Below are positions 1 to 64,000 of a stretch of 64,000 bases of DNA, piece after piece. Both the position numbers and the translations under genes were made by a program. Numbering within the stretch: the stretch's first letter is position 1; every line of letters begins with the position of its first letter. The notes under the pieces were generated by a model. It saw only the letters and a program-made list of their open reading frames with translations, was not told the DNA's origin and did not search any database. Source of the stretch: a virus; the IMG/VR virus record IMGVR_UViG_3300025137_000028, positions 1 through 64,000 of that record; one strand, written 5' to 3'.

Positions 1-74
1 ATAATAGTACAATCAGTAGCACTTTCAGCTAACGCAAGTTTTAAAATATCTTTTTTTAATTGTGTATCTTTCAT
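1..74 (-). CDS. hypothetical protein, runs off the window edge (MKDTQLKKDILKLALAES...)
   Basis: Read by eye. ATG at 74, GAGG upstream, frame open to the edge. Confidence 0.6.
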   Translation of the reverse strand, partial: MKDTQLKKDILKLALAESATDCTI

Positions 75-77
75 AGT

Positions 78-239
78 CTATTTCCTCATATCGTTTAAGT
101 TCATTTCATCATAAGATAAAACTTTTTTTAAATGTGTCTTACATAGATCAACAGGTATTATACCTAATTTACCTACAAGTGATTCACCTTTCTTTACTGT
201 GAATACTTTTTTACATACTGTACATTTACCTTTTTTCAT
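78..239 (-). CDS. 53-aa zinc-ribbon-like protein (CTVC...CKTH)
   Basis: Read by eye, below the ORF-track cutoff. Its ATG overlaps the upstream stop (TAATG). Confidence 0.7.
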   Translation of the reverse strand: MKKGKCTVCKKVFTVKKGESLVGKLGIIPVDLCKTHLKKVLSYDEMNLNDMRK

Positions 240-493
240 TAAGCTGCCTCCAACATAGACATTGGTACTCTGTACACTCTACCATTTAAATCAACTAAAC
301 ATCTAGCATTCATTATTTTTGTAATAACACCAGGTGTCTTTTTAGTTTTCTGAACAACATTAACTTTCATGCCGACTCTCATCATTGATTTAACTTTAGT
401 CTTAATAAGATCAGTAATATAATCTTTTGTAATATTCAAATCTTCAACATTAAGACTTGATAATTGTTTGTTTATTTCAGTTAGTAGTATCAT
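239..493 (-). CDS. small hypothetical protein with SH3/KOW-like C-terminus
   Basis: Start moved to ATG 493, which follows GGAG. C-terminus VGMKVNVV...GVITKI...RVPMSML. Confidence 0.75.
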   Translation of the reverse strand: MILLTEINKQLSSLNVEDLNITKDYITDLIKTKVKSMMRVGMKVNVVQKTKKTPGVITKIMNARCLVDLNGRVYRVPMSMLEAA

Positions 494-513
494 AGTGTTT
501 TCTCCTTTATTGT

Positions 514-870
514 TTATCTTAAATATAATGGTCCTGTCCATTGAATAGCATAGTTACCAGTAAGTACATTACCTCTAGCGGAGTTAAGTGCTGGTGCTCT
601 CCAACCGGCAGGTTTTAAAATATCACCCATTTTAAAATGTTTAAAGTCTTTCATAACGATAAAAGCTTTTACACTACCACCGTTTACAACTTTAATAAAC
701 TTTTTCATTGTTTTGATTTCAAAACCAGTGGCATATTCTTTCCACATTTTTTCTTTTACTTCTTTATTATCACTACGACCAAAGTTATTACCATAGTCTT
801 CATTCATAGCATTGGTCATATTCATAATACCTTCATTTAAGGTTTCTGCTGTTTTATTTACTGTAATCAT
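514..870 (-). CDS. conserved hypothetical phage protein
   Basis: 118 aa with the motif GDILKPAGWRAPA..ARGN, which I recognise from marine phage early proteins. Confidence 0.8.
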   Translation of the reverse strand: MITVNKTAETLNEGIMNMTNAMNEDYGNNFGRSDNKEVKEKMWKEYATGFEIKTMKKFIKVVNGGSVKAFIVMKDFKHFKMGDILKPAGWRAPALNSARGNVLTGNYAIQWTGPLYLR

Positions 871-1136
871 TATTTTATCTCCATAGCTTTGTAGTCGTTA
901 ATAATTTTATTAATAGCATTTTTCATATTAATATCAATCATGTTTAAAAGTGTTTCATCAACTTCAATAACTTCTTTTATTGTTGACTTCATTTTTCTAA
1001 TTTTATTGTAAGCAACATTTCTTACAATTGAAAGGTTTAAGTTATTCATTTTTTTCATATTGTTTTTCTCCTCTTGTTCTCTCAACTCGTTATATTTCTC
1101 AATATCACTCAATGCGTTTTTAGATAATATATTCAT
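870..1136 (-). CDS. hypothetical protein
   Basis: ATG 1136 follows the upstream stop. An alternative start at 1058 follows GGAG. Confidence 0.65.
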   Translation of the reverse strand: MNILSKNALSDIEKYNELREQEEKNNMKKMNNLNLSIVRNVAYNKIRKMKSTIKEVIEVDETLLNMIDINMKNAINKIINDYKAMEIK

Positions 1137-1137
1137 A

Positions 1138-1356
1138 TTATTTGTCAGCATATAATGATTGAGAAAATAGAGACATTGTAAAACTAGCAATACCTACACA
1201 AACTGCCGAAGCACCTAGTAAATATTGATCTGTTTCTATAGCACCTACAGCAGATACCATAGCCAATGTACCTACAACAGCAAATACTACTGTCATATAT
1301 TCATATATCTTTTTTTTCATAATGTTTTTCCTTTTGTTACTGTTTTTGTTTTTCAT
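1138..1356 (-). CDS. small two-TM membrane protein
   Basis: Two hydrophobic segments. Start is ATG 1356 (leaderless) or 1320. Confidence 0.75.
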   Translation of the reverse strand: MKNKNSNKRKNIMKKKIYEYMTVVFAVVGTLAMVSAVGAIETDQYLLGASAVCVGIASFTMSLFSQSLYADK

Positions 1357-1363
1357 ATATACT

Positions 1364-1392
1364 ATTATACCATAGATTCGTTTTAAAATCAA
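1364..1392 (-). promoter_or_regulatory. sigma70-type early promoter
   Basis: TTGATT-17 nt-TATAAT heading the minus-strand gene run. Confidence 0.8.
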
Positions 1393-1420
1393 GCGAAAAA
1401 AGCATAAAAATCAAAAAAAA

Positions 1421-1600
1421 ATGATAAAATCCCTAATTTTTCTTACGTTTGTTCTTATTTTGTTCTCATCTTGTTCTAAAAAACCAGTAAATTGTAAAAT
1501 TTCGCCTGATTTAGAGAAAATAGGCGAATCAGCAGTTGAAAATTTAGAAAATTTATCAGAGACTAACTTAAAAAGTGGCAAAATGCGTTGTAATTTTTAA
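1421..1600 (+). CDS. 59-aa putative lipoprotein
   Basis: Read by eye: MIKSLIFLTFVLILFSS-C (signal II / lipobox-like). No clear SD. Confidence 0.55.
   Translation: MIKSLIFLTFVLILFSSCSKKPVNCKISPDLEKIGESAVENLENLSETNLKSGKMRCNF
1451..1476. promoter_or_regulatory. GTTC-N7-GTTC-N7-GTTC, alphaproteobacterial LexA-box-like
   Basis: GTTC at 1451, 1462 and 1473. Confidence 0.5.
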
Positions 1601-1613
1601 GATAAATAATCTT

Positions 1614-1772
1614 ATGAGTATTAATTGTCAAAATTGTGGACATGACTGTCATTGTGGCAAAAATTGTGAAAAAGATTACGGTGAATTGAAGAAAACAGTT
1701 TGTTGTACACATTGTCGTTGTGAAAAAGTTGACGATTCTTGGAAAGATCAAGTAAAATACGATAATATTTAA
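1614..1772 (+). CDS. Cys/His-rich small metal-binding protein
   Basis: ATG 1614 lies 5 nt after GATAAATA (1601-1608). 9 Cys and 3 His. Confidence 0.7.
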   Translation: MSINCQNCGHDCHCGKNCEKDYGELKKTVCCTHCRCEKVDDSWKDQVKYDNI

Positions 1773-1787
1773 TAATGGAGATATAAA

Positions 1788-2042
1788 ATGGCAAAAATGA
1801 GAATATTTAAGTTTTGGAATGAAGCAGGTGATGAAAAAGAAAAAGAAGATTTAAGTTTAAAGAAAGCTGTTAGATCGGTACAAGGGGATTTTAAAGATAA
1901 AATTATTGGCGTTGAATATGTCACTAAAAAAGGCAAAAAAATTATTGATTCTGTACAAATACCGATAGGAAGAAAAATTAGACAAGCATTAATAGCAGAA
2001 AATGAAAAGAAGCGTTTAAAGGCGCTTAAAGAGGCAAGATAG
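1788..2042 (+). CDS. hypothetical basic protein
   Basis: 84-aa ORF with GGAG SD. Confidence 0.8.
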   Translation: MAKMRIFKFWNEAGDEKEKEDLSLKKAVRSVQGDFKDKIIGVEYVTKKGKKIIDSVQIPIGRKIRQALIAENEKKRLKALKEAR

Positions 2043-2043
2043 T

Positions 2044-2187
2044 ATGGCTAAATTATCAAAATCTTTTGTGGCTCATGTTAGTCAACCTAAAAAGACTTCT
2101 CAAAATACGAGAAAAGGTGCTAAAATGAGTTCTATGAACAAACATAAGAAAAGATCGTTTAAAGTTTACAACTCACAAGGAAAATAA
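2044..2187 (+). CDS. 47-aa basic protein of the type found before PAAR/gp25 in marine T4-like phages
   Basis: Read by eye: MAKLSKS...PKKTSQ...SMNKHKKRSFKVYNSQGK. Its stop overlaps the PAAR start. Confidence 0.75.
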   Translation: MAKLSKSFVAHVSQPKKTSQNTRKGAKMSSMNKHKKRSFKVYNSQGK

Positions 2188-2486
2188 TGCCAGCAGTTAG
2201 TCGTCAAGGTGATAGTTTAAGTACAGGTCACATATGTACAGGTACAACAACTCTTTCTACACCTGGACAATCAACTGTACGAGCAAATAGTATATTGATT
2301 GCTAGAATAGGCGATCCTACTGTATCACATCCTTTTCCACCTAACCCTCCTTGCGCCCCACATGTAGCAAATGTAAACGCAGGTTCTTCAACAGTAAAAG
2401 TACACGGAATTGCTGTGGCAAGAGTAGGAGACTCAGCAGACGCAGGTTCTATGACAAGTGGAAGTTCTAACGTAAACGCAGGATAA
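2187..2486 (+). CDS. PAAR spike-tip protein (gp5.4-like)
   Basis: MPAVSRQGD, IARIGD and VARVGD repeats with His/Cys ligands. Confidence 0.93.
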   Translation: MPAVSRQGDSLSTGHICTGTTTLSTPGQSTVRANSILIARIGDPTVSHPFPPNPPCAPHVANVNAGSSTVKVHGIAVARVGDSADAGSMTSGSSNVNAG

Positions 2487-2490
2487 GTAG

Positions 2491-2498
2491 TATAAATA
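2491..2498 (+). promoter_or_regulatory. T4-type late promoter
   Basis: TATAAATA upstream of gp25. Confidence 0.8.
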
Positions 2499-2506
2499 TT
2501 ACTGTC

Positions 2507-2935
2507 ATGGCAAGTTATAGCGCAGAAAATACAAGTAATAATAGTACCCGAGCAAATAGAATCTATAAAGATTTAGATTTAGACTTTGGTCGTAATGTTG
2601 TAACTAATGATGTAAATAGTTTGAAAGATGTTGAAGCTGTAAAAAGAAGTGTTAGAAATTTAATTAATCTAAATCACTTTGATAAACCTTTTCATCCTGA
2701 AATAGGAAGTAATATTCGTGCTTTATTATTTGAAAATATGACACCTCTTACTTCTTTAAATTTACAAAGACAAATAGGTAACGTTTTGGCAAACTATGAA
2801 CCAAGAGCAAGAATTTCACAGATACTTGTTAGAGATTTAATTGATCAAAATAGATACCACGTTAGAATAAGTTTTTATGTAGTAGGTACACCAGATCCTG
2901 TAACAGTAGAAACATTTTTAGAAAGATTAAGATAA
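2507..2935 (+). CDS. gp25: baseplate wedge subunit gp25
   Basis: YKDLDLDF, AVKRSVRNL, PFHPEIGS, NYEPR. Confidence 0.93.
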   Translation: MASYSAENTSNNSTRANRIYKDLDLDFGRNVVTNDVNSLKDVEAVKRSVRNLINLNHFDKPFHPEIGSNIRALLFENMTPLTSLNLQRQIGNVLANYEPRARISQILVRDLIDQNRYHVRISFYVVGTPDPVTVETFLERLR

Positions 2936-2936
2936 A

Positions 2937-4793
2937 ATGGCAAGTAATAAACTTAACGTATCAGATTTAGATTTTGATGATATAAAATCAAATTTAAAAA
3001 CATTCTTACAAAATCAAGCAGAGTTTTCAGATTATAATTTTGAAGGTTCAGGCTTTAATATTCTTTTAGATTTATTAGCATACAATACACACTATCTAGG
3101 TTTCAATGCTAATATGTTAGCAAATGAAATGTATTTAGATTCTGCTGACATAAGAAAAAATATTGTATCAATAGCAAAAATGTTAGGCTATACTCCTACA
3201 TCACCTAAATCTCCTGTTGCTGATATATCAATAAAATTAAATAATGCCTCAGGCGCTTCAGTTACTATGGATAAAGGCACAATTTTTTCAACAACTGTTG
3301 ATGGTGTTTCTTATCAATTTTTAACTAACGAAGATATTACAATATCACCTACTAACGGTGTTTATAATTTTTCAAATGTTTCAATTTTTGAAGGCACATT
3401 AATTACTTTTAAATATACAGTTGACACATCTGATCCTGACCAAAAATTTATTATACCTAGTGAGTTAGCTGATACTACATCTTTAAAAGTTAGTGTACAA
3501 AATTCTTCTAGTGATAGTACGACAGCAATTTATACAAAAACATCTGGACTAACTTCAATAGATTCTACTTCTAAAGTTTACTACTTACAAGAAAATGAAG
3601 ACGCTAGATATGAAGTTTACTTTGGCGATGGCGTTTTAGGTAAAGCTGTTGAAGATGGTAATATTGTAATCTTAGAATATATTGTTTCAAACAAAGACGC
3701 TTCTAACGGCGCTTCTAGTTTTGCTTTATCAGGTACAATCGGTGGATTTTCAGACGTTACAATTACAACTAACTCTAGTGCTCAAGGCGGTTCTGATAGA
3801 CAATCAAAAGAGTCAATTAGATTTAACGCACCTTTACAATATTCAGCACAAGACAGAGCTGTAACAACTAGTGATTATGAAAGTTTAGTTAGATCATTAT
3901 ATCCTAATACACAAGCCGTTTCTGCTTGGGGTGGTGAAGATGATGAAACACCACAATATGGTAAAGTTATAATTGCTTTAAAAGCAAAATCAGGTTCTAC
4001 ACTAACTACTCAAACAAAAACGAATTTAATTGCTCAATTAAAAAAATATAATGTAGCAGCTGTTACACCTGAAATTGTTGATCCTGAAACAACAAGTTTA
4101 TTATTAACATCAACAATTAAGTATGATGAAAGAGCAACAATTAAAACATCTGACACAATAAAATCAAACGTTATAACAACACTCTCAAACTACAACTCAA
4201 CAACTTTACAAAAGTTTGATAGTGTCTTTAGATATTCAAAAGTTATTAGAGAAATAGACAATACTGATCCTTCAATTCTTTCTAATATAACAACTATTAA
4301 AATGAGAAAAGAATTTACACCTACTTTATCAACTTCAACAAAATATGATATTTACTTTAGAAATGCTTTATTTAATCCACACTCTGAACATAATAAATCA
4401 GGTGGCGGTATTTTAATTTCAACAGGATTTAAAATAGATGGCGATACTACTAATGAAATGTTTTTAGATGATGATGGTAATGGTAATGTTAGAAGATATT
4501 ACTTAGTAGGTTCAGTTAGAACATACTCTAATAATACACAAGGTACAATTGATTACACAACAGGTCAAATAACATTAAACTCATTAAACATTGCTTCTAT
4601 ATCTAATATAAGAGGTTCATCATCAACTGTAATTGAGTTAACTGTTACACCTAGTTCAAATGATGTTGCGCCTGTAAGAGCCCAAATTTTAGAAATAGAT
4701 ACATCAAACTCTACAATAACAGTTGAAGCAGATACTTTAATAGGTGGTTCATCTGACGCAGGAGTAGGTTACACAACAACTACTAGCTACTAA
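2937..4793 (+). CDS. gp6: baseplate wedge subunit gp6
   Basis: LDFDDIK, DYNFEGS, LAYNTHY, FGDGVLG, QDRAVT..DY. Confidence 0.95.
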   Translation: MASNKLNVSDLDFDDIKSNLKTFLQNQAEFSDYNFEGSGFNILLDLLAYNTHYLGFNANMLANEMYLDSADIRKNIVSIAKMLGYTPTSPKSPVADISIKLNNASGASVTMDKGTIFSTTVDGVSYQFLTNEDITISPTNGVYNFSNVSIFEGTLITFKYTVDTSDPDQKFIIPSELADTTSLKVSVQNSSSDSTTAIYTKTSGLTSIDSTSKVYYLQENEDARYEVYFGDGVLGKAVEDGNIVILEYIVSNKDASNGASSFALSGTIGGFSDVTITTNSSAQGGSDRQSKESIRFNAPLQYSAQDRAVTTSDYESLVRSLYPNTQAVSAWGGEDDETPQYGKVIIALKAKSGSTLTTQTKTNLIAQLKKYNVAAVTPEIVDPETTSLLLTSTIKYDERATIKTSDTIKSNVITTLSNYNSTTLQKFDSVFRYSKVIREIDNTDPSILSNITTIKMRKEFTPTLSTSTKYDIYFRNALFNPHSEHNKSGGGILISTGFKIDGDTTNEMFLDDDGNGNVRRYYLVGSVRTYSNNTQGTIDYTTGQITLNSLNIASISNIRGSSSTVIELTVTPSSNDVAPVRAQILEIDTSNSTITVEADTLIGGSSDAGVGYTTTTSY

Positions 4794-4795
4794 TT

Positions 4796-7363
4796 ATGGC
4801 AAAGTTCACTGATAAAATATCAAACCTGATAAATCAACAGGCGCCTGATTTTGTCTTAGCAGATCATCCTCAGTTTTTATCTTTTATTAAAACTTATTAT
4901 TCCTTCATGGAATCTGCTGAGTTAACTTTAACAAATGTTGAGGTAACAGACGGTATTTTATTAGAGACAGAAACAAATCAATCAAACAATTTATTATTAG
5001 ATGGCACAAGAGTAGATAACAGTAGAGCTGTTGTTGATGGTGATGATAAAGTTTTACAAGAACAAACTACATATGGTAAATTTGAAAGAAATGAAATTAT
5101 TACAGGTGCTACTTCAGGTGCTACAGCAACAATACTTGCTGAAGATTTATCTAATAATAGACTTTATATATCATCACAAAATAAATTTAAAGATGGCGAA
5201 GTAATTACAGGTAATAATTCAGGTGGTCGTGCTACAATTAGTAATTATAGACCTAATCCTGTAAATACAATTCAAAACCTTTTAGAGTTTAGAGATCCTG
5301 ACAAAGTAGTATCTAACTTTTTAACTAAATTTAGAAATGAATTTTTAAATACTTTACCAGAAAATTTAAATAATAATGTCAATAAAAGAAAATTAATTAA
5401 AAATATTAAATCTATGTACCGATCAAAAGGTACGGCTAGAGGGCATGAAATATTTTTTAAATTATTATTTAATTTAAATTCTGAAACATCTTATCCTAAA
5501 GAAAATATGTTAAGAGTTTCTGACGGTAAATTTAATACTAAAAAAATAATAAGAGCAATTGCTACTGTAGGTCAAACGGAAGATTTGATAGGTAGAACAA
5601 TTACAGGTAACACATCTAAAGCTACAGCAGTTGTAGAAAACGTATTTAAATTTCAGATAGGTGCTAATGAAGTTTCTGAATTTATTATTAACGAAGATAC
5701 TTTAACAGGCACTTTTCAAACTAGTGAAGTAATACAAGGTACTCTATCAGACGAGTCTGATACTTTTATAAAAGCAACTGTTTCAGGTAGTTTATCCACT
5801 CCGTCAATAACTAATGACGGTGCTTTACATTCAGCGAATGAGTCATTAACTATAACGGCAGCTGGTGAAGGTGGTAACGTTACTGTCGGCACAGTAGGTA
5901 CAGGTGGTATAACTAATTTTGTAATTGGTGCTGCTGGTTCAGGTTATGCTATAGGTGATGATCTTACTTTTAGTGCCGGAAACGCAAAGGCAAAAGTTTC
6001 AGTTGTAAATGGTGGTATAACTTTAGAAGATGGTACTGAAGCAAATTCTACAAGTCACATAGTATTAGAAGATGAAACAGTTAGAGGTGATCCTTACACA
6101 GGAGACAAAATTGTACAAGACGCAGGTACAGGTAATGAAGATATAACAGATATTAGAATTATAAATCAAGGTAACAATTATGAAAGTTTACCTACTGTTA
6201 CAGTTTCAACAGCAAGTGGCGGATCAGGTGCTAGTGTTTTTTGTTTTGGTAGTGAAATAGGTAGAGTACAAGAATTAAAAATTATTGAACATGGAAATGG
6301 GTTTGAACAATCGCCTGCTGCTACTCTCGCATTTAATAACAAAATTATTATTTCAGATTTATCAGGCACATTTACAGCAGCCGAAACTATAACAGGTATA
6401 GATTCAAGTTCAACTGCTGTGACAGCAACATTTGTATCTTTAGATACTGATAGAAATTTATTAACAGTTAAAGACTCAGATGGCAACTTTGATACTGATA
6501 CAACAATAACAGGCAGTTTATCTAGTGTAACAGCAACTGTAAAATTTTTAGATAATCCTACTGCTACAATTTCTAACAATGCTGTTGTTGATACAGATGG
6601 TGTTAGTTTAAATGAAGATGGTTTTTTATCTGAAACAACAATGAAAGTACAAGATAGTTTGTACTACCAAGATTATTCATATGTTTTAAAAGTAGGTCGT
6701 TCAATAAGTGACTGGCGAGATTCATTTAAGTCAACAATGCACGGTGCTGGTTTTTATTTTACAGGTCAAGTAGATGTAGAAAATCAATTAAATGTTAAAT
6801 TGAAATCTATTACAGGAGTAAATTCAGGTGTAGAGTACGATGGTCCTGCTTTAATTATTAATACATTATTCTCTACAATATTCGGTAGAAGATTAGGAAC
6901 TGAAACAGATGGTACATCATTAAGATCATCGCCACAAGCTGGTGTAGATCCTGACTTTAATGATAGTACGATTGAAAACTTTACAGCAAATACTAGAGAC
7001 GTAACATTAACACAAAGAATTGTATTAAAATTACCAGAGTATAAACAGTTTCCTGTGACAATTAGAGGAAACTCTACAAAATTCGGTATACCTGTGGCAG
7101 GTCCTACATTTAAAAGTGTGGGTGATTTTGTATTAGGCGGCAACTTCGGTAATTTAACACAAATAAGTGATCTAAATAATCTAAGATTAGGTAACACTTT
7201 TAATACAAGTGTTGATGGTATTGTGAATAGATTAAGTGATTTTAACTTTAGACTAAAAACGGCTTATGCGATACCGGCTGAGATATTTCAACTATCAGAG
7301 GACAGCTTTGATGAAAACCAAACATTCTTTGACGCAACGGATGTTTCTTTTGACGCTGTATAA
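4796..7363 (+). CDS. gp7: baseplate wedge initiator, gp7-like
   Basis: Lies after gp6. Motifs YRSKGT...FFKLLF and QDSLYYQDYSYV...HGAGF. Confidence 0.8.
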   Translation: MAKFTDKISNLINQQAPDFVLADHPQFLSFIKTYYSFMESAELTLTNVEVTDGILLETETNQSNNLLLDGTRVDNSRAVVDGDDKVLQEQTTYGKFERNEIITGATSGATATILAEDLSNNRLYISSQNKFKDGEVITGNNSGGRATISNYRPNPVNTIQNLLEFRDPDKVVSNFLTKFRNEFLNTLPENLNNNVNKRKLIKNIKSMYRSKGTARGHEIFFKLLFNLNSETSYPKENMLRVSDGKFNTKKIIRAIATVGQTEDLIGRTITGNTSKATAVVENVFKFQIGANEVSEFIINEDTLTGTFQTSEVIQGTLSDESDTFIKATVSGSLSTPSITNDGALHSANESLTITAAGEGGNVTVGTVGTGGITNFVIGAAGSGYAIGDDLTFSAGNAKAKVSVVNGGITLEDGTEANSTSHIVLEDETVRGDPYTGDKIVQDAGTGNEDITDIRIINQGNNYESLPTVTVSTASGGSGASVFCFGSEIGRVQELKIIEHGNGFEQSPAATLAFNNKIIISDLSGTFTAAETITGIDSSSTAVTATFVSLDTDRNLLTVKDSDGNFDTDTTITGSLSSVTATVKFLDNPTATISNNAVVDTDGVSLNEDGFLSETTMKVQDSLYYQDYSYVLKVGRSISDWRDSFKSTMHGAGFYFTGQVDVENQLNVKLKSITGVNSGVEYDGPALIINTLFSTIFGRRLGTETDGTSLRSSPQAGVDPDFNDSTIENFTANTRDVTLTQRIVLKLPEYKQFPVTIRGNSTKFGIPVAGPTFKSVGDFVLGGNFGNLTQISDLNNLRLGNTFNTSVDGIVNRLSDFNFRLKTAYAIPAEIFQLSEDSFDENQTFFDATDVSFDAV

Positions 7364-7365
7364 AT

Positions 7366-7530
7366 ATGAATATAAATAATAATGAGATAAAATTTGTTGT
7401 ATTAAAAAACGAAGAAGTTTTGAAACCAGGTGTTGATTTTATACTAGAAGAAGACAACATAGTATTAAAAACACCTTTACAACCAAATGAGAGATTATCA
7501 GTTAGAAAATTAGAGGAAAATAATGGGTAG
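7366..7530 (+). CDS. 54-aa protein, degenerate copy of the repeated tail beta-domain
   Basis: Read by eye. It fills the gap between two structural genes and aligns with the repeated VNG..P..DF module. Confidence 0.6.
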   Translation: MNINNNEIKFVVLKNEEVLKPGVDFILEEDNIVLKTPLQPNERLSVRKLEENNG

Positions 7531-8482
7531 ACAAGTAATTCAGATAGGTACAACCGCCAATGACGGAACAGGTACTACTATACGAGCTGGTGGTGATCTT
7601 ATCAATAATAACTTTAACGAGATATATTCAACTTTGGGTGATGGTTCTACTCTCGCCTTTACAATATCAGGTGTATCTAACGGACAAGCACTAGTATATA
7701 ATAGTTCAACAAGTAAATTTGAACCAGGAACGCCAGGCGTTTCTTCAGCATTTACAATCGCAGGAGATGGTGGTTCAAATCAAACAATTTCATCTAATGA
7801 CACACTAACAGTACAAGGTGGTACAGGTATCACTACGACAGGTGTTGCTACAGATAAACTATCAATTGCTATAGATAGTTCAGTTGCTACTTTAACTGGC
7901 TCACAAACTTTAACAAATAAAACTATTAACGGTCCTGATAACACTTTAACAAATATCGCTAATGGTTCATTAGCAAACTCTTCAATCGCAATAGGTGGGG
8001 TAACACTTGCCTTAGGTGCTACAGACGCTACACCAGCACTTGAATTATCTGACGCAACAGCATATCCTACATCATCTTTAGTAGGTACAATTTCTAATGC
8101 TCAATTGGGTGGTTCAATAGCAAACGCAAAATTAGCAAATTCAACAATTTCAGTTGCTGCTGATTCTGGTTCAACTGATCCTGTTTCTTTAGGTGAAACT
8201 TTAACATTTACAGGCGCTGGAGGTTTAACAACAGCAGTTTCAGCTAACACTATAACTTTAACGACAGGCGCATTAACTTATACAAAAAGTAAATTGACAG
8301 GTGACGGATCAACAACAGCATTCACTATAAATAGTGGTAGAGCGGTTGATAATTTATTAGTATTTGTAAATGGTATTTGTTTAGTACCGACAGATGATTA
8401 CACAGTTTCAGGAACAACATTAACTTTTGTAACGGCACCAGCAGCCTCAGCAGAAATAACTGTAAGGTTTTTACCGATATAG
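7523..8482 (+). CDS. baseplate/tail-fibre connector with gp9/gp10-like N-terminus
   Basis: N-terminal IQIGTTANDGTGTTIRAGG..INNNFNEIY and fibre-like repeats. Confidence 0.75.
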   Translation: MGRQVIQIGTTANDGTGTTIRAGGDLINNNFNEIYSTLGDGSTLAFTISGVSNGQALVYNSSTSKFEPGTPGVSSAFTIAGDGGSNQTISSNDTLTVQGGTGITTTGVATDKLSIAIDSSVATLTGSQTLTNKTINGPDNTLTNIANGSLANSSIAIGGVTLALGATDATPALELSDATAYPTSSLVGTISNAQLGGSIANAKLANSTISVAADSGSTDPVSLGETLTFTGAGGLTTAVSANTITLTTGALTYTKSKLTGDGSTTAFTINSGRAVDNLLVFVNGICLVPTDDYTVSGTTLTFVTAPAASAEITVRFLPI

Positions 8483-8490
8483 GATAAAAT

Positions 8491-9618
8491 ATGGGAACAA
8501 TTACACGAACAATAGCAAATAATATAACAACCGGTTTAGGTGGAGCTAGTGTTCCAACAACATTCAGAAACCTTATCATCAATGGAGATATGAGCGTTGC
8601 TCAAAGACCAACTACCACTGGAATAACTAATGCTAGTGGTGATGTTTATGTATGTGATAAATTTTGTTGGTCAGAAAGTGGTGGTATGACATCTACATTT
8701 ACAATGTCACAAGACAATGACGTTCCGGATGGATATGGTTTTGCTAAATCATTAAAATTAGATTGTACTGCTACAGACACACCAGCTACAAATGAAAGAA
8801 TAAGAATAGAAACAAGATTTGAAGGTCAACATTTACAATTACTTAAAAAAGGAACTAATAATGCTGAAAGTTTTACACTTTCTTTTTGGGTACAATCAGT
8901 AAAAACTGGAACTTACATTGTCAATTTCCTAGATGAGGATAATAGTAGGCATGTTTCTAAAGCATATACAATAAGTTCAGCTAACACTTGGGAAAAGAAA
9001 ACAATGACTGTGACACCTGACGGTAATGGTAGATTTGATAATGATAACGCACATAGTTTAACTATTGCTTGGCTTTTAGCTGCTGGTGATAGTTTAAAAT
9101 CTGGCTCTTTAGCAGATGTTTGGGCAGATTATGCCAATGCTAATTATGCTGCTGGTCAAGTTAACTTTGCTGATAACACAAACAATAACTTTTTTCTTAC
9201 AGGAGTACAATTAGAAGCTGGAACAACAGCATCGGATTTTGAGTTCTTGCCTTTTGATGTGACTAAAACAAGGTGTTTAAGATATTATCAAAAAAGTTAT
9301 GAGTATGCTACAGCACCTGGAACAAACACAACAAATGGACAACACACAACAGATGGCGGCGCTGGAGGAACAACAACTGGTGAATTATCTGGAGATATAG
9401 ATTTTAAAGAAATTATGAGAGCAGCTCCAACTGTAACTCTTTATGATAAAGCTGGTACAAGTGGAAAAAGTGCCAGACTTAGGTCTGGAGTATCCAGAAC
9501 AGATGGTCAAAATGGTACAGCTGGAGATATAACTCAAAAAGGTTTTACATTAACATCAACAGGAACAGCTCTTGCTAATTCTATTGATGTTCACTTTGAA
9601 GCAAAGGCAGATATTTAA
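8491..9618 (+). CDS. tail fibre / receptor-binding protein with carbohydrate-binding-like domain
   Basis: RNLIINGDMSVAQR...TGVQLEAG..ASDFE...RCLRYYQK module. Confidence 0.75.
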   Translation: MGTITRTIANNITTGLGGASVPTTFRNLIINGDMSVAQRPTTTGITNASGDVYVCDKFCWSESGGMTSTFTMSQDNDVPDGYGFAKSLKLDCTATDTPATNERIRIETRFEGQHLQLLKKGTNNAESFTLSFWVQSVKTGTYIVNFLDEDNSRHVSKAYTISSANTWEKKTMTVTPDGNGRFDNDNAHSLTIAWLLAAGDSLKSGSLADVWADYANANYAAGQVNFADNTNNNFFLTGVQLEAGTTASDFEFLPFDVTKTRCLRYYQKSYEYATAPGTNTTNGQHTTDGGAGGTTTGELSGDIDFKEIMRAAPTVTLYDKAGTSGKSARLRSGVSRTDGQNGTAGDITQKGFTLTSTGTALANSIDVHFEAKADI

Positions 9619-9795
9619 ATGATTAATACAGTAGAAAAAATATATAATTGGGAAAATAGATTTGTAAGTTATAAAGTTACTTTTGGTGATGGTAAAATAT
9701 CATTTGTATCATTAGATACAGAAAACAAAGATTACAAAGCAATTCAGACATGGGCAGCAATTGATGGAAATAATATTACAGACCCAGGAGAATAA
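9619..9795 (+). CDS. 58-aa putative fibre chaperone/partner
   Basis: Read by eye. Motif FVSLDTENKDYKAIQTW..DGN, directly after the fibre gene. Confidence 0.7.
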   Translation: MINTVEKIYNWENRFVSYKVTFGDGKISFVSLDTENKDYKAIQTWAAIDGNNITDPGE

Positions 9796-9829
9796 CATAA
9801 TGAACAGTAAAAATAATACTAAAAACTTG

Positions 9830-9837
9830 TATAAATA
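9830..9837 (+). promoter_or_regulatory. T4-type late promoter
   Basis: TATAAATA upstream of gp8. Confidence 0.8.
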
Positions 9838-9856
9838 TAACAAAGAATAGAGAATT

Positions 9857-11317
9857 ATGCCAGCAATAATAACAAATAAATTTAGAATACACAACTCAGA
9901 GCAGTTTTCTGAATCTTTTTCAGAATCAGCTGCCTCAGTGTATTATCTAGCTATGGGTAGATCGTATGCTTTTAGTACATCTACAAGACCAGACGGTAGA
10001 ACAGAAGCAGAGGGATCTGATACTTCAGCTCCTACACCAATAGATTCAATACAAGAAGAATTTTATTCTTTTGACGATTTCATGGCTGCTAAAAAAGTAA
10101 CAAGTAATGACGTATCTTTCTCTATACCGAGAAGAAACTGGACGACTGGCACAGTCTATGATTATTACAGACACGATTATGGTAATTTTGTTACAGGTGG
10201 TACAACAGTTCAATCAGCAAATAGTGGTGCTGTAACATTATTTGACGCTACTTTTTATGTAATGTCATCCGACTTTAATATTTACAAAGTTTTAGATAAT
10301 AATGGCAACGCTGCCTCAACAGTAGAACCATCAGGAACATCTAACTCTATTTTAACAACTGGTGACGGATACAAATGGAAATATATGTATTCTTTATCAG
10401 CTGCTCAAAGACAAAACTTTTTATCTACTGACTTTATGGCAGTAGCAACAAACTCAACAGTATCATCTGCTGCTACAGACGGTGCTGTAAATATTGTAAA
10501 AATTAAAACAGCAGGATCAGGTGGTTCTAACGGTTCACACACTAGTGTGCCAATTAGAGGCGATGGTTCAAGTGGCGCTGCTACTGTAACTGTATCAGGT
10601 GGAGCTGTGACGGCTGTAACTGTAACAAACGCAGGATCAGGTTACACATTTGCTTATATTAGAAACGCTGATATAGTAACTGCTGGTGCTACAAGTTTAT
10701 CAGGTTCTGAATTAGACGTAATAATTGAACCAAAAGGCGGACACGGATTTAATGCTGTAAAAGAATTAGGTGGATTTTTTGTAATGTGTAATGTTAACTT
10801 TGAAGGAACAGAATCATCTAACTCAGGTGACTTTACAGTAGGACAAGATTTTAGAAGAATTGCTTTATTAAGAGATATACAAACAAGTGGATCAGCTTCT
10901 ACAGCAACTACTTTAAGAGGTTCAAAAGCAATATTACTTGCTAGTAACTCTGGTAACTTTACAGTAGATGAAGAAATAAATCAAGCTTCAACAGGTGCTG
11001 TAGGTGTAGTTGTTGAATGGGATTCATCAAACAAAATTTTGTATTATGTACAGACAAGGCACAATGACGCAGGTGCCGATACAAATGGTAATCTAACAGC
11101 ATTTTCTGGAACAAATGGTATAACAGGTCAAAGTTCTAGTGCCACAGGTACACCATCTAGTTCAACTTCAACAGTTGACAGTGTATCTTTTTCTAGTGGC
11201 TATGCTGCTCCAGAAATAGACGCAGACACAGGTGATGTATTATACATAGAAAATAGATCGCCAATAACAAGAGCTGCCGATCAAACAGAGAACGTAAAAT
11301 TAATAATTGAGTTTTAG
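9857..11317 (+). CDS. gp8: baseplate wedge subunit gp8
   Basis: IPRRNWTTG, DGYKWKYMY, LYIENRSPITRAADQTENVKLIIEF. Confidence 0.92.
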   Translation: MPAIITNKFRIHNSEQFSESFSESAASVYYLAMGRSYAFSTSTRPDGRTEAEGSDTSAPTPIDSIQEEFYSFDDFMAAKKVTSNDVSFSIPRRNWTTGTVYDYYRHDYGNFVTGGTTVQSANSGAVTLFDATFYVMSSDFNIYKVLDNNGNAASTVEPSGTSNSILTTGDGYKWKYMYSLSAAQRQNFLSTDFMAVATNSTVSSAATDGAVNIVKIKTAGSGGSNGSHTSVPIRGDGSSGAATVTVSGGAVTAVTVTNAGSGYTFAYIRNADIVTAGATSLSGSELDVIIEPKGGHGFNAVKELGGFFVMCNVNFEGTESSNSGDFTVGQDFRRIALLRDIQTSGSASTATTLRGSKAILLASNSGNFTVDEEINQASTGAVGVVVEWDSSNKILYYVQTRHNDAGADTNGNLTAFSGTNGITGQSSSATGTPSSSTSTVDSVSFSSGYAAPEIDADTGDVLYIENRSPITRAADQTENVKLIIEF

Positions 11318-11326
11318 AGGAAAATA

Positions 11327-14300
11327 ATGCCAAGTCCAACTGACTTTAACCTCACGCCTTATTATGATGACTTTACTGAAAGTAAAAACTTTCATAGAGT
11401 TTTATTTAGACCAGCGTTTGCTGTTCAGGCGAGAGAGTTAACACAATCACAATCGATATTACAAAATCAAATTGAAAGATTTGGTGATCATATGTTCAAA
11501 CAAGGAGCTATGGTTATCCCAGGACAAGTCGGATTAGATACCTCATATTACGCTTTAAAATTAACTTCTAAATCAGCTGCTTCAATAAACACATATTTAA
11601 ATACAACATTAACAGGTGCTTCATCTGGTGTTGTTGCTGATATTGTAGGAGTTGCCGCTACAGACGGTACTGATCCTGATACACTATTTGTTAAATATAA
11701 TAAAACAGGTTCAAATAATACTGCTATAGAATTTACAGATGGAGAAACTGCCACATCAAGTGCTGACGGTTCACCAACAGTTGTAGTTGCTACAACACAT
11801 ACTGGTTCTGCTGTCGGAGTAAAACAAGGTGTATATTACATTAATGGATTTTTTGTTCAAATAGCTGACACAACACTTGTTTTAGATAAGTACACAAACA
11901 CACCATCTTACAGAATAGGATTTACAGTTACAGAATCATTTGTAAACCCAGCAGACGATTCAAGTTTAAATGATAATGCCGCTGGTAGTTCAAATGTAAA
12001 TGCTCCTGGTGCTCATAGATTTAAAATTTCATTAACACTTGCTAAGAAAACATTATCAAGTACCGAAGACTCTAACTTCTTTGAAGTAATGAGAGTTGAA
12101 GATGGTCAAATTAGATCACAAATAAGATCAACAGAATATAACGTATTAGAAGACACACTTGCTCGTAGAACATTTGACGAATCAGGTGATTATGTTTTAA
12201 CAAATCCAGATTTTGATGTTAGACAACATTTAAGTTCAGGTAATAACAGAGGTATATTTACATCTGGTAACGGTGGTTCTGAGGCAAAACTTTCAATAGG
12301 TGTTTCACCATTTAAAGCTTATGTAAAAGGTTATGAATCAGAAATTTTATCAACAACATTTGTTGATGTAGATAAAGCCAGAGATTTTGATACTCAAAAT
12401 AATAATAAAACAAGATTTAATTTAAAAAACTTTGTTAATGTTACAAACGTTTTCGGATCACCTGATATAGGTTTTGTATCTGGTGACGTTGAAGCATTTA
12501 AAAAAGTTAGTTTATATAAAGACCCTACAGTTGCTAGAGGTACGGAAGTATCTACAGTAGGTAATAATGTACCTACAATAGGTAGAGCAAAGTCTCGTGG
12601 TTTTGAATATGTAACAGGTAGTGAAACAGATGATATATTTGCTACAACAAATACTTACAGACATTATCTATTTGATGTAGAAATGTTTACTCATGTTGAT
12701 TGTATAGGTTCTGCTTCATACACAACAGGTGAAATAGTTTCAGGTGCTACTTCAGGCGCAACTGCTACAGTTATGGCTGCTACAGTTACAAGATCAGTTG
12801 CTATAACTTCAATAACTGCTTCTAATACAGACATGTCCGGAACATTTACTACAGCTGTTGTAACTTTAAACAATCACGGTTTAGTAGACGGACAACAAAT
12901 TAATGTATCAGGTGGTTCTTTTCAAATAGACTCAACTGCTTACACTGAAGGAACTTTTACTGCTAGAAATACTACAACTAATACATTTGAATTGTTTGAC
13001 GCAACTGGTGATGATCCTGGGATGAACGTAACTTCATTCTCTTCAGCACCTACAATAAAACATACAACACTTGTTTTAGCAAACGTAAGTGGATCATTTA
13101 GTGCTGGTGAAGTTATTACAGGACAATCTTCTAACGCTTCTTTATCAAGTCAGGCAGATAGAATTGGATTTAAAGCTGTAACTAGTTTTGACTTTAATCA
13201 AACTAAACAAATTGGTATGGCAGGATCACCTACTTATACTGCTGACACAGTAACAAATTCAACTTATGGATCAAACACTGATTTAACAGGTCAAATTTCA
13301 ATAGCTGCCTCTGGTCAAACATTATTTGGTAAAGGTACTTTATTTAATTCAGAATTAAAAATTGGTGACAATGTATCATTTGTTAATGACGCAGGTACAA
13401 CTATTAACAAAAGAATAAAATATATTCATTCTAATATTAAGGCACAAATAGATTCAGCAGTAACTAGTAGTGATGAAACAACTGGTTCGCCTATAACAAG
13501 AAAAAGAGCAAAATTACAAAATCCTGAAAATAATATTTCATTATTTAAGTTACCTAACATTACAATTAAAACTTTAAAAACAACTGATAACTCAGGCTTA
13601 ACAGATACTAACTTTGGTGTAAGAAGACACTTTACAGGTACTTTATCATCTAATGGTGATGTAACGATTACAGCTGGTACTAACGAAGTATTTTCTTCTC
13701 AGTTAGAAAAAGATATTACAGCAACTGTTATGACAACAGGCTCTGGTGGTACTGGTGCTATAGGTGATGTATTAAATACAAGTGGTAATAACCACGAAGG
13801 TGACGCTATCTATAACTTAGGTGGTTCGCCAACAGGCAAAACTTTACAATTAGATTTTGGTGCTAACTTTGCTGGTCATAAAGTAAAAATTTTAGCAACA
13901 GTAAGTAGATCAGTTGCTAACTCAAAATCAAAAACATTAAATTCAAGTTCAACAGTAAATATTACTTCACAATCTTTTATAGAAAACGGAATATTAGGAT
14001 TAGGAAAAGCAGACGTTAAGACAATTAATAATGTTTACATGTCTCCAGCATTCGGTACAACTGCTACAACTTCACATACAGACGTTACAGATAGATTTAG
14101 TTTAGATACAGGTCAAAGAGATAACTTTTACGATATAGGAAGAATTAAATTAAAACCAGGTGCTTTAAAACCTACAGGTGAATTATTAGTTAATTTTGAT
14201 TTCTTCTCTCATGGTTCTGGCGATTACTTTGATGTTGATTCATATTCAGGTGTTGTAGATTATGAAGATATACCTAGTTACACATCTGATACATCTGGTA

Positions 14301-17300
14301 AAAAATTTGAATTAAGAGATACAATAGATTTTAGACCTAGAGTTGATGACGCTTCAACAGTTCCAGGTAATACTTCAGGTTCAGATTTTGAAAGAAGTTA
14401 TGATGGTACTGGTTCTGCTTCACATGATATTGTAAAATTTGATACAGACGTTACAACAGATTTTGAGTTTTACTTAAACAGAATAGACAAAATTTTTATC
14501 ACTAGAGAAGCTAAAATAAAAATATTAAAAGGTGCTTCAGCATTAAATCCTTTAGTGCCAGGCGATTTAGACGGACATTTACATTTAGCAACTTTAGATA
14601 TACCTAGTTATACATTAGACACAAGAGACGTTATTGTAACTGAACAAGACAATAGACGTTTCACTATGAGAGACATAGGTAATTTAGAACAAAGAATACA
14701 AAACGTTGAATACTATACTCAACTTTCTTTATTAGAAGCTAGTGCTCAATCTTTACAAATACAAGATTCAAATGGTTTAGATAGATTTAAAAACGGATTT
14801 ATCGTTGATAACTTTACTGGTCACAATATAGGTGATGTAGGTAATAACGATTATAAAATTTCTATTGACAGAGGTAGAGGTGAAGGAAGACCTATGTTCA
14901 ATGAAGACATTATTGAATTTGAAGAAGTTGATGATGACGGTACAGCGATAGTAGCAGCTGATAGAACAGCAGCTAGTTATCAAAAAACTGGCGATTTAAT
15001 TACACTACCTTACACAGAGGTAACTGCTATAGATCAACCATTAGCAACTAAGACAGAAAATTTACAACCATTTATGATTTTCAATTGGATAGGTAGTATT
15101 GAATTAGATCCACCATTAGATGAATGGAAAGAAACTAATAGAGCACCTGAGTTAGTTGTTAACATGAATGGTACTTTTGATAACTTGGCTATATCCAGAG
15201 GTTTAGATAATACTAATATTACATCAATACCTTTCGGTACAGAGTGGAATGAATGGCAAGATCAATGGACAGGTAATCCTAGAACGACTAGCAGACGGAT
15301 AGGAAATCAAATTACTACAACAAGCACAGTTGATGTAGTTCAAACAAGAGGAGGAATTAGAACAAATATAATTCCTCAAACTCAAAGACAAAGTTTAGGT
15401 GATAGAGTTTTAGCAGTTAACTTTGTACCATTTATTAGAAGTAGAGATATTACTTTTACTGCTCAAGGTATGAGACCAAACACAAGAGTTTTTGGTTTCT
15501 TTGATAATATAGACGCTTCAACTTATATAACTCCTAGTGGGGGATCGTTAGGTGGTAATGTAGTTACAGATTCAAACGGTGCCGTAACAGGTACTTTTTC
15601 TATACCTGATCCAACAGTTGACGCAAATCCAAGATGGCGTACAGGTACAAGAGTATTCAGATTAACAAACTCATCTACAAATGCTGATTTAACATCTTCA
15701 AGTACGGCAACATCTGCTGAAGCAGATTATGTTGCTAGAGGTTTACAAGAAACTGTAGGAGATGTAGTTGTTTCAACTAGAGAGGCAAGAGTTGTTAGAA
15801 CAAATGTATCTGATACAAGTAGAACAACTAGAATTACAGGAAGATCAGTAAGAAATGTACCTAATCCAGATCCACTAGCTCAATCATTTTTAATAGATGA
15901 TCCAGAAGGTATTTTTGTAACTAGTGTTGATTGTTTCTTTGCTACTAAATCAACTACTATACCTGTTAAAGTTCAACTTAGAACAATGGTAAACGGTTAT
16001 CCTAGTGATGAATTATTACCATTTGCTGAAAAATATTTAAATCCTGGTTCAGTAAATACTAGTACAGACGGAACAAGTGCTACTACATTTACATTTGATT
16101 CACCTGTTTACTTAAAAGAAGGTACTGAATATTGTTTAGTATTAAAATCTGACTCAGACGATTATACTACTTACGTTGCTAGATTAGGTGGTACTAATTT
16201 AAGTTCAGATAGAACAGTATCAAAACAACCTGCTACAGGTATCTTATTCAAATCAGCAAACAATAGAACTTGGAATGCTGAACAATTAGAAGATTTAAAA
16301 TTCAAATTAAAAAAAGCCTCGTTTACAACAAACACAACAGGTACATTAACTTTAGCAAATAAAGATAATCCTGTTAGAACATTAGGCACAAATCCATTAA
16401 GAACATTTAACGGTACAGGTCTTATCAGAGTATTCCATAAAAATCACGGTTTACATTCTACAAGTGATAATGTAACTATTGCTGGTATATCTTCAGGCAC
16501 ATACAACGGTATTGCTCATAGTGCTATAAATGGTACATATACAAGTATTTCAAACATCACATTAGATAGTTACGATATAACGACTGGCGGTACTGCCAAT
16601 GCGACTGGTGATGTAGGTGGTACAACTGTAACAGCAACGGAGAATAGACAATTTGATGTTTTACAATTACAATTAGGAACGATTACTCAACCTGATACTA
16701 CTTTAACTACAACACTTAGAACAACAAGCGGTAAATCAGTTCACGGAACAGAAACACCATTTACTGTACAAAGTTCTTCAAACGCTACAACAGTTGTGTT
16801 AAAAGATAACATTTACTTTAATGAACCTAAATTAGTTGCTAGTTCTATAAATCAAACTAACGAAATGTCAAGTTCTAAATCTATGTTTGTAAATGTATCT
16901 TTAATAACTACAAAAGCAAACGTATCTCCTGTTATTGATTTAAAAAGAGTTAATGCTTTTGCTATACAAAACAGATTAAATAATCCTTCAGTTTCATCAA
17001 CTAATACATTTACAGGTGATGGTTCAACAACAGGATTTACACTATCAGGCACACCAACAAGTGTTCACATATTGTCAATTAAAAAAGACGGATTAAAATT
17101 ACAACCTGTTGATGACTTTACAGTTTCAGGTACAACTTTAACAATGGGTACAGCACCAGCAAGTGGGGCAAAAGTAATTGCTAAAATTACAAATACGGTA
17201 GACTTTGAAGAAGATACAGCAATAGAGGGTGGATCATCTGCTGGTTCTTACTTAACAAGACCAATAAATTTAGAAAATCCATCAACTGCTTTAGACATAA

Positions 17301-17605
17301 GAATTGCTGCTAGTATAAGAACAACATCTAGTTTAAAAGCTTTCTTTAGAATTACAGGTGGTGAAGTAACTGAAAGAATAGAAGATATAGAATATACGCC
17401 GTTTAATACAGACGGTTCATCTGATACAACAATCACACCAAGTGAAAATGATCAAGTATTAGATGATGAATTTAAAGATCATAAGTTTTCTGTATCAGGT
17501 TTACAAGAATTTACATCTTTTCAAATTAAATTTGTATTCACAGGTACTAACTCTTGTTTACCAGCAAGAATTAAAGATTTAAGAGGTATTGCTTTGGCGG
17601 TTTAA
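11327..17605 (+). CDS. large virion structural protein (VrlC-like / DUF4815-type)
   Basis: PYYDDF, RVLFRP..AVQARELTQ.Q, APGAHR, RFKNGF.VDNF, DPLAQSF. Confidence 0.85.
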   Translation: MPSPTDFNLTPYYDDFTESKNFHRVLFRPAFAVQARELTQSQSILQNQIERFGDHMFKQGAMVIPGQVGLDTSYYALKLTSKSAASINTYLNTTLTGASSGVVADIVGVAATDGTDPDTLFVKYNKTGSNNTAIEFTDGETATSSADGSPTVVVATTHTGSAVGVKQGVYYINGFFVQIADTTLVLDKYTNTPSYRIGFTVTESFVNPADDSSLNDNAAGSSNVNAPGAHRFKISLTLAKKTLSSTEDSNFFEVMRVEDGQIRSQIRSTEYNVLEDTLARRTFDESGDYVLTNPDFDVRQHLSSGNNRGIFTSGNGGSEAKLSIGVSPFKAYVKGYESEILSTTFVDVDKARDFDTQNNNKTRFNLKNFVNVTNVFGSPDIGFVSGDVEAFKKVSLYKDPTVARGTEVSTVGNNVPTIGRAKSRGFEYVTGSETDDIFATTNTYRHYLFDVEMFTHVDCIGSASYTTGEIVSGATSGATATVMAATVTRSVAITSITASNTDMSGTFTTAVVTLNNHGLVDGQQINVSGGSFQIDSTAYTEGTFTARNTTTNTFELFDATGDDPGMNVTSFSSAPTIKHTTLVLANVSGSFSAGEVITGQSSNASLSSQADRIGFKAVTSFDFNQTKQIGMAGSPTYTADTVTNSTYGSNTDLTGQISIAASGQTLFGKGTLFNSELKIGDNVSFVNDAGTTINKRIKYIHSNIKAQIDSAVTSSDETTGSPITRKRAKLQNPENNISLFKLPNITIKTLKTTDNSGLTDTNFGVRRHFTGTLSSNGDVTITAGTNEVFSSQLEKDITATVMTTGSGGTGAIGDVLNTSGNNHEGDAIYNLGGSPTGKTLQLDFGANFAGHKVKILATVSRSVANSKSKTLNSSSTVNITSQSFIENGILGLGKADVKTINNVYMSPAFGTTATTSHTDVTDRFSLDTGQRDNFYDIGRIKLKPGALKPTGELLVNFDFFSHGSGDYFDVDSYSGVVDYEDIPSYTSDTSGKKFELRDTIDFRPRVDDASTVPGNTSGSDFERSYDGTGSASHDIVKFDTDVTTDFEFYLNRIDKIFITREAKIKILKGASALNPLVPGDLDGHLHLATLDIPSYTLDTRDVIVTEQDNRRFTMRDIGNLEQRIQNVEYYTQLSLLEASAQSLQIQDSNGLDRFKNGFIVDNFTGHNIGDVGNNDYKISIDRGRGEGRPMFNEDIIEFEEVDDDGTAIVAADRTAASYQKTGDLITLPYTEVTAIDQPLATKTENLQPFMIFNWIGSIELDPPLDEWKETNRAPELVVNMNGTFDNLAISRGLDNTNITSIPFGTEWNEWQDQWTGNPRTTSRRIGNQITTTSTVDVVQTRGGIRTNIIPQTQRQSLGDRVLAVNFVPFIRSRDITFTAQGMRPNTRVFGFFDNIDASTYITPSGGSLGGNVVTDSNGAVTGTFSIPDPTVDANPRWRTGTRVFRLTNSSTNADLTSSSTATSAEADYVARGLQETVGDVVVSTREARVVRTNVSDTSRTTRITGRSVRNVPNPDPLAQSFLIDDPEGIFVTSVDCFFATKSTTIPVKVQLRTMVNGYPSDELLPFAEKYLNPGSVNTSTDGTSATTFTFDSPVYLKEGTEYCLVLKSDSDDYTTYVARLGGTNLSSDRTVSKQPATGILFKSANNRTWNAEQLEDLKFKLKKASFTTNTTGTLTLANKDNPVRTLGTNPLRTFNGTGLIRVFHKNHGLHSTSDNVTIAGISSGTYNGIAHSAINGTYTSISNITLDSYDITTGGTANATGDVGGTTVTATENRQFDVLQLQLGTITQPDTTLTTTLRTTSGKSVHGTETPFTVQSSSNATTVVLKDNIYFNEPKLVASSINQTNEMSSSKSMFVNVSLITTKANVSPVIDLKRVNAFAIQNRLNNPSVSSTNTFTGDGSTTGFTLSGTPTSVHILSIKKDGLKLQPVDDFTVSGTTLTMGTAPASGAKVIAKITNTVDFEEDTAIEGGSSAGSYLTRPINLENPSTALDIRIAASIRTTSSLKAFFRITGGEVTERIEDIEYTPFNTDGSSDTTITPSENDQVLDDEFKDHKFSVSGLQEFTSFQIKFVFTGTNSCLPARIKDLRGIALAV

Positions 17606-17606
17606 T

Positions 17607-17828
17607 ATGAGTTTAATTAAAGTAAAAAATTTTGATAGTTTAGGTAGAGATATTAGAAGTGGTGCTATTGTTAATACAAATACAAGTGAATATAGTTTAT
17701 ACATGAATAGATTAAAACTAAGAGAACAACAAAATGATAAGTTAAGAAACGCTTGTAAAGAAATAAATACTTTAAAGATAGAATTAAGAGAAATAAAAAA
17801 TTTATTAAAAAAGGTAGTAGGTAAGTAA
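17607..17828 (+). CDS. small coiled-coil protein
   Basis: ATG start 17607. L.RD..SGAIVN motif followed by heptads. Confidence 0.8.
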   Translation: MSLIKVKNFDSLGRDIRSGAIVNTNTSEYSLYMNRLKLREQQNDKLRNACKEINTLKIELREIKNLLKKVVGK

Positions 17829-18376
17829 TGGCTGTAAGATCAGTAGGAACAAATGATACACTAGAAACGTTTAGAAGTACGTTTAATAGTCACGCAACAG
17901 ACACAGGTGATCTATCTAATTTAAATACAACTGACTCAAGTTCGTTAGTTGCTGCTATTAATGAGGCAAAAGCTGGTACATCTACATTTACACTTAGAGA
18001 TACGTCATCATCTACACAAACAATAACAGGTGGTGATACACTGAACGTTGAAGGTTCAGGTGGAGTATCTATGACAGTTAGTGCTACAGACACATTAACT
18101 GCCTCTTTAGACTCAACAATCACAGGTTTAACAAGTTTAACTTCAACTGCTTTAGTAGGTAGTACATCTGTTACAGCAGGAACATTATTTTTAACTGAAA
18201 ATAGAATTAGAACAACTGATAGTTCGATATTGAATTTACAAGATATTATTGGAGTAACAAGTGCTGGTGCGATAAGTGGCGTATCTACTTTAGAAGCTTC
18301 TTCGGATATCACTATAAATAGTATAAGTGTGGCAACAAAACCTTTCGCTATCGCACAAGCAGTAGCATTAGGATAA
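17828..18376 (+). CDS. virion fibre-like protein
   Basis: DTLETFR..FN, L.T...SSLVAAINE, C-terminal FAIAQAVALG. Confidence 0.75.
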   Translation: MAVRSVGTNDTLETFRSTFNSHATDTGDLSNLNTTDSSSLVAAINEAKAGTSTFTLRDTSSSTQTITGGDTLNVEGSGGVSMTVSATDTLTASLDSTITGLTSLTSTALVGSTSVTAGTLFLTENRIRTTDSSILNLQDIIGVTSAGAISGVSTLEASSDITINSISVATKPFAIAQAVALG

Positions 18377-18415
18377 TAAATAAAGATAAATAGTAACAAA
18401 TAAAGGTAATTAACA

Positions 18416-18784
18416 ATGGCTAACGATTTTAAAAGATTCGCTGTACCTAATATAGCAACAGCAACAGGTGCCTCAGGCAATGCTGTCTATACAGTACCAG
18501 CTGGCGCAAGTTCAAGTGCTTTAGAATCTATCGTAATCGGAATAACAATCTGTAATAAAAACTCCTCAGAGAGAACAGTAGGTATATTCTTAGATAACGA
18601 AGATGGTTCTAATGACGTGTATATTACAAATGGATTAAAAGTTCCAGGTAATACTACAGTTGAGATCATGCAAGGTAATAAATTAGTTCTACAAAACGAT
18701 GGTTCAAACGCTGACGTTTTAAGAGCTGAAGCTTCAGCAGGTTCTTCAATTGACGTAACAGTTTCAGTATTAGAAGACGTATAA
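18416..18784 (+). CDS. virion structural/adaptor protein
   Basis: MANDFK...YTVP...IVIGITICN beta-rich protein in the tail cluster. Confidence 0.75.
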   Translation: MANDFKRFAVPNIATATGASGNAVYTVPAGASSSALESIVIGITICNKNSSERTVGIFLDNEDGSNDVYITNGLKVPGNTTVEIMQGNKLVLQNDGSNADVLRAEASAGSSIDVTVSVLEDV

Positions 18785-18796
18785 TAGGGATTCACA

Positions 18797-19039
18797 ATGG
18801 TAAGATATATAAATGGAAAAGATAGACCTACAGAGGTCAATACAAGACAGAATACAGGTGACGGTTCTACAACTGGTTTTACTGTAACACAAGGTATGAC
18901 TGCTAATAAAGTAATAGTTTCTGTAAATGGTCTAGTACAAGAATCTTCTAACGATTTTTCAATCTCAGGCACTACATTAACTTTTGGTACGGCACCAAAC
19001 AGTGGGGATGACGTTAACATAATAGAATTACCAGTATAA
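18797..19039 (+). CDS. small virion protein (stand-alone TGDGSTT beta-domain)
   Basis: Homologous to domains in 7523..8482 and 11327..17605. Confidence 0.75.
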   Translation: MVRYINGKDRPTEVNTRQNTGDGSTTGFTVTQGMTANKVIVSVNGLVQESSNDFSISGTTLTFGTAPNSGDDVNIIELPV

Positions 19040-19049
19040 GGATTAAACA

Positions 19050-20585
19050 ATGGTTCAAAAAATAAGAAGTAATCAAACAGATTTTACAAGTGATGATGAC
19101 GCTATATTAATACCTAAGGGTACTTCAGCACAAGGCTCTACAGTAACGGCAGGTGCTCTAAGATATAATACAACAACAGGTAGACTAGAAGTAGCCGATG
19201 GTTCTGCTTACGTTGGTGTAGGTATAGAAATTCCTACAATTACTAGTGTTAGCCCTACAAACATAAACGCAAATGTTGACGGTGCTACAACAGACGTTGT
19301 TGTTACAGGTACAGGTTTTACAACAGGTGCTGTTGTTAAATTTATTGGTAATGACGCTTCATCTGTTACAGCAACTACAACAACAAGAAATTCAGCAACA
19401 CAATTAACTGCTCGTGTTACAAATGCTAACTTAGCTTCATCAAAAGAACCATTTGATGTTAAAGTTGAATTAGTTGAAGGTGTACAGACACAAATAGACA
19501 ATCAAATTTCAATTAACGCTACTCCTGCTTTTATTACATCTGCTGGTTCTTTAGGATCATTTGAAGATGATGAAAGATCAGGTATCAGTATAGTAGTAGG
19601 GGCAACAGACGAAGAGTCTGCTGGTCCAGTTTTATTCAGAGTAGCAACTGGTGATTCATTACCAGCTGGTTTAGCTTTAACAAGTAATGACAATGATACT
19701 TGTACAATCGCTGGCGACGCTACAGCAGTAGATGACGATACTACAACAAGTTTTGACATTGAAGCTTCAGACGCTGCTTCAAACGTAACAACAAGATCAT
19801 TTACAATCGCTATCCTTGCTAATAAATCTCAACAATTTAATGCTAACGGTACATTTGCTGTACCAACTGGTGTTACTGCTGTTCAGTTATTAGTTGTAGG
19901 ATCCGGTGGTACTGGAGGAACAGGTGGCGGAGGCGGTGCTGGATTATGTTTCACAAACTCATTCTCAGTTTCCCCTGGTGGTACAGTAGCTGTTACAGTT
20001 GCTGGACTAAACAATAATAGACAAACATTCCCAGCCCCTAATACTCAATCTCGTGGTGCTTCAGGTGACTCATCTGTATTCAATACGACTGTAACTGCCA
20101 TTTCTGGTGGCGGTGGCGGAGGTCCAGGTGGGCAGAATGACGCACAGTTACCAGGTAAAGACGGTGGATCAGGCGGCGGAGGCGGAGCCACGGGCGGTAA
20201 AGGTGGTTTCTATTCTGGTGGTCAAGGTACACAAGGTGCTTCTGGTGGTGTTCCAGGTTTTGGTAATGACGGTGGTGCTGGTTCAGGTACAGGAAATAAC
20301 GGAACAAATGGTGGCGGTGGCGGAGGTGCTGGTGCTGCTGGCGGTAACGCAAATGCTTTACAAAACTCAAAAGGTGCTGGCGGTGACGGTAAACTATTTA
20401 ATATAGCTGACGGTTCAACTAACGTTGGATACGCTGGAGGTATGGGTGGTTCTACTACTAGTACAGCCTTTGGTGCTGTTAACCCAGGTAGTCCAAACAC
20501 AATGACTGATCCTCAACACGCAAACAGAGGTGGTGCTGGAAGCGGACAAGCCGCTGCTGGTGTTGTTATTGTTCGTTGGTCATAA
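19050..20585 (+). CDS. fibre protein with IPT/Ig-like domains and glycine-rich C-terminus
   Basis: GALRYNTTTG, PTITSVSP..GTGF, LPAGLAL and GGGG runs. Confidence 0.8.
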   Translation: MVQKIRSNQTDFTSDDDAILIPKGTSAQGSTVTAGALRYNTTTGRLEVADGSAYVGVGIEIPTITSVSPTNINANVDGATTDVVVTGTGFTTGAVVKFIGNDASSVTATTTTRNSATQLTARVTNANLASSKEPFDVKVELVEGVQTQIDNQISINATPAFITSAGSLGSFEDDERSGISIVVGATDEESAGPVLFRVATGDSLPAGLALTSNDNDTCTIAGDATAVDDDTTTSFDIEASDAASNVTTRSFTIAILANKSQQFNANGTFAVPTGVTAVQLLVVGSGGTGGTGGGGGAGLCFTNSFSVSPGGTVAVTVAGLNNNRQTFPAPNTQSRGASGDSSVFNTTVTAISGGGGGGPGGQNDAQLPGKDGGSGGGGGATGGKGGFYSGGQGTQGASGGVPGFGNDGGAGSGTGNNGTNGGGGGGAGAAGGNANALQNSKGAGGDGKLFNIADGSTNVGYAGGMGGSTTSTAFGAVNPGSPNTMTDPQHANRGGAGSGQAAAGVVIVRWS

Positions 20586-20616
20586 AAAATTAATTATATA
20601 ATAATAGGAGTATATT

Positions 20617-21165
20617 ATGAGTGAAGAAGAATTTAAGCCGATAGTGGATAATAAAACTGGTGAAAAAAGGGCATTAAAACCGGACGAACCAATTTACGAG
20701 GCAAGTAAAGACCCTAAGGGCAATGGTAAAGTGGTTAGTAATACATCTGGTGAGCCTATCATTCACAGTTTTACATTTGATAAAGTTGATCCAGACGATC
20801 AAAAAGTAGTTGAAGAAGTTATTAGATTATTAAAACATTATCATAACAAACAGTGGCAAATTCCTCAAATTATTGAACAATTAAAACTTAAATTTAAACT
20901 AAAAGATCGTAAGTGGTTTAGAGTTGAAGAATCATTATGGCACAATTTAACTAAAGATAAAAATTTAGGTGCTAGTGTTCAAGGTTATAGAATTTGTGGT
21001 GATACAAACGTACCACATATAGCCTTTTCAGCAGACGCTGATTACTTAGATCATTTTATTATGGAATTAGCAAACGACATTAAAAATGAAGTTATTAATT
21101 CACAAATGAGTGATGAACAGTTTAGACAAAATGTATTAAAGAGGTCAAAAGAAAATAAAGAGTAA
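20617..21165 (+). CDS. hypothetical protein
   Basis: 182-aa ORF with AGGAG SD. Confidence 0.8.
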   Translation: MSEEEFKPIVDNKTGEKRALKPDEPIYEASKDPKGNGKVVSNTSGEPIIHSFTFDKVDPDDQKVVEEVIRLLKHYHNKQWQIPQIIEQLKLKFKLKDRKWFRVEESLWHNLTKDKNLGASVQGYRICGDTNVPHIAFSADADYLDHFIMELANDIKNEVINSQMSDEQFRQNVLKRSKENKE

Positions 21166-21170
21166 ATGTT

Positions 21171-21521
21171 ATGGCAGTTACACAAAAAACAGCACTTAAT
21201 TTTGCGATGGATCAAGGCGCTGATTTTTCTAAAAATTTTACTATAACAACAGACGGCTCTACGGCTTACGATATTTCAAGTCTTACACTTCAAGCAGAAA
21301 TGAGAAAAGGGTACGATAGTACCACAGTTACAGCAACTTTTGCTGCTTCAGTAGTCACTGGTTCAAGTGGCATATACAAACTAGTATTAACAAACGAAGA
21401 AACTGCTGATATAACAGCAGGTCGTTATGTGTATGATGTAGAATTAAGATTAGCAGATTCTACTTTAGAGAAAGTTCATTATGGTATTATAACGGTTCTT
21501 CCAGAAGTAACTAAACTATAA
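21171..21521 (+). CDS. virion protein with Ig-like fold
   Basis: DQGADF...L.LT..ET..I.AGRYVYDV..G.I.V.P.VT. Confidence 0.75.
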   Translation: MAVTQKTALNFAMDQGADFSKNFTITTDGSTAYDISSLTLQAEMRKGYDSTTVTATFAASVVTGSSGIYKLVLTNEETADITAGRYVYDVELRLADSTLEKVHYGIITVLPEVTKL

Positions 21522-23032
21522 TGTCAAATTCACTAGAAGATTTTTTCAACAAACTCGCAGGCAAAGATATTCTCAAAGAAATGAGAGACGAAGAACAATC
21601 GAAGATTGATTCTGAAGCAAAACTTTTAGCAGATCAACAAGAAAAAGAAAAAGTTGAAAAAGAAAAAAAAGAATTATCAGAGTCAGAAAAGTTAAACGCC
21701 TTAGAACAATTATTTGATTTACCTAAATTTGAGGTAATAGCTAAACAAGAAGTAGATAAAACTAGACCATCTACTTTAGAAGAAAAAGAATTAAAAGATA
21801 CTTTAAAAATTTTATCAACATCTGTTGAAGAATATCAAAAACAAAAAGTATCTGAATTAGATATTGATGAAGTCGATTATAAAAAATATTTAGAAACTAA
21901 AAAACCTGTTAGTGAAGATAAACTTGTTACACAAATAGAACAATTTTTAAGTGATACTTATTTTCCTCCTAAAGAAGAAATAACACCTATTGAAGAAGTT
22001 ATAGACGCTAAGTATTTAAATAAAAGAGAAAATGTCTATGAGCCATTAGAGCCAGGTTTAGTAGAAGATGTTAAATCATTTATCGAAACAAAATTAGAAC
22101 CTCAACCTTATATGAAAATGAACGTAGGTGATCCGATTAAACCTACAGAAAATTATGTAAGTAGAGAAGAAATATTAAAAACTCTAACTAAGAGAGCGAG
22201 GTCACTAAAAGAACAATTAGATGGCGGTAGTATATCTATTGAAGAGTTAACAAAAGAATTTAGTAGATTTAAACAATTAACAAATTTACAACTTCAATCT
22301 ATTGGTGGCGGTGGTTCAACTAAAATATCAGAAATGGATGACGTTGATATTTCAGCACAAGCTGATGGCTTTGCTTTAAAATATAATGGTACAACAGGCA
22401 AATATGATTTTGGCGAAGTAGCCTCAGATTTATCTGCTGTAGATCAAAGTATATTACCAGACGCTAGTGGTACAAGAGATATAGGATCAACAGAAAAAAT
22501 ATGGAACAATGGATATTTTAATAATGTTTATGTTTCAGGTTCAACTTTAGAAGTTTCAAATGACGCTGTTTTAAAAGGCGATATTCAATTAGGGGTAAAC
22601 TTAGGCGATTCTACTGAGGATACTATTAATGTTCAAGGTAGATTTATTTCTAGTTTAGAACCTTTAACAACAGAAACATATAATTTAGGATCACAAAATA
22701 AAAGATGGAAAGAAATATTTTTATCTGGTAACACGATTGATTTAGGTGGTGCTACAATAAGTGGCGATGGCACAGGTTCTATTGCTATATCATCAACAGG
22801 TGTTACGTTACCTGCTGGTTCTAAAGTAGGTTCTCAAAACATTGCTGAATCAGACGCAGATACAGGTATCGCAACTAGAAGTGTACCTTTATTTACTGCT
22901 GCTGGTGGTTTAAGTACAGCGGCAAAAACATTTACATTTGCTGCTCAATCAGGTCGTGGTGCTCAAGTGTTTTCATCATTTAAAAAGGCAGATGGTTCAA
23001 CAGCAGGTAAATTTGAGATATTTACATTCTAA
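21521..23032 (+). CDS. bipartite protein: charged helical N-half, fibre-like C-half
   Basis: E/K-rich N-half, then GGGG..ISEMDDVD and YNLGS..KRW fibre motifs. Confidence 0.75.
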   Translation: MSNSLEDFFNKLAGKDILKEMRDEEQSKIDSEAKLLADQQEKEKVEKEKKELSESEKLNALEQLFDLPKFEVIAKQEVDKTRPSTLEEKELKDTLKILSTSVEEYQKQKVSELDIDEVDYKKYLETKKPVSEDKLVTQIEQFLSDTYFPPKEEITPIEEVIDAKYLNKRENVYEPLEPGLVEDVKSFIETKLEPQPYMKMNVGDPIKPTENYVSREEILKTLTKRARSLKEQLDGGSISIEELTKEFSRFKQLTNLQLQSIGGGGSTKISEMDDVDISAQADGFALKYNGTTGKYDFGEVASDLSAVDQSILPDASGTRDIGSTEKIWNNGYFNNVYVSGSTLEVSNDAVLKGDIQLGVNLGDSTEDTINVQGRFISSLEPLTTETYNLGSQNKRWKEIFLSGNTIDLGGATISGDGTGSIAISSTGVTLPAGSKVGSQNIAESDADTGIATRSVPLFTAAGGLSTAAKTFTFAAQSGRGAQVFSSFKKADGSTAGKFEIFTF

Positions 23033-23043
23033 TGAATAAATTA

Positions 23044-23051
23044 TATAAATA
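23044..23051 (+). promoter_or_regulatory. T4-type late promoter
   Basis: TATAAATA. Confidence 0.75.
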
Positions 23052-23071
23052 TTGTAATTAATAGGAGAGTT

Positions 23072-23851
23072 ATGAGTATAAAAACACCAATAAGAACTGT
23101 ATTTGATGATAGTAATAATGCTACAGGTTTAGCAGAATATCAATCAGGTGAATTTATCGGATTGACACATGGTGGTATTGGTGCTTCGTTATCAATAGGT
23201 AGTGCTGGGCAAGTTTTAAAAGTTAATTCAGGTGCTAGTGCTTTAGAGTTTGGTAACGTTGAGGCAGTCTTTAATATTGATGGTATGACAGACGGTTCTG
23301 GCATAACTATCGTAGACGCAGACGACTTTGCCATTTCAGACGCAGGTGTTGAAAAGAGAGTTAATGCTTCACAAATAGCAACGTATGTACAGAGTGGTGT
23401 ATCAGGTGATATTACTATTTCAGGTGGTACAGCTGCTATTGCTTCAGGTGTAATTGTAAACGCAGACGTTAATGCTAGTGCTGCTATCGCATTTAGTAAG
23501 ATGGCAAATTTAACTGTTTCACGTGCTTTAGTATCTGACGGAAGTGGAGATGTATCTGTTAGTGCTGTAACGGCAACAGAAATAGGATATTTAGATGGTG
23601 TTTCATCTGCTATTCAAACACAAATAGATTCAAAACAAGCAACGTTAACAGGAGGTGCGACAACAATCGCTTCTTCAAATTTAACTGTTTCCAGAGCTTT
23701 ACAATCTAATGGCGCAGGTAAAGTGGAAGTTAGTGATGTTACAACAACTGAACTTGGTTACTTAGATGGCGTAACAGGCGCTATTCAAACACAGTTAAAT
23801 ACAAAAACTACGCCAGCATTCGCTATATCATCTGCCATCGCTCTCGGTTAA
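23072..23851 (+). CDS. fibre-like virion protein with an internal 57-aa duplication
   Basis: Two GYLDGV..AIQTQ repeats and C-terminal FAISSAIALG. Confidence 0.75.
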   Translation: MSIKTPIRTVFDDSNNATGLAEYQSGEFIGLTHGGIGASLSIGSAGQVLKVNSGASALEFGNVEAVFNIDGMTDGSGITIVDADDFAISDAGVEKRVNASQIATYVQSGVSGDITISGGTAAIASGVIVNADVNASAAIAFSKMANLTVSRALVSDGSGDVSVSAVTATEIGYLDGVSSAIQTQIDSKQATLTGGATTIASSNLTVSRALQSNGAGKVEVSDVTTTELGYLDGVTGAIQTQLNTKTTPAFAISSAIALG

Positions 23852-23880
23852 TAGATAAATAGTATAAAGAGGAATAAACA

Positions 23881-24696
23881 ATGGCAAAACCATCAAGCAG
23901 AGCGAATCTAAAAGAATATGCTTTAAGAGCATTAGGTAAACCTGTCATAGAAATAAATGTTGATGACGACCAGTTAGACGATAGACTGGACGAAGCATTA
24001 CAATACTATGCTCAATTTCACTATGATGGTATTAGAAGAACATATTTAAAATATAAATTAACAGCAGCCGATAAAACTCGATTATCAACTGTTAATGGTG
24101 CTACTGAAACAGCAACAGATGCATCAGGCGACACAACAACTTGGTTTGAAGATAACAGTTATCTTTCAGTACCAGAATCCATTATTTCAGTCATTAATAT
24201 TTTTCCTTTTTCAGATAAAGGTAATCTAAACATATTTGATGTTAGATACCAACTTAGATTAAATGATCTTTATGATTTCTCTTCAACGTCTGTAATCAAT
24301 TATGATATAGTAATGAGACAATTAGATTTTTTAGATCATATATTAGTAGGTGAAAAACCAATAAGATTTAATCAACACGATAACAGATTATACATTGATA
24401 TGGATTGGTCAAATGATTTACAAGAAGATGAATTTATTGTTATTGAGTGTTATAGAAAATTAGATCCATCTGTTTACACAGACGTTTTTGATGACATATA
24501 TTTAAAAAGATATGTTACTGCTTTATTTAAAAAACAATGGGGCGCTAACTTATCAAAATTTAATGGGGTAACTATGATAGGTGGTGTAAGTTTAAATGGT
24601 CAACAAATTTACAGTGAAGCATTAACAGATATAGAAAAATTAGAAACAGAAATAAGATCCACATACGAGTTAAACCCTGCTATAATGATAGGATAA
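23881..24696 (+). CDS. gp13: neck protein gp13
   Basis: LRALGKPVIEINVDDDQ, KKQWGANLSKF.G. Confidence 0.93.
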   Translation: MAKPSSRANLKEYALRALGKPVIEINVDDDQLDDRLDEALQYYAQFHYDGIRRTYLKYKLTAADKTRLSTVNGATETATDASGDTTTWFEDNSYLSVPESIISVINIFPFSDKGNLNIFDVRYQLRLNDLYDFSSTSVINYDIVMRQLDFLDHILVGEKPIRFNQHDNRLYIDMDWSNDLQEDEFIVIECYRKLDPSVYTDVFDDIYLKRYVTALFKKQWGANLSKFNGVTMIGGVSLNGQQIYSEALTDIEKLETEIRSTYELNPAIMIG

Positions 24697-24700
24697 TGCC

Positions 24701-25486
24701 ATGCCAGTTAACCATTACTTTCAAGGCGGAAACGGCATAGGCTCAGCTGCTGAAAAAAAACTTTATGAAAATCTTATCATAGAGGGTCTTAAAATATACG
24801 GACATGACGTATATTATTTACCAAGAACATTAGTTAATAAAGATTTAATTTTAGGCGAAGATGTTGCGTCTAAATTTAACTCTGCTTATTTAGCAGAAAT
24901 GTATATGGAAGCTCAGACAGGTTTTGCTGGCGAACAAGAAATAATTAATAAATTTGGTTTAGAAATTAGAGAAGACACAACTTTTTGTGTATCAAAAAGA
25001 AGATGGAATGATTTAGTTGATGACCCTGCTACACTAATTAAAACAGGTAGACCTAATGAAGGCGATATAATTTATATGCCTTTAATGAATAGTTATTTTG
25101 AGATACAGTTTGTTGAAGATCAGGAGCCATTCTTTCAATTAGGCAATCTACCTATTTACAAACTAAGAGTAACACGTTGGGAATACAGTTCAGAAAGATT
25201 AGACACAGGTGTTTCAGATGTTGACGCTGCTGAAGATAAGTATTCTTTAGATCAACTTGCTCATCAAATGAGTTTAGAAAATGAAGACGGCGCAATACTA
25301 TTAGAAAACGATAGTGCTTCATCCGAAAATAATTATCTAATACTAGAAACATATAACTTACAAACTCAATCAACTTATGCTAGTAATAATGATTTAGACG
25401 CTCAAGCTGGTTTTGACACATCATCAACAGCAGATGACATATTAGATTTTACTGAACGTAATCCGTTCGGAGAGGTAGACTTTTAA
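24701..25486 (+). CDS. gp14: neck protein gp14
   Basis: YYLPR, KFGLE, RPNEGDIIY.P, PFFQLG, DFTERNPFG. Confidence 0.93.
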   Translation: MPVNHYFQGGNGIGSAAEKKLYENLIIEGLKIYGHDVYYLPRTLVNKDLILGEDVASKFNSAYLAEMYMEAQTGFAGEQEIINKFGLEIREDTTFCVSKRRWNDLVDDPATLIKTGRPNEGDIIYMPLMNSYFEIQFVEDQEPFFQLGNLPIYKLRVTRWEYSSERLDTGVSDVDAAEDKYSLDQLAHQMSLENEDGAILLENDSASSENNYLILETYNLQTQSTYASNNDLDAQAGFDTSSTADDILDFTERNPFGEVDF

Positions 25487-26292
25487 TGTTAGGAACATAT
25501 TTTTACAACGAAAGTATGAGAAGAATGACTGTAGGATTCGGTCAAATCTTTAACAATATACAAATCAAAAGAAAAGATAGTAATGGTAGTGTTGTTCAAT
25601 CAATTAAAGTGCCATTAGCTTATGGTCCTAAAGAAAAGTTTTTAGTCAGATTAGATCAACAATCAAGTTTAAATAATAGAGAGTTTGCTATTACTTTACC
25701 TCGTATGGGTTTTGATATTGCTGGTATTACTTATGACGCAAGTAGAAAGTTAACTAGAACACAAAAATTTAAAAAAGTAAAATCAGATACAGATGGTAAA
25801 ATATTAGATTATAATTTCTCACCTGTACCATATAATATATCTTACAATTTATATTCTTTCACAGCGAGTGCTGAGGCAGGTTTACAAGTAATAGAACAAA
25901 TATTACCTTATTTTCAACCTGACTTTACTGTAACTGTAAATGTAATACCTGAATTGGGTATTAAGAGAGACGTGCCAGTAGTTTTAAATACTGTTACTTA
26001 TGAAGACACTTATAATGGTGACTTCACACAAAGAAGATCCGTTATCTATACATTAAATTTTACAGCTAAAATGTACTTATATGGACCGTCTAATACTCAA
26101 AAAGTTATTAAAACAGTTCAGTCTGATTTATATTCAAATACAGATACAACAAATAAAACAAGAGAAGAAAGAATTACAGTAACACCTAGTCCTACAACTG
26201 CTAACGCAGATGATGATTTCGGTTTTACAACTTCAATAGATTTCTTTGAAGATGGCAAAAAATATAACGTGACAACAGATAGTGATGAATAA
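25486..26292 (+). CDS. gp15: tail sheath stabiliser/terminator gp15
   Basis: KVPLAYGPKEKF, LPRMGF, EQILPYFQP. Confidence 0.93.
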   Translation: MLGTYFYNESMRRMTVGFGQIFNNIQIKRKDSNGSVVQSIKVPLAYGPKEKFLVRLDQQSSLNNREFAITLPRMGFDIAGITYDASRKLTRTQKFKKVKSDTDGKILDYNFSPVPYNISYNLYSFTASAEAGLQVIEQILPYFQPDFTVTVNVIPELGIKRDVPVVLNTVTYEDTYNGDFTQRRSVIYTLNFTAKMYLYGPSNTQKVIKTVQSDLYSNTDTTNKTREERITVTPSPTTANADDDFGFTTSIDFFEDGKKYNVTTDSDE

Positions 26293-26293
26293 T

Positions 26294-26752
26294 ATGACAA
26301 AACTAGAAGATACAATGAATGAGATATTAGGTATAGATAGTAAACAACCAGTTGTTCAAAAAGAATTTAAACCTGCTGTACCTAGAGTAGAAAAAAAAGA
26401 AAGTCCAGATGTAGATAATGATTACAAATATAGTAGAGAAAACTATTATAATCTTATTGAAAGAGGACAAGAAGCAATTGAAGGTATATTAGATATTGCG
26501 AGAGAGGGTCAACACCCTAGAGCATATGAAGTTGCTGGTCAATTGATAGGACAAGTAGGTCAAACAGTAGATAAATTACAAGACTTACAAAAGAAACTAA
26601 AAGATTTAAAAGATTTGCCTAAAACAGCAAACGCACAAATTAAAAATGCTTTGTTTGTAGGTTCTACTGCTGAATTACAGAAAATGTTAAAAAATGAAAA
26701 TATTAAAAGCAAAAACATCACACCCAAAGAAACAGACGTTTCAGATAAGTAA
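26294..26752 (+). CDS. gp16: terminase small subunit gp16
   Basis: DYKYSRENYY, HPRAYEV, LFVGSTAELQK. ATG start after the gp15 stop. Confidence 0.92.
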   Translation: MTKLEDTMNEILGIDSKQPVVQKEFKPAVPRVEKKESPDVDNDYKYSRENYYNLIERGQEAIEGILDIAREGQHPRAYEVAGQLIGQVGQTVDKLQDLQKKLKDLKDLPKTANAQIKNALFVGSTAELQKMLKNENIKSKNITPKETDVSDK

Positions 26753-26996
26753 ATTATCATTTATCAATTATTACTTAGAATATAATACTGGTATTATAAA
26801 AGATATATATAATAAGGGTATTATGAATGATCCTATCGAAATAGAAAAAAGAAAAATAAGTGAAGTGCCTAGATTCGGTGCTGTAGGTGTGAAATATAAA
26901 GAAAAAGATTTAGTTGTATTAAAGGGTAGTCAAAGAATAACTACCGCCATTAAACTAGGGTGTACACATATTGAAGGAGTAATAATAAATGAGTGA
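26694..26996 (+). CDS. ParB/Srx-like small protein
   Basis: GIMNDPI...VLKGSQRITTAIKLG.THIEG resembles the ParB N-terminal GxxR motif. Confidence 0.55.
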   Translation: MKILKAKTSHPKKQTFQISKLSFINYYLEYNTGIIKDIYNKGIMNDPIEIEKRKISEVPRFGAVGVKYKEKDLVVLKGSQRITTAIKLGCTHIEGVIINE

Positions 26997-27603
26997 TGTT
27001 GTATCTGTTGTAACAAAAAATAAAGATAAAGATGAAGACGGAAGAATTATAAAAATTTATGATAACTTTTTAGATCATAATGATAGAGACAATTTAGAAA
27101 ATGGATTATTTAATGAGACTTTTCCGTGGTACTACAATAAACATACAGTTTATCCAGGTAACAAGTATTTTAAAAATGATGAGAAAAATTTATATGACAA
27201 TGATCAGTTTACTCATGGTTTTACAGTGGGTAATAAAGTAAATTCTGATTACGCTAATCTAGCATTAATGGTGTGGACTAACTTTTGTAATAAAGTAGGT
27301 AACAATCATTATCAAGTATTAAGAATGAAAGCAAATTTAGTTTTTTCAAATAATAAAATGAGTAATAATTCTTATTCAATACCTCACATTGACTTAGACG
27401 AAGAACATCAAACTTTAATTTATTATGTAAATCATTGTGATGGTGATTTGTTTTTGTTTAGTAAAGATGATTCTGATAATGTTAAAAAAAGAATTGAAAC
27501 TAAAAGAGGTAGATTAGTTTGGTTTAAAGAGCCAATATTACATGCTGCTGGTCATCCTAATTTATTTGATAAAAGATGTTCAGTAGTTATTAACTTTAAG
27601 TAA
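26989..27603 (+). CDS. 2OG-Fe(II) oxygenase
   Basis: PHID...YYVN..DG...LHA...R.SVVIN. Confidence 0.85.
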   Translation: MSDVVSVVTKNKDKDEDGRIIKIYDNFLDHNDRDNLENGLFNETFPWYYNKHTVYPGNKYFKNDEKNLYDNDQFTHGFTVGNKVNSDYANLALMVWTNFCNKVGNNHYQVLRMKANLVFSNNKMSNNSYSIPHIDLDEEHQTLIYYVNHCDGDLFLFSKDDSDNVKKRIETKRGRLVWFKEPILHAAGHPNLFDKRCSVVINFK

Positions 27604-27608
27604 AACAT

Positions 27609-29237
27609 ATGAGTGACGCATATTTAGGAAACCCTAATTTAAAAAAAGTAAATACTCCACAAGAGTTTACTAAAGAACAGATATTAGAATATCAAAAGTG
27701 TAGTAATGATCCTCTGTACTTTATGGAAACTTATGTACAGATTGTATCACTTGATGAGGGTCTTATACCTTTTAAAATGTATGACTTTCAAAAACGTATC
27801 GTAAAAACAATACACGAAAATAGATTTACTATTTGTAAACTGCCTAGACAGTCAGGTAAATCAACAACAACTATTTCTTATCTATTACATTATGCGTTGT
27901 TTAATCCTAATTCAAATATTGCTATACTTGCCAACAAAAGTTCTACTGCTAGAGACATATTAGGAAGACTACAACTTGCTTATGAAAATTTACCTAAGTG
28001 GTTACAACAAGGTGTACTTAACTGGAATAAAGGTAATATTGAATTAGAAAACAAATCAACCATAGTTGCTGCTGCCACATCTTCAAGTGCTATTCGAGGA
28101 GGTTCATATAACATTATATTCCTTGATGAGTTTGCTTTCGTTCCAGCAAATATTGCTGAACAGTTTTTCAGTTCAGTTTATCCTACAATTTCATCTGGTA
28201 AAAAAACAAAAATGGTTATTGTATCTACTCCTCACGGAATGAACATGTACTATAAATTATGGATGGATGCTGACAGTGGAAGAAATGATTACATACCGAT
28301 AGAAGTACATTGGAGTGAAGTTCCTGGTAGAGATGAAGAATGGAAAGAAGCAACTATTAGAAATACAAGTCCTGAGCAGTTTCAGTCTGAGTTTGAATGT
28401 GAGTTTTTAGGTAGTATAGATACTTTAATATCACCATCAAAAATTAAAACTTTAGCTCATAAAACACCTATTGAGTCAAACGCAAGTGTTGATATTTACG
28501 AGAGACCTATAAAGAATCATACTTATGTTTGTACAGTTGATGTAGCAAGAGGTACTATAAAAGATTACTCAGCATTTGTTGTATTTGATGTTACACAAAT
28601 GCCTTACAGAGTTGTAGCAAAATATAGAAACAATGAAATCAAACCATATGTTTTTCCTAATATCATATCTAAAATTGCTAAAGCATATAACACTGCTCAT
28701 CTTTTAGTTGAAGTCAATGATTTAGGACAACAAGTATCAGACGCTTTACATTTTGAAATAGAGTATGATAATTTATTAATGACAACTCAAAGAGGTAGAG
28801 CAGGTCAATTACTTGGTGCTCAATTTAGTGGTAGAGGTACATCACTAGGTGTTAGAATGACTAAACAGATTAAAAAACTAGGTTGTTCTAACTTTAAAAC
28901 GTTAGTAGAAAGTGATAAGTTAATTATTAACGATTTTAATATTATAGAAGAAATGTCAACTTTTAGTAGAAGAGGTACTAGTTGGCAAGCTGAAGACGGT
29001 TGTAATGATGACTTAATTACATGTTTAATTATATTTGGTTGGCTATCTAATCAAGCATATTTTAAAGAAATGACCAATACAAACGTTAGAAATCAATTAT
29101 ATATAGAACAAGAAAAACTAATAGAACAAGATATGGCACCATTTGGTTTCATAGATGATGGTACACCAGACGAAGAACAACCATTTTCAGATGAATATGG
29201 TACAGTATGGCATCCTGTTACACGAAAAGGACTGTAA
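27609..29237 (+). CDS. gp17: terminase large subunit gp17
   Basis: YLGNPNLK, PRQSGKS, LDEFAF, STPHG, DVARG, DDL. Confidence 0.97.
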   Translation: MSDAYLGNPNLKKVNTPQEFTKEQILEYQKCSNDPLYFMETYVQIVSLDEGLIPFKMYDFQKRIVKTIHENRFTICKLPRQSGKSTTTISYLLHYALFNPNSNIAILANKSSTARDILGRLQLAYENLPKWLQQGVLNWNKGNIELENKSTIVAAATSSSAIRGGSYNIIFLDEFAFVPANIAEQFFSSVYPTISSGKKTKMVIVSTPHGMNMYYKLWMDADSGRNDYIPIEVHWSEVPGRDEEWKEATIRNTSPEQFQSEFECEFLGSIDTLISPSKIKTLAHKTPIESNASVDIYERPIKNHTYVCTVDVARGTIKDYSAFVVFDVTQMPYRVVAKYRNNEIKPYVFPNIISKIAKAYNTAHLLVEVNDLGQQVSDALHFEIEYDNLLMTTQRGRAGQLLGAQFSGRGTSLGVRMTKQIKKLGCSNFKTLVESDKLIINDFNIIEEMSTFSRRGTSWQAEDGCNDDLITCLIIFGWLSNQAYFKEMTNTNVRNQLYIEQEKLIEQDMAPFGFIDDGTPDEEQPFSDEYGTVWHPVTRKGL

Positions 29238-29248
29238 GTTAATGGTCT

Positions 29249-29256
29249 TATAAATA
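29249..29256 (+). promoter_or_regulatory. T4-type late promoter
   Basis: TATAAATA upstream of gp18. Confidence 0.8.
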
Positions 29257-29338
29257 TCTGTATAAAAAGTTTTGACTATGGGCGTAAGAAAACTTACGAT
29301 TAATGACGAAATAATAAGAAAAAATTAGGAGAAACCTT

Positions 29339-31279
29339 ATGGCATTTCAAGTATCACCAGGTGTTCTCGTACAGGAAAGAGATTTAACTAGAATCATTCC
29401 TGCCGTATCAACATCAATAGGGGCAGCAGCGGGTCAATTCGCTAAAGGTCCAGTTGATGATGTTGTGGCAATTTCTAGTGAGCAAGAATTGGTAGACACA
29501 TTTGGAAAACCCGACTCAACTACGTTTGAGTGGTTTTTTTCAGCTGCTAACTTCTTAGCATACTCTAACTCTTTGAGAGTAGTACGAGCTAACAATACTG
29601 GTTTAGTAAACGCAAATACAGGTGGTTCATCTACATTAATTAAAAATATAGACGACTACCGGGACAACTACGCTGATGGTTCTTTAAACACAGGAACTTT
29701 CACAGCAAGAACAGCCGGCGCATGGGGAAACAATTTATTAGTTTCTACATGTCCAAGTGCTTTAGCATTTGAACAAAAAACTGGCGACACAGGTCTTGCT
29801 TCACTAGTAGATGACGCTTCGGCTGCTATCGGAGACACAGTAATTAGTGTTGACGATGGTACTGAGTTTAGTGTAGGAGACATTATAGAGTTTTCTGCTA
29901 CAGCTTCAACAGGCGACTTTACAGTAAACGAAAAATATAGAATAACAGGAATTTCAACAAACGCTTTAACGATAGTACAGCATCCTAGAGGATCTGGTGG
30001 ATTGTTAACGGCAGTTGTTGATAACGCACACGTCAAAAGAAGATGGAGATATTTTGAATCAGTAGACGGCGCACCAGGAACATCACCTTGGACATCTGAT
30101 AGATCAGGTGCTAATGATGAAATACACATTGTCGTAGTAGACGAAGACGGTGGTATATCTGGCGAGCCAGGAAGAGTAATAGAAACTTATTCAAAAGTAT
30201 CTAAAGCTGCTGACGCTAAAACTCCACAAGGTGACACAAACTATTACCCAACAGTAATACAAAATAAATCAAGTAACATTTTCTGGACAGATCATAATTC
30301 ATCAGGATCAAATTGGGGTTCAAACGCAACAGGAGTAACTTTTACTGCTGTAAATGCTCCAACTAATGAATCTTTATCTGCTGGAAGTGATGGTTCTACT
30401 GCTACAGTAGGCGAAATCAAAACTGCTTTTGAAAAATACTCAGACGCAGAAACAGTTGATGTAAGTCTAATTATAGCTGGTAAAGGTAACTCAACTCACA
30501 TTGATAACCTAATTACTATCGCAGAAAACAGAAAAGACGCTGTGGTTTTTGCTTCACCTGAAAGAGCAGACGTTGTAGGAATAACTAACTCAAACACGCA
30601 AACTAATAATGTTATTGACTTCTTTAATAATGTAAGATCATCTTCTTATGTTGTTTTTGATAGTGGTTACAAATATGTGTATGACAGATACAATGACTTA
30701 TACAGATATGTACCATTAAACGGAGATATCGCTGGTTTGGCTGCTAGAACTGATCTAGTCGCAGACACATGGTTCTCACCTGCTGGATTTAACAGAGGTG
30801 TAATCAGAGGTGCCGTGAAACTTGCTTACAATCCTACACAAACACAAAGAGATCAATTGTATCCAAGTAGAATTAATCCAGTATCAACGTTCCCAGGACA
30901 AGGTACTGTTTTATTCGGAGACAAAACTGGTCTAACTTCACCAAGTGCTTTTGACAGAATAAACGTTAGAAGACTGTTTATTACTTTAGAAAAGGCAATA
31001 TCAACTGCTTCTAAATTTCAACTCTTTGAGTTCAATGATGAATTTACAAGAGCTAACTTTAGAAACATTGTAGAACCTTTCCTAAGAGAAGTACAAGGTA
31101 GAAGAGGTATCACAGACTTTTTAGTAGTATGTGATGAAACTAACAACACAGGCGAAGTAATTGATAGAAACGAATTTATTGCTGAGATTTTTGTAAAACC
31201 AGCAAGAAGTATCAATTTTATTACATTACAATTTATCGCAACTAGAACTGGCGTGGCTTTTGAAGAAGTCGCAGGTTAA
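29339..31279 (+). CDS. gp18: tail sheath protein gp18
   Basis: SPGVLVQERD, WFSPAGFNRG, FDRINVRRLF, KPARSINFI. Confidence 0.97.
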   Translation: MAFQVSPGVLVQERDLTRIIPAVSTSIGAAAGQFAKGPVDDVVAISSEQELVDTFGKPDSTTFEWFFSAANFLAYSNSLRVVRANNTGLVNANTGGSSTLIKNIDDYRDNYADGSLNTGTFTARTAGAWGNNLLVSTCPSALAFEQKTGDTGLASLVDDASAAIGDTVISVDDGTEFSVGDIIEFSATASTGDFTVNEKYRITGISTNALTIVQHPRGSGGLLTAVVDNAHVKRRWRYFESVDGAPGTSPWTSDRSGANDEIHIVVVDEDGGISGEPGRVIETYSKVSKAADAKTPQGDTNYYPTVIQNKSSNIFWTDHNSSGSNWGSNATGVTFTAVNAPTNESLSAGSDGSTATVGEIKTAFEKYSDAETVDVSLIIAGKGNSTHIDNLITIAENRKDAVVFASPERADVVGITNSNTQTNNVIDFFNNVRSSSYVVFDSGYKYVYDRYNDLYRYVPLNGDIAGLAARTDLVADTWFSPAGFNRGVIRGAVKLAYNPTQTQRDQLYPSRINPVSTFPGQGTVLFGDKTGLTSPSAFDRINVRRLFITLEKAISTASKFQLFEFNDEFTRANFRNIVEPFLREVQGRRGITDFLVVCDETNNTGEVIDRNEFIAEIFVKPARSINFITLQFIATRTGVAFEEVAG

Positions 31280-31299
31280 TAGTAGAGGAGAAATAAAAA

Positions 31300-31827
31300 A
31301 TGGCAAACATTTCAGACTTCAAAGCTAAACTTGCTGGCGGTGGCGCTAGAAATAATCAGTTTAAGGTTACAATGCCTTTCCCTGGTTACTCGCAAGTTGG
31401 TGGAGAAATAGAAGACTTGGCTTTCTTATGTACAGCAACAAGTATACCGGCAATGAACGTTGCTGAAGTACCTGTTAATTTCAGAGGAAGACCAATTTAT
31501 ATCGCAGGTGACAGATCATTTGACACTTGGCCGATTACTGTACTAAATGATACAGATTTCAAATTAAGAAACGCATTTGAAAGATGGCAAAATGGTATCA
31601 ACAATATGTCAGACAATGAAGGATTAACAAATCCTGCTGACTATCAAGTTGACGCTTTTATAGATCACTTAGACAGAAATGGTAATACTATTAAGTCTTA
31701 CACATTGAGAGGATTATTTCCGATATCAATATCAGAAATAGGACTATCATACGCTCCGACAACGGACGTTGAGACTTTTGGTGTAACGTTTAGATACCAA
31801 TTCTTTGAATCGAATACTACTACTTAA
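31300..31827 (+). CDS. gp19: tail tube protein gp19
   Basis: GGGARNNQF, FRGR..YIAGDRSF..W.ITV.ND. Confidence 0.95.
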   Translation: MANISDFKAKLAGGGARNNQFKVTMPFPGYSQVGGEIEDLAFLCTATSIPAMNVAEVPVNFRGRPIYIAGDRSFDTWPITVLNDTDFKLRNAFERWQNGINNMSDNEGLTNPADYQVDAFIDHLDRNGNTIKSYTLRGLFPISISEIGLSYAPTTDVETFGVTFRYQFFESNTTT

Positions 31828-31864
31828 TATCTTGTATAAGTATTAAGACAGGAGATAAAATATT

Positions 31865-33385
31865 ATGGCTGAACTATTTGGATTTAGTATCACACGTGCT
31901 AAGAAGCAAGAAGATCCTAAACAAAGCTTTACAGTAAAACAAGCGGATGACGGTACTCAAACCGTCGCCGCTGGTGGTTATTTTGGTCAGTACCTTGACA
32001 TGGAAGGTACTGCCAAAACAGAGGCAGATTTAATCCGTAGATACAGAGAGATTTCAATTCATCCTGAATGTGACATGGCAATAGAAGATATTGTTAATGA
32101 AGCAATCGTGGCTAATGAATTGAAAGACGCTGTTAGGATTAACATTGATCAATTGCCTTACGGTAAAGATATAAGAGTTAAAATTGAAGACGAGTTTAAA
32201 CAAGTATTAAGATTATTAAACTTTAATACAAAAGGGCATGACATCTTTAGAAGATGGTATGTTGACGGAAGAATGTTCTATCAAAAGATTATTGATAGAG
32301 ATAGTCCTAAAAAAGGGATTACAGAATTAAAATACATTGATCCTAGAAAGATCAAAAAAATAAGAGAAGTTAGAAAAAAAAGACCTGAGGGTGCTTTAAG
32401 TCCTAACAGTATGTCAGCTATTGATGAGTATGTAGAATACTATCTATTCAATGAAAGAGGCATACCAGGTACTACTTCAGGTATGGGTATTAAAATCGCA
32501 CCCGACACTATCGCATTTTGTCCTTCTGGTTTAATAGATCAGAATAAAAACATGGTGTTATCTTATTTACATAAGGCAATTAAACCTGTCAATCAATTAA
32601 GAATGATTGAAGACGCTGCTGTTATTTACAGAATCGCAAGAGCGCCTGAAAGACGTATCTTTAAAATTGATGTTGGTAATTTACCTAAAGTAAAAGCTGA
32701 ACAATATTTAAGAGACGTAATGGCAAGATATAGAAATAAACTTGTCTATGACGCTTCTACTGGTGAAATAAGAGACGATAGAAACTATATGTCAATGTTA
32801 GAAGACTTTTGGTTACCTAGTAGAGAAGGTGGCAGAGGTACTGATATAACAACTTTACCTGGTGGACAAAACTTAGGTGAGATTACAGACATAGAGTATT
32901 TTCAAAAGAAATTATATAGATCATTAAACGTACCGGCAAGTAGATTAGAAGGCTCACAAGGTTTTAATTTAGGTAGATCAACAGAGATTACTAGAGACGA
33001 ACTTAAATTTACAAAATTTGTACAGAGACTTAGAAAGAAATTTACAGAATTATTTAATGACATATTAAGAACCCAATTAGTATTAAAAGGCATTATTGCT
33101 GAAACTGATTGGTCAACAATAAGAGATAACTTACAATATGACTTCATACAAGATGGTCATTTTTCTGAATTAAAACAAACAGAAATGATGAGAGAACGAT
33201 TAGGTTTAGCCAATGAAATGAGAGATTATATAGGTAAGTTTTACTCAGTTAACTATGTTAGAAAACATGTGTTGAAACAAAACCAAAGAGAAATAGAAGA
33301 TATGGATAAAGATATTAGAAAAGAAATTAAAGATAAAATTATCCAAGATCCTATGGCACAAGTTACTAACAGTGAAGATTTATAA
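31865..33385 (+). CDS. gp20: portal protein gp20
   Basis: FRRWYVDG, IYRIARAPERRIF.IDVGNLP, EDFWLP.REGGRGT. Confidence 0.97.
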   Translation: MAELFGFSITRAKKQEDPKQSFTVKQADDGTQTVAAGGYFGQYLDMEGTAKTEADLIRRYREISIHPECDMAIEDIVNEAIVANELKDAVRINIDQLPYGKDIRVKIEDEFKQVLRLLNFNTKGHDIFRRWYVDGRMFYQKIIDRDSPKKGITELKYIDPRKIKKIREVRKKRPEGALSPNSMSAIDEYVEYYLFNERGIPGTTSGMGIKIAPDTIAFCPSGLIDQNKNMVLSYLHKAIKPVNQLRMIEDAAVIYRIARAPERRIFKIDVGNLPKVKAEQYLRDVMARYRNKLVYDASTGEIRDDRNYMSMLEDFWLPSREGGRGTDITTLPGGQNLGEITDIEYFQKKLYRSLNVPASRLEGSQGFNLGRSTEITRDELKFTKFVQRLRKKFTELFNDILRTQLVLKGIIAETDWSTIRDNLQYDFIQDGHFSELKQTEMMRERLGLANEMRDYIGKFYSVNYVRKHVLKQNQREIEDMDKDIRKEIKDKIIQDPMAQVTNSEDL

Positions 33386-33397
33386 TAGGAGAATAAA

Positions 33398-33721
33398 ATG
33401 ACAGAGAATACAACTAAAGACTTTATTGACAATTTAGCTCAAGGTAAAAATGATGACGCTGGTGAAGCGTTTAAAAATGCTTTAAGAGGTAAAGTTGGTG
33501 ATAGTTTAGATCAAATGAGAAAAGATTTAGCAGGAAATTTATTTAATGGCGATGGTACAGTAAATACAGATAACGCTGAGCCTTATAGTGATCCTAAACC
33601 AGAGATTGCTGATGTAGGAACATTCAATCAGGATGGAACTATAGCACTTAAAAAAGACGGACAAGCAGATATAGATTTGACTCAGCCGTCTCCAACAGGT
33701 GTTGACATAGAAAATGCCTAA
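33398..33721 (+). CDS. prohead core protein-like (gp67 position)
   Basis: Small acidic protein directly after the portal gene. Confidence 0.6.
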   Translation: MTENTTKDFIDNLAQGKNDDAGEAFKNALRGKVGDSLDQMRKDLAGNLFNGDGTVNTDNAEPYSDPKPEIADVGTFNQDGTIALKKDGQADIDLTQPSPTGVDIENA

Positions 33722-33953
33722 AGTCAGTAATCTTTTTGAACAAAAAAAGATAGTAAATTCAAAGGCTTACAATTCTTTAACGCCTAAAATGAAAGAGGCA
33801 GTTGAAGAAATGTTTAAAATGATTAACAACAAAGGCAACATTATTTTCAATGTAGAAAATGCTGTTGAAAGAGTTGCTGAAATAAAGAAAATTAATAAAG
33901 AAGAACTATATCAATATATTGAAAAAGAAACAAACGAACAATTAGGAGTGTAA
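33714..33953 (+). CDS. small head-cluster protein
   Basis: ORF overlapping the previous gene, between gp20 and gp21. Confidence 0.7.
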   Translation: MPKVSNLFEQKKIVNSKAYNSLTPKMKEAVEEMFKMINNKGNIIFNVENAVERVAEIKKINKEELYQYIEKETNEQLGV

Positions 33954-33954
33954 A

Positions 33955-34224
33955 ATGGCATATCAAGGATCTTTCAAATTAAAAGGCGCTACTACATCTG
34001 CTGGGTCAACAATTTCAGCAAGTAATTTCGGTAGAGCTCATTTTGTAAGAGTACAAGCACAGGCAGCCGCTAACACTGTAACAGTTGTTAACTCAGATGA
34101 CGAAGCTATAGGAACTTGTATATTAGTAACAGCAGGTGACTCAATAGTAATAGAAAAATCGCCTGGCGATAAAGTATCAACATCTGGTAATGCTGTAGGC
34201 AGTGCTGTTGCTAGAACTGGTTAA
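33955..34224 (+). CDS. small head-cluster virion protein
   Basis: Beta-rich 89 aa with AGGAG SD. Confidence 0.7.
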   Translation: MAYQGSFKLKGATTSAGSTISASNFGRAHFVRVQAQAAANTVTVVNSDDEAIGTCILVTAGDSIVIEKSPGDKVSTSGNAVGSAVARTG

Positions 34225-34229
34225 TAATT

Positions 34230-34595
34230 ATGGCAATAACTACGACACAAGTGGTTGATGATAGTTTTAAAACTATTACATTTGCTAAGGGCATAGGTAA
34301 TGAAAGTGAACAAACTTTTGTTGAAACACAAAATTTATTAAATGCTTCAAGTGAACCCAAAGTGTCTATTGCTAATTTAGAATTTGAAATAATAGGTACA
34401 GGTACTTGTACTATATTTTTTAAAAATGATACGACAAAAAAGGTTGAGATTAGTGGTAGAGGTAACTATGGTCTTAAACCTAAAGAAGAAAAAATAAAGA
34501 ACGTGATAGGTGATATTTTATTAACAAGTGACAGTAATGTGTCAACTTATAATATTATATTAGAAACACATAAAGAAGAGGGATTTAATGGCTGA
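34230..34595 (+). CDS. head-cluster protein, paralogue of 34588..34980
   Basis: Shared GDILL(T/S)...Y.I..E C-terminus. Confidence 0.7.
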   Translation: MAITTTQVVDDSFKTITFAKGIGNESEQTFVETQNLLNASSEPKVSIANLEFEIIGTGTCTIFFKNDTTKKVEISGRGNYGLKPKEEKIKNVIGDILLTSDSNVSTYNIILETHKEEGFNG

Positions 34596-34980
34596 TACAG
34601 TAACAAGTCAAACTATAGCAGATACATCTGGTCTAAAGTTTACAGTAAAACTTACTAACTTTTCAGATGGTACTGGTGAAACACAAGTTAAAAAAGTAGA
34701 CGCTTCAGAGCTTACTTTTATGACTGAGGATGGCAATAGAAAAATTAGTAAAATATGGTATTCAGTAAATACAGCAAATCCTAAATCAGCTGTTGAGTTA
34801 ATATGGGATGGTGCTACAGACGCAACTGCCGTATTTTTAAGTGGTCAAAGTCACTTTGATTTTAGACCATCAGGTAGTGAAATAACTAACAGTGCTACTA
34901 CACCTACTGGTGATGTATTATTAAGTACACATAACTTTGCTATTGGAGATAATTACACAATAGTTATAGAGTTTAGATAA
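34588..34980 (+). CDS. head-cluster virion protein
   Basis: MADTVTSQTI.D, SDGTGE..V.KVDAS, TGDVLLST. Confidence 0.75.
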   Translation: MADTVTSQTIADTSGLKFTVKLTNFSDGTGETQVKKVDASELTFMTEDGNRKISKIWYSVNTANPKSAVELIWDGATDATAVFLSGQSHFDFRPSGSEITNSATTPTGDVLLSTHNFAIGDNYTIVIEFR

Positions 34981-34987
34981 AAAAACT

Positions 34988-34995
34988 TATAAATA
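34988..34995 (+). promoter_or_regulatory. T4-type late promoter
   Basis: TATAAATA upstream of gp21. Confidence 0.8.
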
Positions 34996-35019
34996 GTAAC
35001 ATATAAGAAGAGAGAACTT

Positions 35020-35664
35020 ATGAAACTAATATCGGAAGAAATACAACAAGCCGAATATCTGATCGAAGAGAAAGACGGTACAAAAGAATATAAGATAAAA
35101 GGTATATTCTTACAGTCTAATATCAAAAACAGAAACGGTCGTATATATCCAAAAGAAATCTTAGACAAAGAAGTCAAAAGATATAACGCAGAATTTATCA
35201 ATAAACACAGAGCATTCGGTGAGTTAGGACATCCTGACGGACCAACTGTCAACTTGGAAAGAGTTAGTCACATGGTGAAAAAACTCTATCCAGACGGTGA
35301 TAATTTTATTGGTGAAGCTAAGATAATGAATACACCATACGGTAAGATTGTAAAAGGTCTTATTGACGAGGGTGCCCAATTAGGAGTATCTAGTCGTGGT
35401 ATGGGTTCGTTACAGCAAAAAAATGGCGCAAACTATGTAGGAAGAGATTTCTACTTAGCTACAGCAGCTGACATTGTAGCTGACCCCTCAGCTCCTGACG
35501 CTTTCGTTGAAGGCATTATGGAAAATAAAGAGTGGGTATGGGACAGTGGTGTTCTAGTTGAAAAAGACGTAGAAGCTTGGAAACTAGAGCTAATTAAAAC
35601 AAAAAAACGAGCATTAGAAGAGAAGAAATTAGAAATCTTTAAATCTATGCTTATAAAACTTTAA
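35020..35664 (+). CDS. gp21: prohead protease gp21
   Basis: NRNGRIYP, GELGHP, GVSSRGMGS, DIVADPSAPDA. Confidence 0.97.
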   Translation: MKLISEEIQQAEYLIEEKDGTKEYKIKGIFLQSNIKNRNGRIYPKEILDKEVKRYNAEFINKHRAFGELGHPDGPTVNLERVSHMVKKLYPDGDNFIGEAKIMNTPYGKIVKGLIDEGAQLGVSSRGMGSLQQKNGANYVGRDFYLATAADIVADPSAPDAFVEGIMENKEWVWDSGVLVEKDVEAWKLELIKTKKRALEEKKLEIFKSMLIKL

Positions 35665-35667
35665 TTT

Positions 35668-35675
35668 TATAAATA
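35668..35675 (+). promoter_or_regulatory. T4-type late promoter
   Basis: TATAAATA upstream of gp22. Confidence 0.8.
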
Positions 35676-35725
35676 TCTAGCAAAGTAAAAATAACTAGTT
35701 ATTTTAATTAAGAGGAGATTTCTCA

Positions 35726-36856
35726 ATGGCCGAAACAGAAAAACAAGTAGAGGCGTTAGAAAAGGAAATTAGCGAAGCGGGAAATCCGAACGCTGATGCT
35801 CCAAAAAAGAATGCTGTAGCGGCAGAACCAAGCCCATTGAAAAATGACGCTGAGGATCTAGGCGCACCAGTTGTTAAACCAACAGACAGCAATCCTAACG
35901 CAACTAAAAAAGTTAGTCAAGTTTCAGACGTTGTGTCAAAATCAAGTGCCGTTGGCTCAGAGCCATCACATTTGAAGACAGCAAAAGAAGGAACTGACGC
36001 AGAGAAATCAGAAAAAGACGACAAGGCAGAAGCAATGCACGACAAAGATGAGAAGAAAAAAGAAATGAAAGCAGGTTACAAAATGGAATCAGCTGACAAT
36101 TCTGAAGAATCTTATGATGTTAAAGCAGACGTTGACGCATTAGTCGGAGATTCTGATCTATCTGAAGAGTTTAAAGAAAAGGCTGCTACTATTTTTGAAG
36201 CTGCTATTAAATCTAAAGTGAAAGCTGAAACAGCTAAACTTGAAGAAGAATACGCTAAAAAATTAGAAGAAAGCCAAGAATCTTTCAAAGGTGAATTAAG
36301 CGAAAAAGTTGACTCATATCTAAACTACGTTGTAGAAGAGTGGATGAAAGAAAATGAAATCGCTATTGAAAGAGGAATCAAAGGTGAGATCGCTGAAGAC
36401 TTTATCGGTGGTCTTAAAAAACTATTTGAAGATCATTACATTGATGTTCCAGATGAAAAATATAACGTCTTGGAAGATCAAGCTTCTAAAATAGAAGTCT
36501 TAGAGAAGAAACTTAACGAAGAAATCGAAAAGAATGTTGACCTTCATAAGAGTAACAGTGAGTTAAAAAGACAAGACATCATAGATGAAATGTCAACTGA
36601 CCTTGCTGATACTGCTAAAGAAAAGTTTGACGGACTTATTGAATCAGTTGAGTATTCTACTGAGAACGACTTTAGAAAAAAAGTAGTGACAATCAAAGAG
36701 TCTTACTTTGGTGATAAACAAGAAGTTAAAAGTGATGATATAGATGATGTAGCGGCAGGCGGTGAACTAACTGAAAATGTTGATTTATCGAATGCTATGG
36801 CTGCTTATACCGCCGCTATTAAAAAAACAAAAGACATTAAATTGTCTAAAAAATAA
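35726..36856 (+). CDS. gp22: prohead core scaffold gp22
   Basis: LSEEFKEKAATIFEAA, VDSYLNYVVEEW, LFEDHYI. Confidence 0.95.
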   Translation: MAETEKQVEALEKEISEAGNPNADAPKKNAVAAEPSPLKNDAEDLGAPVVKPTDSNPNATKKVSQVSDVVSKSSAVGSEPSHLKTAKEGTDAEKSEKDDKAEAMHDKDEKKKEMKAGYKMESADNSEESYDVKADVDALVGDSDLSEEFKEKAATIFEAAIKSKVKAETAKLEEEYAKKLEESQESFKGELSEKVDSYLNYVVEEWMKENEIAIERGIKGEIAEDFIGGLKKLFEDHYIDVPDEKYNVLEDQASKIEVLEKKLNEEIEKNVDLHKSNSELKRQDIIDEMSTDLADTAKEKFDGLIESVEYSTENDFRKKVVTIKESYFGDKQEVKSDDIDDVAAGGELTENVDLSNAMAAYTAAIKKTKDIKLSKK

Positions 36857-36879
36857 TAAAATAGAGGGAGAAAACAAAA

Positions 36880-38232
36880 ATGTTTTTATCTGAACAAGTA
36901 GAAAAAAAATGGCAGCCAGTCCTAGAGCATCCTGATTTACCAAAAATCAATGATTCTTACAGACGTGCCGTTACAAGCGTAATCTTGGAAAACCAAGAGA
37001 AAAGTTTAAGAGAAGATAAGGCGTTCATCTCGGAAGCTGCCCCTGCTAACGCAACAGGCGCTAACGTTGACAATTGGGATCCAATCCTAATTTCATTAGT
37101 AAGAAGAGCAATGCCAAATCTTATCGCATATGACATATGTGGAGTACAACCAATGACTGGTCCAACTGGTTTAATATTTGCTATGAGAAGCAGATACACA
37201 AGCCAAACTGGAACAGAAGCGATGTTTGACGAAGCTGATACAGATTTCTCTAGTAGAAATGCTGCTGGTGACTCAACAACAAATACTGGTGTAACTGAAC
37301 AAAGAGGTACTAACCCAGCAATTCTTAACGACAGCCCAACAGCTGGACAAGAATATTCAACTGGTCAAGGTATGACAAGAGCTTACGGCGAAGCATTAGG
37401 TGATTCATCTAACAATGCTTTTGCTGAAATGGCTTTCTCAATTGAGAAATCAACTGTGACTGCTAGAAGTAGAGCTCTTAAAGCTGAGTACACAATGGAA
37501 TTAGCCCAAGACTTAAAAGCTATCCATGGTTTAGACGCTGAGACTGAATTGGCTAACATCCTATCTGCTGAGATCCTTGCTGAGATCAACAGAGAAGTTG
37601 TAAGAACAATTTACATCAATGCTGAAAAAGGTGCTTCTGCTAACACTGGTACAATTAACACAACAACTGAAGGTATCTTTGATTTAGATACAGACTCTAA
37701 CGGAAGATGGTCTGTTGAAAGATTTAAAGGTCTTATGTTCCAAGTTGAGAGAGAAGCTAACGCTATCGCTCAAAGAACAAGAAGAGGAAAAGGAAATATC
37801 CTTATTACTTCTTCGGACGTTGCGTCTGCTTTACAAATGGCAGGTGTACTAGACTATGCTCCAGCATTAAACAACAACCTAAACGTTGACGACACAGGCA
37901 ATACTTTTGCTGGTGTATTAAACGGTAGATACAAAGTATACATTGACCCATATGCTGCTAACCAAACTGGTAAGCAATATTTTGTGGTTGGTTACAAAGG
38001 TACTTCACCGTATGACAGTGGTTTATTCTACTGCCCATATGTACCACTACAAATGGTTAGAGCCGTTGGACAAGACACATTCCAACCTAAAATCGGTTTC
38101 AAAACAAGATATGGTTTACAAGCCAATCCTTTTGCTGAAGCTGGTTCAGGTGATAATGCTGTTATCAATGGTTCTGGAAATGCTAACGCTAACAGATACT
38201 ACAGAAGAGTACAAGTTACAAACTTAATGTAA
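36880..38232 (+). CDS. gp23: major capsid protein gp23
   Basis: KWQPVL, GVQPMTGPTGLIFA, RALKAEYT.ELAQDLKAIHG, FQPKIGFKTRYG. Confidence 0.98.
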   Translation: MFLSEQVEKKWQPVLEHPDLPKINDSYRRAVTSVILENQEKSLREDKAFISEAAPANATGANVDNWDPILISLVRRAMPNLIAYDICGVQPMTGPTGLIFAMRSRYTSQTGTEAMFDEADTDFSSRNAAGDSTTNTGVTEQRGTNPAILNDSPTAGQEYSTGQGMTRAYGEALGDSSNNAFAEMAFSIEKSTVTARSRALKAEYTMELAQDLKAIHGLDAETELANILSAEILAEINREVVRTIYINAEKGASANTGTINTTTEGIFDLDTDSNGRWSVERFKGLMFQVEREANAIAQRTRRGKGNILITSSDVASALQMAGVLDYAPALNNNLNVDDTGNTFAGVLNGRYKVYIDPYAANQTGKQYFVVGYKGTSPYDSGLFYCPYVPLQMVRAVGQDTFQPKIGFKTRYGLQANPFAEAGSGDNAVINGSGNANANRYYRRVQVTNLM

Positions 38233-38251
38233 TATTTGTTTACAATCTTAT

Positions 38252-38282
38252 AAAAAGGGGGCTTTATGCCCCCTTTTTTTTT
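38252..38282 (+). terminator. rho-independent terminator after gp23
   Basis: GGGGGC-TTTAT-GCCCCC followed by T9. Confidence 0.92.
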
Positions 38283-38307
38283 GGTCGCATAAATAAATTA
38301 AACACAT

Positions 38308-38553
38308 ATGATAGGAAGAATAATGAACTACAAATTTACAGCAATTATAATTGTATTATTTGTATTATTTACACTGTTAGTTTCTGATAAAAAAGAAACT
38401 AATTATTTCTGGTTTGTGCCTGGTGTTGATTTAGAGAAAAAGATATTAGAGAAAAAACAAGAACAAGAAAACTTGACTGAAACTGAGAAGAAAATGGAAA
38501 AGGTAGCCACTGAGAAAGAGTGGGAAGAAGTAGATAAAAAAACAGATAAATAG
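38308..38553 (+). CDS. small membrane-anchored protein
   Basis: N-terminal TM helix and charged coiled tail. Confidence 0.7.
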   Translation: MIGRIMNYKFTAIIIVLFVLFTLLVSDKKETNYFWFVPGVDLEKKILEKKQEQENLTETEKKMEKVATEKEWEEVDKKTDK

Positions 38554-38557
38554 TAGT

Positions 38558-39181
38558 ATGACAACTATTAACAGTTATAATAGACAACCAACAAAACTTG
38601 ATTATGCGTCACCAACGCAGTTTAAGTTTAGTATAATTAAGTTACCTAAAGTAGAGTTTTTTGTGACAGACATTAATTTGCCTGGCATAGAATTAGCTTC
38701 ATTAACACAAAACACTACACTTAAACAAATACCTATACCTGGTAATGATCTACAATACGATCCACTAACACTATCATTTATGGTAGATGAAAACTTTGAA
38801 AACTACCAAGAAATACATGGTTGGTTAGTTGGATTAGGTTATCCTAGAGACAATTCAGAATTTAGAAATCTAGCTCAATCAGGTAATGATAGATTTCCTA
38901 ACTCTTCTCAAAGTGTAAGTACAGAGATAGGTAAAGTTAAATATAAGGCTGCTCAAGCAGGTGGTACTTATAGTGACGCTACTCTTACTACTTTAACAAG
39001 TAAAAATAATTCACAATTAGAAGTAAGATTTAGAGACATATATCCTACTAAATTGTCAGGATTAGCATTTACACAACAAGCAGGTGATATAAATTATCTT
39101 ACTGCTACTGTTGATTTTAATTATTTGGTTTATGACTTTGCTACTGTAGGTAACAGTAGAACAAGTGTGACTACAAGCTAA
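38558..39181 (+). CDS. gp3: tail tube terminator / completion protein gp3
   Basis: SPTQFKF, NLPGI, FMVDENFENY.EI..W, SDATL, P..LSGL.F. Confidence 0.9.
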   Translation: MTTINSYNRQPTKLDYASPTQFKFSIIKLPKVEFFVTDINLPGIELASLTQNTTLKQIPIPGNDLQYDPLTLSFMVDENFENYQEIHGWLVGLGYPRDNSEFRNLAQSGNDRFPNSSQSVSTEIGKVKYKAAQAGGTYSDATLTTLTSKNNSQLEVRFRDIYPTKLSGLAFTQQAGDINYLTATVDFNYLVYDFATVGNSRTSVTTS

Positions 39182-39187
39182 CCAAAC

Positions 39188-39216
39188 TTTACATTTTTAA
39201 AGTTTTGTGTTATAAT
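39188..39216 (+). promoter_or_regulatory. sigma70-type promoter
   Basis: TTTACA-17-TATAAT with extended TG. Confidence 0.8.
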
Positions 39217-39234
39217 GAAAGAAAATGAGGTTAT

Positions 39235-40845
39235 ATGATTATTATAGGATTAAATAGACATCACAACGGAAATGCCTGTATTTTAGAAGATGGCAAAATC
39301 ACTTATTCAACCGAAGAAGAAAGATTAAATCGTCACAAATACGAGGGCTCACCTTTTTTAAATTTACTAAAAATTAAAGACTTAGCACCACATATAGATG
39401 GTGTAGCTATTGCTGGTTTTGATGGCTTAGTACCATTTGAAAGAAATACAGATATTAATTTCTATGAAATGTTTTTTAACAGATTGTATAAAAATAAATT
39501 TGTAAATAGAACTTATGATAAAGTTCATCATCTAACACATGCTGCTGGTGCTTTTTACAACTCTGGTTTTGAAGAGGCAATATCTGTTGTATTTGATGGT
39601 GACGGCTCTTTTTTTAAAGAAGGTATAGAAAAATATTCTGCTTTTCATTGTAAACATCCTTACGACATAAACAAATTAGAAAAAGAATTTTTTGATTATG
39701 ATGAACCATACAGTAAAACAAATACTCTAAGTTTAGGTAATTACTTCGCTGCTATAGCAGATCATTTTGGAATGAATCCTTTATTTGACGCAGGTAAAGT
39801 TATGGCACTTGCTTCTTATGGCAAAAATATTATAGAAGACTTTGATAGTTTTTTTGATCACAATTATTTTATAGAACCTAGAGTAGTTAGAATGAGTTGT
39901 TTAAATCAAAATCACCCTATGTTTGAGAAAACTAGATTAATGAATGATTTTCAGGCGTCTGCTGATTTAGCATTAACAGTACAAACACTTACTGAAAATA
40001 AAATGATTAAAAAAATACATGATTTAATAGATAAACATAATGTAAAAAATATCTGTTTATCAGGTGGCTATGCTTTAAATTGTGTTGCTAATTTTAAGTT
40101 AAGACAAAGTTTACCTGAAGATATAAACTTGTATGTAGAACCTGTATCACATGACGCTGGTACGGCAATAGGGGCTGCTAAATTATTATACCATGAACTG
40201 AGAAGTATAGAAGGTATAAAAGATGATCCTATTATACCTCAAACAACAATTAAATATGGGTTTCAAAATTATTATCCTAACTCATATGATTTTGCTAGAT
40301 TTAAAAAAACAAAGGTTACAAATAAAGATGTAGCAAAAAAATTATCAGAAAATAAGATAGTTGCTTTGTTTAAGGGTAAATCAGAGTTAGGTCCTAGAGC
40401 ATTAGGCAATAGAAGTATATTGTTTAATCCTAATAATTCAAAAGCAAAAGACACTGTAAACAAAGTTAAAAATAGAGAATCTTATAGACCTTTTGCTGGC
40501 ACAATATTACATGAAGATTGTAAACAGTATTTTGACATGAACGTATTAGATGAGTCGCCATTTATGATGTATGCTGTAAAAGCAAAAAATTATTCTTTAA
40601 AAGGCATTAGACATGTTGACGGAACTTGTAGAATACAAACTTTAAAAAAAGAACAAGACACTGTTTTTTATGACTTAATAAAAGAGTTTAAACAAATAAC
40701 AAATATACCTTGTTTATTAAATACATCATTTAACTTATCAGGTGACCCAATGGTAGAAACGTTAGATGACGCTGTAAAAACATTTGAAAACTCAGAGATA
40801 GATTGTTTATATTTACCTGAGTTATATATATTACTAGAAAAATAA
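39235..40845 (+). CDS. O-carbamoyltransferase (NodU/CmcH/TobZ family)
   Basis: EEERLNR.K, HHLTHA, DGDG, GKVMALASYG, SGGYALNC, ELGPRALGNRS, RPFA, LNTSFN. Confidence 0.93.
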   Translation: MIIIGLNRHHNGNACILEDGKITYSTEEERLNRHKYEGSPFLNLLKIKDLAPHIDGVAIAGFDGLVPFERNTDINFYEMFFNRLYKNKFVNRTYDKVHHLTHAAGAFYNSGFEEAISVVFDGDGSFFKEGIEKYSAFHCKHPYDINKLEKEFFDYDEPYSKTNTLSLGNYFAAIADHFGMNPLFDAGKVMALASYGKNIIEDFDSFFDHNYFIEPRVVRMSCLNQNHPMFEKTRLMNDFQASADLALTVQTLTENKMIKKIHDLIDKHNVKNICLSGGYALNCVANFKLRQSLPEDINLYVEPVSHDAGTAIGAAKLLYHELRSIEGIKDDPIIPQTTIKYGFQNYYPNSYDFARFKKTKVTNKDVAKKLSENKIVALFKGKSELGPRALGNRSILFNPNNSKAKDTVNKVKNRESYRPFAGTILHEDCKQYFDMNVLDESPFMMYAVKAKNYSLKGIRHVDGTCRIQTLKKEQDTVFYDLIKEFKQITNIPCLLNTSFNLSGDPMVETLDDAVKTFENSEIDCLYLPELYILLEK

Positions 40846-40855
40846 TGGAGATATA

Positions 40856-41284
40856 ATGACACTTGAAGAACTACAAGACTTGGCTGAAAAAGACCTCAAA
40901 ATAAACGATACTGAACTAGATTTAGAATCATTAAAAACTCCTCAGTTACATAACAAATATATGAAACACTTAACAAAGTTTAAGTTGATGTTAAGTAAAT
41001 CAGAGGCTGATTATAGAACAATGAAAAGAGAAAAATGGGAATACTATACAGGCAAAGCACCTGCTGAAGTATATGCTGTAAAACCTTTTGATTTAAAAAT
41101 TATGAGAACTGATTTAGACAAATATTTAGATTCAGATATAGATTTACAAAGAGCAAAACAAAAAGTAGATTACTTAGAAACAGTTATTGATTTTTTAGAT
41201 AGAACAATAAGAGGTATATCAAACCGAGGATTTACAATAAAAAATGCTATTGACTGGCGTAAGTTTACTAGTGGTGCTATTTAA
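40856..41284 (+). CDS. uvsY: recombination mediator UvsY
   Basis: ESLKTPQLHNKY, WEYYTGKA, RGFTIKNAIDWRKF. Confidence 0.93.
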   Translation: MTLEELQDLAEKDLKINDTELDLESLKTPQLHNKYMKHLTKFKLMLSKSEADYRTMKREKWEYYTGKAPAEVYAVKPFDLKIMRTDLDKYLDSDIDLQRAKQKVDYLETVIDFLDRTIRGISNRGFTIKNAIDWRKFTSGAI

Positions 41285-42006
41285 TGACAAACTACTGGTA
41301 TTACTGGCACTTTAAGTCCGTTGTCTCAAAAGAAAACTGTAATCGCATATTAGAGTTAGGTAAAGAAAAACTAGCAAGACAACAATTAAGTGGTAAATCT
41401 ACAGCTGCTACTACAAAAGGCGGTAATACAAAAGATAAAATGGCAGAGGCTATTGCCCAATCAGACAAAACAGTACAAGAAACAAAAGATCAAAAGACTT
41501 ATGTAAGAGATAGTACAACTTGTTTTTTAAATGAACAATGGGTCTATGACATAATTCAACCTTTAGTAAGTCAAGCAAATACAAATGCTGGTTGGGATTA
41601 TGATTATGATTACTTTGAATCTGTACAATTTACAAAATATGATCCAGGTCAATTTTATGGCTGGCACCATGATGGTGGCTCATGTAAACATTCAGCTTAT
41701 AAGTTTAAACATGACTATACACCAAGTGATGGTTTTCAACACACTAACAATCAAAAAATGGCTAATAAAGTTAGAAAGTTAAGTTTTACATTAAACTTAG
41801 TTGATGGTGATGAATATGCTGGTGGTGATTTAAAATTTGATTATGGTCCTCATAGTGATGGTGAGAGATTTAATACCTGTACTGAAATAAGACCACAAGG
41901 TTCAGCAATAGTATTTCCTAGTTATATGTATCATCAAGTAACACCTGTAACTAAAGGCACAAGATATTCACTTGTAAATTGGATAATAGGAAACCCATTT
42001 AGATGA
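41284..42006 (+). CDS. 2OG-Fe(II) oxygenase (prolyl-hydroxylase-like)
   Basis: YGWHHD, RKLS, YAGGDL, FPSY.YHQV.PV..G.RYSLV.W. Confidence 0.92.
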   Translation: MTNYWYYWHFKSVVSKENCNRILELGKEKLARQQLSGKSTAATTKGGNTKDKMAEAIAQSDKTVQETKDQKTYVRDSTTCFLNEQWVYDIIQPLVSQANTNAGWDYDYDYFESVQFTKYDPGQFYGWHHDGGSCKHSAYKFKHDYTPSDGFQHTNNQKMANKVRKLSFTLNLVDGDEYAGGDLKFDYGPHSDGERFNTCTEIRPQGSAIVFPSYMYHQVTPVTKGTRYSLVNWIIGNPFR

Positions 42007-42713
42007 AACACGAATATTCAATAAAATATGCTAACGAAGGATACGCTGTTATAAAAAATTATTTAAATGATCAAACTAAAAATTTGTTATTTAATCATAC
42101 ATTGTTAAAAAGACAAGTTAGTAGATATATGTGGAAAGAAAAACAAAAATTATTTTCGCCATATATGTATGGTTATCCTTTTGGTGATGTTCAGGTTAAA
42201 GGTAGTTATTGTCACTATTCAGATCCTATATTTGAGTCTTTACTTTATAGTAGTACAAAAGACATGTCAAATTATACAAATAAAAAATTACATCCTACTT
42301 ATACCTATTATCGTGTATATGAACCAGGTGCTGTTATGAAAGAACATGTAGATAGAGATAGTTGTAAACATTCTATGACATTGTGTTTAGGCTATACAGA
42401 TAAAGTCTGGCCGATATACCTTGAAGGCACACCTATAAATTTAGAGCCAGGTGATTTATTAGTTTATAGAGGTGATAAATTAAAACATTGGCGTGATCCT
42501 TTACCAAGTGGTTATCACTCACAAGTATTTTTACATTATATTGAAGAAGGTGCTGAAAATTGGGAAAGAGATAAGTTTGATACTAGACCTTTATTAATGT
42601 TAGATGGAAGATTTAAAACTTGGTCTGATAAAGGGTTGCCAACTGATAAAAATATAATGGAATATTTAAAACAATCTGAATATGACTACAACAAGATACA
42701 TAATAATAGATAA
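42003..42713 (+). CDS. 2OG-Fe(II) oxygenase
   Basis: EHVDR.SC, PGD..VYRG..L.HWR, QVFLHY. Confidence 0.85.
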   Translation: MKHEYSIKYANEGYAVIKNYLNDQTKNLLFNHTLLKRQVSRYMWKEKQKLFSPYMYGYPFGDVQVKGSYCHYSDPIFESLLYSSTKDMSNYTNKKLHPTYTYYRVYEPGAVMKEHVDRDSCKHSMTLCLGYTDKVWPIYLEGTPINLEPGDLLVYRGDKLKHWRDPLPSGYHSQVFLHYIEEGAENWERDKFDTRPLLMLDGRFKTWSDKGLPTDKNIMEYLKQSEYDYNKIHNNR

Positions 42714-44172
42714 AAAAAACGAAGTCTATCTCAAAATAGAAGCGGATGCTGATATTAGAAGAGAGTTAGGTGAATACTTTACATTTGAGGTGCCTGGGTT
42801 TAAGTTTATGCCTCAGTATAGAAGTAGAGTATGGGACGGTAAAATTAGATTGTTTTCATATGCTTCAGGTCAAATATATACAGGTTTATATCCTTATGTA
42901 GTAAATTGGTGTAACGAAAATAAAGTACAAATAGTTGATGGTACAAAAATAAAAGACACTGATATAGACGAAAGTAAATTAGACAATCTTATTAAAGCGC
43001 TTAAGTTACCACACGAAGTTAGAGATTATCAAAGAGAAGCATTTAAACATTCAATAGAAAAAAATCGTTGTTTACTAGTATCGCCTACTGCTTCAGGCAA
43101 ATCACTTATCATATATTTGATGTTAATATTTAATTTATTAAGATTAAAAGATACTAAACAAGATAAGATATTAATAATAGTACCTACAACATCACTAGTA
43201 GAACAATTATATAAAGACTTTAAAGATTATGGGTATAATAGTGACAGAAACGTACATAGAATATATCAAGGACATGATAAAGATACAAATAAAAGAGTAA
43301 TTATATCAACATGGCAGTCGATCTATAAGTTGCCAAAAGTATGGTTTAAACAGTTTGGCATGGTCATAGGTGACGAAGCACACTTATTTAAGGCAGTTAG
43401 TCTATCAAAAATAATGACTAAACTAGAAACTTGTAAATACAGAGTAGGTTTGACAGGTACACTTGATGGCACTAAGACACATAAGTTAGTATTAGAGGGT
43501 CTATTTGGTACAGTTAACAAAGTCGTATCTACAAGTGAATTACAAGAAAAGAAACAATTAGCTGAATTAAAGATAATGTGTCTAGTATTACAACATGATA
43601 AAACTTCACGTCATTTTTTAAAAGATAAAACATATCAGGAAGAAATGGATTATCTTGTTTCAAATACTGCTAGGAATAAATACATACGGAATTTGTGCTT
43701 ATCATTAAGAGGCAACTCACTTTGTCTATTTCAATATGTTGAAAAACACGGCGAAATCCTAAAGAAGTTAATCGAAGAAAAGGCAGGAGACCGTAAAATA
43801 TTTTTCATCTATGGAGGAGTAGAAGCACATGAACGAGAACAAGTTAGAGCCATTACAGAGAAGTCGGATAACGCAATTATTATCGCTTCTTACGGCACCT
43901 TTAGCACTGGTATTAATATCCGTAACTTACACAATATTGTTTTTAGTAGCCCTAGTAAAAGTCCTATAAGAGTTTTACAATCTATCGGTAGAGGATTGCG
44001 ACTAAAAGACAATAAACTAAACGCCACATTATACGACATATCAGACGATTTATCTTACAATGATAAAGAGAATTATACTCTAGCACACTTTAGAGAACGA
44101 ATAAATATATACAATGGTGAAAACTTTGATTATGAAATTCATAACATAGAGATAAAAAATGGCTCAAAATAA
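42682..44172 (+). CDS. uvsW: SF2 DNA/RNA helicase UvsW
   Basis: WDGKIRL, RDYQ, SPTASGKS, DEAH, GLTGT, QSIGRGLR. Confidence 0.96.
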   Translation: MTTTRYIIIDKKNEVYLKIEADADIRRELGEYFTFEVPGFKFMPQYRSRVWDGKIRLFSYASGQIYTGLYPYVVNWCNENKVQIVDGTKIKDTDIDESKLDNLIKALKLPHEVRDYQREAFKHSIEKNRCLLVSPTASGKSLIIYLMLIFNLLRLKDTKQDKILIIVPTTSLVEQLYKDFKDYGYNSDRNVHRIYQGHDKDTNKRVIISTWQSIYKLPKVWFKQFGMVIGDEAHLFKAVSLSKIMTKLETCKYRVGLTGTLDGTKTHKLVLEGLFGTVNKVVSTSELQEKKQLAELKIMCLVLQHDKTSRHFLKDKTYQEEMDYLVSNTARNKYIRNLCLSLRGNSLCLFQYVEKHGEILKKLIEEKAGDRKIFFIYGGVEAHEREQVRAITEKSDNAIIIASYGTFSTGINIRNLHNIVFSSPSKSPIRVLQSIGRGLRLKDNKLNATLYDISDDLSYNDKENYTLAHFRERINIYNGENFDYEIHNIEIKNGSK

Positions 44173-44590
44173 TAAAATAGAAATAAAGATAGTTAAACTT
44201 GTAAATGGTGATGACGTTGTTTGTGCTTTTCCTATAGAACAACTACCAGAAAAATCTCCATTAATTAGATTATTTAAACCTCTACAAATTAAATATGTAC
44301 CACAATTAACACCTGCTGGATTTAAAGATTATGTAGCACTAATAAAATGGGCTGCCTATACTCCTGATGTTGTTATTACTATCCCAAAAGATAAGATATT
44401 AACTATAACAAACGCAGGTAATGAAATGATAAAATCATACAATCACATCGCCAATGGGTATGATGATTTGAGAGTGCCGACTCGGGAGACAAATAAACAA
44501 TATGCTAGAGAAAAATTTAGTGATGAAGAACAGGAAGAAATAAATGAGTTGTTTCAGGACTTTGCTGAAGATAAGAAAACAATACATTAG
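44159..44590 (+). CDS. conserved hypothetical protein between uvsW and gp55 (Sm-like fold possible)
   Basis: IVKLVNGDDVV N-terminus and synteny. Confidence 0.75.
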   Translation: MAQNNKIEIKIVKLVNGDDVVCAFPIEQLPEKSPLIRLFKPLQIKYVPQLTPAGFKDYVALIKWAAYTPDVVITIPKDKILTITNAGNEMIKSYNHIANGYDDLRVPTRETNKQYAREKFSDEEQEEINELFQDFAEDKKTIH

Positions 44591-44624
44591 CTTTAAGCAA
44601 TATTCTATAAACGGCTACACGCCC

Positions 44625-44652
44625 ATTATACATAAAATTTATTAAAAGTCAA
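44625..44652 (-). promoter_or_regulatory. antisense sigma70-type promoter
   Basis: TTGACT-16-TATAAT on the minus strand. Confidence 0.65.
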
Positions 44653-44686
44653 TGTTGGTTTATTTGGCAAATATTACGCTAAAACA

Positions 44687-44715
44687 TTGACAATTAAAGT
44701 GAAAGGTGTTATATT
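44687..44715 (+). promoter_or_regulatory. sigma70-type promoter of gp55 (leaderless)
   Basis: TTGACA-17-TATATT with TG extension. ATG 6 nt later. Confidence 0.8.
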
Positions 44716-44721
44716 AATACT

Positions 44722-45261
44722 ATGACTATAAAAAGAATTAAAGAGCATTATGTAGATAACAAATTGTTTTTAGAGGCAATGACTGCCTACAAAAAAGAAG
44801 TAAAAAAAGCATTAAGAACAAAAAAAGATAAACCACCTGTAACCGATTACATTGGTAGTTGTTTTTTAAAGATAGCAAATCATTTATCTTACAGACCTAA
44901 TTTCATCAATTATACATTTAGAGACGATATGGTTAGTGACGGTATAGAAAACTGTTTACAATACCTAGACAATTTTGATCCAGCAAAATCTAAGAATCCA
45001 TTTGCTTATTTTACACAAATTATATTCTATGCTTTTGTAAGAAGAATCCAAAAAGAAAAGAAACAAGTTACTATCAAACATAGACTTATTATGGATAATA
45101 ACTTAGATGATTACGCTTTACAACCACAAGATAGAGAAGGCGAATATACTAATCAGTTTAAAGAGTTTTTACAAAAAAATCTAAAGATGGACGAACAACC
45201 TAAAAAAGAAAAGAAACCAAGAAAGAAAAAAACTGTTAAGTCATCTAAATTCTTTATATAA
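44722..45261 (+). CDS. gp55: late-transcription sigma factor gp55
   Basis: HYVDNK, LKIANHLSYRPNFINY, NPFAYFTQI. Confidence 0.96.
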   Translation: MTIKRIKEHYVDNKLFLEAMTAYKKEVKKALRTKKDKPPVTDYIGSCFLKIANHLSYRPNFINYTFRDDMVSDGIENCLQYLDNFDPAKSKNPFAYFTQIIFYAFVRRIQKEKKQVTIKHRLIMDNNLDDYALQPQDREGEYTNQFKEFLQKNLKMDEQPKKEKKPRKKKTVKSSKFFI

Positions 45262-45263
45262 TT

Positions 45264-46337
45264 ATGAAAATAGCCCTATTGAATGATACACACTTTGGTG
45301 TGAGGAATGATAGTCCTGCCTTTAGAGATTATCAAATTAAATTTTATGATGAAGTATTTTTTCCGTACTTAAAAGAAAACAATATTACAAACTTAATACA
45401 TTTAGGTGATGTAACTGATAGAAGAAAGTTTATTAACTTTCATACTTCTAGTGTGTTTAGAGAAAAGTTTTGGAAAAGATTATGGGAAATGAAGATTGAT
45501 ACCCATATAATAATAGGTAACCACGATACTTATTTTAAAAATACAAACAAAGTAAATTCAGTAGATGAGTTGTGTTCAACATTTGATGGTGTACACGAAC
45601 CATTTATCTACACAGGTCCTAAAGAAGTAGAATTAGGTGGTTGTCGTATGTTATTTTTACCATGGATATGTGATGATAATTATGAAGACTCAATTTATGC
45701 GATAGATAATTCAACAGCAGATATTTGTTTTGGGCATTTAGAAGTAAAAGGTTTTGAGATGCAAAAGGGATTATTTAACGAACATGGTTTAGAACCAACA
45801 CAATTTAAAAGATTTGAAAAAGTTATGTCTGGTCACTTTCATAAAAAATCAGATGATGGTCGTATCTATTATCTTGGCTCACAATATGAAATGACTTGGT
45901 CAGATTATAAAGATCCTAAAGGGTTTCATATTTTTGATACAGAAACAAGAGAACTTACAAGAGTAACTAATCCTCTTAGAATGTTTAAAAAGATTCTCTA
46001 TAATGATACTAAAGAAGATTACTCTACAAAAGACTTATCAGATTTTGAAAACAAGATAGTAAAAATCTTTGTTACTAATAGAACAAACGAAGAAATGTTT
46101 AATAATCTATTAGATAAATTACAAAACAAAGTAAATGTACATGAGGTAAATGTTATAGAAGATGTACAAAGTGATATGACATCTAGTGTTAGAGAAGATA
46201 TATTAGATCAAGGCGAAGATACTATAACATTTTTAAATAATTATGTAGATCAAATACAAACAGATTTAGATAGACAAAAACTAAAAGAGTTTATCAAAGA
46301 AACATATGTAGAGGCAAACGATCATTATGCTGGATAA
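45264..46337 (+). CDS. gp47: recombination endonuclease gp47 (Mre11/SbcD-like)
   Basis: DTHFG, HLGD..DRRK, GNHD, SGHFH. Confidence 0.95.
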   Translation: MKIALLNDTHFGVRNDSPAFRDYQIKFYDEVFFPYLKENNITNLIHLGDVTDRRKFINFHTSSVFREKFWKRLWEMKIDTHIIIGNHDTYFKNTNKVNSVDELCSTFDGVHEPFIYTGPKEVELGGCRMLFLPWICDDNYEDSIYAIDNSTADICFGHLEVKGFEMQKGLFNEHGLEPTQFKRFEKVMSGHFHKKSDDGRIYYLGSQYEMTWSDYKDPKGFHIFDTETRELTRVTNPLRMFKKILYNDTKEDYSTKDLSDFENKIVKIFVTNRTNEEMFNNLLDKLQNKVNVHEVNVIEDVQSDMTSSVREDILDQGEDTITFLNNYVDQIQTDLDRQKLKEFIKETYVEANDHYAG

Positions 46338-46971
46338 ATCAATATTAAATTATAAAAACTTGAATTGGGGACCATATGTTCTTTGTACATCATTGCCTGA
46401 TTATATAACAGACAAAATGTTAGAAGAAGGACGTAAGTGTAAAGATACAGCTAATCATAAATTAGCAGGTCATCTAAAGTTTCAGTTTTCATATTCTACA
46501 GAAATTCAACAATGGTTTTATAATGAGATAACACCGGTATTAGAATTGTATATAGAAGAACATTGTAAGTTTCACGGACATGACATTGTTCAACAAAGAA
46601 AACTAGAAGCATTAGATTTATGGGTAAACTTTATGAAAAAAGGTGACTTTAATCCTCCTCATACTCACGCAGGTGATTATTCTTTTGTTTATTACCTAGA
46701 TGTGCCAGATGAGTTAAGAAAAGAACAAGAAGATTACAAAGGCTCAGATGTGTCAGGACCAGGTGGTATAACTATATTGTATGGCGAGTCAACTAGACCT
46801 AAATGGACTACTTGTGCTCACGGTTTAAATCCTAAAAAAGGTGCGTTTATGATGTTCCCTGCTTTACTACAACATACAGTAGCGCCTTTTAAATCTGATA
46901 TTACAAGAGTTAGTGTATCAGGTAATTTAAGAACATTAAACCATGAGATAATAACTAACAATTATTTTTAG
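46327..46971 (+). CDS. 2OG-Fe(II) oxygenase (HxH type)
   Basis: WVN...FNPPHTH, FPA.LQH.V.PF...RVSVSGN. Confidence 0.87.
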   Translation: MLDKSILNYKNLNWGPYVLCTSLPDYITDKMLEEGRKCKDTANHKLAGHLKFQFSYSTEIQQWFYNEITPVLELYIEEHCKFHGHDIVQQRKLEALDLWVNFMKKGDFNPPHTHAGDYSFVYYLDVPDELRKEQEDYKGSDVSGPGGITILYGESTRPKWTTCAHGLNPKKGAFMMFPALLQHTVAPFKSDITRVSVSGNLRTLNHEIITNNYF

Positions 46972-46972
46972 T

Positions 46973-48688
46973 ATGATAAGATTTAAAAAAATTAAGTGGA
47001 AAAATTTTCTGTCAACAGGTAATACACCAATAGAAGTTGACTTAGATAAATCAAACACAACACTTGTTATAGGTACAAACGGTTCAGGCAAGTCAACTTT
47101 ACTAGACGCCATGACTTTTGTTTTATTTAATAGACCATTTAGAATAATAAAAAAAGAACAAATGGTTAATACGATAAACAATGGTGAAGCATTAGTAGAA
47201 ATAGAATTTTCAATAGGTACTAAACAATATAAAGTTATTAGAGGTATTAAACCTAACATATTTGAAATATATGAAGACGATCAATTAATAAACCAAGACG
47301 CTTCTAGTATTGATTATCAAAAGATATTAGAAAGAAATATAATGAGATTAAGTTATAGATCATTTATTCAAGTAGTAATATTAGGGTCATCATCTTACGA
47401 GCCATTTATGAAAATGAAATCTCGTTATAGAAAAGAAGCAGTTGAAGAGATACTTGACATAAAAGTATTTTCACATATGGACTGGATGTTAAGAGATCAA
47501 CAATCTGTTTTAAATAAAAAGATTATAGAAGTTAAACATAATGCTGATCTAGTAAAATCTAAGTATGAATTAGAAAGTAAACACTTTAATGAAATAAAGA
47601 ATAGAAATACAGATGATAAGACACAAAAAGAACAACAGTTAGATAAATTAAACTTAGATAAAAAAGATTACTTAGAAAAGATACAAAAATTAGATGGTGA
47701 ATATACACAACTAAAAGAACAAACAATTGATAAAGGTCCTCAAACAACAAGATTAACTCAATTAGAAAAACTAGAAACAAAGATAGAACAAAATTTAGAA
47801 ACTCATACAAAGAATTTAGAGTTTTTTGAAGAAAATGATACCTGTCCTACTTGTACACAACCAATTGATGAAACATTTAAATTAGGAAAACAAGAAGAAC
47901 TAAAGAGTAAAGTTGTTACCTTAAATGAAGGTATGAAAAAATTAGTAGAAGAAATATCTACTACTGAAACTAAATTATCAGAAATTAATTCTATATCTGA
48001 AAAAATGTCAGATTTAAATATAGAAATGTCAAAAGTTAATACATCAATAAATGAACTTAAAAAATTTAGTGACAATCTACATAATGAGATATTATTGTTA
48101 GATAACAAAAAAGAGGACAGTGATAATATAGAAAAACAATTAGAAGAATTAAAAGTTAATTTAGAACAATCACAAGTTGATTTAGATAAAATTACCGAAG
48201 AAAAAACATATATTGATACAGTTAGAGAAATACTATCTGAAAAAGGTGCTAAAACAAAAATTATTAAAAAGTATTTACCTATAATGAATACTTTAATAAA
48301 TCAATACTTACAAGATATGAACTTCTTTGTTAACTTTCATTTAGATGAAGAGTTTAACGAGACAATAAAAAGTAGATTTAGAGATACTTTTAATTACAAT
48401 AATTTTAGTGAGGGTGAAAAACTAAGAATAGATTTAGCATTGCTATTTACTTGGCGACAGATTGCTAAAATGAAAAATAGTACAAATACAAACGTTTTAA
48501 TATTAGATGAAATATTTGATAGCTCATTAGATGGTCAAGGTACAGATGACTTCTTTAAAATTATTAAATCACTATCAAAAGAAAATATCTTTATTATATC
48601 ACATAAGGGCGATATACTATTTGATAAATTTACTAATATCATAAAATTTGATAAAATAAATAACTTTACGAGGTTACAGAATGTCTAA
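46973..48688 (+). CDS. gp46: recombination ATPase gp46 (Rad50/SbcC-like)
   Basis: GTNGSGKS, CPTC hook, FSEGEK, LDEIFD, ISH. Confidence 0.96.
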   Translation: MIRFKKIKWKNFLSTGNTPIEVDLDKSNTTLVIGTNGSGKSTLLDAMTFVLFNRPFRIIKKEQMVNTINNGEALVEIEFSIGTKQYKVIRGIKPNIFEIYEDDQLINQDASSIDYQKILERNIMRLSYRSFIQVVILGSSSYEPFMKMKSRYRKEAVEEILDIKVFSHMDWMLRDQQSVLNKKIIEVKHNADLVKSKYELESKHFNEIKNRNTDDKTQKEQQLDKLNLDKKDYLEKIQKLDGEYTQLKEQTIDKGPQTTRLTQLEKLETKIEQNLETHTKNLEFFEENDTCPTCTQPIDETFKLGKQEELKSKVVTLNEGMKKLVEEISTTETKLSEINSISEKMSDLNIEMSKVNTSINELKKFSDNLHNEILLLDNKKEDSDNIEKQLEELKVNLEQSQVDLDKITEEKTYIDTVREILSEKGAKTKIIKKYLPIMNTLINQYLQDMNFFVNFHLDEEFNETIKSRFRDTFNYNNFSEGEKLRIDLALLFTWRQIAKMKNSTNTNVLILDEIFDSSLDGQGTDDFFKIIKSLSKENIFIISHKGDILFDKFTNIIKFDKINNFTRLQNV

Positions 48689-49226
48689 AGATTTACAATT
48701 AATACCACCTAACGATCCAAGAGTTTGTTCAGCAATCGCACCATTTAGTGACGATATGTTAAAAGAACACAATCTAAAAGATAGACAAGAACTATCTGAT
48801 AATATGTTTGAATTAATGTTTAAATATGGTGGTATAGGGTTATCAGCAAATCAAGTAGGTTTACCTTTTAATATGTTTGTTATGGGTGGGCATCCTGAAT
48901 TAGAAAAAGGTTTAAGAATGACTTGTTTTAATCCTATGATTATATCAGCTAGTGAAGAAACAATTGTTATGAAAGAAGGTTGTTTAACTTTTCCTTTTAT
49001 GTTCTTATCTATTACAAGACCTAGAAAAGTTGTAGTAAAATATGAAGATGAAAAAGGTGATCTAAAAGAAGGTCATTTAGACGGCATGATTAGTCGTATT
49101 TTTCAACATGAACACGATCACATGTTAGGTAGATTATTTACAGAGAGAGCTAGTAAACTTAAACTAAAGAGGGCAAATATATATGCTAAAAAACAAATCA
49201 AAAAAATATCGAAAAGAAAAAAATAA
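48681..49226 (+). CDS. def: peptide deformylase
   Basis: GIGLSANQVG, EGCLT, QHEHDH. Confidence 0.95.
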   Translation: MSKDLQLIPPNDPRVCSAIAPFSDDMLKEHNLKDRQELSDNMFELMFKYGGIGLSANQVGLPFNMFVMGGHPELEKGLRMTCFNPMIISASEETIVMKEGCLTFPFMFLSITRPRKVVVKYEDEKGDLKEGHLDGMISRIFQHEHDHMLGRLFTERASKLKLKRANIYAKKQIKKISKRKK

Positions 49227-49347
49227 AATTTTTGAACATAATCCTAGTACAGGAGTTATTAGATGGCGTTATGTTGGTGAATCACCAGACAAGTTTGGCT
49301 GGCCGAACTATGGAAGAATATTAAAGAATGTCAAAAAACGAAATTAA
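49183..49347 (+). CDS. 54-aa hypothetical protein
   Basis: Read by eye: ...KIFEHNPSTGVIRWRYVGESPDKFGWPNYGRIL. GAGG upstream. Fills the 49227-49327 gap. Confidence 0.6.
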   Translation: MLKNKSKKYRKEKNKIFEHNPSTGVIRWRYVGESPDKFGWPNYGRILKNVKKRN

Positions 49348-49948
49348 AAAATTATTTCCTACACCCTTATACATAGGTAACATAGGTGTAAATGAAGACT
49401 GGCTAACTTATATTAATTCATTAGATTTTGAGTTAACTTATTTAAAAAACGGTTTACAAACACAAGACAGACATATACTTTTACATAAAGAATTATCATC
49501 ATTAAAGAAAAAAATAGATGATGAGTTTGAGATATATGCTAGAGATAAACTTAGAATAAATAAAAAACATAATTTTGAAATGATAAACTCATGGTGTAAT
49601 ATACATAATCAAGGACATGTAGCACAACCACATCATCATCAAAATAGTATGTTTAGTGGTGTGTATTATTTACAATCAACAGAGAATACAGGTGCTATTA
49701 AGTTTAATCAAAGTCCTTTTAAGAGTTGGAATAATATTATGATTAAATTAGAAATAGATGAAGGAAATGAATTTAATAATGATGAATGTATAATTAATCC
49801 TATGCCTGGTACAGTAGTGTTATTTCCGTCTTGCGTTTCACATGAAACAGATGTAAACAATACAACACATCAAAGATATTCACTTGCCTTTAATTACTTT
49901 CCTAGAGGTCAGTTTGGTGATAAAGAATCATACTTGGAGATAAAATAA
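49328..49948 (+). CDS. 2OG-Fe(II) oxygenase (TIGR02466-like)
   Basis: LFPTP, SWCN, PHHH.NS..SGVYY, FPS...H, RYSLAFN. Confidence 0.9.
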   Translation: MSKNEIKKLFPTPLYIGNIGVNEDWLTYINSLDFELTYLKNGLQTQDRHILLHKELSSLKKKIDDEFEIYARDKLRINKKHNFEMINSWCNIHNQGHVAQPHHHQNSMFSGVYYLQSTENTGAIKFNQSPFKSWNNIMIKLEIDEGNEFNNDECIINPMPGTVVLFPSCVSHETDVNNTTHQRYSLAFNYFPRGQFGDKESYLEIK

Positions 49949-50547
49949 TGAATGTAGAAATTACAGATGACTTTATAGGAATATTTGATAATTTTTTTAC
50001 AGACGAATATATTGAAAATTATATTACTTACTTTGAAAAAATGAATAAAAACAATTTAACTTTCAAAAGAGAGTTTAGTCCTAGCCATGAAGTTGATGAC
50101 ACAGCATTTGATGAGCTTTCAGAACCATTTTATATAAAAGAATTACCTGTACATTACATGGCAAAAAATTTTATTGATATATTTTTTAATCAAAAACATG
50201 GACCATATCAAAGATATATTGAAAAGTTTAGTATTTTAAAAACACAAGGTAGACACTCAATATTTGATATAAAGATACAAAAGACAGAGCCAGGTCAAGG
50301 GTATCATATTTGGCATGTAGAAAATAGCCAATTAACTAGTAGAAATAGAGTTACTGCTTTTACATTGTACTTAAATGATGTAGAAGATGGTGGCGAGACA
50401 GAGTTTTTATATCAAAAAAGAAGAATTAAACCTAAGAAAAATAGATTAGTTATTTGGCCTGCTCATTTTACTCATGTACATAGAGGAAATCCACCCTTAT
50501 CAAATGACAAATATATTTTAACTGGTTGGACTGAATACTCTTATTAA
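49948..50547 (+). CDS. 2OG-Fe(II) oxygenase
   Basis: GYHIWHVE, YLNDVEDGGETEF, THVHRGNPP..KYILTGW. Confidence 0.92.
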   Translation: MNVEITDDFIGIFDNFFTDEYIENYITYFEKMNKNNLTFKREFSPSHEVDDTAFDELSEPFYIKELPVHYMAKNFIDIFFNQKHGPYQRYIEKFSILKTQGRHSIFDIKIQKTEPGQGYHIWHVENSQLTSRNRVTAFTLYLNDVEDGGETEFLYQKRRIKPKKNRLVIWPAHFTHVHRGNPPLSNDKYILTGWTEYSY

Positions 50548-51062
50548 TGAAAATACAAGTTGACGATTATAAATTTTACAGACATACAAACTTTATGGAT
50601 AAATCCTATAAAGAAAAGTATATTTCTGATATTGATAAAGTCATATCAGACGGACATGTAGCTAGTAGTAATGTGCCACCTTTACAAACTAAAACAGACT
50701 TATATGATCATGTAAAATTTTTAAATCGTTGGATTGAACTACAAATAAAAATAAAAACAATTATAGAAGAAAATATAGGTAAAGTACAACTCACTGAAAG
50801 TTGGGCAAATATTAGTAGAGAAGATAATAGATTTAGTTTTCATACACACAAAAGAGATATAACTGCTGTATATTATTTAAAAAACAATTATACTAATTAC
50901 GGCACACAAATAGATGATAAAGTAATTATACCTGGTTTAGAAAACTCAGTGTTAATATTTGATGGCAAGATAAATCATAGTATTATTAATATGCCTTTTG
51001 AGTTAGCAGTACACCCACACAACAATAGATATTCAGTAGTATTTGATTATGACACCATATAA
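50547..51062 (+). CDS. 2OG-Fe(II) oxygenase
   Basis: SWAN, FHTH, VYY, IFDG.I.HS, RYSVVFD. Confidence 0.8.
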   Translation: MKIQVDDYKFYRHTNFMDKSYKEKYISDIDKVISDGHVASSNVPPLQTKTDLYDHVKFLNRWIELQIKIKTIIEENIGKVQLTESWANISREDNRFSFHTHKRDITAVYYLKNNYTNYGTQIDDKVIIPGLENSVLIFDGKINHSIINMPFELAVHPHNNRYSVVFDYDTI

Positions 51063-51801
51063 TTTTCCTAAATTAGTTATTGAACAACATGATGGCTTTC
51101 ATATAGTAAGAGACGACTTACTAGAAGGTGGTTCTAAAAGAAGATTTGTAGATAGGTATATGAGAGAAGAGATAGAAGAAGGTGCCGAAGAGTTTGTATA
51201 TGGCGGTTGTCCAGCAAACGGTTATGCTCAATTATCTCTTACATTACAAGCGAATCACTATGGTAAAAAAGCTGTTTTTTTCATGGCTAAAAGATCATTA
51301 GATAATTTACACCCTTATCAAAAACAAGCATTAGACTATGGTGCTGACATTAGGTGGGTACCTAATGGTATGTTACAAGTCACAAAAGCAAGAGCCAGAG
51401 AGTATTTTTATGAGGATCCTATAAGACGTAGAATATTACCATTAGGGCTAGAAGAAAAAAGAGTATTTGAAGATATAAGGGACCTTGCCAAAAACATAGA
51501 AATAGTGTATAGTATAAAGATTAGTGAAATTTGGTCAGTAGGATCAAGTGGCACTTTAACAAGAGGATTACAAATGGCGTTTCCAGACAAAGAAGTACAT
51601 TGTGTTTCAGTAGGTCACAAAATGGCTCAACATGAAATAGGAAGAGCAAATTTGTATTTAAGTAAATATAAGTTTACACAAGAAGTTAAAGAAGAAGATA
51701 AACCACCTTTTCCATCTGTGCCGACTTATGACGCAAAAGCATGGTCAATTATGAAAGAACATGCTAAACCAAACGCACTATTTTGGAATGTAGGAAAATG
51801 A
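51049..51801 (+). CDS. PLP-dependent enzyme, fold II (D-cysteine desulfhydrase/ACC deaminase-like)
   Basis: VRDDLLEGGSKRR (PLP lysine), VGSSGTL, YDAKAW, LFWNVG. Confidence 0.8.
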   Translation: MTPYNFPKLVIEQHDGFHIVRDDLLEGGSKRRFVDRYMREEIEEGAEEFVYGGCPANGYAQLSLTLQANHYGKKAVFFMAKRSLDNLHPYQKQALDYGADIRWVPNGMLQVTKARAREYFYEDPIRRRILPLGLEEKRVFEDIRDLAKNIEIVYSIKISEIWSVGSSGTLTRGLQMAFPDKEVHCVSVGHKMAQHEIGRANLYLSKYKFTQEVKEEDKPPFPSVPTYDAKAWSIMKEHAKPNALFWNVGK

Positions 51802-51983
51802 CATATAAAACACACGAAGAAAAACAAAAAGTATTAGACGAAAAAATGAAAAAGTTTTTAGAGAAAGGTAAGTCAATTGAAAAACTACCACCTGGCTCTG
51901 CTTACAATCTAGGATCACTAGACTTTCATGGCAAACCTAGATATACAGCTTTAGAAATTAAAGCAGGTAAAGACAAAAAATGA
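51798..51983 (+). CDS. hypothetical protein
   Basis: ATG overlaps the previous stop. FLEKG.SIEKLP motif. Confidence 0.7.
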   Translation: MTYKTHEEKQKVLDEKMKKFLEKGKSIEKLPPGSAYNLGSLDFHGKPRYTALEIKAGKDKK

Positions 51984-52129
51984 GTAGAGGTGTATTAAAA
52001 ATTATAGCTAAGTTAAGAATGCTATGGGCAGACATAAGAGGTCATCATGGCAAAGTATGGGATTATGAACCTGGTGATTATTATATGGGTAGCCATAAAG
52101 GTCATAAAAAACATCAAAAGAAAAAATGA
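51980..52129 (+). CDS. 49-aa hypothetical protein
   Basis: Read by eye. ATGA overlaps at both ends. WADIRGHHGKVWDYEPGDYYMG. Confidence 0.7.
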   Translation: MSRGVLKIIAKLRMLWADIRGHHGKVWDYEPGDYYMGSHKGHKKHQKKK

Positions 52130-53205
52130 GTGATATATTACAAAACACACACGATACAATAAAAGACAAAGGCTTTCCTTATTATCCTAAAGATAAGAAA
52201 TGGCGAGACGACAAGTATAATCTTTTAATGGCATTTAAAAGAGATACTATGATAGATAGAAAAACTAAAGTCATAGGTCAATCTGCTCATGGTTTAAATC
52301 TCGCATGGTCTTATATGGAACATGCTTGGGGTATTAAGTGTGGTAAAATGAAGACACCTATGGAAGTTTGGGATGATGAAGAACATCTTAAAAAAGGTAT
52401 AAACAAAATTTTAACAGGCACATTTTTTACACAAAAGAAACCACACGAAATAACAGACTCAGATATGAGATCAATGTTAAGAAGATACTCAGGCACACAA
52501 ATGGTTTCTAATTTTAGACCTACGGCTGCCGCTGCCTTATATGATGTATTTGTAGAAAAAGATAGTCCTTTAGAAGGCACAACGGCAGGTTTAGTATGGG
52601 ATCCTAGTATGGGTTATGGTGGTAGATTATTAGGGGCAATTGCTGCTGGTGTTAATTACATAGGCACAGATCCTTGTATACCGACATACGATGGTTTACA
52701 AAACATATTAATGGATTATGGTCATACACACAAACAATATTCATTACTAAGACAAGGTAGTGAAACGTATATACCTGAAGAAAATAGTTTAGACTTTGTA
52801 TTTACAAGTCCACCTTACTTTGGTTGGGAAGCATATGGTGATGAGCCAGAACAATCTAGTATTAAGTTTAATACAAGTGATATGTGGAAAGAACACTTTT
52901 TAAAGAAGACAATTGCTAATGCTTATAAAGGTTTAAAACCAGGTAAACATTTAGCACTTAATGTTGCTAATACAAAACAGTATAAAACGTTTGAAGAGGA
53001 TACTGTACAATTAGCCATTGATTGTGGTTTTGAACATACTGATACTTGGTGGTTGTCATTATCTACACAACAAGGTGGATCAGAAACATCAACATTAGAT
53101 GGTGAAATAACTGAAAAGAAACAAACACAAAGATATATGGGCAAGTTTGAAAGACCGAATCAATCAGGTAGAAAGTTTGAACCTACGTTTATATTTACAA
53201 AATGA
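52126..53205 (+). CDS. DNA amino-methyltransferase (m4C/m6A)
   Basis: Motif I WDPSMGYGGR, then motif IV FTSPPYF. Confidence 0.85.
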   Translation: MSDILQNTHDTIKDKGFPYYPKDKKWRDDKYNLLMAFKRDTMIDRKTKVIGQSAHGLNLAWSYMEHAWGIKCGKMKTPMEVWDDEEHLKKGINKILTGTFFTQKKPHEITDSDMRSMLRRYSGTQMVSNFRPTAAAALYDVFVEKDSPLEGTTAGLVWDPSMGYGGRLLGAIAAGVNYIGTDPCIPTYDGLQNILMDYGHTHKQYSLLRQGSETYIPEENSLDFVFTSPPYFGWEAYGDEPEQSSIKFNTSDMWKEHFLKKTIANAYKGLKPGKHLALNVANTKQYKTFEEDTVQLAIDCGFEHTDTWWLSLSTQQGGSETSTLDGEITEKKQTQRYMGKFERPNQSGRKFEPTFIFTK

Positions 53206-53220
53206 GAACAAAACAAGAAC
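53206..53220. promoter_or_regulatory. GAAC-N7-GAAC, alphaproteobacterial LexA-box-like
   Basis: GAACAAAACAAGAAC in the intergenic region upstream of an early promoter. Confidence 0.5.
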
Positions 53221-53263
53221 ATAAATAGTCAAAAACCTAGTAAATATAGGGATATATAAACGC

Positions 53264-53292
53264 TTGACTTTTGAAACGTTTTCCTATATTAT
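53264..53292 (+). promoter_or_regulatory. sigma70-type promoter (leaderless)
   Basis: TTGACT-17-TATTAT. ATG 6 nt later. Confidence 0.78.
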
Positions 53293-53298
53293 AATAGT

Positions 53299-55566
53299 AT
53301 GACTACACAAATAAACATTAATACTAAATCTCAATTAGCAAAACTTATTGCTACAGAAAATCTTACAGTACAACATAACAACGTCAAAACTGCTAGTTTT
53401 GATACATTAAATAGAATACTTACTTTACCTATTTTTAAAATACAAACAGGTGACATATACGATATGTTAATAGCACATGAATGTTCACATGCTTTATTTA
53501 CACCTACTAAAAGTTGGCAAACAATTGCTAGTGATGATGAGTTAAGAGCTTATGTAAATGTTATTGAAGATTGTCGTATAGATAAAAAAATTCAAAAGAA
53601 ATATCCAGGTGTTGTTAAAAACTATTTACAAGGGTTTGATGACATGATGTCTAAAAACTTCTTTGGTTTAGATGGCAAAGATGTTAATACAGACTTAATG
53701 TTAATTGATAAAATTAATATGTACTACAAATCTTCAAAAAGATTAGACATTAAATTTAATGCTTCAGATAAACTATGGATTAAAAAAGTTGATGAAGTAA
53801 AATCTTTTAAAGATGTTGTTCAATTAGCCAAAAAGATGTTAGATTGGCAGAAAAAACAATTACAGAAATTAAAAAAACTACCTGATTTTGATACACATCC
53901 TTTAGTTGAAAACTATAATTTAGATAAAAACAAAGACTCAGATAATAATGTTAACACTAAAGATAGTGATTCTGCTGATAACAAATCAGACAATTCTAAT
54001 GAATCAAATGAAGATGGTACAGATGAAAAAGACGGTTCTTCTTTAAATGATACAAATGAAGGTGATTCAAAATCAGATGAAAAAGATAGTGAACAAATTG
54101 CTAATGATCTAGGTGCTGGGTCAGGTGCTACTAAGGGTTTTAGTAAATTGAAAGCAGTAACTAATATTAGTTTAGATAGTAATAAAGAAAGATTATATGA
54201 TAATAGTAAATCATTTAATTATTGTTCTTTGCCAGATGTTAAATTAAAAAATGTTATTATTGATTACAAGAAATTTATTAAAGATATGAGATCACATATT
54301 GCTTTAAAAAGAAAAGAAGGTTTAAGTGGTGATATAACTCAATATATTAATTGGTTAAAAAATGATTTTACTAAGTTTAAAACTGATAACAAAAAAACTG
54401 TAATGTATCTTGTTAAAGAATTTGAAATGAAAAAAGCTGCCACTGCTTATAAAAAATCTTCTACTGATAAAACAGGTGTTATTGATCCTCTTAAATTAAA
54501 AAATTACAAATTTAGTGATGATATATTTAAAAGATTAACTGTATTGCCTGATTCTAAAAATCATGGTATGATAATGTTATTAGATTGGTCAGGTTCTATG
54601 AGTGATATATTGATGAAAACAGTAGAACAATTAATTAACTTAGTTTCATTTTGTCAAAAGATTAATATACCATATGAAGTTTACTTTTTTAATAGTACAA
54701 GAGACTCAACAAGAGGACTTGATAAAACATGTTTTAATTATAAACATGGCGATATGGTATTTGACAATTTTGTGTTAGTTAATATCGCTAGCCATAGAAT
54801 GAATAAAAGAGATTTAGATGAGTCTTTAATGTATCTATACAGTATGGCAGATTATTTTTCTGATAGATATAGTTCTTGGAGAGACTTAAATAATGATTAT
54901 CAAAAAGGTCACAATTACGGTATGCCAGATAACTATTGGTTAGGTAATACACCTTTAAATGAGGCGCTAGTTGCTTGTGATAAAGTAATTAAATTATTCA
55001 AACAAAAATATAATATTGAAAAACTAAGTTTTATTACTCTTACTGACGGTGCTTCAAATTATACTAGAGGTAAAGTTGAGAATACAGATACCGGATTAGA
55101 AAGAGGTGATATGCCTTATGACGGTGTGCTTGTTATTAAAGACGGTAAAAAATCTTATGTTATAGATAAAGATGATGAACACTATTATTCAGGTGAAAAA
55201 GTTACTTCTTCTATTTTACATGTAATTAAGAAAAAACACAATGTTAAAACTATCGGTTTTTATATGATTAAAAGAACAAGAGGTTATGAGACAAGTAGAT
55301 TTTTCAGTACAATGGGTAGAGATAGTGATAAGGCTTTAAAAAGAAAACAAGCTTTTGCTAAAGATAAAGTATGTACAGTTGATAAAAAAGGTTATGATGA
55401 ATACTTTTTAGTTAATGTTAAAAACATGGCAGTACAAAATACTGACTTGTCATCATTAAAAAGTGATATGAAGGCTGGTAGAATCAAACAAATATTCAGT
55501 AAAAGTATGAAAGGACGAATCACTTCCAGAGTGCTTTTAAACAAATTTATACAGAATGTCGCTTAA
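53299..55566 (+). CDS. HExxH + VWA domain protein (CobT-like partner of the MoxR AAA+)
   Basis: AHECSH, NVIEDCRI, acidic linker, MIDAS DWSGS...TPL...TDG. Confidence 0.85.
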   Translation: MTTQININTKSQLAKLIATENLTVQHNNVKTASFDTLNRILTLPIFKIQTGDIYDMLIAHECSHALFTPTKSWQTIASDDELRAYVNVIEDCRIDKKIQKKYPGVVKNYLQGFDDMMSKNFFGLDGKDVNTDLMLIDKINMYYKSSKRLDIKFNASDKLWIKKVDEVKSFKDVVQLAKKMLDWQKKQLQKLKKLPDFDTHPLVENYNLDKNKDSDNNVNTKDSDSADNKSDNSNESNEDGTDEKDGSSLNDTNEGDSKSDEKDSEQIANDLGAGSGATKGFSKLKAVTNISLDSNKERLYDNSKSFNYCSLPDVKLKNVIIDYKKFIKDMRSHIALKRKEGLSGDITQYINWLKNDFTKFKTDNKKTVMYLVKEFEMKKAATAYKKSSTDKTGVIDPLKLKNYKFSDDIFKRLTVLPDSKNHGMIMLLDWSGSMSDILMKTVEQLINLVSFCQKINIPYEVYFFNSTRDSTRGLDKTCFNYKHGDMVFDNFVLVNIASHRMNKRDLDESLMYLYSMADYFSDRYSSWRDLNNDYQKGHNYGMPDNYWLGNTPLNEALVACDKVIKLFKQKYNIEKLSFITLTDGASNYTRGKVENTDTGLERGDMPYDGVLVIKDGKKSYVIDKDDEHYYSGEKVTSSILHVIKKKHNVKTIGFYMIKRTRGYETSRFFSTMGRDSDKALKRKQAFAKDKVCTVDKKGYDEYFLVNVKNMAVQNTDLSSLKSDMKAGRIKQIFSKSMKGRITSRVLLNKFIQNVA

Positions 55567-55597
55567 AATGTCAATAAAACTAGGGTTATTTAATGGC

Positions 55598-55626
55598 TTG
55601 ACAATCGTACAAAAAGGTGATACCAT
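55598..55626 (+). promoter_or_regulatory. sigma70-type promoter
   Basis: TTGACA-17-TACCAT with TG extension. Confidence 0.78.
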
Positions 55627-55657
55627 ATATTAATAAATGAAGAAAGGACAATACACT

Positions 55658-56881
55658 ATGTTAAATGTAAAACAACAAGACTTTGTTAATCATGCTTATA
55701 AGCTGTTTAATAAAGACGTTTTAACTATTGATGAGTTAAAACAAGCCAATAAAAAGTTTGGCTGTAAGTATCCACCACAATGGTTGACTAAAAATAAAGA
55801 CTATAAAGTTGATACTAAAAAATATAAATTGCCACTAGATGGTGATTTAACTGTATCTACTCAACCAGAGACGGAAAAAGTATTAGATACTAAAGTACCT
55901 GAAGTAGAAAAGACTCAGACCGAGGCTGCCTATGTAGTTTCATCTTTAGTTGGCAATATTGTGCCGAAAAAAGATCCTGTCTTTGTTTCTTTCGGTAACT
56001 ATACAGATGTAAAATCTATTATCAAGTCAGGCAAATTTTATCCTGTGTTTATTACAGGCTTGTCTGGTAACGGTAAAACAATGGGTGTTACTCAGGCTTG
56101 TGCCGAAAACAAAAAAGAATTAATCAGAGTAAACATTACAATTGAAACAGATGAAGATGATTTACTAGGTGGTTATAGACTTAAAGATGGTCATACTGTC
56201 TGGCAGAATGGTCCTGTTATTGAGGCAATGGAGAGAGGTGCTGTCTTGTTATTAGATGAGATTGACCTTGCTTCTAATAAGATAATGTGTTTACAACCGA
56301 TATTAGAAGGTTCAGGTGTGTTTGTTAAAAAGATTAACAAGTATATAAAACCTAAAGACGGCTTTAACGTGTTTGCTACTGCCAATACTAAAGGGCAAGG
56401 TAGTGAAGATGGTAAGTTTATCGGTACTAATATTCTTAATGAGGCATTTTTAGAAAGATTTCCTGTTACTTTTGAACAGAAATATCCTTCAGTTTCAATT
56501 GAGAAAAAAATACTTAACAACACTTTAAAAGTTGCTGGTAAATCAGATGTTAAGTTTGTTGACAAGTTAACTACTTGGGCAGACGTTATCAGAAAAACTT
56601 ATTTTGACGGTGGTGTTGATGAGATTATCTCAACTAGAAGACTGGTTCATATAGTTCAAGCTTTTGCTATCTTTGGCAATAAGATGAAAGCTGTTGAAGT
56701 ATGTACTAATAGATTTGATGATGATACAAAAAATTCGTTTGTTGAGTTATATACTAAAGTTGACGCTGGTGCCAATGCTGAAAGCATTATGGAAGACCAG
56801 AAGAAAGCTGATTTAGCTGAACAATTGGATGACAATGATAGTGAGTCTGATAGTGAGGAAGATGATTCTGATACTATTTAA
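55658..56881 (+). CDS. cobS: MoxR/CobS-type AAA+ ATPase
   Basis: GLSGNGKT, LLLDEID, TANTKG.G, NEAFLERF, STRRL. Start after AAGGA; 55637 is also possible. Confidence 0.9.
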   Translation: MLNVKQQDFVNHAYKLFNKDVLTIDELKQANKKFGCKYPPQWLTKNKDYKVDTKKYKLPLDGDLTVSTQPETEKVLDTKVPEVEKTQTEAAYVVSSLVGNIVPKKDPVFVSFGNYTDVKSIIKSGKFYPVFITGLSGNGKTMGVTQACAENKKELIRVNITIETDEDDLLGGYRLKDGHTVWQNGPVIEAMERGAVLLLDEIDLASNKIMCLQPILEGSGVFVKKINKYIKPKDGFNVFATANTKGQGSEDGKFIGTNILNEAFLERFPVTFEQKYPSVSIEKKILNNTLKVAGKSDVKFVDKLTTWADVIRKTYFDGGVDEIISTRRLVHIVQAFAIFGNKMKAVEVCTNRFDDDTKNSFVELYTKVDAGANAESIMEDQKKADLAEQLDDNDSESDSEEDDSDTI

Positions 56882-56890
56882 ATCTATCCG

Positions 56891-56939
56891 TAGTGTAGTC
56901 CTTGGTGGTGGGGTTGTGCCCACCACCGTTCATACGCTA
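56891..56939 (+). other. GC-rich stem-loop upstream of rpsU
   Basis: GGTGGTGGG/CCCACCACC inner stem, TAGTGTA/TACGCTA outer stem, no U-tract. Confidence 0.65.
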
Positions 56940-56966
56940 TATAACTTGAAGGGAGGTATATAAATT

Positions 56967-57164
56967 ATGAGAGTTGATGTTAGAAACAATAATGTAGAAC
57001 AAGCATTAAGAGTTTTAAAGAAAAAATTAATGAAAGATGGTCGTCTTAAAGAATTAAAAGAAAGAGCATATTATATTAAACCCTCTGAGTTGAAAAGAGA
57101 AGCAAAAAAACGTGGTATTATTAACTATAAAAAGAACAAAAAAAAACTAGATCAACAACGTTAG
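56967..57164 (+). CDS. rpsU: ribosomal protein bS21
   Basis: V.VRNNNVEQALRVLKKK...ELKER.YY.KPSE.KR. GGAGG SD. Confidence 0.92.
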   Translation: MRVDVRNNNVEQALRVLKKKLMKDGRLKELKERAYYIKPSELKREAKKRGIINYKKNKKKLDQQR

Positions 57165-57167
57165 AAG

Positions 57168-57308
57168 TTTTTTACGCTGTTTTTGTTGTATATATATTAT
57201 TGAGGTGGCAATTCATAAGTCCGCTTCAGCGTAAAAAAGGGAGCCAAGAAACCCGATTTATAAAGTCAAACTTGGCGTCGCTAGGTGATATTTGATACTT
57301 TGACACCT
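57168..57308 (+). ncRNA. candidate structured RNA between rpsU and hsp20
   Basis: 12-bp perfect inverted repeat plus three further stems. No ORF recognised. Confidence 0.45.
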
Positions 57309-57332
57309 TGACAAAATAAAGTATCGTACATA

Positions 57333-57340
57333 TATAAATA
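57333..57340 (+). promoter_or_regulatory. T4-type late promoter of hsp20, overlapping a host-type promoter (TTGACA at 57308)
   Basis: TATAAATA. Confidence 0.75.
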
Positions 57341-57345
57341 ACTAT

Positions 57346-57398
57346 GATATGCTCATAAGAGGTATCAAATTTAAACTTGCTTAACAAAGGAGATTAAC
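57346..57398 (+). promoter_or_regulatory. ROSE-like RNA thermometer in the hsp20 leader
   Basis: Two hairpins. The 3' hairpin pairs CUUGCUU with the SD AAGGAG, leaving a bulged G. Confidence 0.6.
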
Positions 57399-57851
57399 AT
57401 GACAGATCACAAAGCAATTCACTCAATTTTTACTGGACTAAAACCGTTTACTGTAGGGTTTGACGATATGTTTGACCATTTAGATATGGTACACAATCAC
57501 ATTCCACATTTAACGGCTAATAACTATCCGCCATACAATATTGTAAAGACAGGCTCTTTAACATATGACATAGAAGTGGCATTGGCTGGTTATAATAAGA
57601 AAGATGTACAAGTAACTTATGAGAATAATATGATTAAAATTAACTCTGTAAAAAGTAAAGACGAAAAAGAAGTTGAAGACAATGACGGAATATTACATAA
57701 AGGCATTGCTAAAAGAAACTTCTATAAATCTTTTACTATAGCAGAGGATATTGAGGTAAAAGGTGCTGAATTAAAAGATGGACTTTTAAGAGTATCTTTA
57801 GAAAAAATTGTTCCAGACCATAAGAAGGCTAGAACTATCAATATCAAATAA
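57399..57851 (+). CDS. hsp20: small heat-shock protein Hsp20 (IbpA-like)
   Basis: VGFD..FD, NYPPYNIVK, IEVALAG, LHKGIAKR.F, A.LKDGLL. Confidence 0.95.
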   Translation: MTDHKAIHSIFTGLKPFTVGFDDMFDHLDMVHNHIPHLTANNYPPYNIVKTGSLTYDIEVALAGYNKKDVQVTYENNMIKINSVKSKDEKEVEDNDGILHKGIAKRNFYKSFTIAEDIEVKGAELKDGLLRVSLEKIVPDHKKARTINIK

Positions 57852-57859
57852 TAAATCTT

Positions 57860-57893
57860 AAAGGGCGGAGAGCATTGACTTTCCGCCTTTTTT
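57860..57893 (+). terminator. rho-independent terminator after hsp20
   Basis: GGGCGGAGAG-CATTGA-CTTTCCGCCT followed by a T run. Confidence 0.8.
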
Positions 57894-57903
57894 AATATAC
57901 TAT
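57875..57903 (+). promoter_or_regulatory. sigma70-type promoter of dam (leaderless)
   Basis: TTGACT-17-TACTAT. ATG 6 nt later. Confidence 0.78.
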
Positions 57904-57909
57904 ATCATT

Positions 57910-58701
57910 ATGTTTAGTTATCTCGGTGGTAAAAAATTTCAAGCCAAATGGATTGGCTCACACTTTCCTACATCTAAAAAATATGTTGAACCTTTTGGTG
58001 GTGCTTTTTGGGTATATTTTCAAAATGGCATAGAGTTTGATAAGAACGTTTATAACGACTACAATAGATTTTTAACTAATATATTTTACTGTGCTAGAAA
58101 TAAAACTAATCAATTTGTAAAAGAATTAAAAAAATATGAAACACAAAAAAGAGATTTATTTGAACAGATAAAAGATGAATTAGTACCCTTAAACTACAAC
58201 TTTGAATTAGGTGATGTAGAAAAGGCAGCGAAATATCTTTATATAGAATTAAATACTTTTAGTGGTTTAACAATAGAAAAAGCAAAATTTGTTGATTTAA
58301 AAGGTAAGTATAAATCAAAGTACACACAATTTATAGAAAAAGTTATACATCCTAGATGGCAGTATAAACTACAAACAATTACTAATATAGAAAATCAATC
58401 ATTTCAAAACTGTATATTAGAACATGATACACCAGATACTCTTTTTTATTGTGATCCACCTTACTTTAAAAAAGAATCATACTATACAAAAGACTTTCCT
58501 CAAACCGAACACAAAAAACTTGCTAAGTTATTAAAGTCAATCAAAGGTAAATTTGTGTTGTCTTATTATGAATTTGATGACTTAGAAAAATGGTTTCCTA
58601 AAGATCAATATACTTGGCAGGAACGAGAGTTTAATAAACAAAACAGTAGTAAAAAAGTAAATACTGACAAAGGTAAAGAAATTATTATAATGAATTTCTA
58701 G
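57910..58701 (+). CDS. dam: Dam-family (D12 class) N6-adenine DNA methyltransferase
   Basis: YLGGK, YVEPFGGA, YND, FYCDPPY, FVLSY. Confidence 0.9.
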   Translation: MFSYLGGKKFQAKWIGSHFPTSKKYVEPFGGAFWVYFQNGIEFDKNVYNDYNRFLTNIFYCARNKTNQFVKELKKYETQKRDLFEQIKDELVPLNYNFELGDVEKAAKYLYIELNTFSGLTIEKAKFVDLKGKYKSKYTQFIEKVIHPRWQYKLQTITNIENQSFQNCILEHDTPDTLFYCDPPYFKKESYYTKDFPQTEHKKLAKLLKSIKGKFVLSYYEFDDLEKWFPKDQYTWQEREFNKQNSSKKVNTDKGKEIIIMNF

Positions 58702-58704
58702 TTA

Positions 58705-58712
58705 TATAAATA
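58705..58712 (+). promoter_or_regulatory. T4-type late promoter (leaderless)
   Basis: TATAAATA. ATG 5 nt later. Confidence 0.75.
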
Positions 58713-58717
58713 TTGCT

Positions 58718-60007
58718 ATGATTAGTTTCAAGCAGTATTTAAAAGACGAAAAATTTGATAGACTTTCTGAGTTAGAAGAAGGATTATTCAGTGGTTTTAT
58801 CTCTTTTATAAGAAGTGCTTTTAACAAAGTTGTTAATGCTTTTAAGTCAGCATTTAGAGCCATTGCTTCTAAACTAGGTTTTGGGCAAACTATATCTATG
58901 AAAATAAGTACAGGATTAACTGAAGCAAATGAGACAGGACAAGATAGTAAATCCAGACTAGGTTACTATTCAGAATATGTTTGTGGTGTTGAATTAGCAA
59001 AACTTATTGAAAGTAGAGACTTAAAATTACCTAGTTCTTCAACAAGTAATTCACTTAATAAAGTTAGACAAAATTTTGTAAATACTAAACTAAAAACTTT
59101 ATCTAACTTTAAATCATTAAGTTCAGAAATTAAAAGAATGGAAGACGCTGGTAGGGCGATGGCAGATAAGATATTCTCTGACATGTTAACTGAAACAGCA
59201 GATTTAAAAGTAACACAATTTGATATTACTTTAACAGGTGATAGTTTAAAAGGTACTGGTAAAGCAGACATAGTATTAAGAGCTAGAAAAAAATCTAAGA
59301 ACGAGATAGTGGCAGAAATCGCTGCTTCTTTAAAAGCATACAGAGGTGCTTCAATCAATCTAGCAAACTCAACATTAATTAGTTTCTTTGCTTCACTTAC
59401 AGGTGATAAACAGTTTACTTCAAAAGCATTAGAGAAGTCTCAAACTATTATATTTGACAGTATGGTAAAAGCTGCTGTATCAGATGGCATGAGTAAAGCA
59501 GAAGCGATAGAGTTTCTAGCAAAGAAAACTTTAAATGCTACAGAGAAAAAGAAATTTAAAAAATATAAAGACTTTGGTCGTAAAGTTTCTAAAGAATCAC
59601 AAATCAATACTGCTAAAATAATAGTAGATGAATTTAATAAGATATACAAATCAAGTAAAGCAAAAATTAATACTAACTTAATTAAACTGATAGGTATGGA
59701 CGGCGAAGATGATTTTTATGCTGCTATAGGCGAGGGTAAAAAGATGAGAGTTATATCATCTAAACAAAGTCCTGACATGAAAAAGTTTGTAAAAGACATT
59801 AGAAATAAAAATTTAAATGTAACAATGGTACCAAAACCTGGTTCTGCTGGCAGAGCTAGTGTATCAGTTACATTATCAATAGGTACAGAAATACTTACAA
59901 CATCATCATTAACTATGACCGATACAGGCATAGGTAGTGCTGGTATGACTAAATCAAAAGGTGCGATAAAAACTAACTTTTGGTTTAACTTTAATGACAT
60001 TGCCTAA
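58718..60007 (+). CDS. late protein, putative internal head protein with PD-(D/E)xK-like nuclease motif
   Basis: MISFKQYL N-terminus, L-x-E sites, E...KADIVL...SLK. Confidence 0.55.
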   Translation: MISFKQYLKDEKFDRLSELEEGLFSGFISFIRSAFNKVVNAFKSAFRAIASKLGFGQTISMKISTGLTEANETGQDSKSRLGYYSEYVCGVELAKLIESRDLKLPSSSTSNSLNKVRQNFVNTKLKTLSNFKSLSSEIKRMEDAGRAMADKIFSDMLTETADLKVTQFDITLTGDSLKGTGKADIVLRARKKSKNEIVAEIAASLKAYRGASINLANSTLISFFASLTGDKQFTSKALEKSQTIIFDSMVKAAVSDGMSKAEAIEFLAKKTLNATEKKKFKKYKDFGRKVSKESQINTAKIIVDEFNKIYKSSKAKINTNLIKLIGMDGEDDFYAAIGEGKKMRVISSKQSPDMKKFVKDIRNKNLNVTMVPKPGSAGRASVSVTLSIGTEILTTSSLTMTDTGIGSAGMTKSKGAIKTNFWFNFNDIA

Positions 60008-60013
60008 CCAGCA

Positions 60014-60042
60014 TTGACTTTTATTATGACCTGTGATATATT
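60014..60042 (+). promoter_or_regulatory. sigma70-type promoter
   Basis: TTGACT-17-TATATT with TG extension. ATG 8 nt later. Confidence 0.78.
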
Positions 60043-60050
60043 AATAGATT

Positions 60051-60317
60051 ATGAAATACAATGAAGATAAAATCTTAAAAGAGATAGACGAATATATTAA
60101 ATCTACTTATGGTCAGCATTACTCAAAAGGTAAAGATGGCTTTCAAGTTTTAGATTTACTTAAAACTCTCAACGTAGGACAAGATTTTTGTCATGCTAAC
60201 GCAATTAAATATTTGTGTAGGTATGGTAAGAAGAACGGCCATAATAGAGCTGACTTATTAAAAGCAGTTCATTATGTAATATTATTATTAAATTATGATA
60301 AGGAGAAGGTGAAATGA
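60051..60317 (+). CDS. DUF3310-type (T7 gp1.7-like) protein
   Basis: HY...F...NAIKYL.RYGKK.G...DLLKA.HY. Confidence 0.8.
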   Translation: MKYNEDKILKEIDEYIKSTYGQHYSKGKDGFQVLDLLKTLNVGQDFCHANAIKYLCRYGKKNGHNRADLLKAVHYVILLLNYDKEKVK

Positions 60318-60973
60318 ACATAAGCACAGATACAATTGCTGTACTGAAAAATTTTTCAGACATTAATCAAAACATATTGATTAAACCAGGTAATGTGGTA
60401 CAGACAATTTCTACAATGAAGAATATTTTAGCAGAGGCTGAAATAACAGAAAAATTTGATAGTGAGTTTGCTATCTATGATTTACCTGAATTTTTAAGAT
60501 CAGTTGAATTATTTGATAAACCACAACTTAAATTTAATGGCGAATCAAATGTTAAAATTGAGAGTGGCGCTCAATCAGTAAAATACTTTTTTGCTGATAA
60601 ATCAGTTATAGTTGCTCCTAAGAAAAGCATTAATATGCCTGATAAACATGTTACATTTACTTTGAAAAAAGATGTGTTTACTCAGTTAATGAAAGGTGCT
60701 ACAACACTTAACTTACCAGACATTGCTGTTAAAGGTGATGGTAGTAAGATTACATTAGTCGCTACTGATAAGAAAAACAAATCATCAAACGATTATTCAT
60801 TAGTTATAGGTGAAACAGATAAAGAATTTTCTGCTTTCTTTAAAACAGAAAACTTTAAACAAGTTGTTGATGATTATGATGTAGCTATTTCTAAACAAAA
60901 AATATCACATTTTGTTAATAGAAATAAATCAATACAATATTGGATTGCTTTAGAACCTGATTCAGAGTTTTAA
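60314..60973 (+). CDS. gp45: sliding clamp gp45
   Basis: LKNFSDINQNI, FAIYDLPEFL, YWIALE. Confidence 0.95.
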   Translation: MNISTDTIAVLKNFSDINQNILIKPGNVVQTISTMKNILAEAEITEKFDSEFAIYDLPEFLRSVELFDKPQLKFNGESNVKIESGAQSVKYFFADKSVIVAPKKSINMPDKHVTFTLKKDVFTQLMKGATTLNLPDIAVKGDGSKITLVATDKKNKSSNDYSLVIGETDKEFSAFFKTENFKQVVDDYDVAISKQKISHFVNRNKSIQYWIALEPDSEF

Positions 60974-60976
60974 ATT

Positions 60977-61495
60977 ATGAGAGTTGATTTATTTTCAACT
61001 CCCATATTGATAGATGACTTTGATATTACTAAGTTAAAATTTGTAGAAGAAGGTCAGCAAACCCAATTTGGCAGTGAAATAAAAACCAGTCATGGTTTTA
61101 CTAACATTATAGAAAAAGATAGTTTAGATTATTTCTACAATAAGATAGTAAGTAATTTAGATCAAGTTATTTCCCAATCATATCATGTTAAAGCAGATAA
61201 TATATGGCGTAACTACTATAAAGAAGGTGACTGGCAAGAAAAACACACCCATATAGGTTCTGACTTTTCATTTATAATTTATGATAGTGTAAAGTCTAAT
61301 ACTTGGTTTGTTCACCCAGCACACTATTTAATACAAGAAAAATATAAAGATAAAAAACTATTTGATACAGAGGTAAAACCTCATATCAATTATGGTCAGA
61401 TTTGTATTTTTCCTAGTTACTTAGAGCATTATGTGTCTAAAGCTGAAAGTCAATCAACAACTATATCAGGTAATTTAAGTATAGAAATAAAATGA
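60977..61495 (+). CDS. 2OG-Fe(II) oxygenase-like (HxH type)
   Basis: LFSTP, W.N.Y, QEKHTH, FPSYLEHYV, TISGN. Confidence 0.82.
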   Translation: MRVDLFSTPILIDDFDITKLKFVEEGQQTQFGSEIKTSHGFTNIIEKDSLDYFYNKIVSNLDQVISQSYHVKADNIWRNYYKEGDWQEKHTHIGSDFSFIIYDSVKSNTWFVHPAHYLIQEKYKDKKLFDTEVKPHINYGQICIFPSYLEHYVSKAESQSTTISGNLSIEIK

Positions 61496-62829
61496 GTTTA
61501 TACGATTTTGATAACCCTACAGCAAAGACTAAAAGAATATTAGTCTATCCTAATATTACTTTTGCTAAAGATTTATCTAAAGATAGTTATATTCAAGTAA
61601 TTAAAAAACACATAACATTGTTAAATGAAATAAGAGACGATCTCTGGTTTTATTTAATATTACCTAAAGAGGTGCCAGAGTTAGCATTTGATAATGTTAC
61701 ACAATTGTTTTTAGATTTGCCTACTCACCCTCCTACTATGAGGGCACATTTTGATTCACAAGCTATTAAAAAACTTGTACCTAAAAACATAGATATAGAC
61801 TTGGTCATGTCACATCTACCAGAACATACCTATGACTTAAAAAATGTTTTGTATAATGTAACTAATCATGTACCTAAATTTTTTGGTTACTGTCATTGGT
61901 TTGATTTAAAAGCAGTAGCAAACTGGCATATGAATAGTTTTAAAAAGAATATTGTAGGTGTTTTAGAAATGGATAGATGTTATTTAAATACAGAGAGTCA
62001 AAAGAAATTAGTTATTGAAGAAGCAAAAGAAACTTTTAGTGACAGAGTAATATGGGATTTAGATAAAAAATTAACAGTTCAACATTTAGGTGTAGATGAA
62101 AAAGATATTGTAAAAGATATAAAAAGAGTAGAAGAAAAAATTATAGTATTCAATCATAGACCAGACACATACAAACATTACAAAGAATTTTTAAAAGTAT
62201 GTGATAAACTATATGAACAAAGACAAGATTTTAAAGTGTGGGTACCTTTGGCAAGTAAAGCAGATAGAGAATATATAACAACTGAAAGTGGTGATAAAGA
62301 TTTTTATTATAAAAAACTACAAGATTGTTACATAGGTTATTCACCTAAACAATCTTATGGTGGGTGGTCTGTTGCGACAACAGATGGTATGATGAATGGT
62401 ATACCTTATTTAATGTATGACGCTGACTATTACAGAGAGTTATGGGATAAGGGTGTCTTTGTAAAAAATGATGATGAATTATTAGAAAAATTAAACTTCT
62501 ATTTAGATAATGAATATAATAGAAATGTTTTAGCAGATGAAAGTTTACAACACATAAGATATAGATTAATTTTTAAAGACGAAGTAAAACAAATGAGTGA
62601 TTACATAGATGAATTACATGATACTTTACCTAAGGTAAAAACCTCAGAAAAGATAAAAGAGATTATAAGTTGGATACAAAAAGAAAAACGTGTATCTAAA
62701 AGTGAAATTATGAAGAGATTAGGTTGGGGAGTAGGTATTAAGTGGACACAATATCGTGCCACACTATTGACTCACCCTAACATTTATGATATACTATCAA
62801 AAGATCCTGTATATTGTTGGATCGATTAA
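61492..62829 (+). CDS. GT-B glycosyltransferase
   Basis: IVFNHR...K, Y...L, GWSVATTDG...GIP nucleotide-sugar-binding region. Confidence 0.72.
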   Translation: MSLYDFDNPTAKTKRILVYPNITFAKDLSKDSYIQVIKKHITLLNEIRDDLWFYLILPKEVPELAFDNVTQLFLDLPTHPPTMRAHFDSQAIKKLVPKNIDIDLVMSHLPEHTYDLKNVLYNVTNHVPKFFGYCHWFDLKAVANWHMNSFKKNIVGVLEMDRCYLNTESQKKLVIEEAKETFSDRVIWDLDKKLTVQHLGVDEKDIVKDIKRVEEKIIVFNHRPDTYKHYKEFLKVCDKLYEQRQDFKVWVPLASKADREYITTESGDKDFYYKKLQDCYIGYSPKQSYGGWSVATTDGMMNGIPYLMYDADYYRELWDKGVFVKNDDELLEKLNFYLDNEYNRNVLADESLQHIRYRLIFKDEVKQMSDYIDELHDTLPKVKTSEKIKEIISWIQKEKRVSKSEIMKRLGWGVGIKWTQYRATLLTHPNIYDILSKDPVYCWID

Positions 62830-62848
62830 TTGAAAAGGAGTTTATATT

Positions 62849-63793
62849 ATGTCAGATTTTTTATGGGTTGAAAAGTATCGACCTAAAAAAATTAGTGATT
62901 GTATTCTTACACAAGAACTGAAAGATACATTTACAAAATTTTTAGAACAAAAAGAAATACCTAATTTACTATTATCAGGTACAGCAGGTACAGGTAAAAC
63001 TACTGTTGCTCGTGCTTTATGTGAAGAGTTAGGTACAGATTACATTATCATTAATGGTTCAGATGAAGGTAGACAGATTGATACACTTAGAAGTAAGATC
63101 AAAAACTTTGCCGCCACTGTATCACTTACCGAAGACGCCAATCATAAAGTTGTAATTATAGACGAGGCAGATTACATGAATGCTGACAGTGTTCAACCTG
63201 CTTTAAGAAACTTTATAGAAACATTTTATAATAACTGTAGATTTATATTTACTTGTAATTATAAGAACAAAATTATACCAGCCTTACATAGTCGTTGTAC
63301 AGTTATTGATTTTAAAATTGTAAATGGTCAAAGAGTTAAAACTGCTACTGCCTTTCTTAAAAGACTAGAGGGTATTCTAAATGATGAACAAGTAGGTTTT
63401 GATAAGAAAGTATTAGCAGAGTTAATACAAAAATATTATCCTGACTTTAGAAGAACAATAAACGAGTTACAAAGATATGCTGTAAGAGGTAAGATAGACA
63501 GTGGTATTTTGTTTAGTTTATCTGAGGTAAATCATAAAGAGTTAATGCTGACTTTAAAAGAAAAACGTTTTAATGATATGAGAAAATGGGTTGTACAAAA
63601 CTTAGACAAAGAACCATCACATTTATTTAGAACCATTTATGATGTATTGTATAAAGAATTAGATCCTAAGGCAGTACCACAAGCAATATTAATTATTGCT
63701 GGCTATCAATATAAAGCTGCCTTTGTTGCTGACCAAGAGATTAATATGGTCGCATGTTTAACTGAAATAATGGCGAGTTGTAAGTTTAGGTAA
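62849..63793 (+). CDS. gp44: clamp loader large subunit gp44
   Basis: LWVEKYRP, GTAGTGKT, DEAD, LHSRC, PDFRR. Confidence 0.96.
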   Translation: MSDFLWVEKYRPKKISDCILTQELKDTFTKFLEQKEIPNLLLSGTAGTGKTTVARALCEELGTDYIIINGSDEGRQIDTLRSKIKNFAATVSLTEDANHKVVIIDEADYMNADSVQPALRNFIETFYNNCRFIFTCNYKNKIIPALHSRCTVIDFKIVNGQRVKTATAFLKRLEGILNDEQVGFDKKVLAELIQKYYPDFRRTINELQRYAVRGKIDSGILFSLSEVNHKELMLTLKEKRFNDMRKWVVQNLDKEPSHLFRTIYDVLYKELDPKAVPQAILIIAGYQYKAAFVADQEINMVACLTEIMASCKFR

Positions 63794-63797
63794 GACT

Positions 63798-63905
63798 ATG
63801 CCTCATAAAAAAAATCCTATAGCAAAAGAAGTAAGAACACCTAAGTATAAACCAAGAGTAGTAAAACCTAAAAAAGGTAAAGGTAGTTTTAAAAGAAAAA
63901 AGTAA
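63798..63905 (+). CDS. arfA: 35-aa ArfA-like ribosome rescue peptide
   Basis: Read by eye: MPHKKNPIAKEVRTPKYKPRVVKPKKGKGSFKRKK. Confidence 0.65.
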   Translation: MPHKKNPIAKEVRTPKYKPRVVKPKKGKGSFKRKK

Positions 63906-64000
63906 TGATAGAAAAAGAAGTAATAAATGAAATGAAAGAGTTACAACCCTTTCACAAAGAGAACCTTATAAAAGGTTTATATTCTTGGCAAGAGTTTGAA
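63905..64000 (+). CDS. hypothetical protein, truncated by the window end
   Basis: ATG overlaps the previous stop (TAATG). Open to the edge. Confidence 0.65.
   Translation, partial: MIEKEVINEMKELQPFHKENLIKGLYSWQEFE

Follow-up and report, generated by a model that had tools for sequence, protein, structure and literature searches.

The closest described relative of the gene analysed here is arfA of Escherichia coli (YhdL; PF03889). Its product is encoded with 72 aa, 55 aa of which make up the active form, and it is represented in the PDB by entries 5MGP, 5MDV, 5U4I, 5H5U and 7OJ0. BrfA of Bacillus and ArfT of Francisella are other release-factor-dependent rescue factors. In E. coli ArfA, a hydrophobic N-terminal minidomain (aa 2–16; I11, A18, L19, L24) opens release factor RF2 by its folding (PMC5378476). 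Further along the chain, P23 packs on A1492/A1493, F25 makes a hydrophobic contact with β4/β5 and Trp319 of RF2, and Q27–E30 form a β-strand added to RF2 superdomain II/IV (PMC8012679, PMC5378476). The basic segment that follows binds the mRNA channel, and a protein cut to residues 1–40 is inactive (PMC8012679). The variant ArfA(A18T) indicates that binding without activation is possible (PMC8012679, PMC5378476).

ArfA of phage origin has already been annotated in the literature. In 2025, gene gp30 of the pelagiphage HTVC027P, listed as hypothetical in GenBank, was described as carrying an ArfA domain and as being transcribed both early (3 hpi) and late (12–15 hpi) (PMC12753301). A second case is gene g10 of Citromicrobium phage vB_CbaS-RXM, whose host is a marine alphaproteobacterium; a 2022 paper gives it the annotation ArfA (PMC8953757). 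No functional study of ArfA from any phage or from SAR11 was found in a literature search.

The locus to be compared with these systems lies on a 73,930-bp IMG/VR virus record, bases 1–64000 of which form the window, that is, the whole stretch of DNA analysed (64,000 nt; 31.8% GC). The original prediction placed an ORF with a TAATG overlap between gp44 and the next gene, and its coordinates, frame and peptide were all reproduced: the translation of 63798..63905 (+) is exactly MPHKKNPIAKEVRTPKYKPRVVKPKKGKGSFKRKK (35 aa). The ORF and its surroundings comprise the following features:

62849..63793, plus strand: gp44 clamp-loader large subunit, T4-type, 314 aa (Pfam AAA plus Gp44_lid; phrog_168, E 6e-123)
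63788..63791, plus strand: Shine-Dalgarno-like AGGT, 6 nt 5' of the arfA-like ATG and overlapping the gp44 stop codon (read directly)
63798..63905, plus strand: arfA-like gene, ATG start, 35 codons plus TAA (ORF and translation read directly)
63905..64531, plus strand, running past the window end (64000): JmjC/cupin oxygenase gene (PF08007 JmjC_2, E 6e-10 on L004:1575-2198)
64510-65097, on the phage's own record beyond the window: 2OG-Fe(II) oxygenase gene
from 65094, on the phage's own record beyond the window: gp62

The gap between the gp44 stop and the arfA-like ATG is 4 nt, and the AGGT at 63788..63791 may serve as a functional Shine-Dalgarno sequence. At the other end, the last A of the arfA-like TAA (63903-63905) is the first base of the next ATG. 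That start codon belongs to the JmjC-type oxygenase gene, and gp62, which begins at 65094, was rejected as the gene directly 3' of the ORF. A scan of the window for RNA genes found no tRNA, tmRNA or Rfam family. The ORF had been described as missed by the gene track; it is genuine, but it is known to public gene calls, in which the exact 35-aa protein occurs unnamed on 6 contigs (JGI/IMG, ENA, Logan). One member of its 90% cluster is named "alternative ribosome-rescue factor" by JGI. The nucleotide sequence of gp44 is 77.8% identical to that of Pelagibacter phage Mosig EXVC030M and 70.7% identical to that of HTVC008M. This likeness identifies the window as a pelagimyophage relative, the host of which is therefore probably a SAR11 bacterium.

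The Pfam profile for ArfA (PF03889) matches the peptide at 31.0 bits (E 1.7e-7), above its curated cut-off of 25.5, with peptide residues 11–35 aligned to profile positions 17–41 of 44 and positions 1–16 unmatched. When the complete 73,930-bp record was scanned in six frames with this profile, the arfA-like ORF (29.7 bits) was the single match. Among 14 control genomes one match alone exceeded the cut-off, and the control matching at a stricter threshold was E. coli. A phmmer search of 177,635 PDB sequences gave six matches, exclusively E. coli ArfA chains, and aligned peptide residues 4–34 without gaps to ArfA 12–42 (offset +8). The predicted ungapped alignment to the E. coli core was thereby recovered, and the profile check proposed with it, now run, gave a score above the curated cut-off and unique in the record. 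The homology also goes beyond a lysine-rich composition, as the ORF is the sole PF03889 match in an AT-rich, lysine-codon-rich record. Judged from these comparisons, the resemblance to ArfA exceeds what chance or composition would produce. No match to PF00472, the RF-1/GGQ domain of ArfB, was found in the 35-aa peptide, so it does not qualify as an ArfB. It differs from BrfA and ArfT as well, having no sequence match to either (PF03889 is the sole family matched), and BrfA is made from non-stop mRNA whereas the phage product is not. A search of NCBIfam with the peptide returned no family, and PHROGs gave weak matches alone, all to families of unknown function, which explains why such genes are left unnamed by standard phage annotation.

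The family is large. With the 44-codon stop-to-stop frame as query, 324 relatives of 75–93% identity were retrieved, nearly all with a precomputed PF03889 domain; many are marine and 34–50 aa long, and several are named ArfA by JGI. The family alignment was used for the locus searches, and a family profile run against 1.84 billion proteins gave 847 cluster representatives (threshold E<=1e-3). In IMG/VR, an arfA relative is present on at least 222 contigs.

The peptide is homologous to E. coli ArfA over residues 12–42 of the latter and keeps the RF2-contact mid-region and the motif KKGKGS(Y/F)xRK. Two segments of the gene correspond to functional parts of the E. coli protein:

63840..63863, plus strand: codons 15–22 (P-K-Y-K-P-R-V-V), equivalent to E. 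coli ArfA P23–E30, the RF2-contacting aromatic and β-strand (ungapped alignment)
63864..63902, plus strand: codons 23–35 (KPKKGKGSFKRKK), the basic tail, equivalent to the E. coli mRNA-channel segment K31–G43 (alignment)

Among the kept residues, P15 corresponds to P23, Y17 to F25, P19-R20-V21-V22 to Q27–E30, and K25–K34 to K33–K42. All 145 viral and host homologues compared have Y or F as the aromatic residue, and 144 of them have V at the V22 position; by sequence, the aromatic and β-strand of an RF2-recruiting mid-region are thus both present. KKGKGS is near-invariant: a single K-to-R change occurs among the 145 copies from viruses and hosts. The peptide also contains the KKGKGS[YF]xRK motif of the mRNA-channel segment, for which binding to the channel is putative. 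The conservation extends to non-basic positions, namely N6, A9, Y/F17, V22, G27, G29 and S30, across the 145 copies.

The two ends of the peptide differ from those of E. coli ArfA. Just MPHKK precedes N6 (E. coli N14), where E. coli ArfA has its minidomain, and K10, E11 and K16 stand at the positions of E. coli A18, L19 and L24. At the C-terminus, the peptide stops at the position of E. coli residue 43 and has neither a KH motif nor a further tail; its length is 35 aa against the 72 encoded (55 active) in E. coli. The earlier statement that it stops right after the functional motif is consequently too simple: the KH motif is absent, the minidomain is nearly so, and E. coli ArfA(1-40) is inactive.

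A further difference from E. coli arfA concerns regulation. The phage gene ends in an ordinary TAA that shares a base with the following ATG, and it contains no internal hairpin; its product does not come from a non-stop mRNA. Folding of 63770-63990 gave a z of -1.15 and folding of the host (SAR11) arfA a z of +0.99, neither of which amounts to significant RNA structure. A non-stop design was rejected for the phage and the host gene alike, no significant hairpin or terminator being present in either. With an ordinary stop and no significant RNA structure, the peptide would escape tmRNA control, and this predicted escape is a property of the SAR11 lineage, not of the phage. The original prediction of a minimal, unregulated phage version holds in so far as there is no sign of a non-stop or RNase III design; trimming by the phage is not supported, since the ArfA of SAR11 has the same architecture.

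This host protein is a mini-ArfA encoded on the SAR11 chromosome and called "stalled ribosome alternative rescue factor ArfA" by JGI. The best 80 of 353 cellular loci all belong to Pelagibacteraceae, on contigs of up to 1.36 Mb (L085-L164, e.g. L131:3977-4105; L090). Their ORFs are 34–40 aa long, with an ordinary stop 4–9 codons past KKGKGSF (mostly 5; the phage tail has 4), so that phage and host forms share length class, core and stop placement. The phage peptide conforms to this SAR11 type, which is 34–50 aa long, has the core NP[IVM]AK..[RF]T.K[YF]K.[RK][VI]VKPKKGKGSFKRKK and ends at an ordinary stop 4–9 codons after KKGKGSF. In one SAR11 genome the gene lies amid housekeeping genes (a response-regulator-like gene, PfkB kinase, HhH-GPD glycosylase and YkuD). 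Exactly one ArfA match at E<=0.01 was found in 132 of 201 Pelagibacterales genomes, a count that takes in one unpublished genome, G083 (131/200 without it); 59 matches lie above the Pfam cut-off. The trimmed architecture is therefore typical of the lineage and not a phage invention. A published survey recorded arfA in 0 of 2,376 Alphaproteobacteria genomes, and the SAR11 gene, if its product is active, would correct the view that Alphaproteobacteria lack ArfA (PMC11633108).

The partners expected for such a factor are present in the host clade. Two near-complete SAR11 genomes (G001 and G002) both encode SmpB, an alpha-type tmRNA, RF1 and RF2, and a search of these two genomes for an ArfB-sized RF-1-domain protein found none. 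Their RF2 proteins each have the SPF motif, GGQ and a CTT TGA frameshift site, and the switch-loop Trp is invariant in the 21 alphaproteobacterial RF2 sequences aligned; the RF2 tally included the unpublished genome G241, which was kept out of the alignment. As SAR11 keeps a single conserved copy of arfA and ArfB is missing from the two genomes examined, the simplest interpretation is that the trimmed form acts as an RF2-dependent rescue factor, with the phage copy doing the same in infection. The CTT TGA site in SAR11 prfB (L168, L169) is the classic autoregulatory +1 frameshift site and is preceded by a Shine-Dalgarno-like AGGGGG or AGGAG.

Phage and host copies can nevertheless be told apart. 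Over the core, the window peptide is up to 94% identical to viral copies and up to 90% identical to host copies. At the positions of E. coli residues 16–20, viral copies mostly read E-V-R-T-P, as does the window peptide, whereas host copies mostly read D-L-F-T-K; of the 80 host copies, 18 carry R instead of the "F" and 17 carry P instead of the "K". On a tree built from 146 core sequences, 7 changes account for the viral/host label, compared with about 43 when labels are shuffled, and the nearest rows to the window copy are all viral; with 31 columns the tree is poorly resolved and usable solely for such label clustering. By its viral signature and the clustering of labels, the gene is a member of a viral pool that already existed, not one newly captured from a host.

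Conservation of the ORF in related phages, which the original prediction depended on, is borne out. In about 19 of the viral loci fetched, all from uncultured pelagimyophage relatives, arfA directly follows a gp44 homologue of 79–89% aa identity, either in a short form (L006, L007, L043) or extended at the N-terminus by "MPGKWDGRSR..Y..W..IF". Over 31 core codons, dN/dS against the window copy is 0.17 for 65 viral and 0.14 for 80 host sequences, at a dS of 0.8–1.1, and these ratios of about 0.15 indicate that the arfA-like gene is under purifying selection. In the same roughly 19 relatives, gp62 comes after arfA, usually at 110–130 nt, with no JmjC or 2OG gene between. A conserved coupling of arfA to JmjC was rejected on this ground, and by gene order the genome studied has the JmjC/2OG pair as an additional insertion ahead of gp62. 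The post-gp44 slot of the cultured phages Mosig and HTVC008M holds no arfA, which indicates that the gene is dispensable for this phage type, and no cultured pelagimyophage carrying it came to light; the gp44–gp62 gap of these two and of cyanophage P-SSM4 carries other cargo (dioxygenases, a hypothetical gene, or dam). Elsewhere among related myophages, arfA lies after peptide deformylase (L021) or between DUF6561-like and sigma-region-2-like genes (L012, L044, L055). At least three different slots in related myophages suggest repeated insertion or movement. Contigs that touch 63852-63901 were recovered from four marine metatranscriptome runs; they continue into dissimilar sequence, with matches to HTVC027P-like arfA and to a SAR11-host-like 3' flank, and are therefore attributed to relatives.

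Among deposited phages, tblastn with a longer family member matched HTVC027P, Cr30 and CRP-212. Gene gp30 of HTVC027P shares its core with the window peptide. It differs in belonging to another phage type, in adjoining the small terminase gene, and in its 58 aa with an N-terminal "KWDGRSR...Y..W..IF" extension absent from the window peptide; on PF03889 it scores 20.2 bits, under the cut-off, against 31 for the latter. Caulobacter phage Cr30 has an unannotated 50-codon ORF (L166:1944-2093; KF301602.1 11142-11291, minus strand) that reaches 27.2 bits on PF03889, above the cut-off. Its host, Caulobacter, gave no ArfA match among the control genomes and is also listed without ArfA in the published survey (PMC11633108). 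In Roseobacter phage CRP-212, a 41-codon ArfA ORF (33.3 bits; L167:1489-1611; MZ892988.1 39070-39192, minus strand) is read in another frame within the 3' end of the annotated gp38 CDS, representing either overlapping genes or an over-extended gp38. Further viral contigs (L057-L059, L061-L065, L067, L073) encode proteins of 121–150 aa that join the ArfA core to a C-terminal domain, "NKAGNYTKPTMRKRLF.RIKAGGKGGAPGQWSARKAQMLA.AYKKAGGGY", for which a Pfam search found no match. Other viral forms have the "MPGKWDGRSR..Y..W..IF" extension at the N-terminus or an "EPEDGWSGIV" tail.

With moderate confidence, the phage gene is read as encoding a mini-ArfA of the SAR11 type, an RF2-dependent rescue factor serving as an auxiliary gene product during infection. 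The ORF would be expressed as part of the gp45–gp44–...–gp62 replication-gene operon, probably translated by coupling to gp44. The basic C-terminal half of the peptide (KPKKGKGSFKRKK) would enter the empty mRNA entry channel of ribosomes stalled on the stop-less 3' ends of broken mRNA, and the middle segment (P15, Y17, P19–V22) would dock host RF2 by β-strand addition. RF2 would then hydrolyse the peptidyl-tRNA, leaving a ribosome that can be recycled. It is reasonable to infer that the phage peptide would rescue ribosomes stalled on degraded mRNA; alternatively, as the original prediction also allowed, it may block the mRNA channel. The phage may gain by upholding translation capacity amid disturbed host transcription and RNA turnover, when the host's short-lived rescue components would no longer be replenished. 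ArfA would thereby take its place as an auxiliary gene like those for bS21, peptide deformylase and Hsp20, which the window also carries:

48681-49226: peptide deformylase
56967-57164: ribosomal protein bS21
57399-57851: Hsp20

All three are known as pelagimyophage core or auxiliary genes. The pelagimyophage literature describes deformylase and S21 as core, translation-related auxiliary genes, with ArfA unmentioned (PMC7029224).

The truncation raises the possibility that the peptide binds the ribosome without rescuing it, filling the vacant mRNA channel and perhaps docking closed RF2, with no hydrolysis. Such a modulator could compete with tmRNA–SmpB tagging or with host ArfA, or hold ribosomes for the phage. 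It would fit the lack of the RF2-opening N-terminal minidomain known from E. coli and has a precedent in ArfA(A18T); the viral E-V-R-T-P against the host D-L-F-T-K, with labels that separate on the tree, points the same way. Yet the ArfA of SAR11 equally lacks the N-terminal part and is still kept as a single copy in two thirds of the sampled genomes, and the two SAR11 genomes examined have no ArfB, which argues that the trimmed form is active. Moreover, the viral/host signature is not absolute, given the host exceptions (18/80 and 17/80), and the RF2-contact residues are conserved in both groups alike. A role as a non-activating modulator thus seems unlikely, though it deserves more weight than the readings that take the peptide off the ribosome or deny it a function.

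One of these would make it a generic basic nucleic-acid-binding peptide descended from ArfA, acting for instance as a chaperone for RNA or DNA, as a virion or internal protein, or as an accessory to replication. K or R occupies 15 of its 35 residues, it lies in a replication operon, and some viral relatives are fused to other domains. However, the position-specific conservation of non-basic residues in 145 copies would be needless for binding by composition only, and the spread of the gene over at least three slots in related phages, one of them directly after peptide deformylase, shows that it is not tied to replication genes; this reading is very improbable. That the frame opened by chance in AT-rich, lysine-codon-rich intergenic DNA and has no product is hardly credible. 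The ORF is certainly very short, and in a sequence of 31.8% GC several other K/R-rich frames occur in the window. None of these accounts for a PF03889 match above the curated threshold that is unique in the genome, for hundreds of homologues with a dN/dS of about 0.15, or for a conserved post-gp44 position with its 4-nt gap, Shine-Dalgarno-like motif and stop/start overlap.

If the preferred reading of an RF2-dependent rescue factor is extended to the host, SAR11 and its phages could possess a distinct minimal class of such factors (34–40 aa, no minidomain or KH tail), made constitutively from ordinary mRNA and acting as the sole back-up to tmRNA where ArfB is absent. The phages would hold their own diverged pool of it (E-V-R-T-P, N-terminal add-ons, fusions of some 140 aa), adapted in infection to taking charge of ribosome recycling or to steering it away from tmRNA tagging. 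This wider proposal is put forward tentatively and is rather doubtful as a whole. Should the peptides be active, one of the most abundant virus–host pairs in the ocean would have in common a rescue factor about half the size of the active E. coli form, and free of the tmRNA-linked control by which textbook ArfA is defined. Activity would also define a minimal sequence for sensing an empty mRNA channel and triggering RF2, and ribosome rescue would join the translation functions of pelagiphages beside bS21 and peptide deformylase.

Two minor observations concern the replication module around the locus. Five oxygenase genes of the 2OG-Fe(II)/JmjC type are dispersed in it (49328-49948, 49948-50547, 60977-61495, 63905-64531 and 64510-65097). 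Just 5' of gp44, a 445-aa ORF (61492-62829) has a sub-threshold glycosyltransferase-1 match (23.6 bits, cut-off 26.4), and a protein of 77.6% identity occupies the same position in the viral contig L043.
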